NCBI GenBank assembly: GCA_013115145.1 | Contig: JAAPAO010000114.1 | Span: 1 to 64,000, forward strand | DNA length: 64,000 nt | Direction of reading: 5' to 3' | DNA from: Perkinsus chesapeaki ATCC PRA-425 | Taxonomy: Eukaryota > Protista > Perkinsozoa | Shown: positions 1-64,000 of the stretch, piece after piece | Layout: every line of letters begins with the position of its first letter | Position numbering within the stretch: the first letter of the stretch is position 1 | Notes under the pieces: model-generated | The model's input: only the letters and a program-made list of their open reading frames with translations | Databases searched by the model: none | What the model was told of the DNA's origin: nothing | Translations under genes and position numbers: made by a program

Positions 1-57
<57 letters not shown>

Positions 58-80
58 CCCCCCCCCCCCCCCCGCCGGGG
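1..80. repeat. Poly-C homopolymer at window edge, probably low-quality sequence
   Basis: About 70 nt of nearly pure C with scattered G, as also seen next to the N gap at 27041. Confidence 0.8.
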
Positions 81-255
81 GCGCCCCCCGCTTCGGAGGG
101 ATCCGTGCGGAGTGTTGGAGATTCCGGGGTGCGCTAAAGCTTCCAAAAAATTGTAAAAAAACATTTTCTGCGCGGAATTTTTACTATTTTTCCGGCTTTC
201 CTGTTGGAAATTTGTTAGGTTTTTTTCAGCTTGTTTTCGCGTTTTACTATTGGAA

Positions 256-909
256 ATGTATTCGACCAACTTCAATTTCGGTGTCGAGAATATACCGCCG
301 CCACCATCAAGCCAAGATTCACTTCGCGGAAGCAGCCCGATCCAGGGGGAGGCTTTCTATCGCTCTAACACCGCTGGAGATCCACCGTTCAAGGGAGCGT
401 ATAAGACGGAATTGTGCCGATATGTTTTGGCTGATACGAAGTGTCGATTTGGTGCGCAAAGGTGCAAGTGGGCGCATTCGATCGAGGAAATGCATCAGCA
501 TCGAAGGGCGATCTTGAACCAAGCTAGGAGGCATTTTGAAGGCGGAAAAATGTACCAGCCGAGGATCGAACCTGCAGGGCAGAGCGTGGGGCAATTACCG
601 CTTTCAATTTGGGATGAATTGCAGAGTTGTTCGGCATCGTCGACGCCGGCGACTACTAATTTGGAGGAGAGGAATATTGGGAATGAGTGTGGAGTTCCAG
701 TGGTGATTGAAGATACGCAGATGGCAAATCTTCAGAGTGCGCAAAGCGAAGATATCTTGGAAATACTGGCGGTTTTGCAAGCTGATTTGGGGAATTTGAC
801 TGAAAAGAATGAGGATAATTTCGTGGCGCGTGAATATGATGAGCCGGATGTTGGATGTTATAATGTTAATAATAAGAATAATACCGAAGAGGGCTGCTCC
901 ATTCAGTAG
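256..909 (+). CDS. CCCH zinc-finger protein (TIS11/tristetraprolin-like single finger)
   Basis: YKTELC-x8-C-x6-C-x3-H (YKTELCRYVLADTKCRFGAQRCKWAH) carries the canonical YKTEL lead-in. First ATG is at 256. Confidence 0.8.
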   Translation: MYSTNFNFGVENIPPPPSSQDSLRGSSPIQGEAFYRSNTAGDPPFKGAYKTELCRYVLADTKCRFGAQRCKWAHSIEEMHQHRRAILNQARRHFEGGKMYQPRIEPAGQSVGQLPLSIWDELQSCSASSTPATTNLEERNIGNECGVPVVIEDTQMANLQSAQSEDILEILAVLQADLGNLTEKNEDNFVAREYDEPDVGCYNVNNKNNTEEGCSIQ

Positions 910-1637
910 TCCCCGAATGATCGATCATAGTATTTAATTATGATTGGCACTATCCGTGCTCTGCTTTCTTTTTTTTCAAATTCAATATTAATAGTGGTAG
1001 GTGATTATCATGTCAAAATCGATTATTTGGGCGAGCGCTTTTTACATTCCAATGTGTGGTGGAATGGAAGATTGGCCGCTGGTTTAGTTTATGTGATGGC
1101 GACTGGTCGCTGGTAATTTAATGGCGCGCAAGAAATCGTTAAGTATCACATAAATAATAATCCAATATTAATGTCGACTTGTTCGATTATTGGCGAGCTC
1201 AGGTGACACCTCTGTTTTTCAAAATCGATCGTGTGATCGATTTGCCTAAGCTTCCATAAACTCATAATTCTTATGTATCTCATTCATGACGTGGTTTCGT
1301 TATCGGCGAAATTATCCAATTATTTTTCTATGTATTGCTGAGGTGAAAAATATCTTTTTTGCATGAAGAAAATAATGAGGTTTGAGTTTGTCTGAAGGCA
1401 GTTTAATAAGGGGTGAAATCGATCAGGTGATCGATTTGGTGTGGTAGGGTATGGTAAAGTTGAAGGGGAGAGTTGGTGCTTAATTAATGTTACTATGAAC
1501 TGTTTCCGTATCTTGCATGGATCGACCTACGATACGAGTAATTTTGTGAGTACCGTTTTTGTCCTTATCATTCCGATCTATTTCGTATCTTGCACGGGTC
1601 TACTTGAGATACTTCTTCTAATCATCTGCTATAAAAA

Positions 1638-1874
1638 ATGGTTCATGTGAGACCCATTAACGTCGATCCGACCTCGTTTATATCTTGCACGCATAAAGCT
1701 AAGATTCTCAACATTTGCTTAATGGATGCTCAAACTCGACTGGAGATCTTGAACGAGGTTATTCCTTTGGCGGTATCTTTCCAGTTTTGCGCACGGCGAA
1801 GAATTCTCACTGGTCAGGATGTCGCCATGGCGTTGGAGATTCTAGGATACTCGCAGGTATTGAAAAGGGGGTAA
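1638..1874 (+). pseudogene. Divergent or degenerate histone-fold segment (histone H4 C-terminal half-like)
   Basis: LEILNEVIPLAVSFQFCARRRILTGQDVAMAL aligns without gaps to H4 [32 protein letters not shown] (12/32 identities by eye). An RRLAR-like segment (PRLYLARIKLRFS) lies just upstream in another frame. Confidence 0.4.
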
Positions 1875-2050
1875 GAGCTTCGTCGAGGAATTTGAAATGG
1901 ACCGGCAAGATTTCCGATACAAGGAGTTATCTGGCCTCACAGAAATGTGTTCGTCGGGGATCAAACTCACTGTGATGGAGATTTTGCTGGTAAATACGTT
2001 ACCAAAAGGGAACATCACATGGCACATTCCTTCTGCTTGACCTAGGAACG

Positions 2051-2087
<37 letters not shown>
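2051..2087. repeat. (CAT)n microsatellite
   Basis: About 12 tandem CAT units. Confidence 0.95.
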
Positions 2088-2088
<1 letters not shown>

Positions 2089-5000
2089 TGATGTTCCCGT
2101 GTGGTTCCGCCCAGGCGTGCAATTTATTGAGTATCTCTTGCGGTCTTGTTTCAACTAAGTTCTACAAATCGATAATAGGCTCGTTGTCGCCGATGTGTTT
2201 TCAGTTTTGCGAAACCTTCACAAATCACCTTCCGTCACCAAAAGTGGACAAAATGCATATTTCTCAATACTGGAGAAGGCCAATTTCGTGGCGCGCTGGA
2301 AAATGTTTGGAGTTTCTGTAGGTTCGATAAATCGTATATGAAACTCGAAAAAGTATCGGGTGTGTGACAGAGGAATTTTGTGGCGCGCAAGAAAGGATCT
2401 AAGTATGCCCTTATTAGGTATCCCTCTTGTCGCCTCTTTGGCCAGATGTTTGTTTTGAGGGGTTGGAGGAAGATCTGGAGAGTAAGTCGATGGAAGGACG
2501 CTCACCGGGGGGAAGTATGAATGATAGTGGAGAGCTGACGGATGAGGATGAATATTTAAAAGTACTATGGGAATTGGTGGTGGAAAGATTAGAGACGTTT
2601 TCCGAATATTAATCTTCGGAAACAAATCGGAGATATTTTCCATGCTTGCACTTGGGTCCACCAGCGAGGGTAAATTCTTTGGTTCCATGTTTACCCAGCT
2701 CATACATCCATAGCGGAGTTGGCCATGATTCGGAGGATACATGACCCCATGGCAACTACAAGGACTGGACGGGGTGAGCGTAAAACTGATGAGAAGACCA
2801 TAACAGTGCTACGATTGTTACGGAATGTTATGCCGTAGTCCGGAAAAGCTACGCGGATTTTCGCGCACGGTGTAAGCTTTGTTCGCACACACGAACGCAA
2901 TCACTATAAGTCGAGAAGACAAGTTACTTGGCTAGTCAGCCCTGGTCGTCATGCCTGGGATGTTTAACAAGTTGCTATCTTCGGGAGGTCAGTTGGATTG
3001 TCACTGTAGTCGAGTTAGAGGTGATGTGGTGATTATCAGATCACTATGATTATCAGCAGCACTGCTGCAGCACTATGATTAAAGTGCTGAGTAAGGTGAT
3101 TATGTTTTCTTTCGAGCATTCTTATGATAAAATAGGAAGAAGTTTGATAGCTCGAAATCATCGTCCCTTTCAGCGCGTTTCCCGCAGAGATCGGAAATTG
3201 GAAAAGTATTTGTTTGAGAACAACCCGACAGGCAATAAAGCTCATCGAGCAGTTCACCTAGACAAGGTCAACTCAACCATTCGGGTAGGCAAATCGATCA
3301 ATTGGGCGAGCGCTAAATGCACGACGGTGTCAGGCCCGGCTAGTGCCTGATCCAGCTCTGGTGTGTCGATTGTCAAGCAGTGATGACTGGAGAGCAGATA
3401 GGGCTGGCGAAGGAAGTGCGTTGAGGAAATGCAAGATTGGATAAGATTGCAAGATTACCGTTGTTAGATTATAAAGTTGGGGGAATTGGGGAGATGGATG
3501 GGATGCCGAAAGCAATGCCGGTGATGAGCGGAACGGAGGAGGCGTTTGCAAACGCGACAAGCGAGTTGATTCAAAATATTCCCAGTGGGGGCATGGCTAC
3601 GGTAAGGGTATCTTAGGTTGAAGCTGGGAGATACTAAATAGGTCAGGTTTACCAATTGTTGGATTTCGTGGCGAACGAGCGATATGGAAAGATTGCTGTT
3701 TTTCTGATTGCGCGATGTGTGCAATCGACAGTGGGCAGGTGATTTGGAAAAGTGTTCGTGGGAGGATTTGAACTTGCGATCTTCAGGTTTGTAAATATCG
3801 GTGGGATTGGTGCGATACCGCTCCGCTATATGCGCCTGTTGGCCTTGCTCGCTCGTGGGACTGTCCAGATTTCAGCGGGTGGTCGAGGCGAGCGTGGTGA
3901 TGAGGCCTCCAAGGAACTAGAAGTGTAAGGGGTGCCGGAAGTCTGATTTTGTTTGTTCCACTAAAAGTCCCGGGAATCTTGTTGTAAATTCCGATTTGAA
4001 AGTGGTGGGTGGGGCGAGTGCCCCCGACCTTTCCCAGTGGAAAGTGGTACATGGAGTCTAGTGGAAGTGAGTTCGGCTCCGAACGCATGTACGGTGAAAT
4101 TTGGCCGAATGCAGCAACGTTTGTAGACCAATATAGGGAGTTATATGATAAGTAGGAGAACATTTCGAACATAGAAACGATTAATTTGGCAATTGAAGTG
4201 CTAGGACGGGAGCTTTGGAACGATGGTACCTCATGAGTTCACGCGCGCCACGAAATTCGAGGTGGTGGGTGTCTTGCTGGAGTGCCGTCTTTTCGGAAAA
4301 GATTTGTAATATATCACTTTAGGCTGAAAGACTTAAACTTTGATTTATAGTAGAATAATAATTACATTATGATGGCTAAGTACTATTTTACCAATACCAG
4401 GCCACCGTGCGCTCTGAGGAGGGCGCCGCTGGGATCTTCCAGCGAACAGGGGCTGAATGATGTGGCCCTGTGTTAGTGTACCTTGAGTCGCGAACTGGAA
4501 TGATCTGATAGCGATTATTGATACGGCGTTGATGAACATATCGCCTGTCAAATGATGACTATTAACTTCGAAATCAATCGAACTGGATATAAAATACAAT
4601 ATTAATCAAATATTTTTTTACTGGTTTGAGATTAGCTCATAGTGTATATAATATCTAGTTGATATTCAAATAAAATTCCCTTATCAAATTTAAACTAAAG
4701 ATCCCCCCACGGGCTGTATTTCACTTTCCCTCCCTTTTGCCCTTCGCATCATATCTCCGCACTAGGAAGAATTATCGAACACATTCCTGGGAGGCCCATT
4801 TCTATTCTTCCGGCTCAGGTCCCTGTGTTCGTTGGTCGGGAGTCTCGCCAGACTTGCCTTGGATACCTCACTTCCTCAATCAATGGCCCAGAATGCCCAA
4901 GGTGGAGGTTACCCGATGTCACCGAGTAAGTAGAATTATCGATTTCAAAATCGATAACCAGTGGTGTGGGGAAATGGTAAATTGAGGATAAGTCCGAATT

Positions 5001-5550
5001 AAAGCAGCCCTCTTACCGGTCCGCAAGGTTGACATCCTACTCGGGAAGGTACAGGCGTGACTGTATGCCGCCCTGAGAGATGAGACTGGCGGCCTGTGGT
5101 GACGCTTAAGTGAGTCTTTGAGCTGTTAGCATTGCTAACTTAGCAAGCTACTATAAAGCGCCAGCAGAGCTAGCTACATCCCGCTTAATCGCGATATCGG
5201 TTTTGCTTGAATATAGCAAGTTTCCGGGCTAATGCTGCCAATTGTGAAACATTTCAATAAGGGAAGTTATTAGGAGCTTTGTAGTGCACAGAAGTTGAGC
5301 ACATAAATATGTGGCTTGGCTGGGAAGTTATAAACGAGCGCGCTTTAGACTGGGCGCATTACTGCAGACAGTTCTTGTTTCGTATAGTAACAGATTCGCC
5401 CATAAAGTGCTATCTCAGAGTTCTAATACGTTCTTTATGCCGATCGGTGTACTGTATATAACATATAAATTTTGTCTGGCGAGGAATCGATGGGAGTTTG
5501 GTAAATTTTCCACGACTTTTACTCCAACCGTTCAGTTCTCCCCCCTAAAG

Positions 5551-7140
5551 GAGCACAGACACCTCGGTTGGCCGGGCGAGCAGCTCGACAGAGTGGTGTG
5601 GCGGCAGCGGTTTGTGATTCCTTGCAGTTGGTGAGTCATCTCGATTCTTTGGGAGAACTTATTTTTTTGTCAGGTTAGTTTTCGTGACATGTGTAGCAAA
5701 TGTTTCATGGAATGCAGTCGACTGGTGGATGCCCCGAAGTTGGTAGAGCACGTCAGACTGTGCGTGAGGGATCGGTGGAGAAATGTTGCCGAGAAAGAAG
5801 TAAGCTTTCTTTGCAGATTTTTAAGTGAAATATTTTTTGGAAAAATCCAAGTAAAGTTCGTTTGGCAGAACGATTGAATCTGTCCTCTAATTTGCTCGAT
5901 AATTGATAGTTGAAGAAATATTAGGAAAACTTAATCTAATTTTCCTATTACCACTACCGCTTCAACCTCGGGAGCAACTCTGCGGATGGTATAGGAATCT
6001 CTTGCTCACACGCCACAGAAACGATCACGTCAATGAAATTCGTATCCTTACGCGGCGCGGTGATGCCAGAGGAGCCCCCCGTCAGTTGCGCTGAGAGCAT
6101 TGCGTCGGGCAATCGTTGTTGGTAAGTGTAGTTATACTGTATTACGCTTGCTCATTATCCTACATTTTGTCATTAAGGACCGTGAATTTTGAAACCCGAA
6201 GCGAATCTTGAAAAGTTTGATTTCTGGGGTTATGTTGTGACATTTTGCTTTGAACATACTAACAATGGAAAGTCGAATACGAGTCGGTTAGTGTTGTATC
6301 GCTGAACGAACGTCATCCCACCGCGTGAATTCACCTTACCCCTCCATGTCAGGCCATAACTCGGGCTGATGTGATGGCGTTGTCGAGCGTGATAGGTGTG
6401 GTGAAGTCGAAGAGGTCGAAGGAGTTTGAGTTTGACGAAGGCAACGTGTGCTCTAAATGGCTCCTTACCGATTTGGAAGGTAGGCTTATTTCGCTACATA
6501 GTGCATTCGCCTTTGTTGGGAAAGTCTTTGGAAACTGAATATCTTACGTCGTCAAACTTTAATGAAGATTCTAGGACTTGAGCTTGGGAGAAGGAGTTTA
6601 TGAAAATATACTGGTAACAGTATATTGATTGTGTACTGACCCGACGAGCAGCCTTTTGCTATCATATCAACTCTTAATCACCAATCCCTCTGAGTGCGTA
6701 CGTAGCTCCATTAACAGCTCAATACTACTATCACGATCATCTTTTCGTGATCCATGAATTAAAAGTGTTGTATTATGCACAGGAGTTCTGCTATCACCGC
6801 CACCGATTTGTCCTCGTCTGAGTGTGTAAACGATTACCTGTATATTTGTTGTTTTTCTATGTTACTCTATATAATCGATAAATAGGTTTCTAATCTTTAT
6901 ATAAATCTATTTATATAACATTTATAACAACTATGGGTTATAACCTACAATTACTCTATATCTCGACCAAGAAATGCGTTACCACTTTAGTTTTGTGATG
7001 TTGTTGTTTGTTAAATTTCGGACAGTAAGGTCGGTTGGCGAGGATTATTGAGGTGATCGGAGAGTCGTAGAGGAGCACCAGTTGTTGGGCGAGACAGCGT
7101 CAATGCATGCGATATTTACTTTTGGCAATCTAGGAACATT
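5551..7140 (+). CDS. Multi-exon gene, weakly MCM10-like (OB fold), possibly disrupted
   Basis: The GT/AG-bounded exon at ~6352-6479 reads SSVIGVVKSKRSKEFEFDEGNVCSKWLLTDLE, resembling the MCM10 OB-fold GV..K....W.L.DL. Later pieces LSLGEGVYENI and IIEVIGES*RSTSC follow in MCM10 order. Boundaries are uncertain. Confidence 0.3.
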
Positions 7141-8261
7141 TTTGCTACCAGCAAAACTCTCATTACAGTAGAACACTTTTTTCCAGGATGAGCAGATCTC
7201 TGAGAGATTGGGTGAGTCTTTCTGTTAGGCGATAACAACAGCGCCGGAAGTCAACTGCTGCCAGAAATCGAGGAGTTCGAGCGGGAACTGAGTTTGGTCT
7301 ACTTGGAAGAAAAGGCGAAACTGGCGGACTACTTTCTGGCGACGAGTTTGTTGTGTGACAGAACTGGCATTGGGGATGATTACGATTCCTGTTTACTTTG
7401 AGATTATCACTCTTGTTGAGTTCTGTCATCGACAACCGCTATGACCGGTTCAGTGAAACTCTTTTGGAAACAGGCATGCCACTTGTTGGTTGTGCCTGTC
7501 GGGGGGCAGTAACCTACTAGCATCCCTACAGTAGGGGGCCTACTGGGCGCCTTGCATGCCTCTTTCTGCAGCATTATCTAACATTATGGTCGCGAGCAGG
7601 GTTCGATGGGTTTACCTTGGTACGTCAGCTTGCGCCTTCCGGGTGTTATTTTGCTTTTTATTCGTCCTCTGAAGAGAGAATAAATCTGTTATTTCCCCCG
7701 TGTCGCGACAGAGAGAACAAGGTGATTTATCTCATTCCTGGATTTCCAACCGCTCCGGCTTTCGGCTCGCCGCAGTGCTCTCGAACATGTGGGGTTTGTT
7801 GGGGCGCTATGATGCCATTGGAGAGCCCATTTAAAAGATACCTGCATCAGTATCATACTGACCTAGCGGACTCGATTAAGATAACTCATTGCGTTGTTTG
7901 GCCGTACATTACGGGAACTTTGCGTTGCCGCCGCCGCCGAGCGAGCAACTTGAGAACTCGTCAGATCGGAATGCAATGAATACTAGAACATGAATGATAA
8001 ACTTAATTGAATGCTCGGCATTACTGATGTTGACTTGACGTCAAGCGTCACATTGTGACAATAGGCGGGAGGGCAAGCTGTGGCAAGTTCCCTGCGTGCC
8101 GTCCAATGCAAAAGTTATCCGATGATTAGAAGAATCTGCGCACCTTCTTCACTCAACCTACTCCCTCGCAGCTGGAAAACCGAAATTCAGTGAAAATTTC
8201 CTGATCGTTTTTTCGCAGCGAAGATAGTCCTGACGGGTAGTTATTGTTACTGTTGGGTATT

Positions 8262-11200
8262 ATGGCAGGGCTCTCTACAGGAGGGTCTAACTTGACGGGA
8301 CCGGTGACTATCTCCATTCAACAACAGCGACAGCTGAGCGAACTTGTTGAGACTTTAAGAGTGCAACTGGTGAGGGAAGCTGAGGAGAGGCATCAGGTGA
8401 CAGCAGCACCGCACTGTTTCCCATTTTGCTATTTTGAAAGTCTGCGGAATATCTCTTCTTAACAGAAGACGGGTACTGTAGCATCTCAGCTCTCCGAGTG
8501 GTTATCTGAAGCCAAGCGGGAGTCTTGTAAACTCCGAGCCTCGTTACAGGACAATCAACAAAAACTGAAGCATTCATGGCTAGCTGCGCAACGTTACGAA
8601 GATGGACTTCGGCGAACAACAGATGAACGAGGTGATTCGCGATTCTGAAGTCCGACCGATATTTTCCTCGAAGTACCGATGAGTTAGTCCTGAAATCGAG
8701 AGACTTGTCTTGTTTGGCTCTCCGGTCGGTTTCCGGGAATGCAAAGCTCTCCGGAGCTCTCCGCAGCTCAGTGCGCACAGCTCACTGTTGATCAATGCTC
8801 AATGCGTATCTCCATCGGGAAATATTCTGTCTACGTGCTTCAAAATAAATCATCAAGTTGTTCATGAATTTGCCAGCTCTTCGAGCATATTCGTTACGAA
8901 TGCCTAGTGGAGTTGAAGTCCAACTGTTAAACTATCCCACGCGGAGGGAATCTGGTCTTACTGAGCGCAGCTGGTCGGTGATGCATTATCAAGCGATTAT
9001 CAACTCAACTGAAACGACCCAAATCCCTAAGGGATTTGAAAAGGGATTATCCCTTTCTTAAAAACGCTTTAATTGAACAATATGGAATTCCAATTGAGCA
9101 ACTCAAACCCATATAGACAAGTAGAAACCGCGCACGCCCAAAACACAGCTGACCTCTGTGCAAGCTTTTTCACACTCCGTTCCTGAGAGGGAACTCCACA
9201 ATATTTGTGCGTATGTATGGGTCACTTTGTGATGCATGATCAGACGCACTACAGAGCGACCTATCGCAATGTCAATCTGACCTCAGCAAGGCCAAGGAGG
9301 AGATCAAGCTCTTTGAAAAGTGGAAGGCTGAGAATGTCACAGTTGACAGATCGAAGCTACTCCGACGAATCGAAAGGTAGAATGGTGTCATTCGCATCTT
9401 GCGGTATGCGGCAAGGATCGTATCTTTTGTTAGTTTGGAGACGCAAGTGCAACTGGCACCGAATGGAGATGTTGAAGCACTGGTGTCGGACCGTGAGGAC
9501 CTCAAACAGCAATGCTCTGACCTCGTAAGATGTATGGAGTAAGAAACTTGGTCTTCTGAAATCGTCTTGTAAAATTTCAATGTTATATGATTGCATTCAC
9601 AATGTAAATTTTTCCCTGGCTTTGTTTGCGTTCACGGCTTGTCGCCGAGGGGTAGCAATGCTCAGGAAGAATCAGTGTTGTTACTGACGAAGCACTTGAG
9701 AGAAGTGCAAATACAGAACGAGACGATACTAAAGACACACGTTGAAGATCTGCGGGATGAAAAAATCCGCCAGCGCTGGTAGGAGCGGAAAACTCTTCTG
9801 CCGCCTATTCGACGAACCGCAGGTGTATGCTGGGTTGTAGAATGATAAATTGCGATTGATTGTTCGGCAACGTTCTTGGCTCAAAAGCGGCTCGGTTCTT
9901 CATGAAAATTTCTTGAAATGGAATAATCCCGTGAACTTGATGCGAATTTTATATTGTTCGCGAGTACTTATCGTGTGATGATTGGTTTGGAGATTATCGT
10001 GAAGTCTGTTAACCCACCTGTAGTGCTCGTAATAAGAGTGTAGCCGCGCGCATCTCGTGAATGCGCCGGCCTAACTGCCGGTTAGATGTGGTACACGTCT
10101 CAGCTGGTACATTTTTGGGGTCACCTCGGTCGGGTGTGATGTGCAATACATCACCTCTTCGCTTTTATCGAACACATCTGACCGAGATAATATGACCTAT
10201 AACGGTCATGGTCACGAATTATTTAACAAGTGGAATTCACTCCACTTCTGATTGACTGCGTAAGCTTCCTGGCAGGCATTTAACCGGTGGGAATCCTAAT
10301 GATGGGGTTATGAAGGCCGCCCGAGAACTGAGACACTTGCGCGTAAAATCCGAAGCCGACGACAATATAAAAACAGCGCAAAGTGTAAGGAACAATTTAC
10401 CCGGAATGAAATGATCATTTCAGAAAAGAATAGACGAACTTGCAACGAAACTCCAGCTGGTAGAAAAGGAGAATGCCAAGTTGAAAAGAGACCTTGAAGA
10501 GCGTGAACTGCATGGTCCACATTTGCTGCCACGGAGCGATCTAGAAGCCAGACTGGAGGAGGCAAGTGAAGTGAAGCAGGAGTGTATGTTGACTTGTAGC
10601 ATCACTCGCGAACTGTCGAACCAAAACCCGCTAAACGAATAATGTCGCCAGGCTCAAGAGGATCTACACAAATTGCATTTCTGTATAATGAGTTTGTAAA
10701 CACTAAATTACTTTGATCAATGTCACGGACCGAAGATGATCTGGTAGGTGCATGGCACCAGCTGCCGGTTGTTCGTGGAGAATGGACAACTGCGGGAACA
10801 CAATGAACTGTTGCGATCGAAGGCGGGTATTTTGAACACTGATAGATGTGATTAACGATAGATGGTTTAGAAAGCTATTCCACGGAGTGTCAACGTGAAA
10901 AGCTCGCACGCAATGTGGCTGAGCGAGAGCTGAGGAGCGCCAGGAAGAAGTGGGCTGTTAGTGAAGCGACGGGTCAGAGGAAAAAGACTCTTGAGAAACG
11001 TGAGATGGACTTAATCGAGATGATAGAGCGACTTTGACGGTGTAGACCACGAGCAAGCTGCTATTGTAGCGCATAAAAAGTATCAAGTTGCAGAGGAAAA
11101 GTTTCACACACTTGCCAGTCTCGGCACGGAATGTTTAGCCGTAGGACTGGTACGAGTGAGGTTACTCCGAGGGGCGGATGGCGAAGATGTAAGGCCGCGG

Positions 11201-11265
11201 CGGCGGCGGCTCGATACACTAACGCGCATATCTTGGGCTACGATATTCATACAAAAGCGAAATAA
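8262..11265 (+). CDS. Multi-exon coiled-coil protein, function unknown
   Basis: Exons rich in E/Q/K/L/R heptads (QQQRQLSELVETLRVQLVREAEERHQ; EWLSEAKRESCKLRASLQDNQQKLK) are separated by short GT-AG introns. The 3' end is uncertain. Confidence 0.6.
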
Positions 11266-11325
11266 ATGTATACCAGATATGATATCATAATTACTATCCA
11301 CTATCATTGACCAGTCTGTATTCAG

Positions 11326-11689
11326 GAAACGGTTGATGAAATGATTTATAGCTCAACGATGTTGGCCCAAAGATGGCGAAACCCGGAAAGAACAATTTTC
11401 AGGCAATTCCTGCGGAGACTAGAATCGTCGCGATCGGCCAAGACGGAGTTCTCCGGTTATTTACCAGCGACATGAGCAGCGCACTGCTGGAGATTTCAAA
11501 GCACGATCTCAAAGTCATGTATATTGGTACGACAACGACGACGTCTGCGTGAAGTAAATATCCAATTTTCTAGGAAGCAACTCAGTGGATTTCGAAACTC
11601 CGGTGGACGGGCTATTCCGTCTTATTTTCTCAAACACAGTAACTGCGCAGCTTTGGTATAAAGCGATGAAGCCAACCAGAGTCGCATGA
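11326..11689 (+). CDS. Small exons with a possible PH-like domain C-terminus
   Basis: Joined exons read RIVAIGQDGVLRLFTSDMSSALLEISKHDLKVMYIG|SNSVDFETPVDGLFRLIFSNTVTAQLWYKAM: strands followed by a Trp-containing terminal helix. Start is unknown. Confidence 0.3.
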
Positions 11690-13076
11690 GTATGACAATT
11701 TTCAACACCAGCTGCTGCTGCTTTCGATGCGTTGGCGCTTCGGGAATGCGGCGATCAGTTTTGGATCAGTTGATTCACATGAGTAGCCTAGAATCTTTGG
11801 GACCCCATTCGGCCTTGCATCTCATCGTTCTCGAGTTCCTGCACCCGATAGAGGTAAACGCTTCAGGTTACCCGATTAGTTTGAACGGGAAGGATGATAA
11901 TTATCGTGTGATCTTTAGTCTAGGCAAAAAACCTCAGTTGTGGTTATACGGTAATATAATCGCGACTTGAAGCTCTTGTGAAGTTCTCCTGTAGTCTATT
12001 GGTAAACTAATGGTATGTCTGTTATACAGTTGGTCGGTCTACAGATTGTATAGCAATAAGTTGCTTCCAAATAGTGAAGAATGATGATGACTTCATTAAA
12101 TGTATAAGTTTCACAAAAGCCAAGTCGGTTTTCACTTCACTGCCACTTTCTCAAGATACTACTTGTGCGGTCACATCTTTATTATCTCTCTGCGTTTGTC
12201 AGTAACTACTTCCAAGTTCGGATGATAGGTGGTTTCTACTAGCCTCTACATTACCGCACTCCGGCCATCCGTGGGATAGTACATGGCAGTCGGTCTGTGA
12301 CATAGCAAAACTCCAATGGTCCCGTTGAGCTTTCTGACAAACAGTAGAGCTTGTAGATCCCATACAAACTTTCCTGTATGACAAAATGAGTAAATTCTTC
12401 TAGAATATGGTTCTCATTAACATTGCAATCCCGCAGACGATTGTAGTAGTGCAACAATCCTCAGGCTGTCCCTCTAGCATTCACATCTATCGCTTTGTTG
12501 GCAGCTGTCACGGAAGCCATCGAAACAGCGATCGGTAAATAGTTAGGGGGTAGTCATTGTGACAGTATCTCTGCTGTCAGATACGCCAGAGTCGCGAGGA
12601 GCGTACTCGGTTGCGCAGTTATCAATGCGCCTGAGTGAATCATTCCCGACTTGGTTTCTGCAGAAAGCGCGGAGCTTCCGTTTGGAGAGATTTCATAATT
12701 ACCTTATTGGTAGCTTATCGTTCATGGTTTATTATTATTAAGCTAGGATAATCTGAAAACCGCGCCAAACTCTTTCTTCGGACAGAAGGAGCCGCGCGAT
12801 GAGCCTTGGCTTTGTTAAAAACGTAACAATTGTGTCATCCGTGCATCGACCAGCTCGGGTTCGCTATTCACTATAAGTAGCGAACCCAAGCTCGCTACTT
12901 ACAGTAGTCACCCTCGCCTGTTGATACGCTGGCACCTTTTCGGAATCCTACCGCTGATAATTTGCGCCTAATCGCTAATCTTGAGTCACCAGGCCGTTCG
13001 GAAGTCATCGGGGTGCAATGCTGTGCCGATACACAGTATCGAGATAACACTGTCTCACTGTTATCGCGGCTAATGG

Positions 13077-14825
13077 TTGATGCTGTCAGCCACATGGAGG
13101 CTTCTCACACTGCCTGCTTTGCCTCTCGCACTTGCGCACCTTCGGCCCCGCCTTCTCCCATGTTTGCGGGTAGATACTTTCGGTGTAATCGCTGCAGGAG
13201 GCTCCCACTCGGCGGTGCTCAGTGGATGGCCAGGGAAGCTCTACACATTCGGCGGTAACAACCTCGGGCAACTTGGCTCGGCCGGGCCTTCTCCCCGACA
13301 AGTTATTGCTGTTTCTTGTGGGTGAGTACCAGTACCCTCGCCAAATGGGAGTATTCTGCTAAGATACGGTCAAACCATTGCACTGCTTAATGACGGTGCA
13401 GTTTACGCATGCGGACAGACGCCTTCAGCAGGCTCATCTTCATTTGCTGTTGAAGATCCAACCACATGGTAGGGTCGGGACTCGAACTTGAGCGTGTAGG
13501 CTCCGGAATTGTCCCTCGGGCTCTGCCCCAGTGGGACTGTCTGCATCACTGTGCACGCCCTGGGGGCTTTTATAAGATTTTGTTGTCCTAGTCAACTTCC
13601 TAGTGGACAAAAACTGCATATTGAAGGGTACCCAAGAAGATATCGGTTGAAATACGACTACTTACACTACCTCGTTCGTAACTCTGTCGAGAGCTTACTT
13701 GGAGCTCTCCAGCGATGCCTTTGACCAATTCAATCATGGTTTAACTCGCCGAGTAAGTGCGAAGGTTCACGTGGCTATAAAGTTCTTCTTGAAGGCATTT
13801 ATATAATGATACGTTTCGATACTGCCGCTGCTGCTGATTTACTGACGAAAACCATCTTGAACGCTTTCTGTGAGACCCAAGTTCGGTTAATACGAAAAAA
13901 AAGCAAAACCGATGTTGGTGGTATGCCGTATGCGTGATTGTGTCAGGTATCATCGACTAAACCAGTTTTCGAAGGTTGGTCTGAAATTTAAGGTAGCTCT
14001 GGTATCTGCCGGGCTGGACTTCACACTTCTCGCTACCACTGCTGGTAAAGTGTTTGGTCAAGGCTCCAATCCTTTCGGCGCCTTAGGCCTCGGTGAGCTA
14101 TCAGCTACCTGTTGCTCAAAGCCAGTTTCACAGGCACGATAGTGTCAACCAATCAACCCGTTACCGAGTGGACGCCAGTAGTCCTTCCGAAGAATGTCAT
14201 TGCGATCAACCTGGCAGCTGGGTGTTTCCATAGCGCCATAGTCGACCATCGCGGTTGGCTTTGGGTTGCTGGTAGCGATCTTCATGGTCGGTTGGGCATT
14301 GAACGAGATCCATCATTTGAGTACGAGAAAGTTGCATTTTACCGGAGAATCTTCGACCTTCCTGCCATTTCTGCAGTAGCTCTTGGAAGTAGCCATTCTA
14401 TGGCACTGAGCCAAGATGGCGACGTTTGGGGGTGGGGATCGAACGAGCGCGGCCAGCTGGGGCTGGGTTATGGTGGTGAGAACATACGCCCTGTCCGGTT
14501 ACCCATAAAGAATGCAGTTAGAATCAGTGCCGGTAGAACTCACTCGGCTTACGTCGACCGAGCTGGTTGCCTTTGGACTTGCGGCGACAACAGGAAAGAA
14601 CAGTGCGGGTGGGGTTTTGATGGGATGGATACGATTTGCAAATTTGCTTTAATATATTCATCCATAGTTTCGGTTGCTTGTGGATGGAGTCACACCATAG
14701 CTTTGCGTACCGATGGCGTTGTGCTAGCTTGTGGCAACCACGAGGACGATCGATTAGGTGTGGACGGCATGATTGCATTTGAATCCATGATGACTGAAAC
14801 ACGTTACACATTCAGTTCTGAGTGA
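13077..14825 (+). CDS. RCC1/BLIP-II repeat protein (multi-exon, 5' end uncertain)
   Basis: Multiple RCC1 repeats: IAAGGSHSAVL..GKLYTFGGNNLGQLG, VALGSSHSMALSQDGDVWGWGSNERGQLGLG, ISAGRTHSAYV..GCLWTCGDN, VACGWSHTIALRTDGVVLACG. Confidence 0.85.
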
Positions 14826-14935
14826 TGTCGGATGAATTGTGTTACACAGTGGGCCAGTAATCACTTGAATCAATAAAGAACAGAGCTTCATAATAAGTCA
14901 TTTACAACTGCAATCAAATCGCTAAATTCAATCAA

Positions 14936-15147
14936 ATGTGAAGGGCAACATGTTGCGCGCAATGTAAAATAGCAAACGGCGAAGGAGTCTTCATGTGGTG
15001 TGCACGCCGCAAGGTTGTTCAATCACACAAACTGCGCATACGAATCTGTACAATGCGACGGTAGTTGTGTTTGGATAGATGCGTCGCATGTCGATCACAG
15101 TTGTCAGAATTGTTGATTTGCGCCCCACAACTTCCCATTTCGCTTAA
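14936..15147 (+). repeat. Split direct repeat A1
   Basis: 212 bp, identical to 20698-20909 except at 15053 (a/g) and 15108 (a/c). Its last base is the A of the gag ATG. Confidence 0.97.
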
Positions 15148-16310
15148 TGGCAGCAGCTCCCGTCATCAACTTGTCCCCTGGCTTGAAGGAGATTCTTCGC
15201 AAATACTGCGAGGATGAGAATCTGCTTTCCCTTGCGTGTGCAGTTCTACAAGAAGAGCAAGTGGTGCAGGTGCTATCTTTCTCCACCCTTTCGGACGCGG
15301 ACGTGAGCTCGATTCGGAAGAAGATCATCGCTAAGGACGATTCGTTCAAGGGTAAAGAGATTCTGATCAATACCTGCTTGAAGTCAGCGGTGCGTGACGC
15401 TAATTTCCAAGCGGACCTTGCTCAAGCTACTGACAAGATCGTTGCGCAGAAGGACGCTTCCTCGAATCAGAGGGCTGCAGCGGTGTCGAAGATGCATGAG
15501 AGAATAGAGGCCCTCAAGAAGGCGATGGGGGTGAAAGACATGAGGGCCAATATCCTACCTCCTATTTCGGTGTGGAGAAAGCTATTGGTGGCTCTTCCTA
15601 CCTATGTGGACTTCAACACCGACTTGCGTAACACTGATTATGCTGGCTCTATATTACCGGTACACGCCGACCCAGTGGGTATCTTTCTCCAGGCTTCAGA
15701 CGACCAGCTGCCGACGGTGGTTCAACAGGTTGTTCCGAAGGACATCGCCGACAGGCGCAGCCGAGAGATGAGCGGGACCGCTTGGGCGGCCTGCTTTATA
15801 AGGTACTCCACCGCCCTTCTCCTAGCCGACATCGAGCAGGGCGAGGGAGCTAAGCTTTCGGCAAACATTGACGTGTTCACCTTATGGTCGTATATGATGA
15901 GTGTCAATGTGCTAGCGGCGAAGTATGGTTGGTCTCTCGCCTACGACGTCGACTGCGCGTTCAGAAGACTCGTTGAGGCTCGTTGCTTGGAGGGAGCCGT
16001 GCCTTTACGTGAGGCCATCTCCGACACTGCTAGTTTTGCCCAAATCACTGTGGACAAGACTCTCTACGGGCGTCATCCCTCTCATGCCCCGGCTAAGTCG
16101 GGCGCGGATGCGAAAGGAGAGTCTGCCACGCACTCGAAGAAGGATAGCAAGTCCGGTGCCAAGCGCTCCAGAGCTAACAGATCGTCTGGTAAGCTTTGTT
16201 ACGAGTTTCTGGCGACCGGCTCGTGCAAGAGGCCTAATTGTCACTTTCGTCACGAGGATGCTGCTGGTACTCCTGCCGAGAAGAGACCGAAGGCTGGCCC
16301 CAAGAAGTGA
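15147..16310 (+). CDS. gag: Retroelement ORF1, Gag-like, with C-terminal CCCH zinc finger
   Basis: 387 aa ORF directly after repeat A1. A basic tail ends in C-x8-C-x4-C-x3-H (CYEFLATGSCKRPNCHFRH). Confidence 0.85.
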   Translation: MAAAPVINLSPGLKEILRKYCEDENLLSLACAVLQEEQVVQVLSFSTLSDADVSSIRKKIIAKDDSFKGKEILINTCLKSAVRDANFQADLAQATDKIVAQKDASSNQRAAAVSKMHERIEALKKAMGVKDMRANILPPISVWRKLLVALPTYVDFNTDLRNTDYAGSILPVHADPVGIFLQASDDQLPTVVQQVVPKDIADRRSREMSGTAWAACFIRYSTALLLADIEQGEGAKLSANIDVFTLWSYMMSVNVLAAKYGWSLAYDVDCAFRRLVEARCLEGAVPLREAISDTASFAQITVDKTLYGRHPSHAPAKSGADAKGESATHSKKDSKSGAKRSRANRSSGKLCYEFLATGSCKRPNCHFRHEDAAGTPAEKRPKAGPKK

Positions 16311-16983
16311 GACCTGGGAATCGGAGTGGCCATCGTCCGACGAGGGAAGTAGTCTCTGTCATGCCCTTGTCAGCGTTTGTGTCTGTGTGGCTGTCATGAG
16401 AACAACCTTATTTACTACTGAGAGTTCGTCTTGTTGCGTTGTTACCCGGTGTAGTGGTCAGCATCGGCGCCGTGCCGTGGATCCTACCAGACCGGGTGGC
16501 TCTCCGCGTGCATCGGCGAAAGGCCTGATGACGCTTTCATAGAGAGTACAGGCATCGAGTGGAGGCCATCCGATAAGAAATGTCGGGCTGTGCCCTACTG
16601 CTGCCACGAGTTCGCCCCTGCAGCAACAAGGCTGTCACGCGATTTCTCGATTTGCGCTTCGGACTGAGGAGACAGTGCCGTTGCGTATTCGGAACGGAGA
16701 CCAGGAGAGCGGCCGATAGGCGCTCTTGGCCAATGGGCGACGAGCCCGATGTGCGAGCCCAACGGGTCGGTGGTTTCCGCAGGATAACCTTAGGGATCAG
16801 GAACATGGCTGATCTAATGCATGCGACGCCGAGTGGCGCACAGGTTCCGAGGCTGCCAGTGGCAGCCTGCCACGCGGGACCGCGTTCTACTTCTTGGCGG
16901 CGTGATGACGTCGCACGTTAGCGTACATTGACTACTAAAGTTTCTCTCGGGTTTCTCTCGGTGGATTCCTCCCATGGCCGTGA

Positions 16984-19167
16984 GAGGATTTTGTCTGCCT
17001 CAGGTTCATTCCTGACCGGCTCGATACCCGCGACGTTTGGCCTCATGTAAGTGCCCTGGTAGCCGATGCATTAGCTCGGGCTGAGGAGGAATGGCAAAAG
17101 GAGTCATCCGACCTCACTGACGGCACCGGGATTTTCGGCTCTCTGGACACGAACTTCTACGCGCCGTCTTCCCCGCTTCTGGAAAGGTTAGCGCGGACTC
17201 TGGACCTAGAGGTCGAAGAACTGTTAAGCTCAGAGACCGGCGAGGCTCTAGCTTCATGGCTCAACCTAAGCCGCCAGCAACAGTCCACGTCGTCGGCATG
17301 GTCAGACCATCTCCCAGTCTTGTCGGCCTGTGCTGATAGAATCCGAATTGAGTGGGCAAGGCTTCTTGAGGTGAATCCGCGCCCCGCTGAGTGCGGTAGT
17401 CCGGTACGGCCACTCCTAATGCAAGCCATCATCGCGGAGCTGGGAAATGCAGTTGGCGACGGTTGCAACTTCGATCTCCACTTTCTAGACTTGGTTGATA
17501 AAGGTTTACCGCTCGGTACATCCGGGGAGGTCCCGAGGAGTGGCGTGTGGCCCGCGCGGGAGTACGATGTGAGGGATCGGTTTTTCCCCATCTCGAAAGA
17601 TTTATGGAGAGAGAACTACCGTTCTACTGCGGATTACGAGACCGAAGTCCAAGCGGCTATCTCGAAGGAGATAGCTCTCGGGCGCATGTCGGTGGTGGAA
17701 CCCAACGAGATTCATAAGATCAAGGCCATCACCCGCCTCGGCTGTGTTCCCAGCTTTGACGCTGAGGGTAACGTCAAAAAAATACGAGTGGTCGATGACC
17801 TAACCGAATCGGGCTGCAATACGTTGATTCGGAGCAACGTCTCCGAAACGATATTATTGCCGAATATCTCCGCCGCGTGCCGAATTGCAGTGATGTGCAA
17901 GGTCGCGGACGTAGGGGGAGCCGATCCGCTTTATTGGGTTGAGAGTGACGTCAAGTCGGCGTTTAGGCAATTGAGGCTGTCTGACGTCGACTCGTGGTTT
18001 TGCTGCAATCGTGTAGGCGAGAGAATCGTGAGGCATTTGGCCTTGCCCTTTGGGGCGGTATCCAGTCCCCTACTTTTCTGTCGTCTCTCGGGATTGGACT
18101 CGATCATCGCGACTGTTATGCTGTGTCTGTGTAGCCTATTCCACAGGCTCGTAACGTACATTGATGATAGAGGGATCCCAGTGAAACTACGTTTCGCCCT
18201 GAAAGTCGCGTTAGTTTCAGTTCTGGTTGATCTTATCTGCGGGATTGAGCCGGCCTTCGAGAAACTGTTTGTGTCTCAGCAACCTCATTGTTTGGGGTTT
18301 GTCCTGAACCTAGTGGAGATGACTCTCACTTTATCCGCTGAAAAGCTTCAGGTGTTCACAGCGAGTCTCGGGGGAGTATCTAATCAGGGTGACTCGGTGG
18401 CTGTGAAGGACCTTGAAAAACTAGTTGGTCGCTTGGCCTGGGTTTCGGTTCCGTTCAAGAAATTACGGCCCTTCCTAATGCCATTCTATGCCTCTCTTCA
18501 TATCGGTAAATCTAAGTCACTCCGCTCGATTAAAGTGGGAAAGGCTCTAGCTTCTGCGGCCACATTTCTGAGACGGTTTTTCCAAACCGAAGCTGCTATA
18601 CCTATGCACAGTCTCCTACCGGATATGGGAGATATGCATCGGACTGTGCTAGTGAGTGACGCCTGTACTAAGAAAATTGGAGGATATGTATTACACCAGT
18701 TTGGAGAATCTGGTAATCGCATATTGTGGTACCAGGCTGATGTGACAGATCGAGAGCTTTCGGCATTACTAGATAAGCTACTCGAGAGGGAGAATGCGTC
18801 TTCGGCTATTGGCAGCCCTGAGATGTGTCTTTTGGAACTATTAGCCCTAGTGGTCGGCGCTGCTCAAGCTCCTCGGTCAAATCTGGTTGTTGCCGTGACA
18901 GACAATGAAGCGTGCTCACACGTTATCAAGTCGATGCGTAGCAGGTCGACGGCTCTCAGCAAGTTGATGCAATCGCTTATGGTTATACGTCCACACTTAG
19001 CTGGGCGTAATTTGACGGCAGTCCATGTCGCCGGTGAGAAAAATGTACTTGCAGACTGGATATCTCGTTCCACGGCGAGCGAGGTGAGACATAGAATGGC
19101 CGGCGTACAAGATTGCGAGGAAGTGGACATCCGTGCGACGCTCCATGAATTTAACGAGTCTCTTTGA
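16984..19167 (+). CDS. pol: Retroelement ORF2, reverse transcriptase + RNase H (frame open from 16984, first ATG at 17419)
   Basis: RT motifs ESDVKSAFRQL, LPFGAVSSPLLF, YIDD, CLGFVLN. RNase H motifs VLVSDAC, LLELLAL, VTDNEA, HVAGEKNVLADWISR, typical of DIRS-order RH. Confidence 0.95.
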   Translation, partial: EDFVCLRFIPDRLDTRDVWPHVSALVADALARAEEEWQKESSDLTDGTGIFGSLDTNFYAPSSPLLERLARTLDLEVEELLSSETGEALASWLNLSRQQQSTSSAWSDHLPVLSACADRIRIEWARLLEVNPRPAECGSPVRPLLMQAIIAELGNAVGDGCNFDLHFLDLVDKGLPLGTSGEVPRSGVWPAREYDVRDRFFPISKDLWRENYRSTADYETEVQAAISKEIALGRMSVVEPNEIHKIKAITRLGCVPSFDAEGNVKKIRVVDDLTESGCNTLIRSNVSETILLPNISAACRIAVMCKVADVGGADPLYWVESDVKSAFRQLRLSDVDSWFCCNRVGERIVRHLALPFGAVSSPLLFCRLSGLDSIIATVMLCLCSLFHRLVTYIDDRGIPVKLRFALKVALVSVLVDLICGIEPAFEKLFVSQQPHCLGFVLNLVEMTLTLSAEKLQVFTASLGGVSNQGDSVAVKDLEKLVGRLAWVSVPFKKLRPFLMPFYASLHIGKSKSLRSIKVGKALASAATFLRRFFQTEAAIPMHSLLPDMGDMHRTVLVSDACTKKIGGYVLHQFGESGNRILWYQADVTDRELSALLDKLLERENASSAIGSPEMCLLELLALVVGAAQAPRSNLVVAVTDNEACSHVIKSMRSRSTALSKLMQSLMVIRPHLAGRNLTAVHVAGEKNVLADWISRSTASEVRHRMAGVQDCEEVDIRATLHEFNESL

Positions 19168-19293
19168 GGAACGTGTTCCTATAACGCGACTATCAATCGA
19201 GATAAGATGTGTATTTTGTTTCAACGACTGCCATCAGGATGTTGCGCCTATTAGACTCATTAATTAAACGGCACAGTTCTTGCTTTGTTCCTC

Positions 19294-20517
19294 ATGTTCG
19301 TCCCTCTCCCAAACTGTCAAAGCGAGCTGCGCAAGAGGAAATCGGCGGCTCCTGCCCAGACTATGCCAACGGTATGTGCTAGGATCCAAAACCGGCTTGA
19401 TGGATTCTCCTCACGTGAAGAGCGGATCCTTAGTTCGACGTCGATATCGTCCAACAGGCGGAAGAAGACTCGAGGTTCGGCAAAGCGTGCGGCGGAAGCT
19501 TCGCGCTCCGTGACCGAGGCCGACGTCGAAGCTGTGGTGCAAGCTGCGAGAGCGGACGGTACAAAAAGGTCGTATAGCTGCATGATCAATCGTTATCTCG
19601 ATATCATGAAGGCAACTGATAAGGATCCATATCCTTTGACTATCGAAAAGCTCTTGCATTTTGTGGTATGCTTGATTCGAGGTAATTACACATTCGAAAG
19701 CGTGTCTCGCTACTCGAGGACAGTTAAACTTATAGCGAGACAGGAGAGAGGCGAGGTGCTAGACAAACTATCCGAAGAACGCTATAGGTTGGCTCTAAAG
19801 GGCGCGTCGAAACTATGCGTGCAGTCGGGCCTCGAGGAACAGAGTCGATCCCCCACTTTCACTCGAGAGGAGGTTGTCTCCATCTCGTCTGTTTCTTCGC
19901 CTGGGAGCGAAATAATCGTATGTGGCTTCATACTCGGCATATGTTGCCTTTTGAGGCTCGGCGAGTTGTTGGAGCTTACCGCTGACAACGTTGAGTTCGA
20001 GAACGACCTAGCGGCCGGTAGAGTTTTTGTGAAAAGGGGCAAAACCGACCAAGCTGGGGTCGGCGCTAGCATCTACTTCGGTTGTGTGTGTGACGGCGAC
20101 CGACCGAATTTGAGCTGCCCAGTTCACCGCTTACACACCTGGATGACTAATTCCGGTGTAAAGGACAGTAGCTCAATACTCTTTCCGATATCTAGAGCAG
20201 ATTTCATCGTAGGATTGGAGCAGGTGGCTGCGGTGACTCTCGGGGTACCACGTGTAGGCATGTCTTACACAGGCCACTCGCTACGGCGAAGCGCTGCACA
20301 GATCCTCTTCCATAGCGGGGTCAGCATCGAGCACATTGTTGAAATGGGACGATGGCGGTCGGCCAAGTCCTTAACTGCCGCCTATTTGAGAGGGGGCGTG
20401 TATCAGAGGAAGCGCCAAACCTCGTTCACGAAGATACTGATGCGTGACGAGGCAGTACCTTCTTTCTCGGGGAGTTCGGGAGAGTATGGGAGGAGCCTGG
20501 ATTCTCACACCAGTTGA
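19294..20517 (+). CDS. Retroelement ORF3, tyrosine recombinase
   Basis: Catalytic set: LLRLGELL (R), KRGKTDQ (K), GHSLRRSAA (HxxR), MGRWRS (W), AAYL (Y). The stop lies inside repeat B1. Confidence 0.95.
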   Translation: MFVPLPNCQSELRKRKSAAPAQTMPTVCARIQNRLDGFSSREERILSSTSISSNRRKKTRGSAKRAAEASRSVTEADVEAVVQAARADGTKRSYSCMINRYLDIMKATDKDPYPLTIEKLLHFVVCLIRGNYTFESVSRYSRTVKLIARQERGEVLDKLSEERYRLALKGASKLCVQSGLEEQSRSPTFTREEVVSISSVSSPGSEIIVCGFILGICCLLRLGELLELTADNVEFENDLAAGRVFVKRGKTDQAGVGASIYFGCVCDGDRPNLSCPVHRLHTWMTNSGVKDSSSILFPISRADFIVGLEQVAAVTLGVPRVGMSYTGHSLRRSAAQILFHSGVSIEHIVEMGRWRSAKSLTAAYLRGGVYQRKRQTSFTKILMRDEAVPSFSGSSGEYGRSLDSHTS

Positions 20518-20700
20518 CGCTAAGCAGGTAGGCTTACCGACTCTGCTCGCGGCCACTTTCTCGTAAAGAGGTGTCCGTGCCTTTCCGGCTCTTTGCAGAT
20601 GCTCTGGTGTAGAGCACCCAGCCTCGTGATTGGTGTTTGTGGTGTTAGGCACAAACACACATCACCTCTCCCAAACTCCCGAGCGGTTCGCGGTTTTATG
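20487..20700 (+). repeat. Split direct repeat B1
   Basis: 214 bp identical to 20927-21140. Confidence 0.97.
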
Positions 20701-20909
20701 TGAAGGGCAACATGTTGCGCGCAATGTAAAATAGCAAACGGCGAAGGAGTCTTCATGTGGTGTGCACGCCGCAAGGTTGTTCAATCACACAAACTGCGCA
20801 TACGAATCTGTACAGTGCGACGGTAGTTGTGTTTGGATAGATGCGTCGCATGTCGATCACAGTTGTCAGCATTGTTGATTTGCGCCCCACAACTTCCCAT
20901 TTCGCTTAA
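20698..20909 (+). repeat. Split direct repeat A2
   Basis: Copy of 14936-15147 with 2 mismatches. Overlaps B1 by the trinucleotide ATG. Confidence 0.97.
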
Positions 20910-20926
20910 CCCACCCACTTCCGCCC

Positions 20927-21140
20927 TGGGAGGAGCCTGGATTCTCACACCAGTTGACGCTAAGCAGGTAGGCTTACCGACTCTGCTCGCGGCCACTTTC
21001 TCGTAAAGAGGTGTCCGTGCCTTTCCGGCTCTTTGCAGATGCTCTGGTGTAGAGCACCCAGCCTCGTGATTGGTGTTTGTGGTGTTAGGCACAAACACAC
21101 ATCACCTCTCCCAAACTCCCGAGCGGTTCGCGGTTTTATG
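20927..21140 (+). repeat. Split direct repeat B2 (element right end)
   Basis: Identical to B1. Ends ...cggttttATG, then unrelated host sequence agctagtc. Confidence 0.97.
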
Positions 21141-21859
21141 AGCTAGTCAAACTACGGACAGAGTTATGAGTAGAACCTTCAATTAATACGTTAAACCAAC
21201 ACTGACAGTGTTACACTGTTAGTCGGTTGTTCGACAAACGAGATAGACGCGGTAGATCTTCGTGTCACGTGACAGTCGCATTCTGGCAATTTCTTCGGGT
21301 ATCATAGAGGCACCCCTGTGGCGGAGCGTATCAAGCTATTATAGCACAGCAGCTGTCCCCTCAGCGTCTAAATACACAAAGGTATTATTTAACGCGTGTA
21401 ACGCCAATTTCTTAGCAATCCGACGACCCACCATCCGAATAGATTTTCGTCAAGTCATAGTTCTAGCACAACCTAGTTCCTAGCTTACCAGGGCTGTGAG
21501 ATACTCTTCATACTTTATTGTACTTTACAACTGGTTCTGCTTCATCCCGGAATCCCACGGCACGTGGGGTGCGGGAGCTTAATCAACTGAATACAACACG
21601 TGAATCTGCCGCCGTCTTATTACCATCTTCCCTCTCTCTGCGCCTTTCCTGCCCTAGCGCCTGGGACACTTCGGTCGCCCTGACTGACACAATCCTTCTT
21701 GCGCTTCCCAGTTGTACTGCACAACACTTCGCGTTCTTTCATACTCGATACCAAGCTCTTGGTCGTTGAGATCCGAGGAGCCCCCGAAATCTCCAAAGCT
21801 CGCAGCACACTCAATCGTGTGGCATTACCCTTCTCATTCAGTTCTTTGTTGACGGGTGT

Positions 21860-23135
21860 ATGTCAGCTCTGGGAGTTGTGAAGACTTGCCGAGACGAGGT
21901 ACGATCGCTGCTCGTCGCTGGTTATTCACATACTTTCTTTCCAGATTCCTAAAGGCCCAACAGGAGGCATGTGGCGTAGAGCTCTCTATGACCTTATCGA
22001 CCACCCAGGAAAATATGCGAGTAGCATTTTCCACAAGTCAAAGGAGGGCTTCACCACTGTGTACGACGGCTTTCCTAAATCAACTGTACATCTCCTCGTG
22101 CTGCCGGATAGAACTTTGAAGGGCCCTCAGCAGCTTACCAAGTGAGCGGTGGGGAGGCAATAAGCGTCAACCTTCTCTTGCTTGAACTGTAAACTTGACC
22201 TCGAATGTCGTGTACAATTTTGATTCGTATTAGATGTCAAAAATATGTCATCGATCAGTCGGTCCAATTTCCGGGGAAGACTTCTGTGGAAGGCCTGGTC
22301 CTTGAGTTGACATCATATTTTGGGAGCGTGCATGTTCTGACTGTTTCAGTTCTTGATTCGGAGCGAGCGCTGTCACATGAAAGTTAATATCAGTATTATG
22401 GGAAAGGGGTTCTCACCGAACTTCCTGAAGTCCTAAATTATTCTCGTTACTAACGAGTCGTTACCTAAACACATATGGCGCTCTCTTCTCAATGATGAAA
22501 TTAATGCTTAAAAATGTAGAGGTATTTTAATTCTATAAGAGGGTCTCTGAGGGAGCCTTGAGGGGTATTAATCAGTCACACCCATGTGGAAGTGTTATCA
22601 AACTGCCCTGCTCTTCAGAGATGGTGAATTCGGTATTCCATTTTTACGCCGACTTCATGGGTATTGTGATTGGCTGGTCAATGAGCTCCAGAAGCAAGAA
22701 CATATCGGTAAACTCGGGTTCAAATGTGGCATTCATGCGGTGCCGAGCTTGGAGCCTTTCCACGTACATATTATATCCGGCGACATGAAGAGTGATCGCA
22801 TAAAACATAAGAAGCATTGGAACTCTTTCACGACACCTTTCTTTGTGGAGCTTAATGAGGTGGAAAGTATCCTGCAGATTGAAGGTGGGCTGAACTCATT
22901 CCTTATTCGACCAATCAGCTTCGTTTCAGGTAGTCTGCGATCGATTCTGGCACGCGAGTCTCACTTAAAAGACGATTTGGTGTGCAACATTTGTGGCGAG
23001 AATTTCGGTCGATTCTTGAAGTTCAAAGAACACAGAGTTTCCTGTCGGAAAACAAAGTCATCAGCGGCTGGCCAAGTAGCTGTCAGCCAAAATGAAATTG
23101 AGCTGCCGCAAACAAAAAGGCAACGATTATGTTGA
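21860..23135 (+). CDS. APTX: Aprataxin (HIT domain + C2H2-like zinc finger), multi-exon
   Basis: Exons give MSALGVVKTCRDE|IPKGPTGGMWRRALYDLIDHP...VYDGFPKSTVHLLVLP, then GIHAVPSLEPFHVHIISGD..S..IKHKKHWNSFTTPFF and LVCNICGENF...KEH. Confidence 0.9.
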
Positions 23136-24004
23136 ATCCTTACAATATTGTCTCCTTGAGTTGGTTCATAGTGCAAAACAGTTGCTCTCTATTCTGTCAG
23201 CAATCTTCTGTCGAGGACAGACTACCACAATGCCTGGTCTTGTAAGACTTAGTGCCTCGTTAGTGCGGCGAGAAATGCCCGAACCACACTGGCAGGCCCA
23301 CGTACTAACTCCAATCGCTTATTTTGTCTCATAGAGGCTCATGCACATAACCTTTTGCAAATCATTAACCAATAGAATATCTTCCTGACTAAGACGGACG
23401 AAGTTGCTGAGTGTGTATAGGGAAGACCTTGCACGAGGTGCTGAATTTGGAACCTCGATTAACAATCACGAAGAAATACTCAACAACTTCGACATTCCCC
23501 GAATGCAACTAGTCCCTGATGAGGACCCTCGATAGTCATGTAGCTTTCATCCGTCAGTACGTCAGAACTGGACGGTATTATGTTAGGCATAGATTCGTTG
23601 GCCTTTTCTGACAAGGCTTGTCGTGCTGGCTAATCTCAAATTCTATTGTATTTACTGAACATAACAATGACGATGACTTGACACTTTTCTGTATTAGTAA
23701 AGACTCGTATTTCTAACCACATACTGCTGCTATACGCTTCATTAAATAAGTTACCGTATATAAAAGCAGGCTGATGCTGAAAGGTTGAGAAATTCGGTGA
23801 AGTACAAGTTACTTCGCTAAATGTTTACACGCTTTTCGTCAAAAAACGTTATAATACGTACTGTTAACCAATACCGTTATAATACTTGGGAGTGGATCAA
23901 CCGACTGAATTGCGACAGGACTACAGGACGATCCGACCAGCATTTAAACGAATCAGGTAGCCACCTCGAGCACTTGATGAGTACACGACCAAGTAACAGC
24001 ACGA

Positions 24005-24883
24005 CTATATAGCTATGGTTGCAGAGATGTAGTCATAAGGAAAATTGAAGTTGGGCCCGATCGGTGGCTTAACCACGACACGGGCTGTACCTTTCAATAA
24101 CCAGTTAGTTATATTGTTCTTGACTGTCGTCAAAGACAAGTCCAATGCTCCACCAACCTTGATGCCAAGCTTCACTGTTTTTTCCACGTAGACCGATACA
24201 TTGAAACCAAGATTGTAAGGTTTACCCGCGAAGACATAACTCTTTGAGTTCTCGCCGGGCTGAACATCAATATCCGAAAGCAACCTATTGAGACCGTATA
24301 TCTTGAAATGAGGAATGGCTACAAAGTTCTCCTTAGTGGTGTCACCCAAACCCGAAGACTGAGATAACTCCTCGTCATAGGCTTTTAAGAAGATCGTGGC
24401 AGCTGCTTTCTTCTTATTCCCGTATGAAATGATTTGGGCATCACCACCTGCGTGAACATGCAGTTCTGACTGAGTTTTACCATCATAAACAGCAGTCATG
24501 CCAATGACGGTATTGTCCCTCGGATCATCAATATCAAAGAAGTCAACTTTGGCATCGATAGTAGTCTTCTCGCCTTGTTCCAGTGTGCCATGAAAGCAGT
24601 AAGGGTAGTCGATGATCGGGTTGGTGGCATTACAAGTAGCTGGATATGCGAATTTGCCAGCCTCATCGACTTGAGCTTGCTGGATACCCTTCGGGAAAGA
24701 AGCGATGCGTTCCTCGTTTATCGTGATAGACTCAGTCTCGACGTCCTTCAGCATCTCGAACAGCTCCGCCAATGAGTCTTCGCCCAAGTTGTTATTATCT
24801 ATGTCGCCTAGTTTTAGACTTAACCCCACCAAAGCAACTGATACAGCAATGAAGCTCTTGAAAAGCTGAGTGTTGAAACTCAT
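24005..24883 (-). CDS. Intronless putative secreted protein (292 aa from Met at 24883), unknown function
   Basis: Long ORF. The Met at 24883 starts a signal-peptide-like MSFNTQLFKSFIAVSVALVGLSLKL, and a pyrimidine-rich ttctcag acceptor lies just upstream. No family recognised. Confidence 0.7.
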   Translation of the reverse strand: MSFNTQLFKSFIAVSVALVGLSLKLGDIDNNNLGEDSLAELFEMLKDVETESITINEERIASFPKGIQQAQVDEAGKFAYPATCNATNPIIDYPYCFHGTLEQGEKTTIDAKVDFFDIDDPRDNTVIGMTAVYDGKTQSELHVHAGGDAQIISYGNKKKAAATIFLKAYDEELSQSSGLGDTTKENFVAIPHFKIYGLNRLLSDIDVQPGENSKSYVFAGKPYNLGFNVSVYVEKTVKLGIKVGGALDLSLTTVKNNITNWLLKGTARVVVKPPIGPNFNFPYDYISATIAI

Positions 24884-26399
24884 GAGGATATTCAACCCTG
24901 AGAATGAAGCACATGGGACGACAAGTTCGATGAAACGAACGTTCGGACTATGCCGAACAGTATTTGGCTTAACCTCAGCTTTCCCACCCATGGCGCCTAG
25001 TGTGCGCCATCGCACCAACGTGGAACCGTCATGTCACTTAAGAGCTGTAATTCTCGCATTATTCGTAATTGGTGACAAAAGGATCCGAAATGTGTTGCAT
25101 TCAAGACAGTGCGCGCCTCTTAGCGGGATTTTGCAGGGCAGCGAGGTGAAATGCGGCTAACCAAGGGTACAGGATAAGATTCCACACATTGCGCTGTCAC
25201 TACAAATGGTGTCGCATGAAGTGCGCGGCACGTAGGCCGCCGAGGCTCATACGACGCATTATGAGGTCTTGTTGGACCACATGCTTATCTATATTTGAAG
25301 CCGCTGACCTTAATAAGTAGGGAACTGGCTCGCCTCAGCTTGTCTCCCAGTTGCGGCTTACGTTCTTTCTAATTTGGAACCGAAGAGGAGGTTCTTGTTG
25401 CGCACAATGATGAGCAATTGTGAGCCCGAAAGGAGCCGTAAGATGCTGCAGTGTAGTGGGCCTCTACTCATGCTGGCTTGTGCCAAGGGATTCAGTGGCC
25501 GCCGGAGGCTATCTCAGGTCTTGTCAATAAGCGTCATCTGATTGCCCAAGCAAATTACCCTCCGTTGACTGAGCTAATGGTATAGCAGCTTCTTGGTTCT
25601 TCCCACTAGTCGGTCTGAGAACCAGGAGAAACCTCTGAGCCTTCAGCACAAGCTCAAGTACATAGGCAGGAAAATATGACAGTTTGGGAGGTGTACAACT
25701 CACTCACTAGATCGATATTCAGAATAGCATGGGAAGCCGAACTGAACCAAGCTTTCCCCTATGTGCTGCAAATTCTGTAACTATACCTGAATGCTTCAGG
25801 GTGAATCACACATTGTGATTCACAATGTGACTCGTAGGGACGACGCTGAAACGATATGGCTTATGCATTTCAGCTCAATCTACACTGTGCGTATCGCACA
25901 AACAGTCATATGCATGCTTACTACCCCCGGGGTAGTACCCCGATATCCACTGGGGTGACACAAGACAGGTGCTGGATGTCGCAGCCCGCACACCGGAGTG
26001 CGGAGATAGTCATACACAGTCGGACATGTAGAATGAGATAGAAGTACACGTTCGCAACTAGAGATGCCTTATCACTCCTTTACGATGAGTGATCAACAGA
26101 AACCGCTTCGTGCGGGGGAGGCAAGGGAACACCCCTGTGGCGGACCGTGTTCAAACACACGTAGCAAGTTTGCAGTCTGACTTAGCGCTTAGGAAAAGAA
26201 TGTAATCTCCGGGCAGCAAAGATCATTTTTCAACAAATACAAACAATTCAAGGTTGTAGTGCGAAGAACTATTCTTTGCCTGTCCCAGGATGACTATTTT
26301 GATATAGCTTGATCCGATATGGGACGCTTGAGCTGCCTGTTCAGTGGACAGTGTCTACTATCTCAACTTTTGTCGTGTTACTAGAATAGACGAATCTCT

Positions 26400-26909
26400 A
26401 GCAGGCCTATCAATCAAGTACCAGTTTCAATTTATTAAAAGAATTGTGCTCCTCGGATTCCGTCGAGTAAGTCTCTCTTCACACCCGAGAGAGGAGACAT
26501 ATTCCTCCGTTCGCATGAGCTCTGACCCCTCCAGCTTGGAGGCCTTCTACGCCAGAAGTTTAGGCTAGCCATGCAGAGATCATTGCAACCCTTCGCTGCA
26601 AAGTCGTGCAACAAGCAGACTGGTAGTCTCCAGCATACATATAAAAATGAGAATACATATCCATAAAAATACCTCAGCTTCTATTCATACCTCTCCCAAA
26701 GGTTCCATAATGCTACCCGTTCCGATATCAGGTCGCCCCTCAAAGCCCTGCTGGCCGTTCATGTTCAACGGTTGAACGATGGCCTTCCTAACCAGCGGAA
26801 ACTCGCAGGGGACTGTCAATCGGTACACAGGCGGTCTACTGTGCCAAAATACTAGGCCGTGAGGCCTACGCGTTCTGGGGGGAGGAGCACCCATCGACTG
26901 CTCCGGTGT

Positions 26910-26949
<40 letters not shown>

Positions 26950-27400
26950 CCCCCCCCAAGGAGGGGGGAGGAAAAAAAAAAAAGGGGGGGGGGGAGGGTG
27001 TTTTGTTTTGGTGGAAGGAGTGGGGGGGGGCAGCAGGAGTNNNNNNNNNNACACACAAGCCGCGGGGGGCCGGCGGGGGGGGGGGGGGCCCCCCCCCCCC
27101 CGGGGGGGGGGGGGGGGGGCCCCCCCCGCCTCCCCCCCCCCCCCCCCCCCCCCCCCCGACACAGTATGTGCAGCAAGCTATACAGAAAGGGGGGCTTACA
27201 TCATGTAAGTTGTCTTGCCAATGAACGGTGATTCCCCCCATTCTGTGCAGTGATAGCTCTCGTTCAACACAGGCTTAACCTCGAGGTAACCAGATGGTAA
27301 TTCCCAAGGTCGAGCATGTAGCCCCAGAGCTAACTTAGCTCTTAGTAAGAACTTAGCTAAGACGCACGTGTAACAGCGCATGTTTCCAGGCTACTTTAAC
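26400..27400 (-). mobile_element. Possible highly degenerate LTR-retrotransposon (Ty3/gypsy-like) remnant
   Basis: Minus-strand fragments in gag-pol order: RCYTC...HAR (knuckle-like, ~27380), PLVRKAIVQPLN...GTGSIMEP (~26750), RDLLDGIRGAQFF (~26450, like the RT motif D.LL..L.GA..FS). Broken by stops and frameshifts. Confidence 0.25.
26906..27162. other. Assembly gap (N x10 at 27041-27050) flanked by G/C homopolymer low-quality sequence
   Basis: Direct observation. Confidence 0.95.
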
Positions 27401-28438
27401 AGAGGTACTGTGCACAATCCGTAGAAGACTTGAGTCTTGGTGAGTGCAGTTGTGAGCCGAAGCACCATATCGGATTTACCGCTCCTCCGATGGCTACTAT
27501 CTGGAAAACAGATTCGAAGCCGTGAAAGCGCTCTCTGAAACAGCCTGTTCCCGCGCCTGAACACATTTTGATTCGGAATCGAGTGCTTGCGTGCTAAAGT
27601 GAGATACTGCTTTCATCGGTTGCTTCATACTGTGAACTTCACAGCATTCAAACCTGAAGCTTATCCGTACAGTGTGGCACTCCTCAGTTAAGAGTCTTCA
27701 CACAAAGTTGATGATTCCATTTGGGCTCACTTGCGTCTGTCTGGTAGAACTCTATCCAACATCGGGCCCCCTTCCCACATAGTCCGGGCTAACAACTAAC
27801 TAGCACCGTCAGCCGCTGTTGCACTGTGCTAAAATGATTGTGGCATCTTTCCTATGGTTACCGAACAGTGGTCAACTTGGATAAGATGGTCTCATCACAG
27901 GCTCTCTAGAGCTCTACAAACACGGTGTTTGAAACACCGCTAGACTAGCGGCGCTAGTACATGCTCCTACCGCTAGTTCAAGCCACAACCTCCGCGCTGA
28001 GCTCAACACCCTTGGTCAACTAAGAGGCTTTCTCTTCTTTTCTCAATAATAACAAACACAAAGGGAGAGGGGAGTCAGCGAAGGCTCCTTGTATGTTCGT
28101 TTACTCTCACCTGGATTCAGCTGTGCGCGCGTGCACGAGCGGGTGACGCACAATCAATAACAATAACCTTCATTTACCCTCCAACACAGCTGCAGTGACC
28201 CGTACAGCGCAAAATAAGCTTGCCGAGCTTCAAAGAGTGATCGACAGTACGAGACCTCAGGAGCTTGCTCCCCAGTAGATGCTGTAATGTGCATAGATGC
28301 CGTCGCAGTGCGACGCGGCTTTTCAATTCCGCTGCTTTCCCGGAGGAATACGAGCGGCATCGTGTGAGGTCGGAGCCAGCCGCTGGTTACATATCCAGGT
28401 CTTGCTTATGCCTTTCTAAGCTAGGTTTCACGCCTTTC

Positions 28439-29912
28439 ATGTTATATACCTCAATAGCCACTCTAGTAATCACCCTCACGGTCGGCTTCGCATGGAGTCC
28501 TCAAGACTGCAAGGGTGACCAATCCAAGAATGACAGGGTTACTCGCATCAAGTGCGCCTTCCATAATAATACTTGGGTTCATCCCTTGTCAAATATTATG
28601 AACAAGGATGTTATACTGGCTGCTATTGGAGCCGGCGGTGGATCGATAGCGTGGTCCGTGAATGCTGAAATTATGCCGGTGAATGTTGATCATACAATCT
28701 TTGTCCTCATCAGTGGGCTCGGCCTGAAGATCCTCGAGAGCAGCCTCAGTGATTCGTCCTTTATAAGGAGCAACCTGGTCGGCACCGTCAACAGTGCTTT
28801 CCCCAGCTCACTCACAGGTAACCTGATCAGCCTTGCATCCGGTGGCTACCCTTCTGATCATGGAGTCCTCGGGTTTGTCGAGATCGTTGATAACAAGGCT
28901 ATCGTGCCAAGTCTATGGATGGATGCCGTTACCCACGATAATCTCCCGCTATATAGAGACCTTCAAGAGCATGCGTTCCCTTTCAGCTCTATTATTTCTA
29001 AAGGGAAAGCTCAGAGTAAAACGGTGTATGCTCCTCCTCTCAAGTCCCCATTCCGTTACGCAGTTTTCGGCGACATCGATGCTGTCCAAACTGACTCTCC
29101 TGGTTTGCAAGACGTGATCCAAGATATCCCGGCTCGGCTTGCCCAGTTTCAGGCTAGGAACTTGACGTCGCTATCCATTGCCTATACCAATATAGTCGCC
29201 GATGCCGTAAGGAACAGTGGAGTTGGGGGCTCCGAGGTGACAAGAGCTTTGTATCAGTTAGATCATCAACTTCATACTATCTGGTATAATGTGTCCGCTG
29301 CTCTCCCGAGCGATGCTACCGTAAGAATGGTCATCTGTTCGGACCATGGGGCCGTCGACGTGAACCATATTAATGTTTACGACAAGCAGAATGCTAATGG
29401 CGACTATCGAAACGTTCTTCATCTTGGTTCTCTCCTTAAGTACATCCCTTCCGTTGAAGGTAGATCATTCGCCCTTCATTTGGCTGATGGTGTTACTGTG
29501 GACGAGGCACGGGAAAGAATCAAGAACGATGCGCCAGATGTTTATGAAAATTTCATGTTATTTACTCCCGATGAGTTGATCGATCTGGAGGTCTTCGGAC
29601 CGAAGGACACCTTGTCGGATTTCGCCAAAGGGCAAATTGGTGATCTCTTGAAGAGATCACCAATTTGCCCGATTTACCGAAGAGATTCTCTTCGGTATCA
29701 CCCCCAACCCAGCCGTCCTCAGCTACTATGTCAATGGACGTGCATGGGGCGCTAACGACAAAGGAAATTCTGGTGGTATGATTTCAACTGAGATTGGTCT
29801 TCCTTTTGCTATTTTAGAAAAAGGAAGAACCATCAATGAACTGAGGGAAGGATACGACAGAGTCCAGAGCAGATCTGAGGATTATTTCAATACATATAAG
29901 TACAAGAACTGA
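28439..29912 (+). CDS. Secreted alkaline-phosphatase-superfamily (type I phosphodiesterase/nucleotide pyrophosphatase-like) protein, frameshifted near 29651
   Basis: Signal peptide MLYTSIATLVITLTVGFAWS. Fold motifs FVLISGLG, SAFPSSLTGNLISLASGGYPSDHGVLG, ICSDHG, VEGRSF, IGDLL. The family C-terminal motif appears only in shifted frames (KGNSGGMISTEIGLPF to stop 29912, or DVHGALTTKEILV). Confidence 0.75.
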
Positions 29913-30203
29913 TACAACGACCGTCATGCGTACACCATATTATGTAGCCTAGCGGACTTAATGCAGTCTGAGGATTCCTTAGCCCTCGTGAGTCGATCTG
30001 CGCAAGTGCCGCCTGAGAACAAAGTGTTCCCTACTTTTCATGAATAGGGTTCCTATCGTAGTGTTGACGATATCCGCAAAGGTATTGCTTCACATTTGGT
30101 TATTCATCCGCCTCGGTTGTTGCGTTGCTGTTGTCGTAGAGCTCATAATGTTGGCTCTAAATCACGGCAAAAATGATTCGAGGAACTTCTCAAAAGTGAA
30201 AAT

Positions 30204-30234
30204 GATGATGATGATGACGATGACGATGACGATG
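30204..30234. repeat. (ATG/ACG)n microsatellite
   Basis: atgatgatgatgatgacgatgacgatgacgatg. Confidence 0.85.
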
Positions 30235-30689
30235 AACTACTATTCCACAACGAAGCACGGCAGCGTTGAAGTTTTACACGCATGTGGTGATCACATGATG
30301 ACGAGAAAGGTCACGCTGAATTTAAGCATACGATAATTTTCAATACGATTACCTGCAATTGGGAGCTTCGCTCGAGTAGATTGTACACTACAAACACATT
30401 TGAATTCTCAAGTATGCAATGCATTACGATCTTAATGAGATAGTGATCATCTTCACTAACCTCTTCTACACGCAGTTTCAGAGCTGAAGATGCTATACAT
30501 ATGAGGAGGTTAGACTTCCGAAGTACTCTCCGAGAGACACAAATCCAACTCAGGGCGTCAAATAGGCTCTTTTCGAAATACCAACTCTCAGAACTTGTGG
30601 CTACGACGCATGTATTCTGTATCAGAGAAGCAATTTTTAAGAGCCCAAAGTTGGGTATCTCTGTCTTTCCGACTTTCTGAATCTTTGCG

Positions 30690-33050
30690 AATTCACCCTT
30701 TAATTACCGGCATGAGGGAACGAAATGATGGAAAATAGTAATGCTGGATCATCGGAGCGAGCATTGAATACCCGCTCCAGTTTGAAATTTCTGGAGCAAA
30801 TTCACTAGAAGGAGCATCTCGGATCTTGCATGCGTAACTCGGGGAGCTCGATTGATGTGAATACTGCTGAACACCCACTTTATTAACTGTACCAACGAAA
30901 GGCGAGATGAGAAATTGAGGGAGCTAGATCTATTTTGTGAGTACACCAGAGTCCTCAACAAATGAGAGGCGCGGCCTTGCGGGCATTCCTCTGAGAGCAG
31001 TCCTCTCTTGAATAAAGTCATCCAGCACGTTGACAGATGATGGTAGGTTAATATATAAAGGCGAATAGATAAAAATTCTCTTCTTCTGAGAAAACGACAC
31101 ATCCTGCTACATTCCGCAAATCTTTAGGTTTTTGGCTCACCCAGAACCTTCTTAAAGTGAAGTTTCTCATAGGAGCCGATTTCAACATACTTGTGTCTAT
31201 CCACGGACGCAACCATGGCAAGGATCTGAGCTGTTGTCCTACCCTAAATTACAAAAGCATACCTTGAGCAAATTAGACTGAGGATGACGAGAAGCGAATG
31301 CTAGTAGGATGACGCTACACCCACAAGTCTCTGCTACGGAATCCTCTTTGGGTAAGGTATGGAGATTATATTGCTGTTATATAATGACAGTATCATGATG
31401 ACACTCGATCGATTCTATAAGCTCCGCGGTTACCACTCGTAGATACCACTCGTATCATATCAGCAAACTTTATTACGGAATCAATGCTGATTTGAACAAG
31501 CTGGGTGTGAATGCCTTGTCCGCGAGCCGTTTGGGAGACGTAGACCTGAAAAATACCTAAAACACTTTGCACAGTGTATGATGAAGACACCATCAACGTT
31601 TAGTGAAAAGTGAATCCGTGAACGAATTCCAGGAAGTGAGGACCTCATGTTTCGATTCACAGAGATCGAGAGCCTAGGTATTTCTATCAATTAGCCGAAG
31701 ACAACTTTCTAAGTGATAGCCGTGAATCACGGGTCTTCATCGTCACGGCCCGTGATGATGAAGATGAGCCGGCCAAGCAGTTTGCCCTTACCTCTCCTAG
31801 ATACCCGAAAGTTCCTTCCTTTTTCGGGTTTGGCCTGAAAGGGACTCCGATTGGAAGACAAATGAGCGGCGGTGAACATGAGCTGTGTTATACATCGCTT
31901 GCCTCACAGCATCCTCCTCCTTTTTGGTCAGAGTACCATGTATACTGAAGTCGATGAATCCAAGGACAGCCTGATGATTGGTGAGAGAGTGGATATACAC
32001 TGAATGCTCCTAAGCTGTGTCTTACTTAAGGACCTTTGCTAGTGTCAACCGCTACATAACAGGGAATCCCTTCCTTGTCATCACAGCTTGAAACCATATC
32101 ACACCCGGTACACTCGTCGCCCTTCACATAGGGGTGATAGAAAATCTTTCCGGTTACCGGTAATACGAGAAGTATCGAGAAGTAGACCCCAAAGATCCTC
32201 ATTTATACACTCCGCGTCAAATTCTTATCAACTCGCGTTTTTCAAGGGTTTAAGAACAACTAAGGTGTGCTCGTCAACGATTACCTCAAGGATATGTTCC
32301 CTAGTCAAAGTAAGTATATGCTCCAAGTTTCAGAGCCAAACCCCTTGTCAGAAGTGAGTAATCGAGAATTTTGTGAAAAATCGGTCCGACACATTCTTAG
32401 AAACCGCAGCTTAAAATTCATGGTTTTGTTAGGGAAGTATATTAAGGCAGATCATTCAGACCTAATCACATACACTATTGGAAAGCTTATCCTTCCTCCA
32501 CTAAATGATATGAGTCACTATTCGCGCCACTGGTACTCTCCAGAGGGGCCGAGAGGCTCCATCAAGAGTGATCATCCGGCGAGATCACTGAGTGATCCAG
32601 ATCATCGACTTGATCCATCCATTAGGATCCACATACCGGCCATTGGTCGGGGCCCAGGCCGGCGCTAGATACGCTCTTGAGAAGCTGAACCCACTCAGTT
32701 TACCGAGCTCAGCCTTGTTCCAGTGGGACTTTCAAGCCGATGTTTCAACCGAATGTCTTCATCGACTCAGGGCGCTGTAGAAAAGTTTTCACCCCTTCTC
32801 AACGAGTAACTCACTTCTCCATTCGTTGGTGCCAATAAACTTACCGTTCCCTGACGTCTAACAAGGTGAATAGGATCTGGCACATTAGACTCGCTGGAGG
32901 CTTCTGTTCCAATGTAATGATTTGCTAGGCGATTCGCAGTCGTCATCCTCGAGTACTCCTGCTACCAAACGGGGCTTGAGCCCTCTGGCTTTCTTGCAGA
33001 CCTCGGACACATGGGCATGCTTCAACAGCTCGAACCTTTTCTTCAGACAC
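30690..33050 (-). CDS. Multi-exon gene with GNAT acetyltransferase motif A (boundaries approximate)
   Basis: The exon at ~31435-31545 reads VYVSQTARGQGIHTQLVQI (V.V...RGxGI acetyl-CoA loop). An upstream exon gives AVLGFIDFSI. Several other GT-AG exons are present. Confidence 0.45.
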
Positions 33051-34594
33051 TCCTCTTCATTTATTATGACACATAATTTATAAGCTTATGATATCCGGCA
33101 GCCGAATTCCGGCTTGCAACGTCCGTTTGTGTGGAGAACGCATCCGCTCAGTAGGTTTAAGCTCCGAACGCTTCTTCCTTAATTCAGTGTCGAACCACTG
33201 TGGTCCTGCATTCGTCCTGCAAGGATTCTTCGGCGCTTCTTTGGACTTGGTGTTATTGCTGCCACTTGTACCCTGGCAATTAGGGAATCACCGGTTATGT
33301 CTATGAGCGACGTTCATAGAAATAACCGTCGCTCATTAAGTGATGTCTTGTGTCTACTTTCTATGCTACCTAATCTAACCACCATCTAATGCAGTGGATG
33401 CAAGACCACTGCTTCGATTGGCGCGTATGGATCCTTCTGCAAGGAAGAGGTCTGACACAAGTTTCCCAAGCCTATTAAACGTCGAGTTTTCACAACTTGT
33501 AAATTACAAGTGTGATGTAAGGGATTCCAATGGGGGACTTGCTGACCCAGTGCTATCGCCACTACAGAGCAGTCTTTCCTCGTGTTACAAAGGGATTTCA
33601 GAACAGAATTAGAATGAAGATGCTATAATGATACTGTTCCTAAATTGCGCCACTGTTAGATTCCAGCTTTCGCAACCAAAGTTTCGCTACTGCAAACAGA
33701 TATATTATGTATATGTTCATTTCCCATATAAAATAAGAGTGAGTCATGATGATGGCCATTGGCAATTTACCAATCATTGGTGTAGCAGTATGAATATCTA
33801 TATATTTGGCCAGCGCGGCACAATGCCCGTTTGCGAGGGATTACAATGCGAAGTCGACTGAAATACACGACAGTGCAATGGACTGTGTGCATATCGGCAA
33901 GCTGACGAAAATTGGTCATTATTATTCGCTATACCCCATTTCCTAATAGAGTCACAAGCTATGACTCACAACAGCTATAGCATGGCTTTAGATCGCTCTG
34001 ATCAAAAAACAAGGACCTTGCGTGGTGTTCTACTGCGTATACAAGTTCTATGCATCGGCTTTGCATTAGTCTGACATCCATGTCATATAACAGGCTCTGT
34101 TAGCAGCCTTTAGAGAGCTTAGTTTTCACAGCATCCTAAACGTCATCCCGTCATCGGGCTAGTGGTTCCTGCTCATCCGGCTCGCTCTCTCCAGGTTGCT
34201 GTTGAGCGGGTTGTTGCTCCCCTTAAATGTAAGGTTGTGTATATTTCCTTGTTGTGTTGTCTCATGAATAAAGCCGCTATTGAAATCATTCCTCGCATTT
34301 TACTTATCCTCAACTTCTAGAACTGGTTTCAGACTGTTTAACGAGATTATATCTCCGCTGGTATGTTATCAAGCCACTCATCCTCACGGAACATGTCTTT
34401 GTAACTCACCGTCGAACTGAATGTGGTTATTAACTGACATGCTCTCGTCGTTCTCGCACTACTTTCTCGTGCCCATTGACAGTGACTAACTCTTGTAAAA
34501 CGACACACTCTCAAGGAAATCAAAGAAACCATGATTATAATAATTATTAAAAACTCAACGTGTCACTCGACCATAAAATCCAAAAACCCTCGGC

Positions 34595-37500
34595 CTATGC
34601 CAACTTGACCATCGACAGCCACTTATCTGAACCGGAAATGATCTTGGTACTCGAGAGGCCGGGGAATGTAGAATCCACGAGAATTCTCTGAATCTCCCTC
34701 AAAATATCTTCACTGAAAGTTACCAAAACGCATGCTATTCTCACTCAACTAAGACTTGGTCTCTTCTTACTCAAAACTTGCCACTCACTCGGGGCTAGCA
34801 ACGAGTTTTCTATCACCGCTTTCACAAAAATTCAGCGTTAGGGATGCTCTTCCCGAGAAAAAGATAGGGCCTGACGAAGCCCCAACTGACCAGAAGCTCT
34901 AAACTTCTTCTCGAACTTTTCATCGTTATGCTCGACAGACTTGATGTGACCCATCGGCAAATAAACCGACACGAAATGAGATGCTATCGCACAGCAATTC
35001 CCATCCGGAAACGTCGGTGCAAAAACGTTATATCTGACCAGAAAACGCACTGATGACAAATTTCTCCACCGGATTGAAACTCGAGTTTTTGAGGATTCAC
35101 TGGCCAGTATTCGATTCAAACTACTAACGGTTACTAAACACCCTCGACACTAACTAAAAGATATCCATCTACCACCGCAATATAATGTATCAATTATCTA
35201 GAGGTCGATAACTCGCAAAATGCCCAATCCCTTTGGGCATTCTCACTGCCAAGATCTAATATACTGAACGGCTGCTGCTTAGATACAAGCAACAGTTATA
35301 TCAGTACTTTTAATACCCCTCGTGAACTACTTCAGTCTCCAAAACTGAAAAAGTGCTCCCGCAAAGAGACGAAATCCGCTCACCGCTATTCAAAAAAATT
35401 CATTACAAGTCATTCTTCCTCGCCTCCAATTCCTCGTCGTTTTCCTTAACAACCCTCACATCTCCAACAACCTTCACAAACTCTCCCAAGTCCACCGAGG
35501 AATCGGCCGGCAGAGAGATGACGAAATGAGACTTCGCGTTGGTCAACACGAATGGAATGGAGAATCTGAGCAGCAGCAAGCACATAGAGTTACAAAAATA
35601 TAAAATGACCAATTTAAGAAAAAAAGCAACTAAAAAGCAGCAGGTGTATTTTTTTTCACGATTCGGAGGAATCTTGGAAGACCCGACACTTAAATGTATA
35701 CTTTAAATCCAAACCACTGTCAGCAGCTTTAATCTAACTCAGAGACATGACAGCTTCATCTCGAGTTCGCCAAAAAACTGCTTTTATTTTACTTCCGAGA
35801 TTACAGTGTCAAATAGCCTCTTTATTGTTGACACTAAGATTGCTACGGAAGATATTACATCTGCATTCTCCTTGACAAGATCAGGTTAGTAGTATCCCCT
35901 CACACACAAAGGAAAGGAGACGAGAAGCATCTTTAGCAATATTCCCGAAAGCACGCTAGAAATAATTTACCACAGAGAAGTATTAAAAATAGAACAGGGA
36001 GATCTGCTAATTTTCCCAAGTCAAGACCAAGCCTGAGCCTGTCATTATATTACAGTAAAATCTGGTCCATAGTAGTATCATTACTGCACCGCATGACAGT
36101 ATCAAATTCATCAACAATAGGAGGACGCTGCAGACCAAACAAAGCCGTACCTGAATGATGATGATCAAGGAGACCCATACAGAGGACGATAAGATCGCCG
36201 GAATTTCCTAAAAAAGAAAATGAATGAGCAACTTGACAACATCATTGATATACGTAATAAATGCTATGCAACTATCTATACGAAATATCTATTTCTCAAA
36301 AGTAATGATTCTTTATTCAGTCTGTCCTCTTCGACCAGGCCTGTAGAGGCGAGTTATTACAACTTCTTAAGCCCAGTTAAAATTATCATATTAATAGAGA
36401 TTATTTATAATTCTATACTTTAATAATTCTAATATATCATACTATTATTCATTCATAATTTATATAACAATTTACTCACAAAGCAAACTGCTGTTCTTAC
36501 GCGGTCCGCTCTGTCGGCTCCTCTTCGGTCCACATGCCGCCACTAAATACTCCACAATAACAGACATATATCCCTTCATAACCTGAATAAAACCACCAAT
36601 AACTTCCAGCGGTAGGTCGACAATACCAAAATGTGAGGTGCGAAGATGATGCAAAGCACATCGTGATTCTCTCAAACGATATGCCAGTTTAAGCATTACA
36701 CCAATTTATGTACTTCCGATTTTACCGAGAACAGCGATCACCTTCAACTGTCCCCGAAGATTGCTCGGAAGAGAAACTCAGAAGAACGATCACATCACCG
36801 CCGCCGCCGCAGCCATTCGCAGTTCACGACCCAATGTGAACAGATTCCAGTGCATCGAAGGAAACCTACTACGGCCCCAGAACCTGGGTCCCTACCACAA
36901 TACTACTATTTCGCTGAATTGCGAAAAGCCATTATTATCATCAGACAATTTATATAACGTGAGAACGATATATCTCATAGTAGGTAATAATTTACATGTC
37001 TCATCACTTTAAGTGCTGTAATGATTATAATACCAAGCATCACATACTTCTTGCTATTACGACTAACAAGAGTAAAATTTTGAAAAATATTTGTCAAATC
37101 CACCATAAGACACCTTTCGATGCCAAACTAATGTTCCCACAGTAACTAAAACTCGACCTTACCTCATCATTAGCCAACTGAAGGTATCGATCGTACTCTC
37201 CATGAGACTTCGTGGCTTCTTCCCGCAAGAATCTGAAATGAAAGACGCCGCACTATTACCAAATCCTGCACCTAGAACACTCATAGCTCACTTCTCGGTG
37301 TATTGAGATTGATAACCAGGAGTGCTGCTGGGAATAATCACTGGGAAGGTGGTATACCTAACAAACAACCAACACTTGCAACACCAGCATTAACAGCAAC
37401 AACCATATCAGCAGTACAGCAAAGAATACTAATGAAAGCAATTTAATAATGAAAGCTACAAGGTACACATAAAATTGAGACAACTCAATTGATCCATAAT

Positions 37501-40500
37501 CGAGGTCGAAAAGTGCACGAAAATTCCTTCACGTTTTCTACATAAGAATACGATCCGAGTCTCCCTAGAATCGAGGCGATTTGAAAATGTTGAATTTAAC
37601 TTGTAGAAAAACATCGAAACAGTTAAAGACGTTTAAAAATTGCTACTTATTCAAATCCTTTCTAGGCGGGAATTCCCCAAAGCATTCTCCATCCTGGGGC
37701 CTCGCTTGAGCTGTTAATGCTGGTCGCTCCAAAGTACCCAAAGTATATCTGAACCGAGAAACGAAATCATCGACCATGTAGCTGGCGTGTGAAAACTGGC
37801 ACGAGAAAAGTTGAAAAAATTTATAAATCAAAAATGGAGTTTACCCGGACTTCTCACACCTCTTGGTGTGGAATAAAACATGACGAAATATTATGACAAA
37901 TACTTCAATCCAAACTACAATACTCTAATCCAAGCTACTTACACCACAACAGAAGTACTCTCGAATATCTTCATAGCGAGGTCACCACCATCATCTGCAT
38001 TCACCGCCACTGAGATAGGTTGGTGCACATTCAACCACTTAGACACGGATTTTAGCGTGGCCTCGTCGATGGCCTAAAACATGCAACGATGTAATACTTT
38101 TTTAGTATTCAAATTACTCACTGGAATGTAACTAAAGAAACTAATGAGCTCGAAATGAATAGAATCATTCGAGTGTCACCAGCGGTGTGTGCTCGAGATA
38201 CCAGCGGAAAAACACGACGAAAATTTTAAAGAAAAAGAATCATTTCCGAATCAATGAAATAATCTTACCTCCGGTGTCGTAACATCCAAAAAACATTCTC
38301 TCCATTGTTCTGAAATATCCTCTGGAGGGGTGAAGCCCATTCTTATAGCCACGCGGGGATTCTCACGGAGTGCCTGAAAGAGCAAACATTCAGCAGCAGC
38401 AGCAGCAGAAATTTATTATTTTAAAAGCATTAGCTTATTGGTTTATTGACTACCAACTAGCAGTTAGTTCGAGACCACTACAAATGATTTGGCCTCGTTT
38501 CAGCTCAAATACTTATAACACCAACCGACATAACATCATCGTTCACTCACCTTAAACAGATTTATCAATCACACACATCTACTTAGTTGCAGTTGCTCAA
38601 CCACGATACTACTATAAATTATAATAATACTACTATAGTATTACTTGTACAGTGAGACTGCTGCTGTGCATACTGGACTGTTCTAGTGGATATTACTATT
38701 ACAACATACATTATAATTATTCGGGCTACAAGATACTACGATATTATTACTCTAATATAATACTACTATTCACTCACCTCATATCCGTCCAAAAGCGGGC
38801 CTTCGCTGGAGTTGTTCAGCAACGCACTACATTCTCCTTTAGCCAATGCTTCCGGCGCACTGTTGTAGACAGGTAAACCGGCGTATCTTAGGTTGAAGCT
38901 GGAAGATTCCCGCAGAGGTTAAACAAGCTTACATTGACGATACATCTTCCTTGGTAACCTTCGGAACCACCAAATGACGGAGAGCTGTGCATTGACCCTT
39001 ATTCTCGATACCTTATAATAGTAAGCAAAACCATTCCCGCTCATTTCGAGAAATACTACACAGACTACAATCTGGTGGCCTTTAATTAGCATTCAACTAA
39101 ATTACTCTTTAGTAATTCACCTACGCTTTTTAACATCACGACATTATAAAAGAGCATATAATAAAATGAATTTGGAATACAAAGTTAGGATATCTTTATT
39201 ATTACTGAGAGCTGCATTTCCCAAGCCATTAAAGTATGTCAGCCGATGTGAATTTACCGATGAAATCCGTTGCGACTCCTACTACTTGCAATGACATTAG
39301 CTTATATTCAAGATCTACCACTATTATAAATTATTCTAAATCGAAATCAATTCTCAACTAAAAATTAGCTAACGATAATAAGATACAAGACATACACCTC
39401 CCGACCTCGGAGTTGCAAAAATCCGAGACACTTACAATTGCTGATTCTCGCAGCCTCGGCAACTTTACTGTTAAAGGCAGTCGCTATCATAGTGTTTGGG
39501 CCACCGGTCGACGCCATCATTGAGCCTGATAATTTAGCAATCCAATGATATTCCAATCCGATGAATTCCGTAAGAATCATCCACTAGAATTCAGAGCGAC
39601 CAACTTATTAATGATACATTATTAATGGAAAATCGCTACATACCAACTTTCGGAAGATATAATTAGCTGATAATCGATTTATTACTACGGCCCAACGCAT
39701 CCCTTAAATGTGTAATTATCCGCACAAGCGAAAAGCCAATTTGAGCTGCAACATGAAAAGACGCCCACTCCAACTTTAGCGTGCAATACCCTACACGATA
39801 AATTCGATTTAAAACAACTCACCAACAACTGGTTTAATCTTCTCGGCAATCGCCCTCGATCCAGTGAAGTACATCGGTGATTTGGGGAAAGTTTGGTAGA
39901 GTTCCCGCTGCTCATTTACACCACAGGAGACAAACCTGACAACATCGATACGACGAATGGACTCAAGCAGCGAATGAGGCCAAGAGACCGTCGTGACTTT
40001 GAATGAATGCAAGATAATCCAACGGATCATTGTCACAACAATTGAATTACGCCCAGTTCGATATACCTTCCAAATACTATCCAACGAATATTATCAGTAA
40101 AATGTTTTACATCACCGAGAATCTCAACAACGATTAAAAATATAAAGCATGTCATTTGACTAGATTCAGCATCAACTTCAGGGGTAGAGTAAAATGTCTC
40201 AAATTAGATGCAAGTTGATAAATGAATTTCCGTCCCAAGTGGCTTACGTGAGATATTTTGGATCAACTTGTTCCTGAATCATCATTTGTAATAATAATTG
40301 AGCCCATCTAAACATATGCTGTGAAGTGTTACCCCTCGACATTATAACCACTGGGACCTAAACGTAATTATGGATACCAGCAGGCGATAGTTATACCTAC
40401 GCGCGCGAAGTTTGAATAAACCGCAAGCTAAGCGGAGTGTGATAAAATCCAACACTATCTATCTTTATAAGATGCCTTTTTAAATACACAAGTACACAGT

Positions 40501-42323
40501 TTGTACTCCCATATATTTCATGGATACTATTATACAACTAGCGACAAATGTTATTACTATAACAAATGCCTCAGCATCACATGTACACTCGAAATTTTAT
40601 CAGGGCTCAGCAGCAGTTTATCAGAACTAATCGAGCCCGCTGCCACAGCCCCGGTCATACCCCAATGATGATCAACTGGCCGAATTGGTGCTGCGCAAAA
40701 ATACCATAGAGACGCGGAATTGAAAAGTGAACGAAGTGCAAAATCGCTATTATTACTGGTACAATACAAGTAAATACAAATTATAAATAATAAAATAGAA
40801 TTTATCACATGCAACGAACACTTTGAAATTCAATGCTCGATAATCATTTGATTACATTGTAAATAAGTTCGTAAAAGTACACTGTGAAAACTGAGGTAGC
40901 ATGCTTTTCATTACCAATATTACTAAAAGATTAAGTCACGAAAACACCAATGGTCGATTACGTTGCTTGAATAAAAACGTATAAACCACCACCACCACCG
41001 ATGCCTACTTACCCCAAGTTCAATATTCCTGATAGACTTCCGGAAAAGATCCAAAAAATTCGTGAAATTGCTGACACAACCAACAAACGCAGGATAGCGG
41101 CGAATCTTGACATCTGAAAAAACAATTACAGAAAAAAAAACAAAAAAAATTACCTCCTTTTTTTTCGTCGTCGAAAATGGCGTCATTAAATTGTCTCTCC
41201 ACCGCGTTGGCTTCGACCGACTCAACTATCTCCGTCACACCTGCGAGGGGAACAGATGAGTATATCGATTACTGCAAGACGATGAAATCGAATGTGGATA
41301 TCAAAGTAGTGTTAATGTGCGGAACTAGAAAACCAAGTTGATTCGTCCAATCAGAAAGAGTTTTCGGAACAAAACAAAAAAAACCGAGGCGTGCAGCTGA
41401 TTGCATAAGAAGGACGAAATAATAAGTTTCATATGATCCAGCATTTCCCGACAACGCAGTGTAAACTCACCGTCTTGTTTTTGATAATCGATTGCTTGCG
41501 CACCGATGATCGCTCCAGCTCCGGGACCGGACAGGAACTTGGCTTCGATCTGCCGCATAGGCTCACGAAGGTCAACGGGAGGGGACTGGGCCGAATCTGA
41601 TAGAAAAATAGGAAATACGGCGAGTGGCTAATGATAGACCAATTGTGATGAAATGTAAATCAGCACGCAAATCATTACGATAAGCAATTTCTTACTATCG
41701 ACGAGTTATTAACTTGAACTAGTAACGGGTTTGCCGAACAGCGAAAGTTTAGTCGATTCACAAATCAACGAGTAAATGGTATCTTTTTCACCTGTGAGAT
41801 TCTTGAGGTGCTCTGTCACTTTTTCCATCACTTCCGGCGTCGCCAGTATTTGCTTGCCATTCACCTCATCTACAAAAATGTAGACAAGACGGAATTCGAA
41901 CTGAAGTTAGCTTACTAAAGGCATTCACAGTATCGACGGTTTGACCGTCACGAAGCTGCTCACCGGCGACGATCGTCACTATTGGATCTTCGGACCTGAA
42001 AAATGGACAAGATAACATGTTAGAAGCAAATTGATAATAAAAAACTGATAATTTGATTATTCTGAAAAAAAGCGAACAAATAAATGATAAAGACGGAAAT
42101 AAATAAATGATAAAGACGTGAATAAACAATGACAGACATTAGTAACTAACAAATACGAAACAAAGAAGGAATAACAAACAACTTGTTACCATAATTCCTT
42201 CTTAAAATTCTTAATATAATCGAGTGCTTGTCCTCTAAGTTCATCTTCATTAGCTTCTGGTCTATCCCTTGTAATACAACCAAGATAATCATCAGTACCA
42301 AACAAATATTTCATATTCACCAT
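34595..42323 (-). CDS. Aldehyde dehydrogenase-superfamily protein (PutA/P5CDH-like), many exons; distal 3' exons below ~37650 tentative
   Basis: In-frame spliced exons: [23 protein letters not shown]; [12 protein letters not shown]; MYFTGS (39857-39868); [13 protein letters not shown] (39436-39525); SN|[16 protein letters not shown] (Cys codon 38989-38991). These match the PutA motifs IAETGGxNAMIV and AGQRCSALR. Confidence 0.75.
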
Positions 42324-43478
42324 GTTTAAGATAAAACCAACAAACAATGCAACGATTTAAAGATAAACAACGCTTATTTAAAAAAGCGCGCGCCATTGTA
42401 ATCGATATCTTTATTTGGCGGATGCGATCTCAGATTGATTTTGATATGTGGAAAGACGGTATTACTCGAAATAGCATTTTGAGTATATTAGCAATTGACA
42501 GATACACTCGGCGAGATTACCTTAATTGCATTATAAAATAAATCCAAGTTGGTGACGGGAAGTGATAAAGACTTTTATAAATTACCGTGGGTGAATTAGT
42601 CAAAATCATGCCTCTGTTACTATCATTAATATTGATAATTGTGATACAGTACTATCACTTGGCAACAATGCTCACCAAAAGGGCAATATCTATTCACTGG
42701 GAAGGTTTGGGAGAATTTGCCGTCACGGTTTTTTGTGGCAGTTCGCCGACTGCAAAGCTCGTTTGGAGTACATACATAATTTAATGGCCTGGATAGTGTT
42801 TGGTCCCGGACAAGGCAACTTTGATAGGAACCCGATTTATTTTGGAAATTCTTCCTGGTGAAATTTTCTATGGAAATTTCCTTAGTGGAATAGAAAGCGG
42901 ATTAGTGCTTGAAACATCGTTAAATACGCCTCAATAGATTTAGGTCCTTCGATTAGCGAATTACAATTACAACGTCTTATTGCATATTTACCGTCGATAA
43001 CAACATATTACTTTGTCGAAGTAGAATCATCCGATAGTAATGCGCGAGCATTACTTTCCATACCATCTATTCAATCCATCCTTATCCGAGCGCAAGGATT
43101 TACCATACTTCCTCCCTATCACGGCGGAACCTTCCATAAATCAATAACGTGCTCTTTACGTCGATCTGGAGAGGAGTAATGGTGGCTGACAGAGCAAGCA
43201 GGCAGTAGGTGGAAGATTTCAAAGGGTAGATCAATTGGAATATAATTGGTCAATGTTAGACACTTGGTCAATTACATCAAAATTGTCATTGGTAGTAGGA
43301 ATGTCTCACTTAGTCAGAATAATCCTCTTCCGTCCCGGAGTAGTAGTATTTGGAAAGTGTGTGTCATTATTTCGATTATAGTGAATTATTCACAGTGCTG
43401 CAGTGCTACTACTGTAGCGGTGCCACGGAACCGACATACGTTTATGTTGCTTCAGTGTTATTTCTTTATCCTTTTATT

Positions 43479-46400
43479 ATGACCCTCCTCAGTCAGGCCA
43501 ATCACGCCTGCCAAAAAGGCGACCTGGAGCAAGCGTAGTAGATGGGGGTGGGCGAGGGGTTGATAATGAATTTGGGCAATGCAGTTAACAAGGCTGAAAT
43601 ATGATGAAATTGGCGTTTCATAACTATGCGAAGTGCACATCAAATGGTAAACGATAACGACGTAGAGACTCATATATATTGCTCAAATAGCTGAATGTGT
43701 GGAAGTGAGAATACGTATTGTTAACGAGAATGAATTGCAGCTCGAGTGCATCACTGAAAACGCCAATGTGAAGTATGTGTTGCCGAGCAAAGAAATCAGA
43801 CGGACATAAATTCGCTTGCATATGCTGAGTATTATGGGGAAAGGCAATCGTGGAAAGAACACTTGCAGACCTTCGTTCGAAAAATACGGTATTTATTGTG
43901 AAAATTGTTGATGAAAGACCCTGAAAAATTAGGAAAAATTTCCGCAAATTTTAGGTATGATCGTCTGAAGGCAGTGTTTGGAGATGATACTAAGAAGGAG
44001 GATATCGTGGACGGATTCGGGCAGACACCGCTGTATTATGCAGTGCAGAGGAAACCCGATCAGGAAGCAAAAGAGCTATCAAGAAGATTAATTGATGAGT
44101 ATTCGCCGGGCTACCCAATAGCTTTCCGTCACATTTGAGTTTTACTCGCGGTGCCGTAAATTATTAAGATTCATACCACTGAAGTTACCGCCAAAACAGT
44201 GTTTTGGCGGACCTATGGGTTGAATCAGGCGACGCATAAACGAATTATCGGTATCATATTATTTGATATGCCCAAATGAACAACTGTCTTCCTCGGTTTG
44301 GGAAGTGTCTGTGAGAGATCTTGAATTCGTGGTTGGCTTGAGTGCGAACGAAGTACTGGAGATGAGCATTTAGATATTGATGATTCATCTATTAGCGCCT
44401 TAATAGGGCTTTGCTGTCGTACGGGCTGAATCTGTAGTCATACTCTCTACCGAACGCTACAAACACACACCATAATTGAGTGTTACCTACTTCCACTACC
44501 GTCCTCGGTGGGCACTACGACACGCGAATTTCTAATGTGTTCTCTGCGAATGAGGTGTAATTCATGAGTGCAATATGGTAGATTCAAACGCTGTCAGAGG
44601 AAGTGTCGGTATGAGTTGTCGTTATTCAGGTTTGGTCTCAAAGCAAATCATAGAGACCAAATGCAACAGACGCCTTTGTTCTATGCGGCATTAGTAGGCA
44701 ATACTGCAACATGCGAATTGCTACTGGAGAAGGGAGCTCAAGTTGATGCATTGGATACAAATAGGCAAACAGCATTGTAGTATCAGGAATAAGGAAATGG
44801 GGAATCATTCCTTGAGGACAAAAATTTTAGTTTATCTTGCATCTTCATTCTGGGCCGAAATAGATGAATCGGCGGTGATGCAGAGTTATTCGTATATTGT
44901 CGGTTGCTTGTTGAAGTGAATTATTTGTTACTTTTATTGTTCATATCACTATTAGCGGCTGAATGATGATAAGGCGACTTCCCGATTCCGAGAGCTGAGC
45001 TTCGAATCTAAATTTCAATGACGCTTTGGTATCACTTTTAATCGTATCAACATGATCGCCCAAACTACATCGTTTCCCGGTCAATGGTGTAGGAAAACCA
45101 TTCAATCAATTCAAAAACGATGGTTAAACGGGTTTGTTCTTCAAACGAGGTTTCAGTCACTTAAGATACTTCTCCAAAATTAAAATTTGGCAATTGGCAA
45201 TTTTTTGCGATCTTTAAATTCGGACGAAGTTTTGATTTTGATTTTGAAACTCCATTCTAATTGATTGAGAAAAACTTGAGCTGAACCGGGAAATGATGTA
45301 AATGCTTTTTGTACTATAGACGTATACGGATTAAATCTAGTAATCGTATATCTTCCGCCGACATCAATCTAAAGGTTGAAAATTGTTAAAGACGTTTTGG
45401 ATTTCTGTGTTCCAACATATTAGTAATAATTTAGTTCTAAGTGCTAGTGGGTTCCGAGCTGCGACTCCTGGGTGGAACATTAAGTAAATAACATCGTTTA
45501 ATAACGAATTCGTGGGATCTTAATGTATCGTCCGGAAATTGTCAACACCTGGACGAGCTGTCTAGTGAAGTGGAGCATTCTTTTCTGTAAGGTTTTACGC
45601 CGTACGCGAAGGTCAAATTCACTGTACAAGAGCACTGGTGACAGTGCACGGTGCGAAGGCCGATATAGTGGATCATACTGGACAGGTTAGGGGTGGGTTC
45701 GTGGAGGAAATTGAATTAGGGGGTGTAACTCGGCAAATTCGAAATGAATTGCAGATCGCCGAGAACAGAATAACCATATCACAAACACCTCTGCGTCGTA
45801 TATTGAATTGGTCGGCCACTGCCTAGAGGTGCTTCTGGTACTTTGAGAGCCTGATAGAGGCTGCTATTAGCACTGGATTCCCAGTCCCAGGATTTGCGAC
45901 GTGAACGCTGCAGCGTGGTTCAAATCCCTCTGAAGTCGTCTGCTTCGGTTTGAGTCCGGATATCATCCAGTTGGCTTGGGCCACATGATTTACTCGTCTC
46001 TCCATGCGAGCTCTACCATTATTGTTCCATTTCTGTTGGCATTGCCAACTTGGCAAATTCTCTCACCACTTTACGGGTCACTCATCATCGCAAGTGAGGG
46101 GGTGGTTCCCCCCAAATTCTAAGGTACCCTCTTTGTATGACCACCCACCGACCCCCCACGAAACCCAGGATACCCCCATAACCCTGGGTGGTAGGATATG
46201 TCAGTGACATAATGTCGCATTTCATGTGTGGAGGACTTCAGCTCGACAGACTGTTGACACTGTCGACAACAGCGTTTCAATATGAAATAGAGATTCAAAC
46301 CCATCATTATTGAAATTCATAATTCATTAGAACTTCTGCCATCACGTTTATGACATGAATCACGAGTACCAGCTTAAGTAATGCCAGTAGAAGACTTTTA

Positions 46401-49400
46401 TTGGTCAGCTGCCTCAGTAACACGTCGGCTTTACCCCCCCCCCCAGATTTTCACGCGCTAGAAGAGTCTTTGGTCGCAAGACGCCTCCTAAGTCTGCTCG
46501 TGAAATTATCGGAAGCCTTGATTCCGAGCTTTGATTCACAGAAGAAGTATGCTGTTACAATTCGACAGGATTTTTTTGCTGATGGATCGTGCTTGACCTC
46601 GACTTGCTGAGCCGCAGCCAAGGCCCTGTCCACAAAAAGGATAGCATTCGGGTCCGGGGGAGGCTTCGGATCGAGAGGGCATCTCCCAAATTTACTTCCA
46701 TCCTTTTCGTGGTCATTGAAGGCGCGATCGACAGTCAACGGCTTGTCGCAGAACTTACAAACTCCTCGAACGTTTGCAACTTTTGCAGCGCTGCTGGTAG
46801 CTGTTGCCTCTTCTGTCGCCTCCTTCAGGTCAGCCGCCGCTTCCTTTTTTCGCTTTGCTCTTAGCTTCAGCTCTTTGCTCACTTCAACAGATGTGACAGG
46901 CTTAGGTGCACCGCCCAAGGGCGCGCCCATAGCTAGAACTTCTGCACGGGGTGCTTCATCAAAATACATATCGTCGTCAGGCTGCAACGACTGATCCATT
47001 TCAGCAATTGCTCCCGCACCGCGAACAGTGGGAGCTACAGCTGACGCCCTGAAGGAATTCAGCTTCTTGATGAAGGTCTTAATACAATCCAAGGATATAG
47101 GGTGATAAGGCAGAGGCTTACGCCCTGTCAATAGAGCGTCATCGACTTCCTCGAGGGTCTTGCGCAGATATGCACGATACACAAATGCAGCACAACCGTG
47201 ACCGACAGGAGCCTCACTGCTCAAATTGCGGACAACGCCACGGATAGAGTCGGACCAGCGATTGAGCTTGACGCTGTGAGTTGTAGTGTGTAAGCTCTTG
47301 AGCCTACACAATTTGCGCTTTGGTCGGCCACTCTGAGCAGCTGCCTGAAACGCCAACTCGCCTTGGTCTGGGAGAATATCAGCAGGCGCATCACTCTCTT
47401 CTTCCTCAAACTCGAACTCCTCTTCTTCCCCCAGACCCTGACCGTCATCCATAACATCCAAGACAAGGTTCTCTGCGTCGTCTGCAGCACTTGAGGCATC
47501 AGCCTCCTCATCCGAATCGCAGGAATCTTTTTCTTCTTTTTCTTCTAACCACTCCTTGACGACATCGTCGTTCCTCTGAGCATCCAACATCTTGAGATAC
47601 TCATACCCGAAGGTAACCCCCTCAGTATTCAGAGTGATGTCGTTAGCGGTGCCTTGGTCAAGCTGTGGCTGTGTAGCCTGATACTCACTGGCCGATAGCG
47701 GGATGGGTATAGTTCCCAGCTGGCTGCCTGGGTCAAGCTGTGCGAACAAGCGTCGACTCGATAAGACTGCTCTCCAAAGCAGCTTGCTATCATAGACAGG
47801 CCCCGCAGCTCTGAGTTTTTTATGGGGCATACGTCCTCGAAAAAGAAAACTGGAGAAACGATAGACGAACCAAAACAACCAAATTCTACGCAACCCCCTA
47901 GATTTTCAGGTGCTACAAGCGTCTTTGATGGCAAGACGCCCCTCAAGTCTGCTCGTGAAGCAAATTATCAGAAGCTTCGATCCCGAGCAATGTTTAGTCA
48001 CAGAAGAAGTATGTTGTTACAATTCCACAGGACCGGTTGGCCACCACAACCTATGACAATCATGCGATGATTGTATGCACCGCTACGCGTCGGCCAACCG
48101 TTGCCCCTGACCTCGTCAGAGAATGGGGCTTTCGCGTAGCTGCGATTTGGAGTGCACCGCTGATGACTCGGCGTCTAAACCGACGTTACGGAGACAACAG
48201 GCACGGGAGATCGATCCAGGGAGGACGCGAGGCTTATTCCAATGAGCCTCATTCGAGATCTCTCAAGAGAGTGAGAAAGCGAGTTTCTACGAGAACCTAT
48301 GCCGCTAACCTTTCACGACCCCGGAACCACCAAGTTTGTCATTGATGAAAGCACTGAGAATATTTGTGAACTACTTCCTGAAGCGGAGAGTCAAGTCAAG
48401 TGTTCCAAGCCAGGAGCGAGGGTGTGTCTTCCTCCGAATCTACCGATCACGCTTCCAAGGTCAGCGACGTTCTTTGGCTCGGATCGAAGAATAGGACCAT
48501 GATCTCATTTTTTATTGTGGGATTGACCTCAGAGCTCTACTCCACACATGCATACAAACCAACACAAACACGAGCGACACGCAGCTCTACATGAACGACA
48601 AAAAATCTATCGTCGTGTTTGGATTCAATCCATACTGCGTCGTTTTGTTTCAAAGGACTCGCGCTGAATGGGCTCGATCAACTGTCACGTTACGTGGCAG
48701 TCGAGCTGTCGTGAGTCACGTATGACCTAGAACAGAGCAATCATGTTCCAGCAGGTCTTCAGTAGAAATAGTGTAGTTGGACTGAATCGATAAAAAAACC
48801 AATCGGCTTCGTCGGCGGAAAAAGGCAGCCTAGCCTGGAATCAAGTGAAATAGATGCATCTTCGTGGCCTGCAGTACAGGCTCCTCATGCCCTCATCCAC
48901 TTTGCACTCATACCCGGCTTTGGAGAGCCAAGGCCTTGCACGACACCGCTGTAGTACACTGTTATGTTGTGTCTTTATGGATGTTCGTTTGTATTATTAT
49001 TCCTGGTTATTCAGCCACCCTTGTTCTACGCTGCTCGAGAGAATCGGGTGGAAATGTGCAAAATGTTGATAGAAGAACTGGGAGTCTATGCAGCCCAGCG
49101 TGATGCAAAAGGAAAAGACGCAAAGTATTTTGTGAAGGATAATGATATGCTGTAAGATGGGGGAGTTGTTAAGCGCTTGTTTAACAAGCAGACGGTCTAG
49201 GGATCAATTCCTGGTGGAAAAATAATATTAAACTTTCGTTATTGCTTCAGCTGGACAACTCTGGAGCTCGTCCGGGAGACTTATCCGAATTTTGGAATAG
49301 ACACTTCATTTAAGACCGACACTTGAATGCGATTTTATGAGGTTGAATGATACCGTCAACTTTAATCAGTGCTCTGTACTAACTCACACTCAACGTTATC

Positions 49401-51688
49401 TTCCTTAGCCGCGCATATTTAGCCTCGATGGCCGACAAGGCGATAACCAGCAGTATAGCAGAGTCAGGGGCCCCTCCGCGAAAAAAGTATCGGTTGGTGT
49501 ACAAGGGAGGAGAGGTAGTTAATGAGCGAAAGGTATCGGGTTCGAACCCTTTGGATGGTATTTTTAGGGAAGTAATAGCGGCATATCTGTGACACCAGAG
49601 CAGATGGAACAGTTCGAGAATAAGTATCCTCATATTGCTGTATGGAAGAAGGATGTAAGTCGTGGGTTCGAACCCGGGTGAAGGCATTTCCATGTTTAAT
49701 CTGACGAACCTGCGACATTTGCTCTATTATTGGACGTATTTTCTTATACTGTTATACTTGTATGATAGCGATTCAGCCACTCCTGTGTAACTTATCATAA
49801 TCCAGTAGGTCATACAGGAACACCAAATGTTCCCTGAAGGAATCCATTTCACATTCAGTTTCACTATAGGAATGCATCTTACATTTCATCAATAAGAAAC
49901 CCGAAGTTTTCACCCTCAACGCGGAGCACATCGCTGTGAAACTGTCTCACTGAGACAAGATGGAGACTTATAGCCTCACCCCTCCGATCGATTCTTGCCT
50001 ACTGTAAGAGGTGATAAGATTCTAATGTTGAATTTAAAGAACTCCATACATCTCGGTCATCAACTGCCTGAGAAAGGAAGGATGTTTCAAAGCAGCGCAA
50101 TGATTTTGGGAACACGTGAAAGATTTTTACTATGGCTCAGGCGTTGTTGAATTTTCGATTGAAAGTTTTTCCCGAAGGGAAGCATGCGCATCACCTGGAC
50201 AACTCCATATTGCTCTTTCACTATTCTATAACATATTTGCAGGATAACGGACATGGGTTCGAATCCCAAGACGGTTTATTTAGGCACCTATATCGACACC
50301 ACCGACTCGGGCGAGCATGACGAAGGTGAATGGTCGATTGCAATCGACTGCGCCGAATTCACCGCCGCCGCAGGCGCGATCAAGTCGAGGAGGTGCTAAA
50401 AAGTGGCAGCAGTTGGCGAAGCAAGTTGTTAGGGAAATTCATAAGTGAGTTGTCGCAATACAGCAGCCGCATTCACTCTGAGATCAATCGGTTTTAGTTT
50501 CGACGACTCTCGTATATTCTTGAAGCCAGTCGATCCTGTGAAGGATGAATGCCCTGACTACTTCACAGTTGTTACCCATCCTATGGACTTCGGCACAGTA
50601 AGTTTGGAAAACCTATGCAAAGATTTTATGGAAAGATTTATATCACATCATTCTCCAGTGAGTTATATTGGACTTCTTACATTTCTTGATGTTCCTACTC
50701 AAAGGTTATAGATTCTTTTAATCATCTTGGGCATTACTATGTCGAAGCGTGTCATTGTTGGGTAATCGTTGTCGCCTTTTTGTTATCTATGCATCACTGT
50801 AAGTGCTATCAAGCACAGTATTACTTCTAATGATATTAGAAGTAGAGGATTTGGGAATCAAATTTCACGTTGTAACATTTCGCATTAACACGCTTATTAC
50901 ACCCAAATTGGGTTTGCGGGCTCAGACGCTCCCGGAAGAATTTAGCGCTCGCATCTCTCGCTTCTCCTGCTGCGAGTTTATGTTGGGTGAAGGTAGCAAA
51001 GACTGACATGAAAGGCTCCCAGGTGGAATGCAGTTGTACCTTGGAAAACTCTCGCATCGATTCCGCATTAGCAACATTTTTTGATTCGACCGGATGATTC
51101 CCCAGTCATTGTTGTTAATGTGACGCTACAATGACCTCTGTTAGCACTATAAGGGCTATTTAAAGGGCTACTTCATTCAGATACGAAAGAAGCTCCATAA
51201 AGGAGAATATCAAGACGCGTTGTCGTTCTATGAGGACTGTGATTTGGTATTTACGAACTGTGCTTTATACAACTCATCGGAGTCATTTGTTATGAAACAA
51301 TGCAGGAAAATAATGGTAAGCAAAGATATCGGGTCATTGTTGTGGTATAGAAGATAGAATAAAGATAGAGATAATGGCATTGGATAACGGCAACCAGGAT
51401 TGAATTCAAGCGTTAGTAGATTGGATTAGCATTTTTATGCATTTCCGGTCTTACCGTGTAATCGCCAAATCTGTTCTCAGTCACGGTTCAACGACTTGCT
51501 TGTTCAATTTGAGTTGGTCGGTCACATAGAAGCCGCCCGAGCAGAAAGGAGAAATCAGAAAGATGAAGAAGAGAATAATGACTTGGGCAATTCGGTGAGT
51601 GATATGCTTTGAAAGATTGGTGTAATTGAAAGATATTTTTCAGGTTAATCCAGTGGCAGCAGAACCCAGTGCGGGAACTGTGGCCTGA
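43479..51688 (+). CDS. Ankyrin-repeat + bromodomain protein (architecture of apicomplexan BDP1-type readers), multi-exon
   Basis: Ankyrin exons DGFGQTPLYYA, DQMQQTPLFYAA..GNTATCELLLEKGA, DHTGQ|PPLFYAAREN. Linker EQFENKYPHIAVW. Bromodomain IFLKPVDP...PDYFTVVTHPMDFGTV and DCDLVFTNCALYN. Last exon uncertain. Confidence 0.85.
46439..46570. repeat. Diverged direct repeat R1 (pair of 47894-48032)
   Basis: Aligns by eye to 47894-48032 with shared blocks agattttca, gcaagacgcc, aagtctgctcgtgaa, tcacagaagaagtatg, tgttacaattc. Confidence 0.85.
46451..47830 (-). CDS. Intronless ORF nested antisense in an intron: acidic tract + C-x2-C-x12-H-x9-C motif, possibly a transposon-derived C-terminal domain
   Basis: 480-codon open frame (46451-47893), first ATG at 47830 (MPHKK). 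Lies within the 45686-49014 intron of the ankyrin/bromodomain gene. Confidence 0.65.
   Translation of the reverse strand: MPHKKLRAAGPVYDSKLLWRAVLSSRRLFAQLDPGSQLGTIPIPLSASEYQATQPQLDQGTANDITLNTEGVTFGYEYLKMLDAQRNDDVVKEWLEEKEEKDSCDSDEEADASSAADDAENLVLDVMDDGQGLGEEEEFEFEEEESDAPADILPDQGELAFQAAAQSGRPKRKLCRLKSLHTTTHSVKLNRWSDSIRGVVRNLSSEAPVGHGCAAFVYRAYLRKTLEEVDDALLTGRKPLPYHPISLDCIKTFIKKLNSFRASAVAPTVRGAGAIAEMDQSLQPDDDMYFDEAPRAEVLAMGAPLGGAPKPVTSVEVSKELKLRAKRKKEAAADLKEATEEATATSSAAKVANVRGVCKFCDKPLTVDRAFNDHEKDGSKFGRCPLDPKPPPDPNAILFVDRALAAAQQVEVKHDPSAKKSCRIVTAYFFCESKLGIKASDNFTSRLRRRLATKDSSSA
47894..48032. repeat. Diverged direct repeat R2
   Basis: See R1. Carries small insertions and stops relative to R1. 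Confidence 0.85.
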
Positions 51689-52105
51689 TCGTGAAGTCCG
51701 CGTTAATGAAATAATATTTGCTGTAAACCCGTGATCTTTCCATAGGTTTCATTTTGCTCTCAATTCAGGTTATGGCGCATCGAACATATCGAACATCGTC
51801 CCTGAGAATCCGTAGTGATTTAGCAAGATAATAATAATGATCGACAATATGGCAATATTGTTGATGTTGTTGTTGCTTCCCCTAAAACGTCCATCCTTTT
51901 ATAGTTGTAACATTCCCTGCATTGACGACAATAGAAATGAGATGTTGAGTTAGTCTTAAAGTAGTGTGGAATTTTTTTACTCGTCATTCAAGATTCCAGT
52001 TGCCGTTATCTTTTTGCGAACCAATTTCAGAACTTACGTACAACACATTCCATTCACATGATGTGAATGCTCAATCACGCCGAATGAAAGTTTATTGCGA
52101 AGTAA

Positions 52106-52177
52106 TGCACCGTCCGGGAATTGAACCCGGACCATCTGCTTGGAAGGCAGATATCCTAACCATTAGACCAACGGTGC
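52106..52177 (-). tRNA. tRNA-Gly: tRNA-Gly (anticodon TCC)
   Basis: Reverse complement GCACCGTTGGTCTAATGGTTAGGATATCTGCCTTCCAAGCAGATGGTCCGGGTTCAATTCCCGGACGGTGCA folds as a full cloverleaf. Anticodon arm is TCTGC-CTTCCAA-GCAGA. Confidence 0.97.
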
Positions 52178-53197
52178 TGCTAAAAACCGAGACTCTGTCT
52201 CTGCATTACAGAACGCTCCGCGCATTCCCTCACGATTATCATGTTCATTCTTTTTCGCTATTTTGTCGTTGATTGCCACCCGTTAGCCCACAGCAAGATG
52301 ATCCATCAGATGCGTAGAAATGCTTGTTCAACTCGTATTTAGTACTCTTCTACTGTCTTTCTACGACGTTTTTCTCCCCCGGAAGGCGGAGCGAAGCATT
52401 CTACGTTTCGCATTTTTGTCGACGTCGTCATCTCGCGTCACTCCGCATTCAAAGCTACCATCAATAGCCGATAAGGAATTTTCCTTTGGCTTTTCACTAC
52501 GCAATTTTGCAGAAGGGACATCGTCCCACTGCATTGTCGCCGATTTTGCTCAACGTCGCCCCTCAGCTGAGCTGCCTAGGTCTCTTAGTTATCTTAGAGG
52601 ATGTGGGTTCAAACCTTGGTGGGGATGTTTATGGTTATGGGATATCAGCCTATCGATTTGATACGCATCGGGCATTCTCGAAATGTCGTTAAAACTCTAC
52701 TCATAACTAAACGTCATGGATTCCCTTTGGTTTTTGATGTTTCCAACTATGTTCAATAATACAGCGTAGTTCAAAAAATCACATTTTCCGTGAATATCGT
52801 TTTTGAGAGTTGCAGATATATCATTCGGTAGTGTACTGATTCGACATTTGAGCTACATGAGTATTTAATTATAATACATTTGCATAATATCGTATTTCTT
52901 AAGTATACATTCCATATTCCCTATAGTGCATTCCTTTTGCTACCTTCTCCGTGATGGACCAGCAAGACTTGGTCAATGAAACTACAGTTGCGAAAATCTG
53001 AATCTCGTCGGTAAGAGGTCTCCGGAATATCTTGGAATCTATTCCAACCAAATATAATAGTATTGATAAGTGTTATCTTCATAATATTCGATATTGCTCA
53101 CCGAGACGTGTATGTCGTGGTCTATTTATATGCAAAGTTAACATTATTTTAGCTCCGCCGTTGTTGTTCTTTCTCACACTCTTGTGACCCCTTTGAA

Positions 53198-56100
53198 ATG
53201 GATTACGGCGTCACTTCAGAGGACGTCGATTATGAGGACACTACTGCGGGGGCGACAGGGGTATCAACTGCCGGACAACCACAACAACAACAACCCCCGA
53301 GCGGAAATTTTCAACTGCCTCCAGACGATATGCTTGATGAAGATGATGAGGATACACAGCATTCATCATCTGATGTGGAGGAGGAAAATTCGGTAAAATC
53401 GGAGAATGGAGAAGTTGTGGAGACGGCTGAGGTTGAGGTAGAGGAGAGCCGACCTAATGTAGAGAATAATGAACGAAGTGGGACTAAAAGGAGGCGAGCA
53501 AGTGGGGGAGATGATCCACAAGAGAGGTCTCGGAGATGGTCTGGAGCAAATAGAGCTGGAAGGGAATCGCAAGCACGAGAATATCTCCCTTGTAGGTGTT
53601 TGGTACCGGACGATATTGCCGGTAATAAGATTTGAGGAGGAGGAGGAGAAATCGGGTATATTAAAATAATTATTAATCAGGTCATATAATAGGAGTTCGT
53701 GGAACTGGTCTTCATAGACTTCAGAAATTGAGCGGTGCGAATGTTCATGTGTCGAAGCCAAGTGAGACGCCAAAGTCATTAGTTGACCGGGTTGTCACAT
53801 TCATTGGTAATAGGGTAACAACAGCAGCAGTAGTAGTAGTGGGATGGTATTGATAGATCATGGTAGCAAAGGTAGCCATTTCATCGTGTCCAATAGGGGG
53901 TTCAGATTTAGAGTCAGTTCTATATAATGTTATGGGCGCCTTTTATCAATTTTATGGAATACATAGCGATAGAGTGATGACGTTGTCCTCCTTCTCGTCC
54001 TTCCTTCATCAATGGTTTGAAGGCAATCAACGATACGAGCTTTCCCGGAACATGACGGTGATGGTGACACATCAGTTTATTACACTGCCTGGTACGCATC
54101 ATCTGGATGAGTCCGAATCTGAGCCTCCTTGGAAATTAACATTATTACGCATACTTTTGAAGTTACTGAATTTGTTCATCTATCCGGAAGTTAGACTGCG
54201 GAGTACTGCTGCGGGACATTCAGGATCGATAATGTATTATTTAGCTTTATAATAATTGCTAAATTATATTATTTCATATTCACCTTCACACTTGAGCCTC
54301 TCGACGACCGTAACAATTGTATTCCAGGTAATCCTCAACAAGTGGATACCGCTGTAACGAAGTTGCTGGAAATGCTAAGGCGAGACAAACCGCAAAGTCG
54401 AGGAATATTCGTACTGCTGATACCAGAGGTACGATGATGGGTTTAGCGGAGGTCGCGGGTTCGAACCCTGTTCGCGGCCGCATACACCAAGAGTGGTATC
54501 TTCGCATTTATCACGTTTTTAATAGAGAGGCGGTAGAATGACTACTTGGTCGATAGTCTATCTACGGTAGATTAGTTGGCTAACTTACATTATTATTGGA
54601 ATATCATTTGGGTGTATTATACATGACATTAAGATATATAAAGGTATTGGTAGGAACTTATATGTAGCTTATTTTGTTTCACAACCCATTGTGTGGCCCC
54701 GCCTTTTTCTAATATTATTCCTGCTGTGATTCACTACTTCTTACTATTCCTATAGGGCTTATTATTATCCTCGTACGATAGGTAATATGCAGCATCTAGG
54801 AGAAAGCGCTTATTGGATTCCTTTGGTCTGGCCTGCTCATCTGATGTTCCTCGATAGATTCATCCTCCCTAATTTTGTATTCGTGGAATCGTGTCGTTGT
54901 ATGCCCCCATGAAGGGAATGATATATTTCTAGGTTCACATACTCTATACCGTATTTTTCACTAATTAGGTAACTTCATTTGCCTTCCTCGATAGTAGAGG
55001 TCAAAGATTGAGGGCGCTGGAGGGAGAGTACCACTGCGAGGTTACGGTAATAATTACTTAAGGCGGGTTCGATTCCGGGGGGAGACATCTATATTGGAAT
55101 GTTGGTGCATTTCACCTCCATTATGCTTCTATGGGAAAATGTGAATAAATTCCCTCTCTTTGAGGATTCGACTCCAAAGTGGCTGACGATTGCCTGTTTT
55201 GTTGGAATTAAATTGTTGTATAAAATTGTTGTAAATTTTTAATATGAGTTTGAGAAAAAACTGCATCTCGAGTTCATCTTCAAAGTACTGTAAGTAGAGG
55301 TCGAGGTGGGATGCCAGTAGTAGTAAAGAATAGTGATCGACGACGACAACGACGTCATACCTGCCAATATATGATAAATGTTGTTGTTTGTCGTTGTGAA
55401 GCTTATTTGTATATATAACAATAGTATTATTAATGTAATACTGTGTTGTATTGTAGCAGACTAGTGAACACTGTGTCTTTGGCGGTGTTGTTATCATTAA
55501 CGAAGACGCCCAGAGATGGAAGTGTCCGATACTATATAAATTATGTCGTCAGATTGCAAAGGCGCCAATCGAGGGTATGCGAGTAAGGCCTGTCATTATT
55601 AAAGGATCGGATGAAGCAACGGCGGCAGTAATCAGTAAGCTGCAGGCAACGGTAATAAGGGGGGAGGAAAGAGGGCTTATAATCATTGGATTGGGCTGGA
55701 TAATATAACGGCTTTGGAATTAGTTAGCAAGCAGGGTGTTGCATAAATGTGATATTATGGTGGCACAGATGGGTGTTATACGAATTGAAGTGCAGTCCTA
55801 TTGACATTGAAAAATATGGACAACAAGCTCGGCAACATTGATCAGAAAGGTGGTGTGTTTTGGATGAAAATATGCATTAATATGATTTTAGAATGCAAAT
55901 ATATGGTGTCTTGGGGAGCGGCAAGCTTGAATTCGACGACCTCTTTTGGGAGGAGGGGAAATTCTTTTTTCCGGACTGTTTGTAGAGATGCCTCGGACCT
56001 TTCGGTCAATTCTGGGGAAAAATTATGGCAAAGAAGCTAGAGTGGATTTTAAGTGGGAAAAAATAGGGAAGTTTCGGGCGGGGGATAATGATGCGGTTAG

Positions 56101-59100
56101 TTGACAGTTTTGGGGAAGGGAGAAATGCTCGTCTGCTTTGAAAGCCGCGACGAGATTTAACGACTGTTGAGGGAATTTTTGATTGTTTTGGTTACTGTGA
56201 TGCGCCCCCAAATGTGTGGCGTATAAAAATTATATAAAATAATAAAATTGTGTGTGTTACTATGTGCAAGAAGGTGATGGTATCGATTTAGGTGGAGAGT
56301 ATAGTTCGATCGAAGCACATTCCTCTGGAGGAAGCAAGTGCACTTATGGCAGGTGAATTAAATCGATGATGATGGTGCGATCCAAAATGTGTGTTATTAG
56401 ATCGAGGAAATGATAGAGGCTCGCAGCCTCCTCCTCCACCTCCACCACCACCACCATCGGTGCCGCCAGTTGATACTAGTGAAGTGGTTGTGCCGTGGGT
56501 CCCAGGATTGGAGAAGATACCAAGGGATCAGGTAAGGAGGGGCTAAGAGGGGTATACGAGAGTTATACAATATAGAGTTATACAATATAGAGTTATACAA
56601 TATAGAGTTATACAATATAGAGTTATACAGTATAGAGTTATACAGTATAGAGTTATACAATATAGAGTTATACTGTACCACTGTCGGAGGATTTTACGTT
56701 ATGTGAATTCGCTAAGGGAGATGAGGTCATTTGGGAAAAGCTAGTTTTGTAGGACTTTTGATTTTATTAATATTTATTTTTTGTTTGTATTCAACCGTGT
56801 GATAGAAGTATCTGATGATAATATGACATTATATAATAATAATGATACTTCTGGTACTATAACTATCTAATAATGTAACTTGTAAGGTTCAGTGGGGAAG
56901 TTTACAGTATGTTTATTAAGAAATGGATGTAGTAGGAATCTCTAAAAACTGTATTAATAAATATTCCTCTCTCTCGCACGAAATTGTCGACTCTGTCTTT
57001 TGCGGGGTTTCTATTCAAAAATTTGGGACAATAAATTAGAAGGAGATATTTCGCTTTTACTTGCTGTCTTTAGGACTCTGGATTCCCCCTCATGATGGTC
57101 ATTGATCGACGTTATTCATCATATATTATTGGTAAGAGCGGTAAGTGTGTGACAGAGATAGAGCACTGTAGTGGAGCCAGAATACAGTTTGAGAAGGCTG
57201 ATCAATTTCCACCTAACCCGAAGGTAAGGGTAATGCAGTCCAATAGTAGTATTACGGCGAGTAATTGCCATCATCATTTGAGAATTTAGGATTTAATAAA
57301 ACTTGAAATTTATTAAAGCTTCATTTTTTGTAAGTTGATATCTGGTCGCAATGAGGTGATGGTACTGAGGGGTACGATGGCGGAGAAATCACGAGGGATG
57401 GTAAAGATATTGGAAATGCTGGACTTGAAAGATGATAAGGTAGGGATAGTAGCATATAATTCTCACGCGCCATGAAAATATTTAGTTCTCGGAGTTGATG
57501 ATACCGGCTAATAAGACACGGAATGTGATTGGGAGAGGAGGTGACACTATAAACTGGATATGTAAAACTACAGGTAATATAAAGGGAAATATAAAGGGAA
57601 ATATAAAGGGAAATATAAAGGGAAATATAAAGGGGAATATAAAGGGAAATATAAAGGGAAATATAAAGGGGAATATAAAGGGAAATATAAAGGGGAATAT
57701 AAAGGGAATGAGGGGGTTTGGATAGGGTTAACAATGCCTACGGTGCTTCCGCTGCTGCTAGGGGGTTATCCTAAACTTTGTGGTCGTCTCAGGGTGGTGA
57801 GATGCTGCTGTTGATGTTGTTGTTTTGTTAGGGTGTAATGTTCAAGTACAGAAGTGCGATACAGGCGAAATGCCGACACGTTTCGTTACATTTGAAGGGT
57901 CACTGGAGGAAAGGGTAATAAGTGACATTACGGGCATGATATTCTAGTCTTACATATCGGAGCGTAGAGGATTATCGAATGCTTCCAGACTTTCTTATTG
58001 GAAACACATTACCACCAATTTCTAGATCAGATAGTGGTGTGATGATGACAGAGATGTCTCAGATATTTTCACCGTTTGACCTATGGGCCATTTTATTTCT
58101 ATTTTGCAAAGGTCTCACAATTCGCGAGTCATTTGCTATATTCATTTGTAAATTTTAAGTCGTATGATAATGAATAAAAGGATAAAGCTTGTCCCCCTTT
58201 CTGTCAGGTTAAAGCAGCTTTAATGGTTTTGGTAGCAATCGAGCTGAGCTTCATGCCCACATCATCATCACCTCCCGAAGAGCCGGAGTCAAACAGGAGG
58301 GAGCATCACCATCCACATCAAGGGGAGGAATGGGACAGAAACTACAGTCCGGGGAATAAAAAGGCAAGACACCAAGCAGATTATCAATCTCATGGACGGT
58401 CTACGGAAAGCCCCAGGGTAAATAATTTAGTGGCGCGCGGTAAATGGTTGCTGAGTTAGGGTCATCGTGGTGGTGGTTCGCATAGTTATGAAGCTGTAAG
58501 TGAGTCATGGTCGGAGTACCGTAGGAGAGGGTCGCTTGATAATGCCGCGGTCCAGCTGGGCACCGCTGCGGATCGACTCGGTAATGAATATGGTAGATAT
58601 GTATGAAATGTAATTTCCTATCCCAGGTTCAGATGTGGACCACGATGAAGCGTCCTATTTTTCTGTCGTTGTTGGTCGCAATACGGTCAATTCGTGGGTC
58701 AAGGCTGGATTTTTAGATGAGTTATCGAGGCGGAGCGGAGCTCATATAGAAATTGGCAAAGATGTATGTGATGAAGGATTTTGTTGGGGGGGACGTACGT
58801 TTTTACACAAAGTGTGGATCAGTAATGAACTTCGGTGGGAAAAGTATGTGCTTGAGAAGAATATTCCGCCGACTGGTTATAATGATTTAATTCCTCCCTG
58901 CTCCAGCACCTAGTAGGATAGTCGTTGATGAGCCCGTTAACTGTGTTGCTGAAGAAGCCTCAGGAAAAACACGAACTACTGATTGACACGTCGTTGAATT
59001 GGTCAGTTGCTGCAAATTATTGGTTATCGAGTTGTTGTTTTGTACTTGATATATATTTAATGGTTTGATTATTATAGTATAATACTTCACCAGATGTAAA

Positions 59101-59500
59101 TTATGAGTCAATTATAGTGTTCTACATAAAGAGCTATTTGTACAAGTATAAAATAAAGCCTATATAATACTCCTCCCTTCTGTTTAGGTTCCTCAAACCA
59201 TGGATCGTCAACTGCTGTTGAGTGGAACTATTCTTCAGAACTCATTAGCGTGTTTGTACATTCAAGCTAAGCTCTTATCCGGGTAGTAGTATGGTGGAGG
59301 GCATCAGTTTTTATGTCTGATAATAATAATAATCATAATAATAATCCAGTATACATTTAATATGAAGAATATATGTTGGTTGATAATGATGATGAGGAGG
59401 TAGAAGAAGAAGGGAATTGTCGTACACTGACGGCCTTAGCAACTTCGGATGGTGACCATTTTCTAGAATTCATAAAATGTGCCGAGTTCAGTTGTTGAAG
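53198..59500 (+). CDS. Multi-KH-domain RNA-binding protein, multi-exon (3' end approximate)
   Basis: Acidic N-terminus, then KH exons SYIIGKSGKCVTEIEHCSGARIQF, RNVIGRGGDTINWICKTTG, GNPQQVDTAVTKLLEML, and a poly-Pro linker. Confidence 0.75.
56559..56673. repeat. Intronic 15-bp minisatellite (AGAGTTATACAATAT x~7.7)
   Basis: Direct tandem units starting ~27 nt after the GT donor at 56532. Confidence 0.97.
57576..57707. repeat. Intronic 12-bp minisatellite (AATATAAAGGGA/G x11)
   Basis: Tandem units starting immediately after the GT donor at 57574-57575. Confidence 0.97.
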
Positions 59501-59807
59501 TTGGGAATTTGACCATTTTAATGCATATTGAAGCATTAACATGTGTTGACATTAACATTGAATCACCGGTATTCACCGCTTATTAGAGTTCTAGTAGAGA
59601 GACCATCACGGCGGTCGCTCGATATTAACAACAATGCCAACCGGCCAAATCCTGTTTTACGATTAGGGTTGTGCAAATTATTCATGTTCACTCAACCAGT
59701 ACATACAGTTTTCGGCACTACATATTGTATCCCTTATGAACCTGAACCGCGACCGTGCACTCGCCGATTGGGTACATTGTTGACAGCTTGATATAGTTTT
59801 GTTTCTC

Positions 59808-62800
59808 ATGTTTGTCATAGCTCGACGGTTGAGTATTGGACGGATAAGGGGTAGACGGCAGTTATCCACGACGAGTAATAAGAAGGACCCATACAGTATC
59901 ATGGGGCTCTCACCAGCAGCGTCACATAAGGAAATTAAGGAAAAGTTCAGAGAGCTTGCGAAAAAGTAATAATTACGGCGACATGATCTCTATCTTATTA
60001 TATAATTGTAAAGCGGTATTTATATTATAAAGCGGTAAGATATTTTTCAACGTCCATCGCTCTTGACCCTTTTCATTGGGTACCTTTCGGAAACCTCGGC
60101 ACTGATTACAACGTCCAGTGCATAATCACTGCTCCTGGTAGAATGCTCCATTCGGAATGCTTCTCGCTCCTCCAGATGGCGTCGTAAATGCTATAATATG
60201 TAGCTACGTCGCAGAGAAGGTGGTGTGCCCTACATCACTAACTAGCAAAACTCCTGCAGTTAGATGGAGACCATAGAGATTCTTCATAGTGTCTTCAATT
60301 GTATGGACCCCTGCGCAGGGTCGAAAATGCACAAGGCAAGTTTTCTGAGGGTTAGGGTTGGGTGACTTGGATCTCATCGGAGGGGTTAGCAAGTAAAAAA
60401 GACTCATTTCACGAAGGGAAATAAATCGATAACCTAGATGCCCGAAGAAATGGGCAGATACCACCCCGATCGCAATCCGGATGACCCGGAGGCACAGACT
60501 CGAATGGCGAGTCTAACTGATGCATACGCGATATTAACGGACCCCAAAAAACGGGCAATGCATGATAGAGAGCAACGGGATACGCGAAATGGTAGGAGGG
60601 AGGTGCATTCGATGGAAGTCTAATGTATGGAGCAGGGTCCAGTGGGAGTACTACAGCAAGTAGCACTGGTGCAGCAAGTAATGCAGGGGACTGGCATCAC
60701 GATCCTAGTCAGATGTTCAGCGAATTCTCTAAAGTGATACAGAGGGGTATTCATTCAGAAATGATAGGGAAGATTGGTAGGTATTCGGACGACAGGCAAA
60801 GTATCGTCAAGCAGGACAGGTTTCACAGCGAGGAGATGATATCACTACCGAGATTGAGGTGGGCATGAAATTGTCAATTTCAAATTGACCGTTATTCGGA
60901 GCTATCGACTGCCTAACTCAGCGGAGCTATATAATTCCCTTACCAGATACTTTCTTGTAGTACTCAACAAAATGGAACTATTTCAGTCTTATATACGTAT
61001 GTTCTAACCTTGATCGGCTATCAGTGTTCGCTTAGTCCAATTGCAGCTGATTATTTGTTCTTCAACAGATAAGGACGTAAGTTAGCGCTATTAACCTACG
61101 TGTTTAGTATTCATTGTAATTTGCGAAGTAGAAGATTAAGCACTGACGACAAGCTTCCGTTTCCTATACCGATATCATCTTAATATGGTTGTTAGGTGTC
61201 GTTTATGGAGGCCATGCGAGGAAGCACAAGAACAGTGGCGCTATCATGCCGACAGGGATGTGATACTTGTAATGGTAGTGGTGCAGCAGCTGGCACGGGA
61301 TGGACCATGTAGATAGATCGGCGGCCGGTGGCGAATTAACGAATTGAATCAGGTGCCGACAATGCAAAGGAACGGGAACTGTGCGGGTTGAGAGAGGAAT
61401 CATGACAATGGGTAATAGTTACTGGGATTCTCTGGCCGATTCAACTTCCTAACTGTAAGTGGTCTTGATAACTCCCAAGAAGAGACTAACCCCATGTAAA
61501 CGAAAATGACAGGTTTCGAATGGTGTGAGTCTCGGGTCCCATGTTGATAGGTATGTTCCTTAGTTAATTACCACCCTGCTTTGCTCCTAGTTCAACTGTT
61601 TTGGACTGCCATGAAATACAGCTTCAACATTTTCCTCAATTCCATGGTCTTGTGAAGTTTAAGGCTTGGTCCTTAACTCTCTCATTTTGTCAGGGATGCC
61701 GTGTAATACGTGCTCGGGTTCCGGTCAGACTTTGGACCACCCGTGCCGAAGTTGTAGAGGGGAAGGAGCGATGGTTCGTCGAAAAGATGTAGTTTATCTA
61801 GAATATTGGTTAAGATGACGTTAGACATTTCCATTTAAGGTGCTTGTATCTATACCTGCTGGGGCACGGCAGTTTACTGAATTGCGGTTACCTGGTTTGG
61901 GCCACTGTGGATTGCGTGGAGGGAGAAGTGGCGATTTGTTTGTTACTATAAAAGTGAAGGAGCATGATAGGTTCCGGCGAGTTGATGAAGATGTAATAAC
62001 TTGTGGAGAGCTGGATCAGCTTGGCGCTTTTTAACCATCAATTCCTAGTGCAGTAGTTTTTCGACCAGACACTCTCAGTATCTTACGGTTTCCTTGCCGA
62101 TCGGACAAGATAACATGGAGCAAATATTTAATCGTGCTATGTACAGGAAGTCACGATGAGTTCCTGTGACTTCCTATCATCATTGATGACTCATCAAGAG
62201 ATGACTCAGTCATCTGTTGTTTTCATACACGTATTCCCCGGCTTCCAATGCGGAGATAAAATGGGAACTGTGATAGGTAACATGTTCCTAAAGGAAATAG
62301 CAAATACTGATGTTACCCTATTACTGATTTGTACTTACTTTGATCAGGTGCATTTAACAGTACCGGTGACGCTCTGCCAAGCGCTTCTGGGTGGGACAGT
62401 AGAAATACCAAGCTTGACGTCAGACAAGGATATAATCAAATTACAGATTCCCCCTAATACCCTGCCTGGTATTTAGAATTTGTTGAGTCATGGCATGAGC
62501 ATTTCGGTAACTAATTATCCTGCTCCCTTAGGAAATAGTCGCATAATCCGTGGAAAAGGACCACCCAAGTTGATTGCCGGTAAGTCGGTAAGCAAGGCGG
62601 CTTCTTCGGTCCTCGGTGAGGCAGATAAATCCCTTCAATCGCTCCCGGTTGCGATTTTATCACCACTGTTCCACTGCATAGGTTGGATGAATGTTTAGTG
62701 ACATGCTTCCTTACAGGATCCTCAACCGATTCGTCCTCTAATCCAAGAGGGAATTTAGTGCTACACTTTTCGCTGTCACTGCCTGAGAGATTGTCTCCAC

Positions 62801-62913
62801 GTCAAGAGGCTATCATAAGAGAGTTCGATGAGATCGAGCAAGAGGCTAGGCATCGGAGATCAAGCGGCGGTCGTACAGAAAATACTAGCCAGGTGATATT
62901 CATTGCTCCTTGA
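59808..62913 (+). CDS. dnaJ: Type I DnaJ/Hsp40, probably mitochondrial (Mdj1/Tid1-like), multi-exon
   Basis: J domain KDPYSIMG...FRELAK|KYHPDRNP. Four CxxCxGxG repeats (CDTCNGSG, CRQCKGTG, CNTCSGSG, CRSCRGEG). C-terminal domain GDLFVTIKV, QALLGGTVEIP. An Arg-rich presequence-like start at 59808 is one base out of frame. Confidence 0.9.
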
Positions 62914-64000
62914 GTTGTATTGCTTCCAAGCTGCATATTCGGGAATTAGTGCTGTGTGTCTGTGCTGTGCTCTCTACGTTATGTGGGGTTGTTTTAGGAT
63001 ACTAGTAGAAAGGCTGCAGCCACTGCTGAGTGATGACAGCTTACCGCCGGAAGTCATGTTTCTTGTTCAAGGTTTCTGAACTTGCCAAGCCTTAATTGCG
63101 TTGTCACTAACGGAGCTTGTGACTTCTGGGAAGTCGCTTTCCCGCGGAATCGTTGAGTCTGGATCGGCGTCGCCGGTTCGTCGATGCGGTTAGCCGTCAG
63201 TCAATCTTGGTCTGTCCAAGATAGTCAGGATGCAGAATCCGCGCCTGCTTTGCCGCGAAGCAGAAGCTAAAGCCGCTGCGGCTTCCAACCCATTTTATAT
63301 AGTGAAGTTTATGTTGACAAGGCCGCCTCTCACGGTAGGGTGGATCCCGCATTAGGTAATCCAAAAACCACCAAATCATCTGCGTATAATGAGGATCCAA
63401 ATGAGCCATGTTTCATTATTAGATTTAGCATCTGAATTGTCCAATGAAGGAATCAACCCAACCATGCGGCTCGCAGCACCTCGTGCTCCGGCACCTGAAT
63501 CACCGCTGAGTTAGCGGCGCTAACTCACCGATTCATACATAACGTAAGTAGTATCTAATATGGTATTGCCACAACAGGAAGGGAGCCCCAGATTTCGCCT
63601 TCCTGGGGCATGTTCCCCTCAGCGAATGAGGCCCTAAATACACAAACGTGTATTTACGGGGCCGGTCGATTGGCATCGGTCACTTTGACCAAATCGGTCA
63701 GACCGATGTGTGTAAACCAACAAACTAACGTTTTTGTTTAATGATATTACATTCATATGCAGAAATGGGTATCTCCATTGGCGATGAAGATACCATCACT
63801 GATGGTCCATCAGTTGAGGGGCGATGTATCATCCCTACCTTTAGTGGGATCATGAGACATTGAATGGTTGTCGTCAGTATAACTAATAGTTATTAACTAT
63901 CAACTATCTATAACTGCCGATGACTCATCGAAATATCCTGGAGATTCCAGTGAACTTCGTGCTATGACCAGAGCGGTTGTTTCCAAGTTGCCTCCCGAGC

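Follow-up and report, generated by a model that had tools for sequence, protein, structure and literature searches.

Within the window analyzed here, a continuous stretch of 64,000 nucleotides, we identified, in the nuclear genome of the clam parasite Perkinsus chesapeaki, an intact, young copy of a tyrosine-recombinase (YR) retrotransposon that very probably (probability, roughly 0.88) represents a Ngaro-like family (DIRS order) not described before. The element is GC rich relative to its surroundings and occupies an intergenic site, with an RCC1-repeat gene on one side and an aprataxin-like (DcpS_C/zf-C2HE) gene on the other. It reads A1, ORF1, ORF2, ORF3, and B1-A2-spacer-B2 (Table 1), and its three coding units (Gag-like ORF1, reverse transcriptase [RT]/RNase H ORF2, and Cre-like YR ORF3) are all intact. 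The original prediction, a split-direct-repeat YR retrotransposon whose gag, RT-RNase H, and YR ORFs are intact with their catalytic motifs, in a Perkinsus-like host, agrees with these results: its coordinates were exact, the A1...B1-A2-17 nt-B2 layout is present together with RT/RH and YR, the motifs are invariant among paralogues, and the host is P. chesapeaki (window gene models KAF4672273.1 [FOL47_000717] and, for the YR, P0001). Perkinsus species parasitize bivalves of commercial importance, and the repeats in their genomes are largely unannotated; for an abundant group of their mobile elements that had not been described, this copy provides a fully delimited, intact reference. It also widens the range of the well-documented Ngaro type to Perkinsozoa and ties them to the divergent DIRS-type elements of dinoflagellates.

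Table 1. Positions of the element and its features in the window
Feature	Position	Strand	Description
Whole element	14936..21140	+	6,205 bp; ends set by repeat boundaries
Repeat A1	14936..15147	+	212 bp; last base is the A of the ORF1 ATG
ORF1, Gag-like	15147..16310	+	387 aa
ORF1 CCCH zinc finger	16197-16253	+	C-terminal; C-x8-C-x4-C-x3-H
Predicted spliceosomal intron	16307..17002	+	696 nt, GT-AG; holds the ORF1 stop codon
ORF2, RT/RNase H	17003..19167	+	Frame open from 16984 (727 codons)
RT motifs A to C	17941-18174	+	YIDD at 18157-18168
RNase H D-E-D-D residues	18652-19068	+
ORF3, Cre-like tyrosine recombinase	19294..20517	+	407 aa from ATG; 410 aa from 19285
Repeat B1	20487..20700	+	214 bp; starts 28 nt ahead of the ORF3 stop codon; adjoins A2
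Repeat A2	20698..20909	+	212 bp; 99% identity to A1; palindrome at 20707-20718
A2-B2 spacer	20910..20926	+	Unique, 17 nt; also present in solo A-B copies
Repeat B2	20927..21140	+	214 bp; 100% identity to B1; right end of element

Repeats, copies, and proposed replication

The two A repeats differ at 2 of 212 bases (positions 15053 and 15108) and the two B repeats at none of 214. These 2 differences in 426 bases (99.5% identity) bear out the young insertion that had been proposed. As A1 ends on the first base of the ORF1 start codon, it is presumed to act as promoter and 5′ leader; it also holds a 12-nt palindrome (GCAACATGTTGC) at positions 14945 to 14956. B1 and A2 overlap in a shared ATG, and the sequence where they meet reproduces the right end of the element joined to its left end. 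Long inverted terminal repeats are absent, the sole inverted match between the B end and the A start being imperfect (44 nt, 70%), and the element contains no internal complementary region. Scans with Rfam and tRNA models detected no tRNA in the element or its flanks, and the Rfam scan detected no hammerhead in the repeats. A subthreshold Rfam match to the drz-agam-1 ribozyme (E = 0.12; element plus flanks) was taken as chance.

In a fragmented assembly (3,544 contigs) that breaks at copies of the element, B1-A2-B2 might have been produced by misassembly of an ordinary LTR-like element, a risk that had been raised together with the original prediction. We find this scarcely credible. The same A1...B1-A2-B2 order recurs in independent elements from independent assemblies, namely, a relative with 40% identity on contig C3492, a P. 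olseni element (L063), a Symbiodinium locus (L061), and an ENA contig (L060). Moreover, the A-17nt-B joint is kept in solo copies of the same family on contigs C2240 and C3440 (97 to 98% identity), and the element lacks a DDE integrase and a protease. The layout is thus real.

A count of genomic copies, suggested at the outset, gave one assembled full-length copy of the family, the solo A-B remnants, and more than 70 diverged relatives in the polyploid P. chesapeaki genome. The solo A-spacer-B remnants, which are also described for Cafeteria Ngaros (PMC8547959), show that earlier insertions were later lost by recombination. Two more contigs end 73 nt inside identical A copies; their left flanks are different, and they therefore represent at least two further insertions. 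Because a single full-length copy is assembled and the assembly contains no empty allele (both 500-nt flanks match only themselves), we infer recent mobility from repeat identity alone. The presence of only one full-length copy would also suit an inactive relic, or genes that now serve the host, with mobility lost. This reading is improbable, given that the three ORFs and every catalytic residue are intact, that the repeats are nearly identical, that identical A starts occur at no fewer than two more insertion sites, and that dozens of other families in this genome have intact ORFs. The junction sequences and solo A-B copies offer markers for insertion polymorphism between strains.

No target-site duplication was observed in the flanks of this copy, the two solo copies, or the two contig-end copies (overlap of 1 to 3 nt at most), and the left flanks end in AA in 5/5 cases. 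The trinucleotide crossover rule is obeyed only in part: ATG is present at both ends of the 14936-21140 copy, and the terminal bases of both solo copies are TTTTA, not ATG, with unrelated sequence beyond. When a conserved recombination site was sought, the B-end/A-start sequences were not conserved across families.

The Goodwin-Poulter model, in the summaries of PMC6681497 and PMC7192593, suggests by analogy how the element may replicate. RNA running from the A1 start to the B2 end would be reverse transcribed, both ends would be restored and joined by copying from the internal B1/A2 junction, and the YR would then recombine the B1/A2 junction with the target via a crossover of 1 to 3 nt, here ATG. 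The circular intermediate that had been put forward holds as a model but not as an established fact, as linear single-stranded cDNA was found for DIRS-1 and the circle junction was not amplifiable (PMC7192593).

Coding capacity and classification

We designate ORF1 Gag-like on the basis of its position and its CCCH finger. The finger is kept in 8 of 11 paralogous ORF1s, and Pfam zf-CCCH scores above its cutoff in relatives. ORF1 contains this CCCH (C3H1) finger instead of a CCHC motif, the type of box reported for some YR elements (PMC6681497). The AlphaFold model of ORF1 (mean pLDDT, 54) is too poor for a capsid fold to be judged and had no Foldseek match in the PDB at an E value of ≤0.001.

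In ORF2, the motif A Asp, LPFG, and YIDD of the RT and the D-E-D-D residues of RNase H are invariant in an alignment of 14 paralogues. Pfam RVT_1 matches below its cutoff (E = 0.0035), and an RT/RH profile compared with solved structures matched Ty3 RT at 1.2 × 10−13 and also caulimovirus RT (∼10−13). ORF3 matches Pfam Phage_integrase (E = 9.8 × 10−8), and its YR profile matched Cre recombinase among solved structures at 3.6 × 10−17. The catalytic residues of the YR (R224, K253, H331-x-x-R334, W357, and Y367, numbered on the 410-aa frame from 19285) are invariant in an alignment of 11 paralogues. Pfam searches detected no methyltransferase, protease, DDE integrase, or other additional domain in any ORF.

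We classify the element as Ngaro-like within the DIRS order by structure (repeat layout, gene content, and gene order) and not by phylogeny. RT/RNase H plus YR with neither DDE integrase nor protease, together with the lack of target-site duplication, are features of the DIRS order; the A1-[ORFs]-B1-A2-B2 split direct repeats and the lack of a Dam-like methyltransferase in Pol are Ngaro-like features. Ngaro1-4 of Cafeteria burkhardae (PMC8547959) and the fungal Ngaros (PMC3783388) have the same A1-[ORFs]-B1A2B2 arrangement in ∼6 kb. They also share the ORF order Gag-like/RT-RNase H/YR without a methyltransferase, the solo A-B remnants, and an insert that is GC rich compared with its surroundings. 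In those elements, however, ORF1 and ORF2 overlap or abut, whereas here a predicted stop-holding intron lies between them.

The subgroups originally listed were Ngaro, PAT, TOC1, and kangaroo, among which the absence of a methyltransferase and the gag/RT-RH/YR gene order favor a Ngaro-like over a PAT/TOC/kangaroo-like assignment. PAT-like (PAT, TOC3, and kangaroo) and DIRS1-like elements have RT/RNase H and YR in common with this element, the PAT-like ones share its split direct repeats as well, and within the DIRS order RT/RH trees resolve poorly (PMC6681497). Even so, a PAT-like (TOC/kangaroo) or DIRS1-like identity is highly improbable. Members of either group encode a Dam-like adenine methyltransferase, which in PAT-like elements would be expected after RNase H; here, RNase H reaches the end of ORF2 in the alignment, and the ∼100 nt between this end and the opening of the ORF3 frame leave no room for one. 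The inverted terminal repeats and internal complementary region of DIRS1-like elements are both missing, and the gene order differs. VIPER-like elements of kinetoplastids, with their own RT/RH and YR clade, share the split-direct-repeat layout, but the host here is an alveolate.

The Ngaro-like element is not new in kind, as such elements are already reported in alveolates. A-coding-B-A-B elements, including SymbioDIRS-Dnmt3, have been published for Symbiodinium (PMC5890265), and YR retrotransposons are listed for P. marinus (PMC3266345). The Symbiodinium DIRS-type elements share with the present one an alveolate (myzozoan) host, the A-coding-B-A-B repeats, and an RT so divergent that RVT_1 hardly detects it. 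They are described as intronless, unlike the element here with its predicted intron; some have a cytosine methyltransferase in Pol, whereas no DNMT is encoded here; and the order of YR and Pol is shuffled in some (PMC5890265). No YR was detected in the Symbiodinium and ENA loci with Pfam, hhalign, or the YR profile, which sets the one Symbiodinium locus examined apart from the present element.

Apart from this copy, the nearest RT/RH is 35 to 38% identical at the amino acid level, and no RT/RH outside P. chesapeaki exceeds 28% identity. The family is therefore undescribed, as had been suspected. Word-index protein searches returned no match for ORF2 and only itself for ORF3, and an RT/RH alignment search returned, besides the window's own model, just three weak matches. 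Since an exhaustive RT/RH profile search found 43,133 matches, the sparse word-index results indicate a lack of close relatives rather than of any relatives. The best 150 of these profile matches carry no family names; they include the Symbiodinium protein CAE7032378.1, whose locus has the same repeat order.

A predicted intron between ORF1 and ORF2

The 673-nt gap between ORF1 and ORF2 contains 5 to 8 stops in each frame, and a canonical GT-AG intron at positions 16307 to 17002 probably links the two ORFs, as judged from the sequence. The donor (GTGAGA) overlaps the TGA stop of ORF1, the acceptor consists of a pyrimidine tract followed by CAG, and removal of the intron fuses ORF1 and ORF2 in frame, with ...GPKK/FIPD... 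as the predicted protein sequence across the junction. The GenBank model KAF4672273.1 uses this exact junction; the GenBank models with the intron, possibly ab initio predictions, all stem from a single annotation project. The junction is also in frame in 6 of the other 10 P. chesapeaki paralogues. Among 11 paralogues (∼22 to 25% mutual identity), 7 have a GT[AG][AG][AG] donor in the 20 nt preceding the ORF1 stop (background frequency, 0.13; P = 1.2 × 10−4 [binomial]), and 4 of the 11 have no convincing donor/acceptor pair. According to their GenBank models, two P. olseni elements have GT-AG introns of 236 nt and 51 nt at the same position. The 236-nt intron holds the ORF1 stop, and the 51-nt intron ends in TAG, which would be an in-frame stop if its first base opens a codon. 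On the 3′ side, similarity of the ORF2 protein to its paralogues begins 9 nt past the acceptor, and the first ATG of ORF2 is codon 146 (position 17419), preceded by 145 codons without ATG.

ORF2 might instead be produced without cis-splicing to ORF1, by spliced-leader trans-splicing at the 17002 acceptor (yielding a separate pol mRNA), by internal or non-AUG initiation, or by a start at codon 146. Perkinsus mRNAs are able to carry a spliced leader (PMC2868825), and the paralogues that lack a clear donor/acceptor pair would fit such a route. Trans-splicing needs no donors, yet donor-like sites occur more often than expected just ahead of the ORF1 stop; a start at codon 146 would lose an N-terminal region that is kept among paralogues; and the cis junction is in frame both here and in most of the paralogues, with an intron in the same place in both P. 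olseni models. Overall, we consider expression without cis-splicing rather unlikely.

With cis-splicing, unspliced RNA would give rise only to the Gag-like protein, splicing of 16307-17002 would give a Gag-RT/RH fusion (∼120 kDa), and the Gag:Pol ratio would be set by splicing efficiency, not by frameshifting. The template for reverse transcription would have to be the unspliced RNA, because genomic copies keep the intron. Whether this arrangement extends to a whole Perkinsus Ngaro-like superfamily is an even bet; a conserved stop-containing intron would then set Gag versus Gag-Pol, with unspliced RNA as both genome and mRNA for a Gag with a CCCH RNA-binding finger and spliced RNA as Gag-Pol mRNA.

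The literature covered, which lies outside Goodwin and Poulter (2004) and Poulter and Butler (2015), yielded no paper on introns in Ngaro/DIRS elements, so an earlier description is possible. Splicing-based control of Gag and Pol was found there solely in the opposite direction, in copia-type elements. In the Ty1/copia elements BARE (PMC3735527) and Arabidopsis EVD (PMC5580714), alternative splicing sets the Gag:Pol ratio and unspliced RNA is the replication template, as proposed here. There, splicing removes pol and leads to extra Gag, whereas here it would remove the gag stop and lead to Gag-Pol; the likeness is a functional analogy between different element classes. If real, the gag-pol intron would provide a simple, testable case of a retroelement in which host splicing replaces frameshifting, and it would explain why gene finders fuse such ORFs into host-like "C3H1-type domain-containing" proteins in GenBank and UniProt.

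Structure and coding capacity of the element

The tyrosine-recombinase (YR) retrotransposon at 14936-21140 (6,205 bp) is complete and young, and it belongs to a new family within a known kind of element. A repeat search of the window found exactly two direct-repeat families between 13500 and 22500, A and B. In the raw sequence, B1 directly joins A2, the two having three bases (ATG) in common; A2 and B2 are kept apart by a unique 17-nt spacer, and the ORF1 start codon begins with the last base of A1. These boundaries therefore confirm to the base the A1...B1-A2-B2 layout and the coordinates of the original prediction, whose observation and interpretation we both judge correct. The two A repeats differ at two positions (15053 and 15108); the two B repeats are identical. 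The G+C content is 0.50 to 0.57 in the element versus 0.44 to 0.47 in its surroundings, where an RCC1-repeat gene lies on one side and an aprataxin-like gene on the other, on the same strand. A short dispersed repeat of ∼79 nt (21559-21637), in which ARAGORN found no tRNA, lies just downstream of the element and has copies on at least six other contigs (79 to 94% identity).

Features of the element (window coordinates)
Feature	Position	Strand	Remark
Repeat A1	14936-15147	+	212 nt, repeat search
ORF1 (Gag-like)	15147-16310	+	387 aa, sense ORF
Predicted intron	16307-17002		696 nt
ORF2 (RT/RH) open frame	16984-19167	+	727 codons
ORF3 (YR)	ATG at 19294	+	407 aa, sense ORF
Repeat B1	20487-20700	+	214 nt, repeat search
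Repeat A2	20698-20909	+	212 nt, repeat search
Repeat B2	20927-21140	+	214 nt, repeat search

Alignments and profiles place the expected catalytic motifs in the reverse transcriptase/RNase H (RT/RH) and YR frames among the three sense ORFs. The Pfam model RVT_1 matches ORF2 under its cut-off (E = 0.0035); de Mendoza et al. describe similar trouble with dinoflagellate DIRS-type RTs (PMC5890265). In an alignment of 14 paralogues, the motif A Asp and LPFG of the RT, Y392-x-D394-D395 (YIDD in the window element), and the RNase H tetrad D559-E618-D640-D691 are invariant, and a profile built from this alignment matches the solved structures of Ty3 RT (1.2e-13) and a caulimovirus polyprotein (2.2e-12). 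ORF3 matches Phage_integrase in Pfam (9.8e-8), its family profile covers both domains of Cre recombinase (3.6e-17), and all active-site residues are present (R224, K253, H331-x-x-R334, W357, and Y367). Pfam detected no Dam-type methyltransferase, protease, or DDE integrase among the ORFs of the element.

For ORF1, Pfam returned only a weak match to zf-CCCH. The underlying motif, C-x8-C-x4-C-x3-H, is kept in 8 of 11 ORF1 homologues of the P. chesapeaki genome and is present in 12 among the best 150 database relatives; the zf-CCCH of relatives scores above the Pfam cut-offs. No capsid fold was recovered: the predicted structure has a pLDDT of 54, and Foldseek found zero matches with this low-confidence model. 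We therefore use "Gag-like" as a label derived from position and a nucleic-acid-binding finger.

A predicted intron between ORF1 and ORF2

The first 145 codons of ORF2 contain no ATG, and tblastx similarity of this region to four paralogues starts at 17011. The 673 nt that separate the ORF1 stop from the opening of the ORF2 frame hold five to eight stops in every frame, and therefore neither frameshifting nor readthrough can link the two ORFs. In the GenBank model KAF4672273.1, codon 387 of ORF1 is joined to 17003. The predicted junction (16306/17003) is in frame, the donor is canonical (GAA/GTGAGA, its bases 2 to 4 being the ORF1 TGA stop), and so is the acceptor at 17002, where CAG follows a pyrimidine tract.

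Seven of 11 paralogues, whose Pol identities are only 21 to 25%, have a GT[AG][AG][AG] donor no more than 20 nt upstream of the ORF1 stop (P = 1.2e-4, using a background frequency of 0.13), and most of these seven have an in-frame acceptor with a pyrimidine tract 20 to 45 nt into the ORF2 frame; the other four have no clear splice sites. The implied introns differ widely in length among elements (61, 123, 134, 142, 153, 270, and 696 nt). Two P. olseni gene models, which come from the same single annotation effort as all models supporting the intron, have a GT-AG intron at the same place (236 and 51 nt). The 236-nt intron has a TAA stop within its GTAAGC donor, as in the donor/stop overlap of the window element, and TAG, at the end of the 51-nt intron, would act as an in-frame stop if its first base were to open a codon.

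Read most simply, these features suggest, with a probability of roughly 0.65 to 0.7, that unspliced RNA would yield Gag and spliced RNA a Gag-Pol fusion, and that new insertions would be copied from unspliced RNA only. The hypothesis is testable and forms part of the value of the element. Splicing-based Gag/Pol control was found in the literature searched only for copia-type elements (PMC3735527 and PMC5580714), but there it runs in the opposite direction. No introns in Ngaro or DIRS elements were described in that literature, which did not include the key primary Ngaro papers. At the 3′ end of the predicted intron (16968-16999, minus strand), Rfam gave a sub-threshold match to the drz-agam-1 ribozyme (E = 0.12; 25 bits versus a gathering score of 37), which is probably due to chance.

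Copies, relatives, and classification

A profile search identified KAF4672273.1 (FOL47_000717) as the element's own GenBank model, with a YR gene model on the same 72,384-bp contig; the suggested Perkinsus-like host is thus Perkinsus chesapeaki itself. The proposed copy count yielded one full-length copy of the family and partial traces in the 41.7-Mb assembly. Solo A-17nt-B copies on contigs C2240 and C3440 (97 to 98% identity) are expected as products of A1/A2 recombination and correspond to the "solo AB repeats" of Cafeteria Ngaros (PMC8547959); the C2240 copy (17369-18158) has a 345-nt insertion within A. A decayed copy lies on C2862 (∼70% identity), and two contigs with differing left flanks stop 73 nt into identical A copies. 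A piece from inside repeat B, 100% identical and with unrelated DNA on either side (C847:1669-1741), may be an assembly-graph artifact because its length, 73 nt, equals that of the two contig-end matches.

Searched at the protein level, the genome yielded 76 RT/RH and 75 YR matches (22 to 44% identity), many with intact ORFs (about 720 to 750 aa and 350 to 430 aa, respectively) and often on their own 5-kb contigs. The order ORF1, ORF2, ORF3 held in every copy examined. The window element offers a clean reference copy for this abundant, unannotated Perkinsus group. Gag-Pol fusions of P. chesapeaki and P. olseni (e.g., KAF4650709.1, KAF4650786.1, and KAF4672273.1) are deposited as hypothetical host proteins, under names such as "C3H1-type domain-containing protein" and "Reverse transcriptase domain-containing protein" in GenBank/UniProt, which inflates the apparent gene sets of both species.

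An RT/RH profile search of 1.84 billion representatives returned 43,133 proteins at E ≤ 0.001 and 1,577 at E ≤ 1e-30; among 20 matches looked up, the 13 with names were from P. chesapeaki (six), P. olseni (five), P. marinus (one), and Symbiodinium sp. CCMP2592 (one). The closest non-self proteins to ORF2, all from P. chesapeaki, share 35 to 38% identity, and the P. olseni and P. marinus proteins at most 28%. Word-index protein searches, in which relatives of 50 to 90% identity would surface easily, found only the window's own proteins; thus, the family is new at the sequence level, as originally supposed. The kind of element is already known: P. marinus is among the species with DIRS1-like sequences in GenBank (Piednoel et al., PMC3266345), and Symbiodinium has A-coding-B-A-B elements with YR (de Mendoza et al., PMC5890265). 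No characterization of Perkinsus elements of this type was found in the literature searched.

The A1...B1-A2-B2 order could in principle stem from misassembly. It recurs, however, in a 40% identical element on contig C3492 (A1 at 12324-12589; B1, A2, and B2 at 18617-19277), in a P. olseni element, in a Symbiodinium locus, and on an ENA contig, and misassembly is therefore ruled out. The latter two are L061:575-12862 (Symbiodinium sp. CCMP2592, GCA_905221615.1; 12.3 kb) and L060:3816-11163 (ERZ26962017; 7.3 kb). Against the Perkinsus profile, their RT/RH score 1e-72 to 1e-76. Pfam, the YR profile, and hhalign found no tyrosine recombinase in either; the sole hint comes from L060, where an upstream ORF of 558 aa has a weak box-I-like motif.

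The DIRS order is split into four groups (PMC6681497, PMC3783388, and PMC7192593). DIRS-like and PAT-like elements both have a methyltransferase; the former are marked by inverted repeats and an internal complementary region, the latter by split direct repeats. Ngaro-like elements also show split direct repeats but have no methyltransferase, and VIPER-like elements are those of kinetoplastids. By structural criteria, as opposed to phylogeny, the window element classifies as Ngaro-like.

Element ends and integration

All five left junctions compared (window, C3046, C1341, C2240, and C2850) have ...AA ahead of the A start; four carry ATGTGAAGG and one carries GTGTGAAGG. The terminal sequence at all three right junctions is ...GGTTTTA, and the bases after it are TG (window), AC, or CT. 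There is no duplication of flanking bases. ATG stands at both ends of the window copy and at the B1/A2 joint, which fits the idea, as quoted in PMC7192593, that a short circle-junction trinucleotide is swapped with the target. As the solo copies show, only the A is constant, so the trinucleotide rule is loose. In the P. olseni, Symbiodinium, and ENA elements, the B end and A start overlap by 0 to 3 nt, with differing sequences.

By analogy with the published model, the RNA would span A1 through B2, end joining would be templated by the B1/A2 junction, and YR would integrate the resulting circle; for DIRS-1, the circle itself is undemonstrated (PMC7192593). A perfect 12-nt palindrome lies 9 nt inside A, and the B end and A start form an inverted match (44 nt, 70%); we speculate that these are candidate recombinase binding sites.

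In the C3492 element (12256-19305), the 28 nt that open its own A repeat are found again, perfectly inverted, directly after B2, and just before A1 there is an inverted A-like stretch. The initial ∼52 nt of this A repeat also occur at 15 or more other loci (85 to 94% identity). Self-targeting into the A palindrome may lie behind these observations, as may footprints of recombination.
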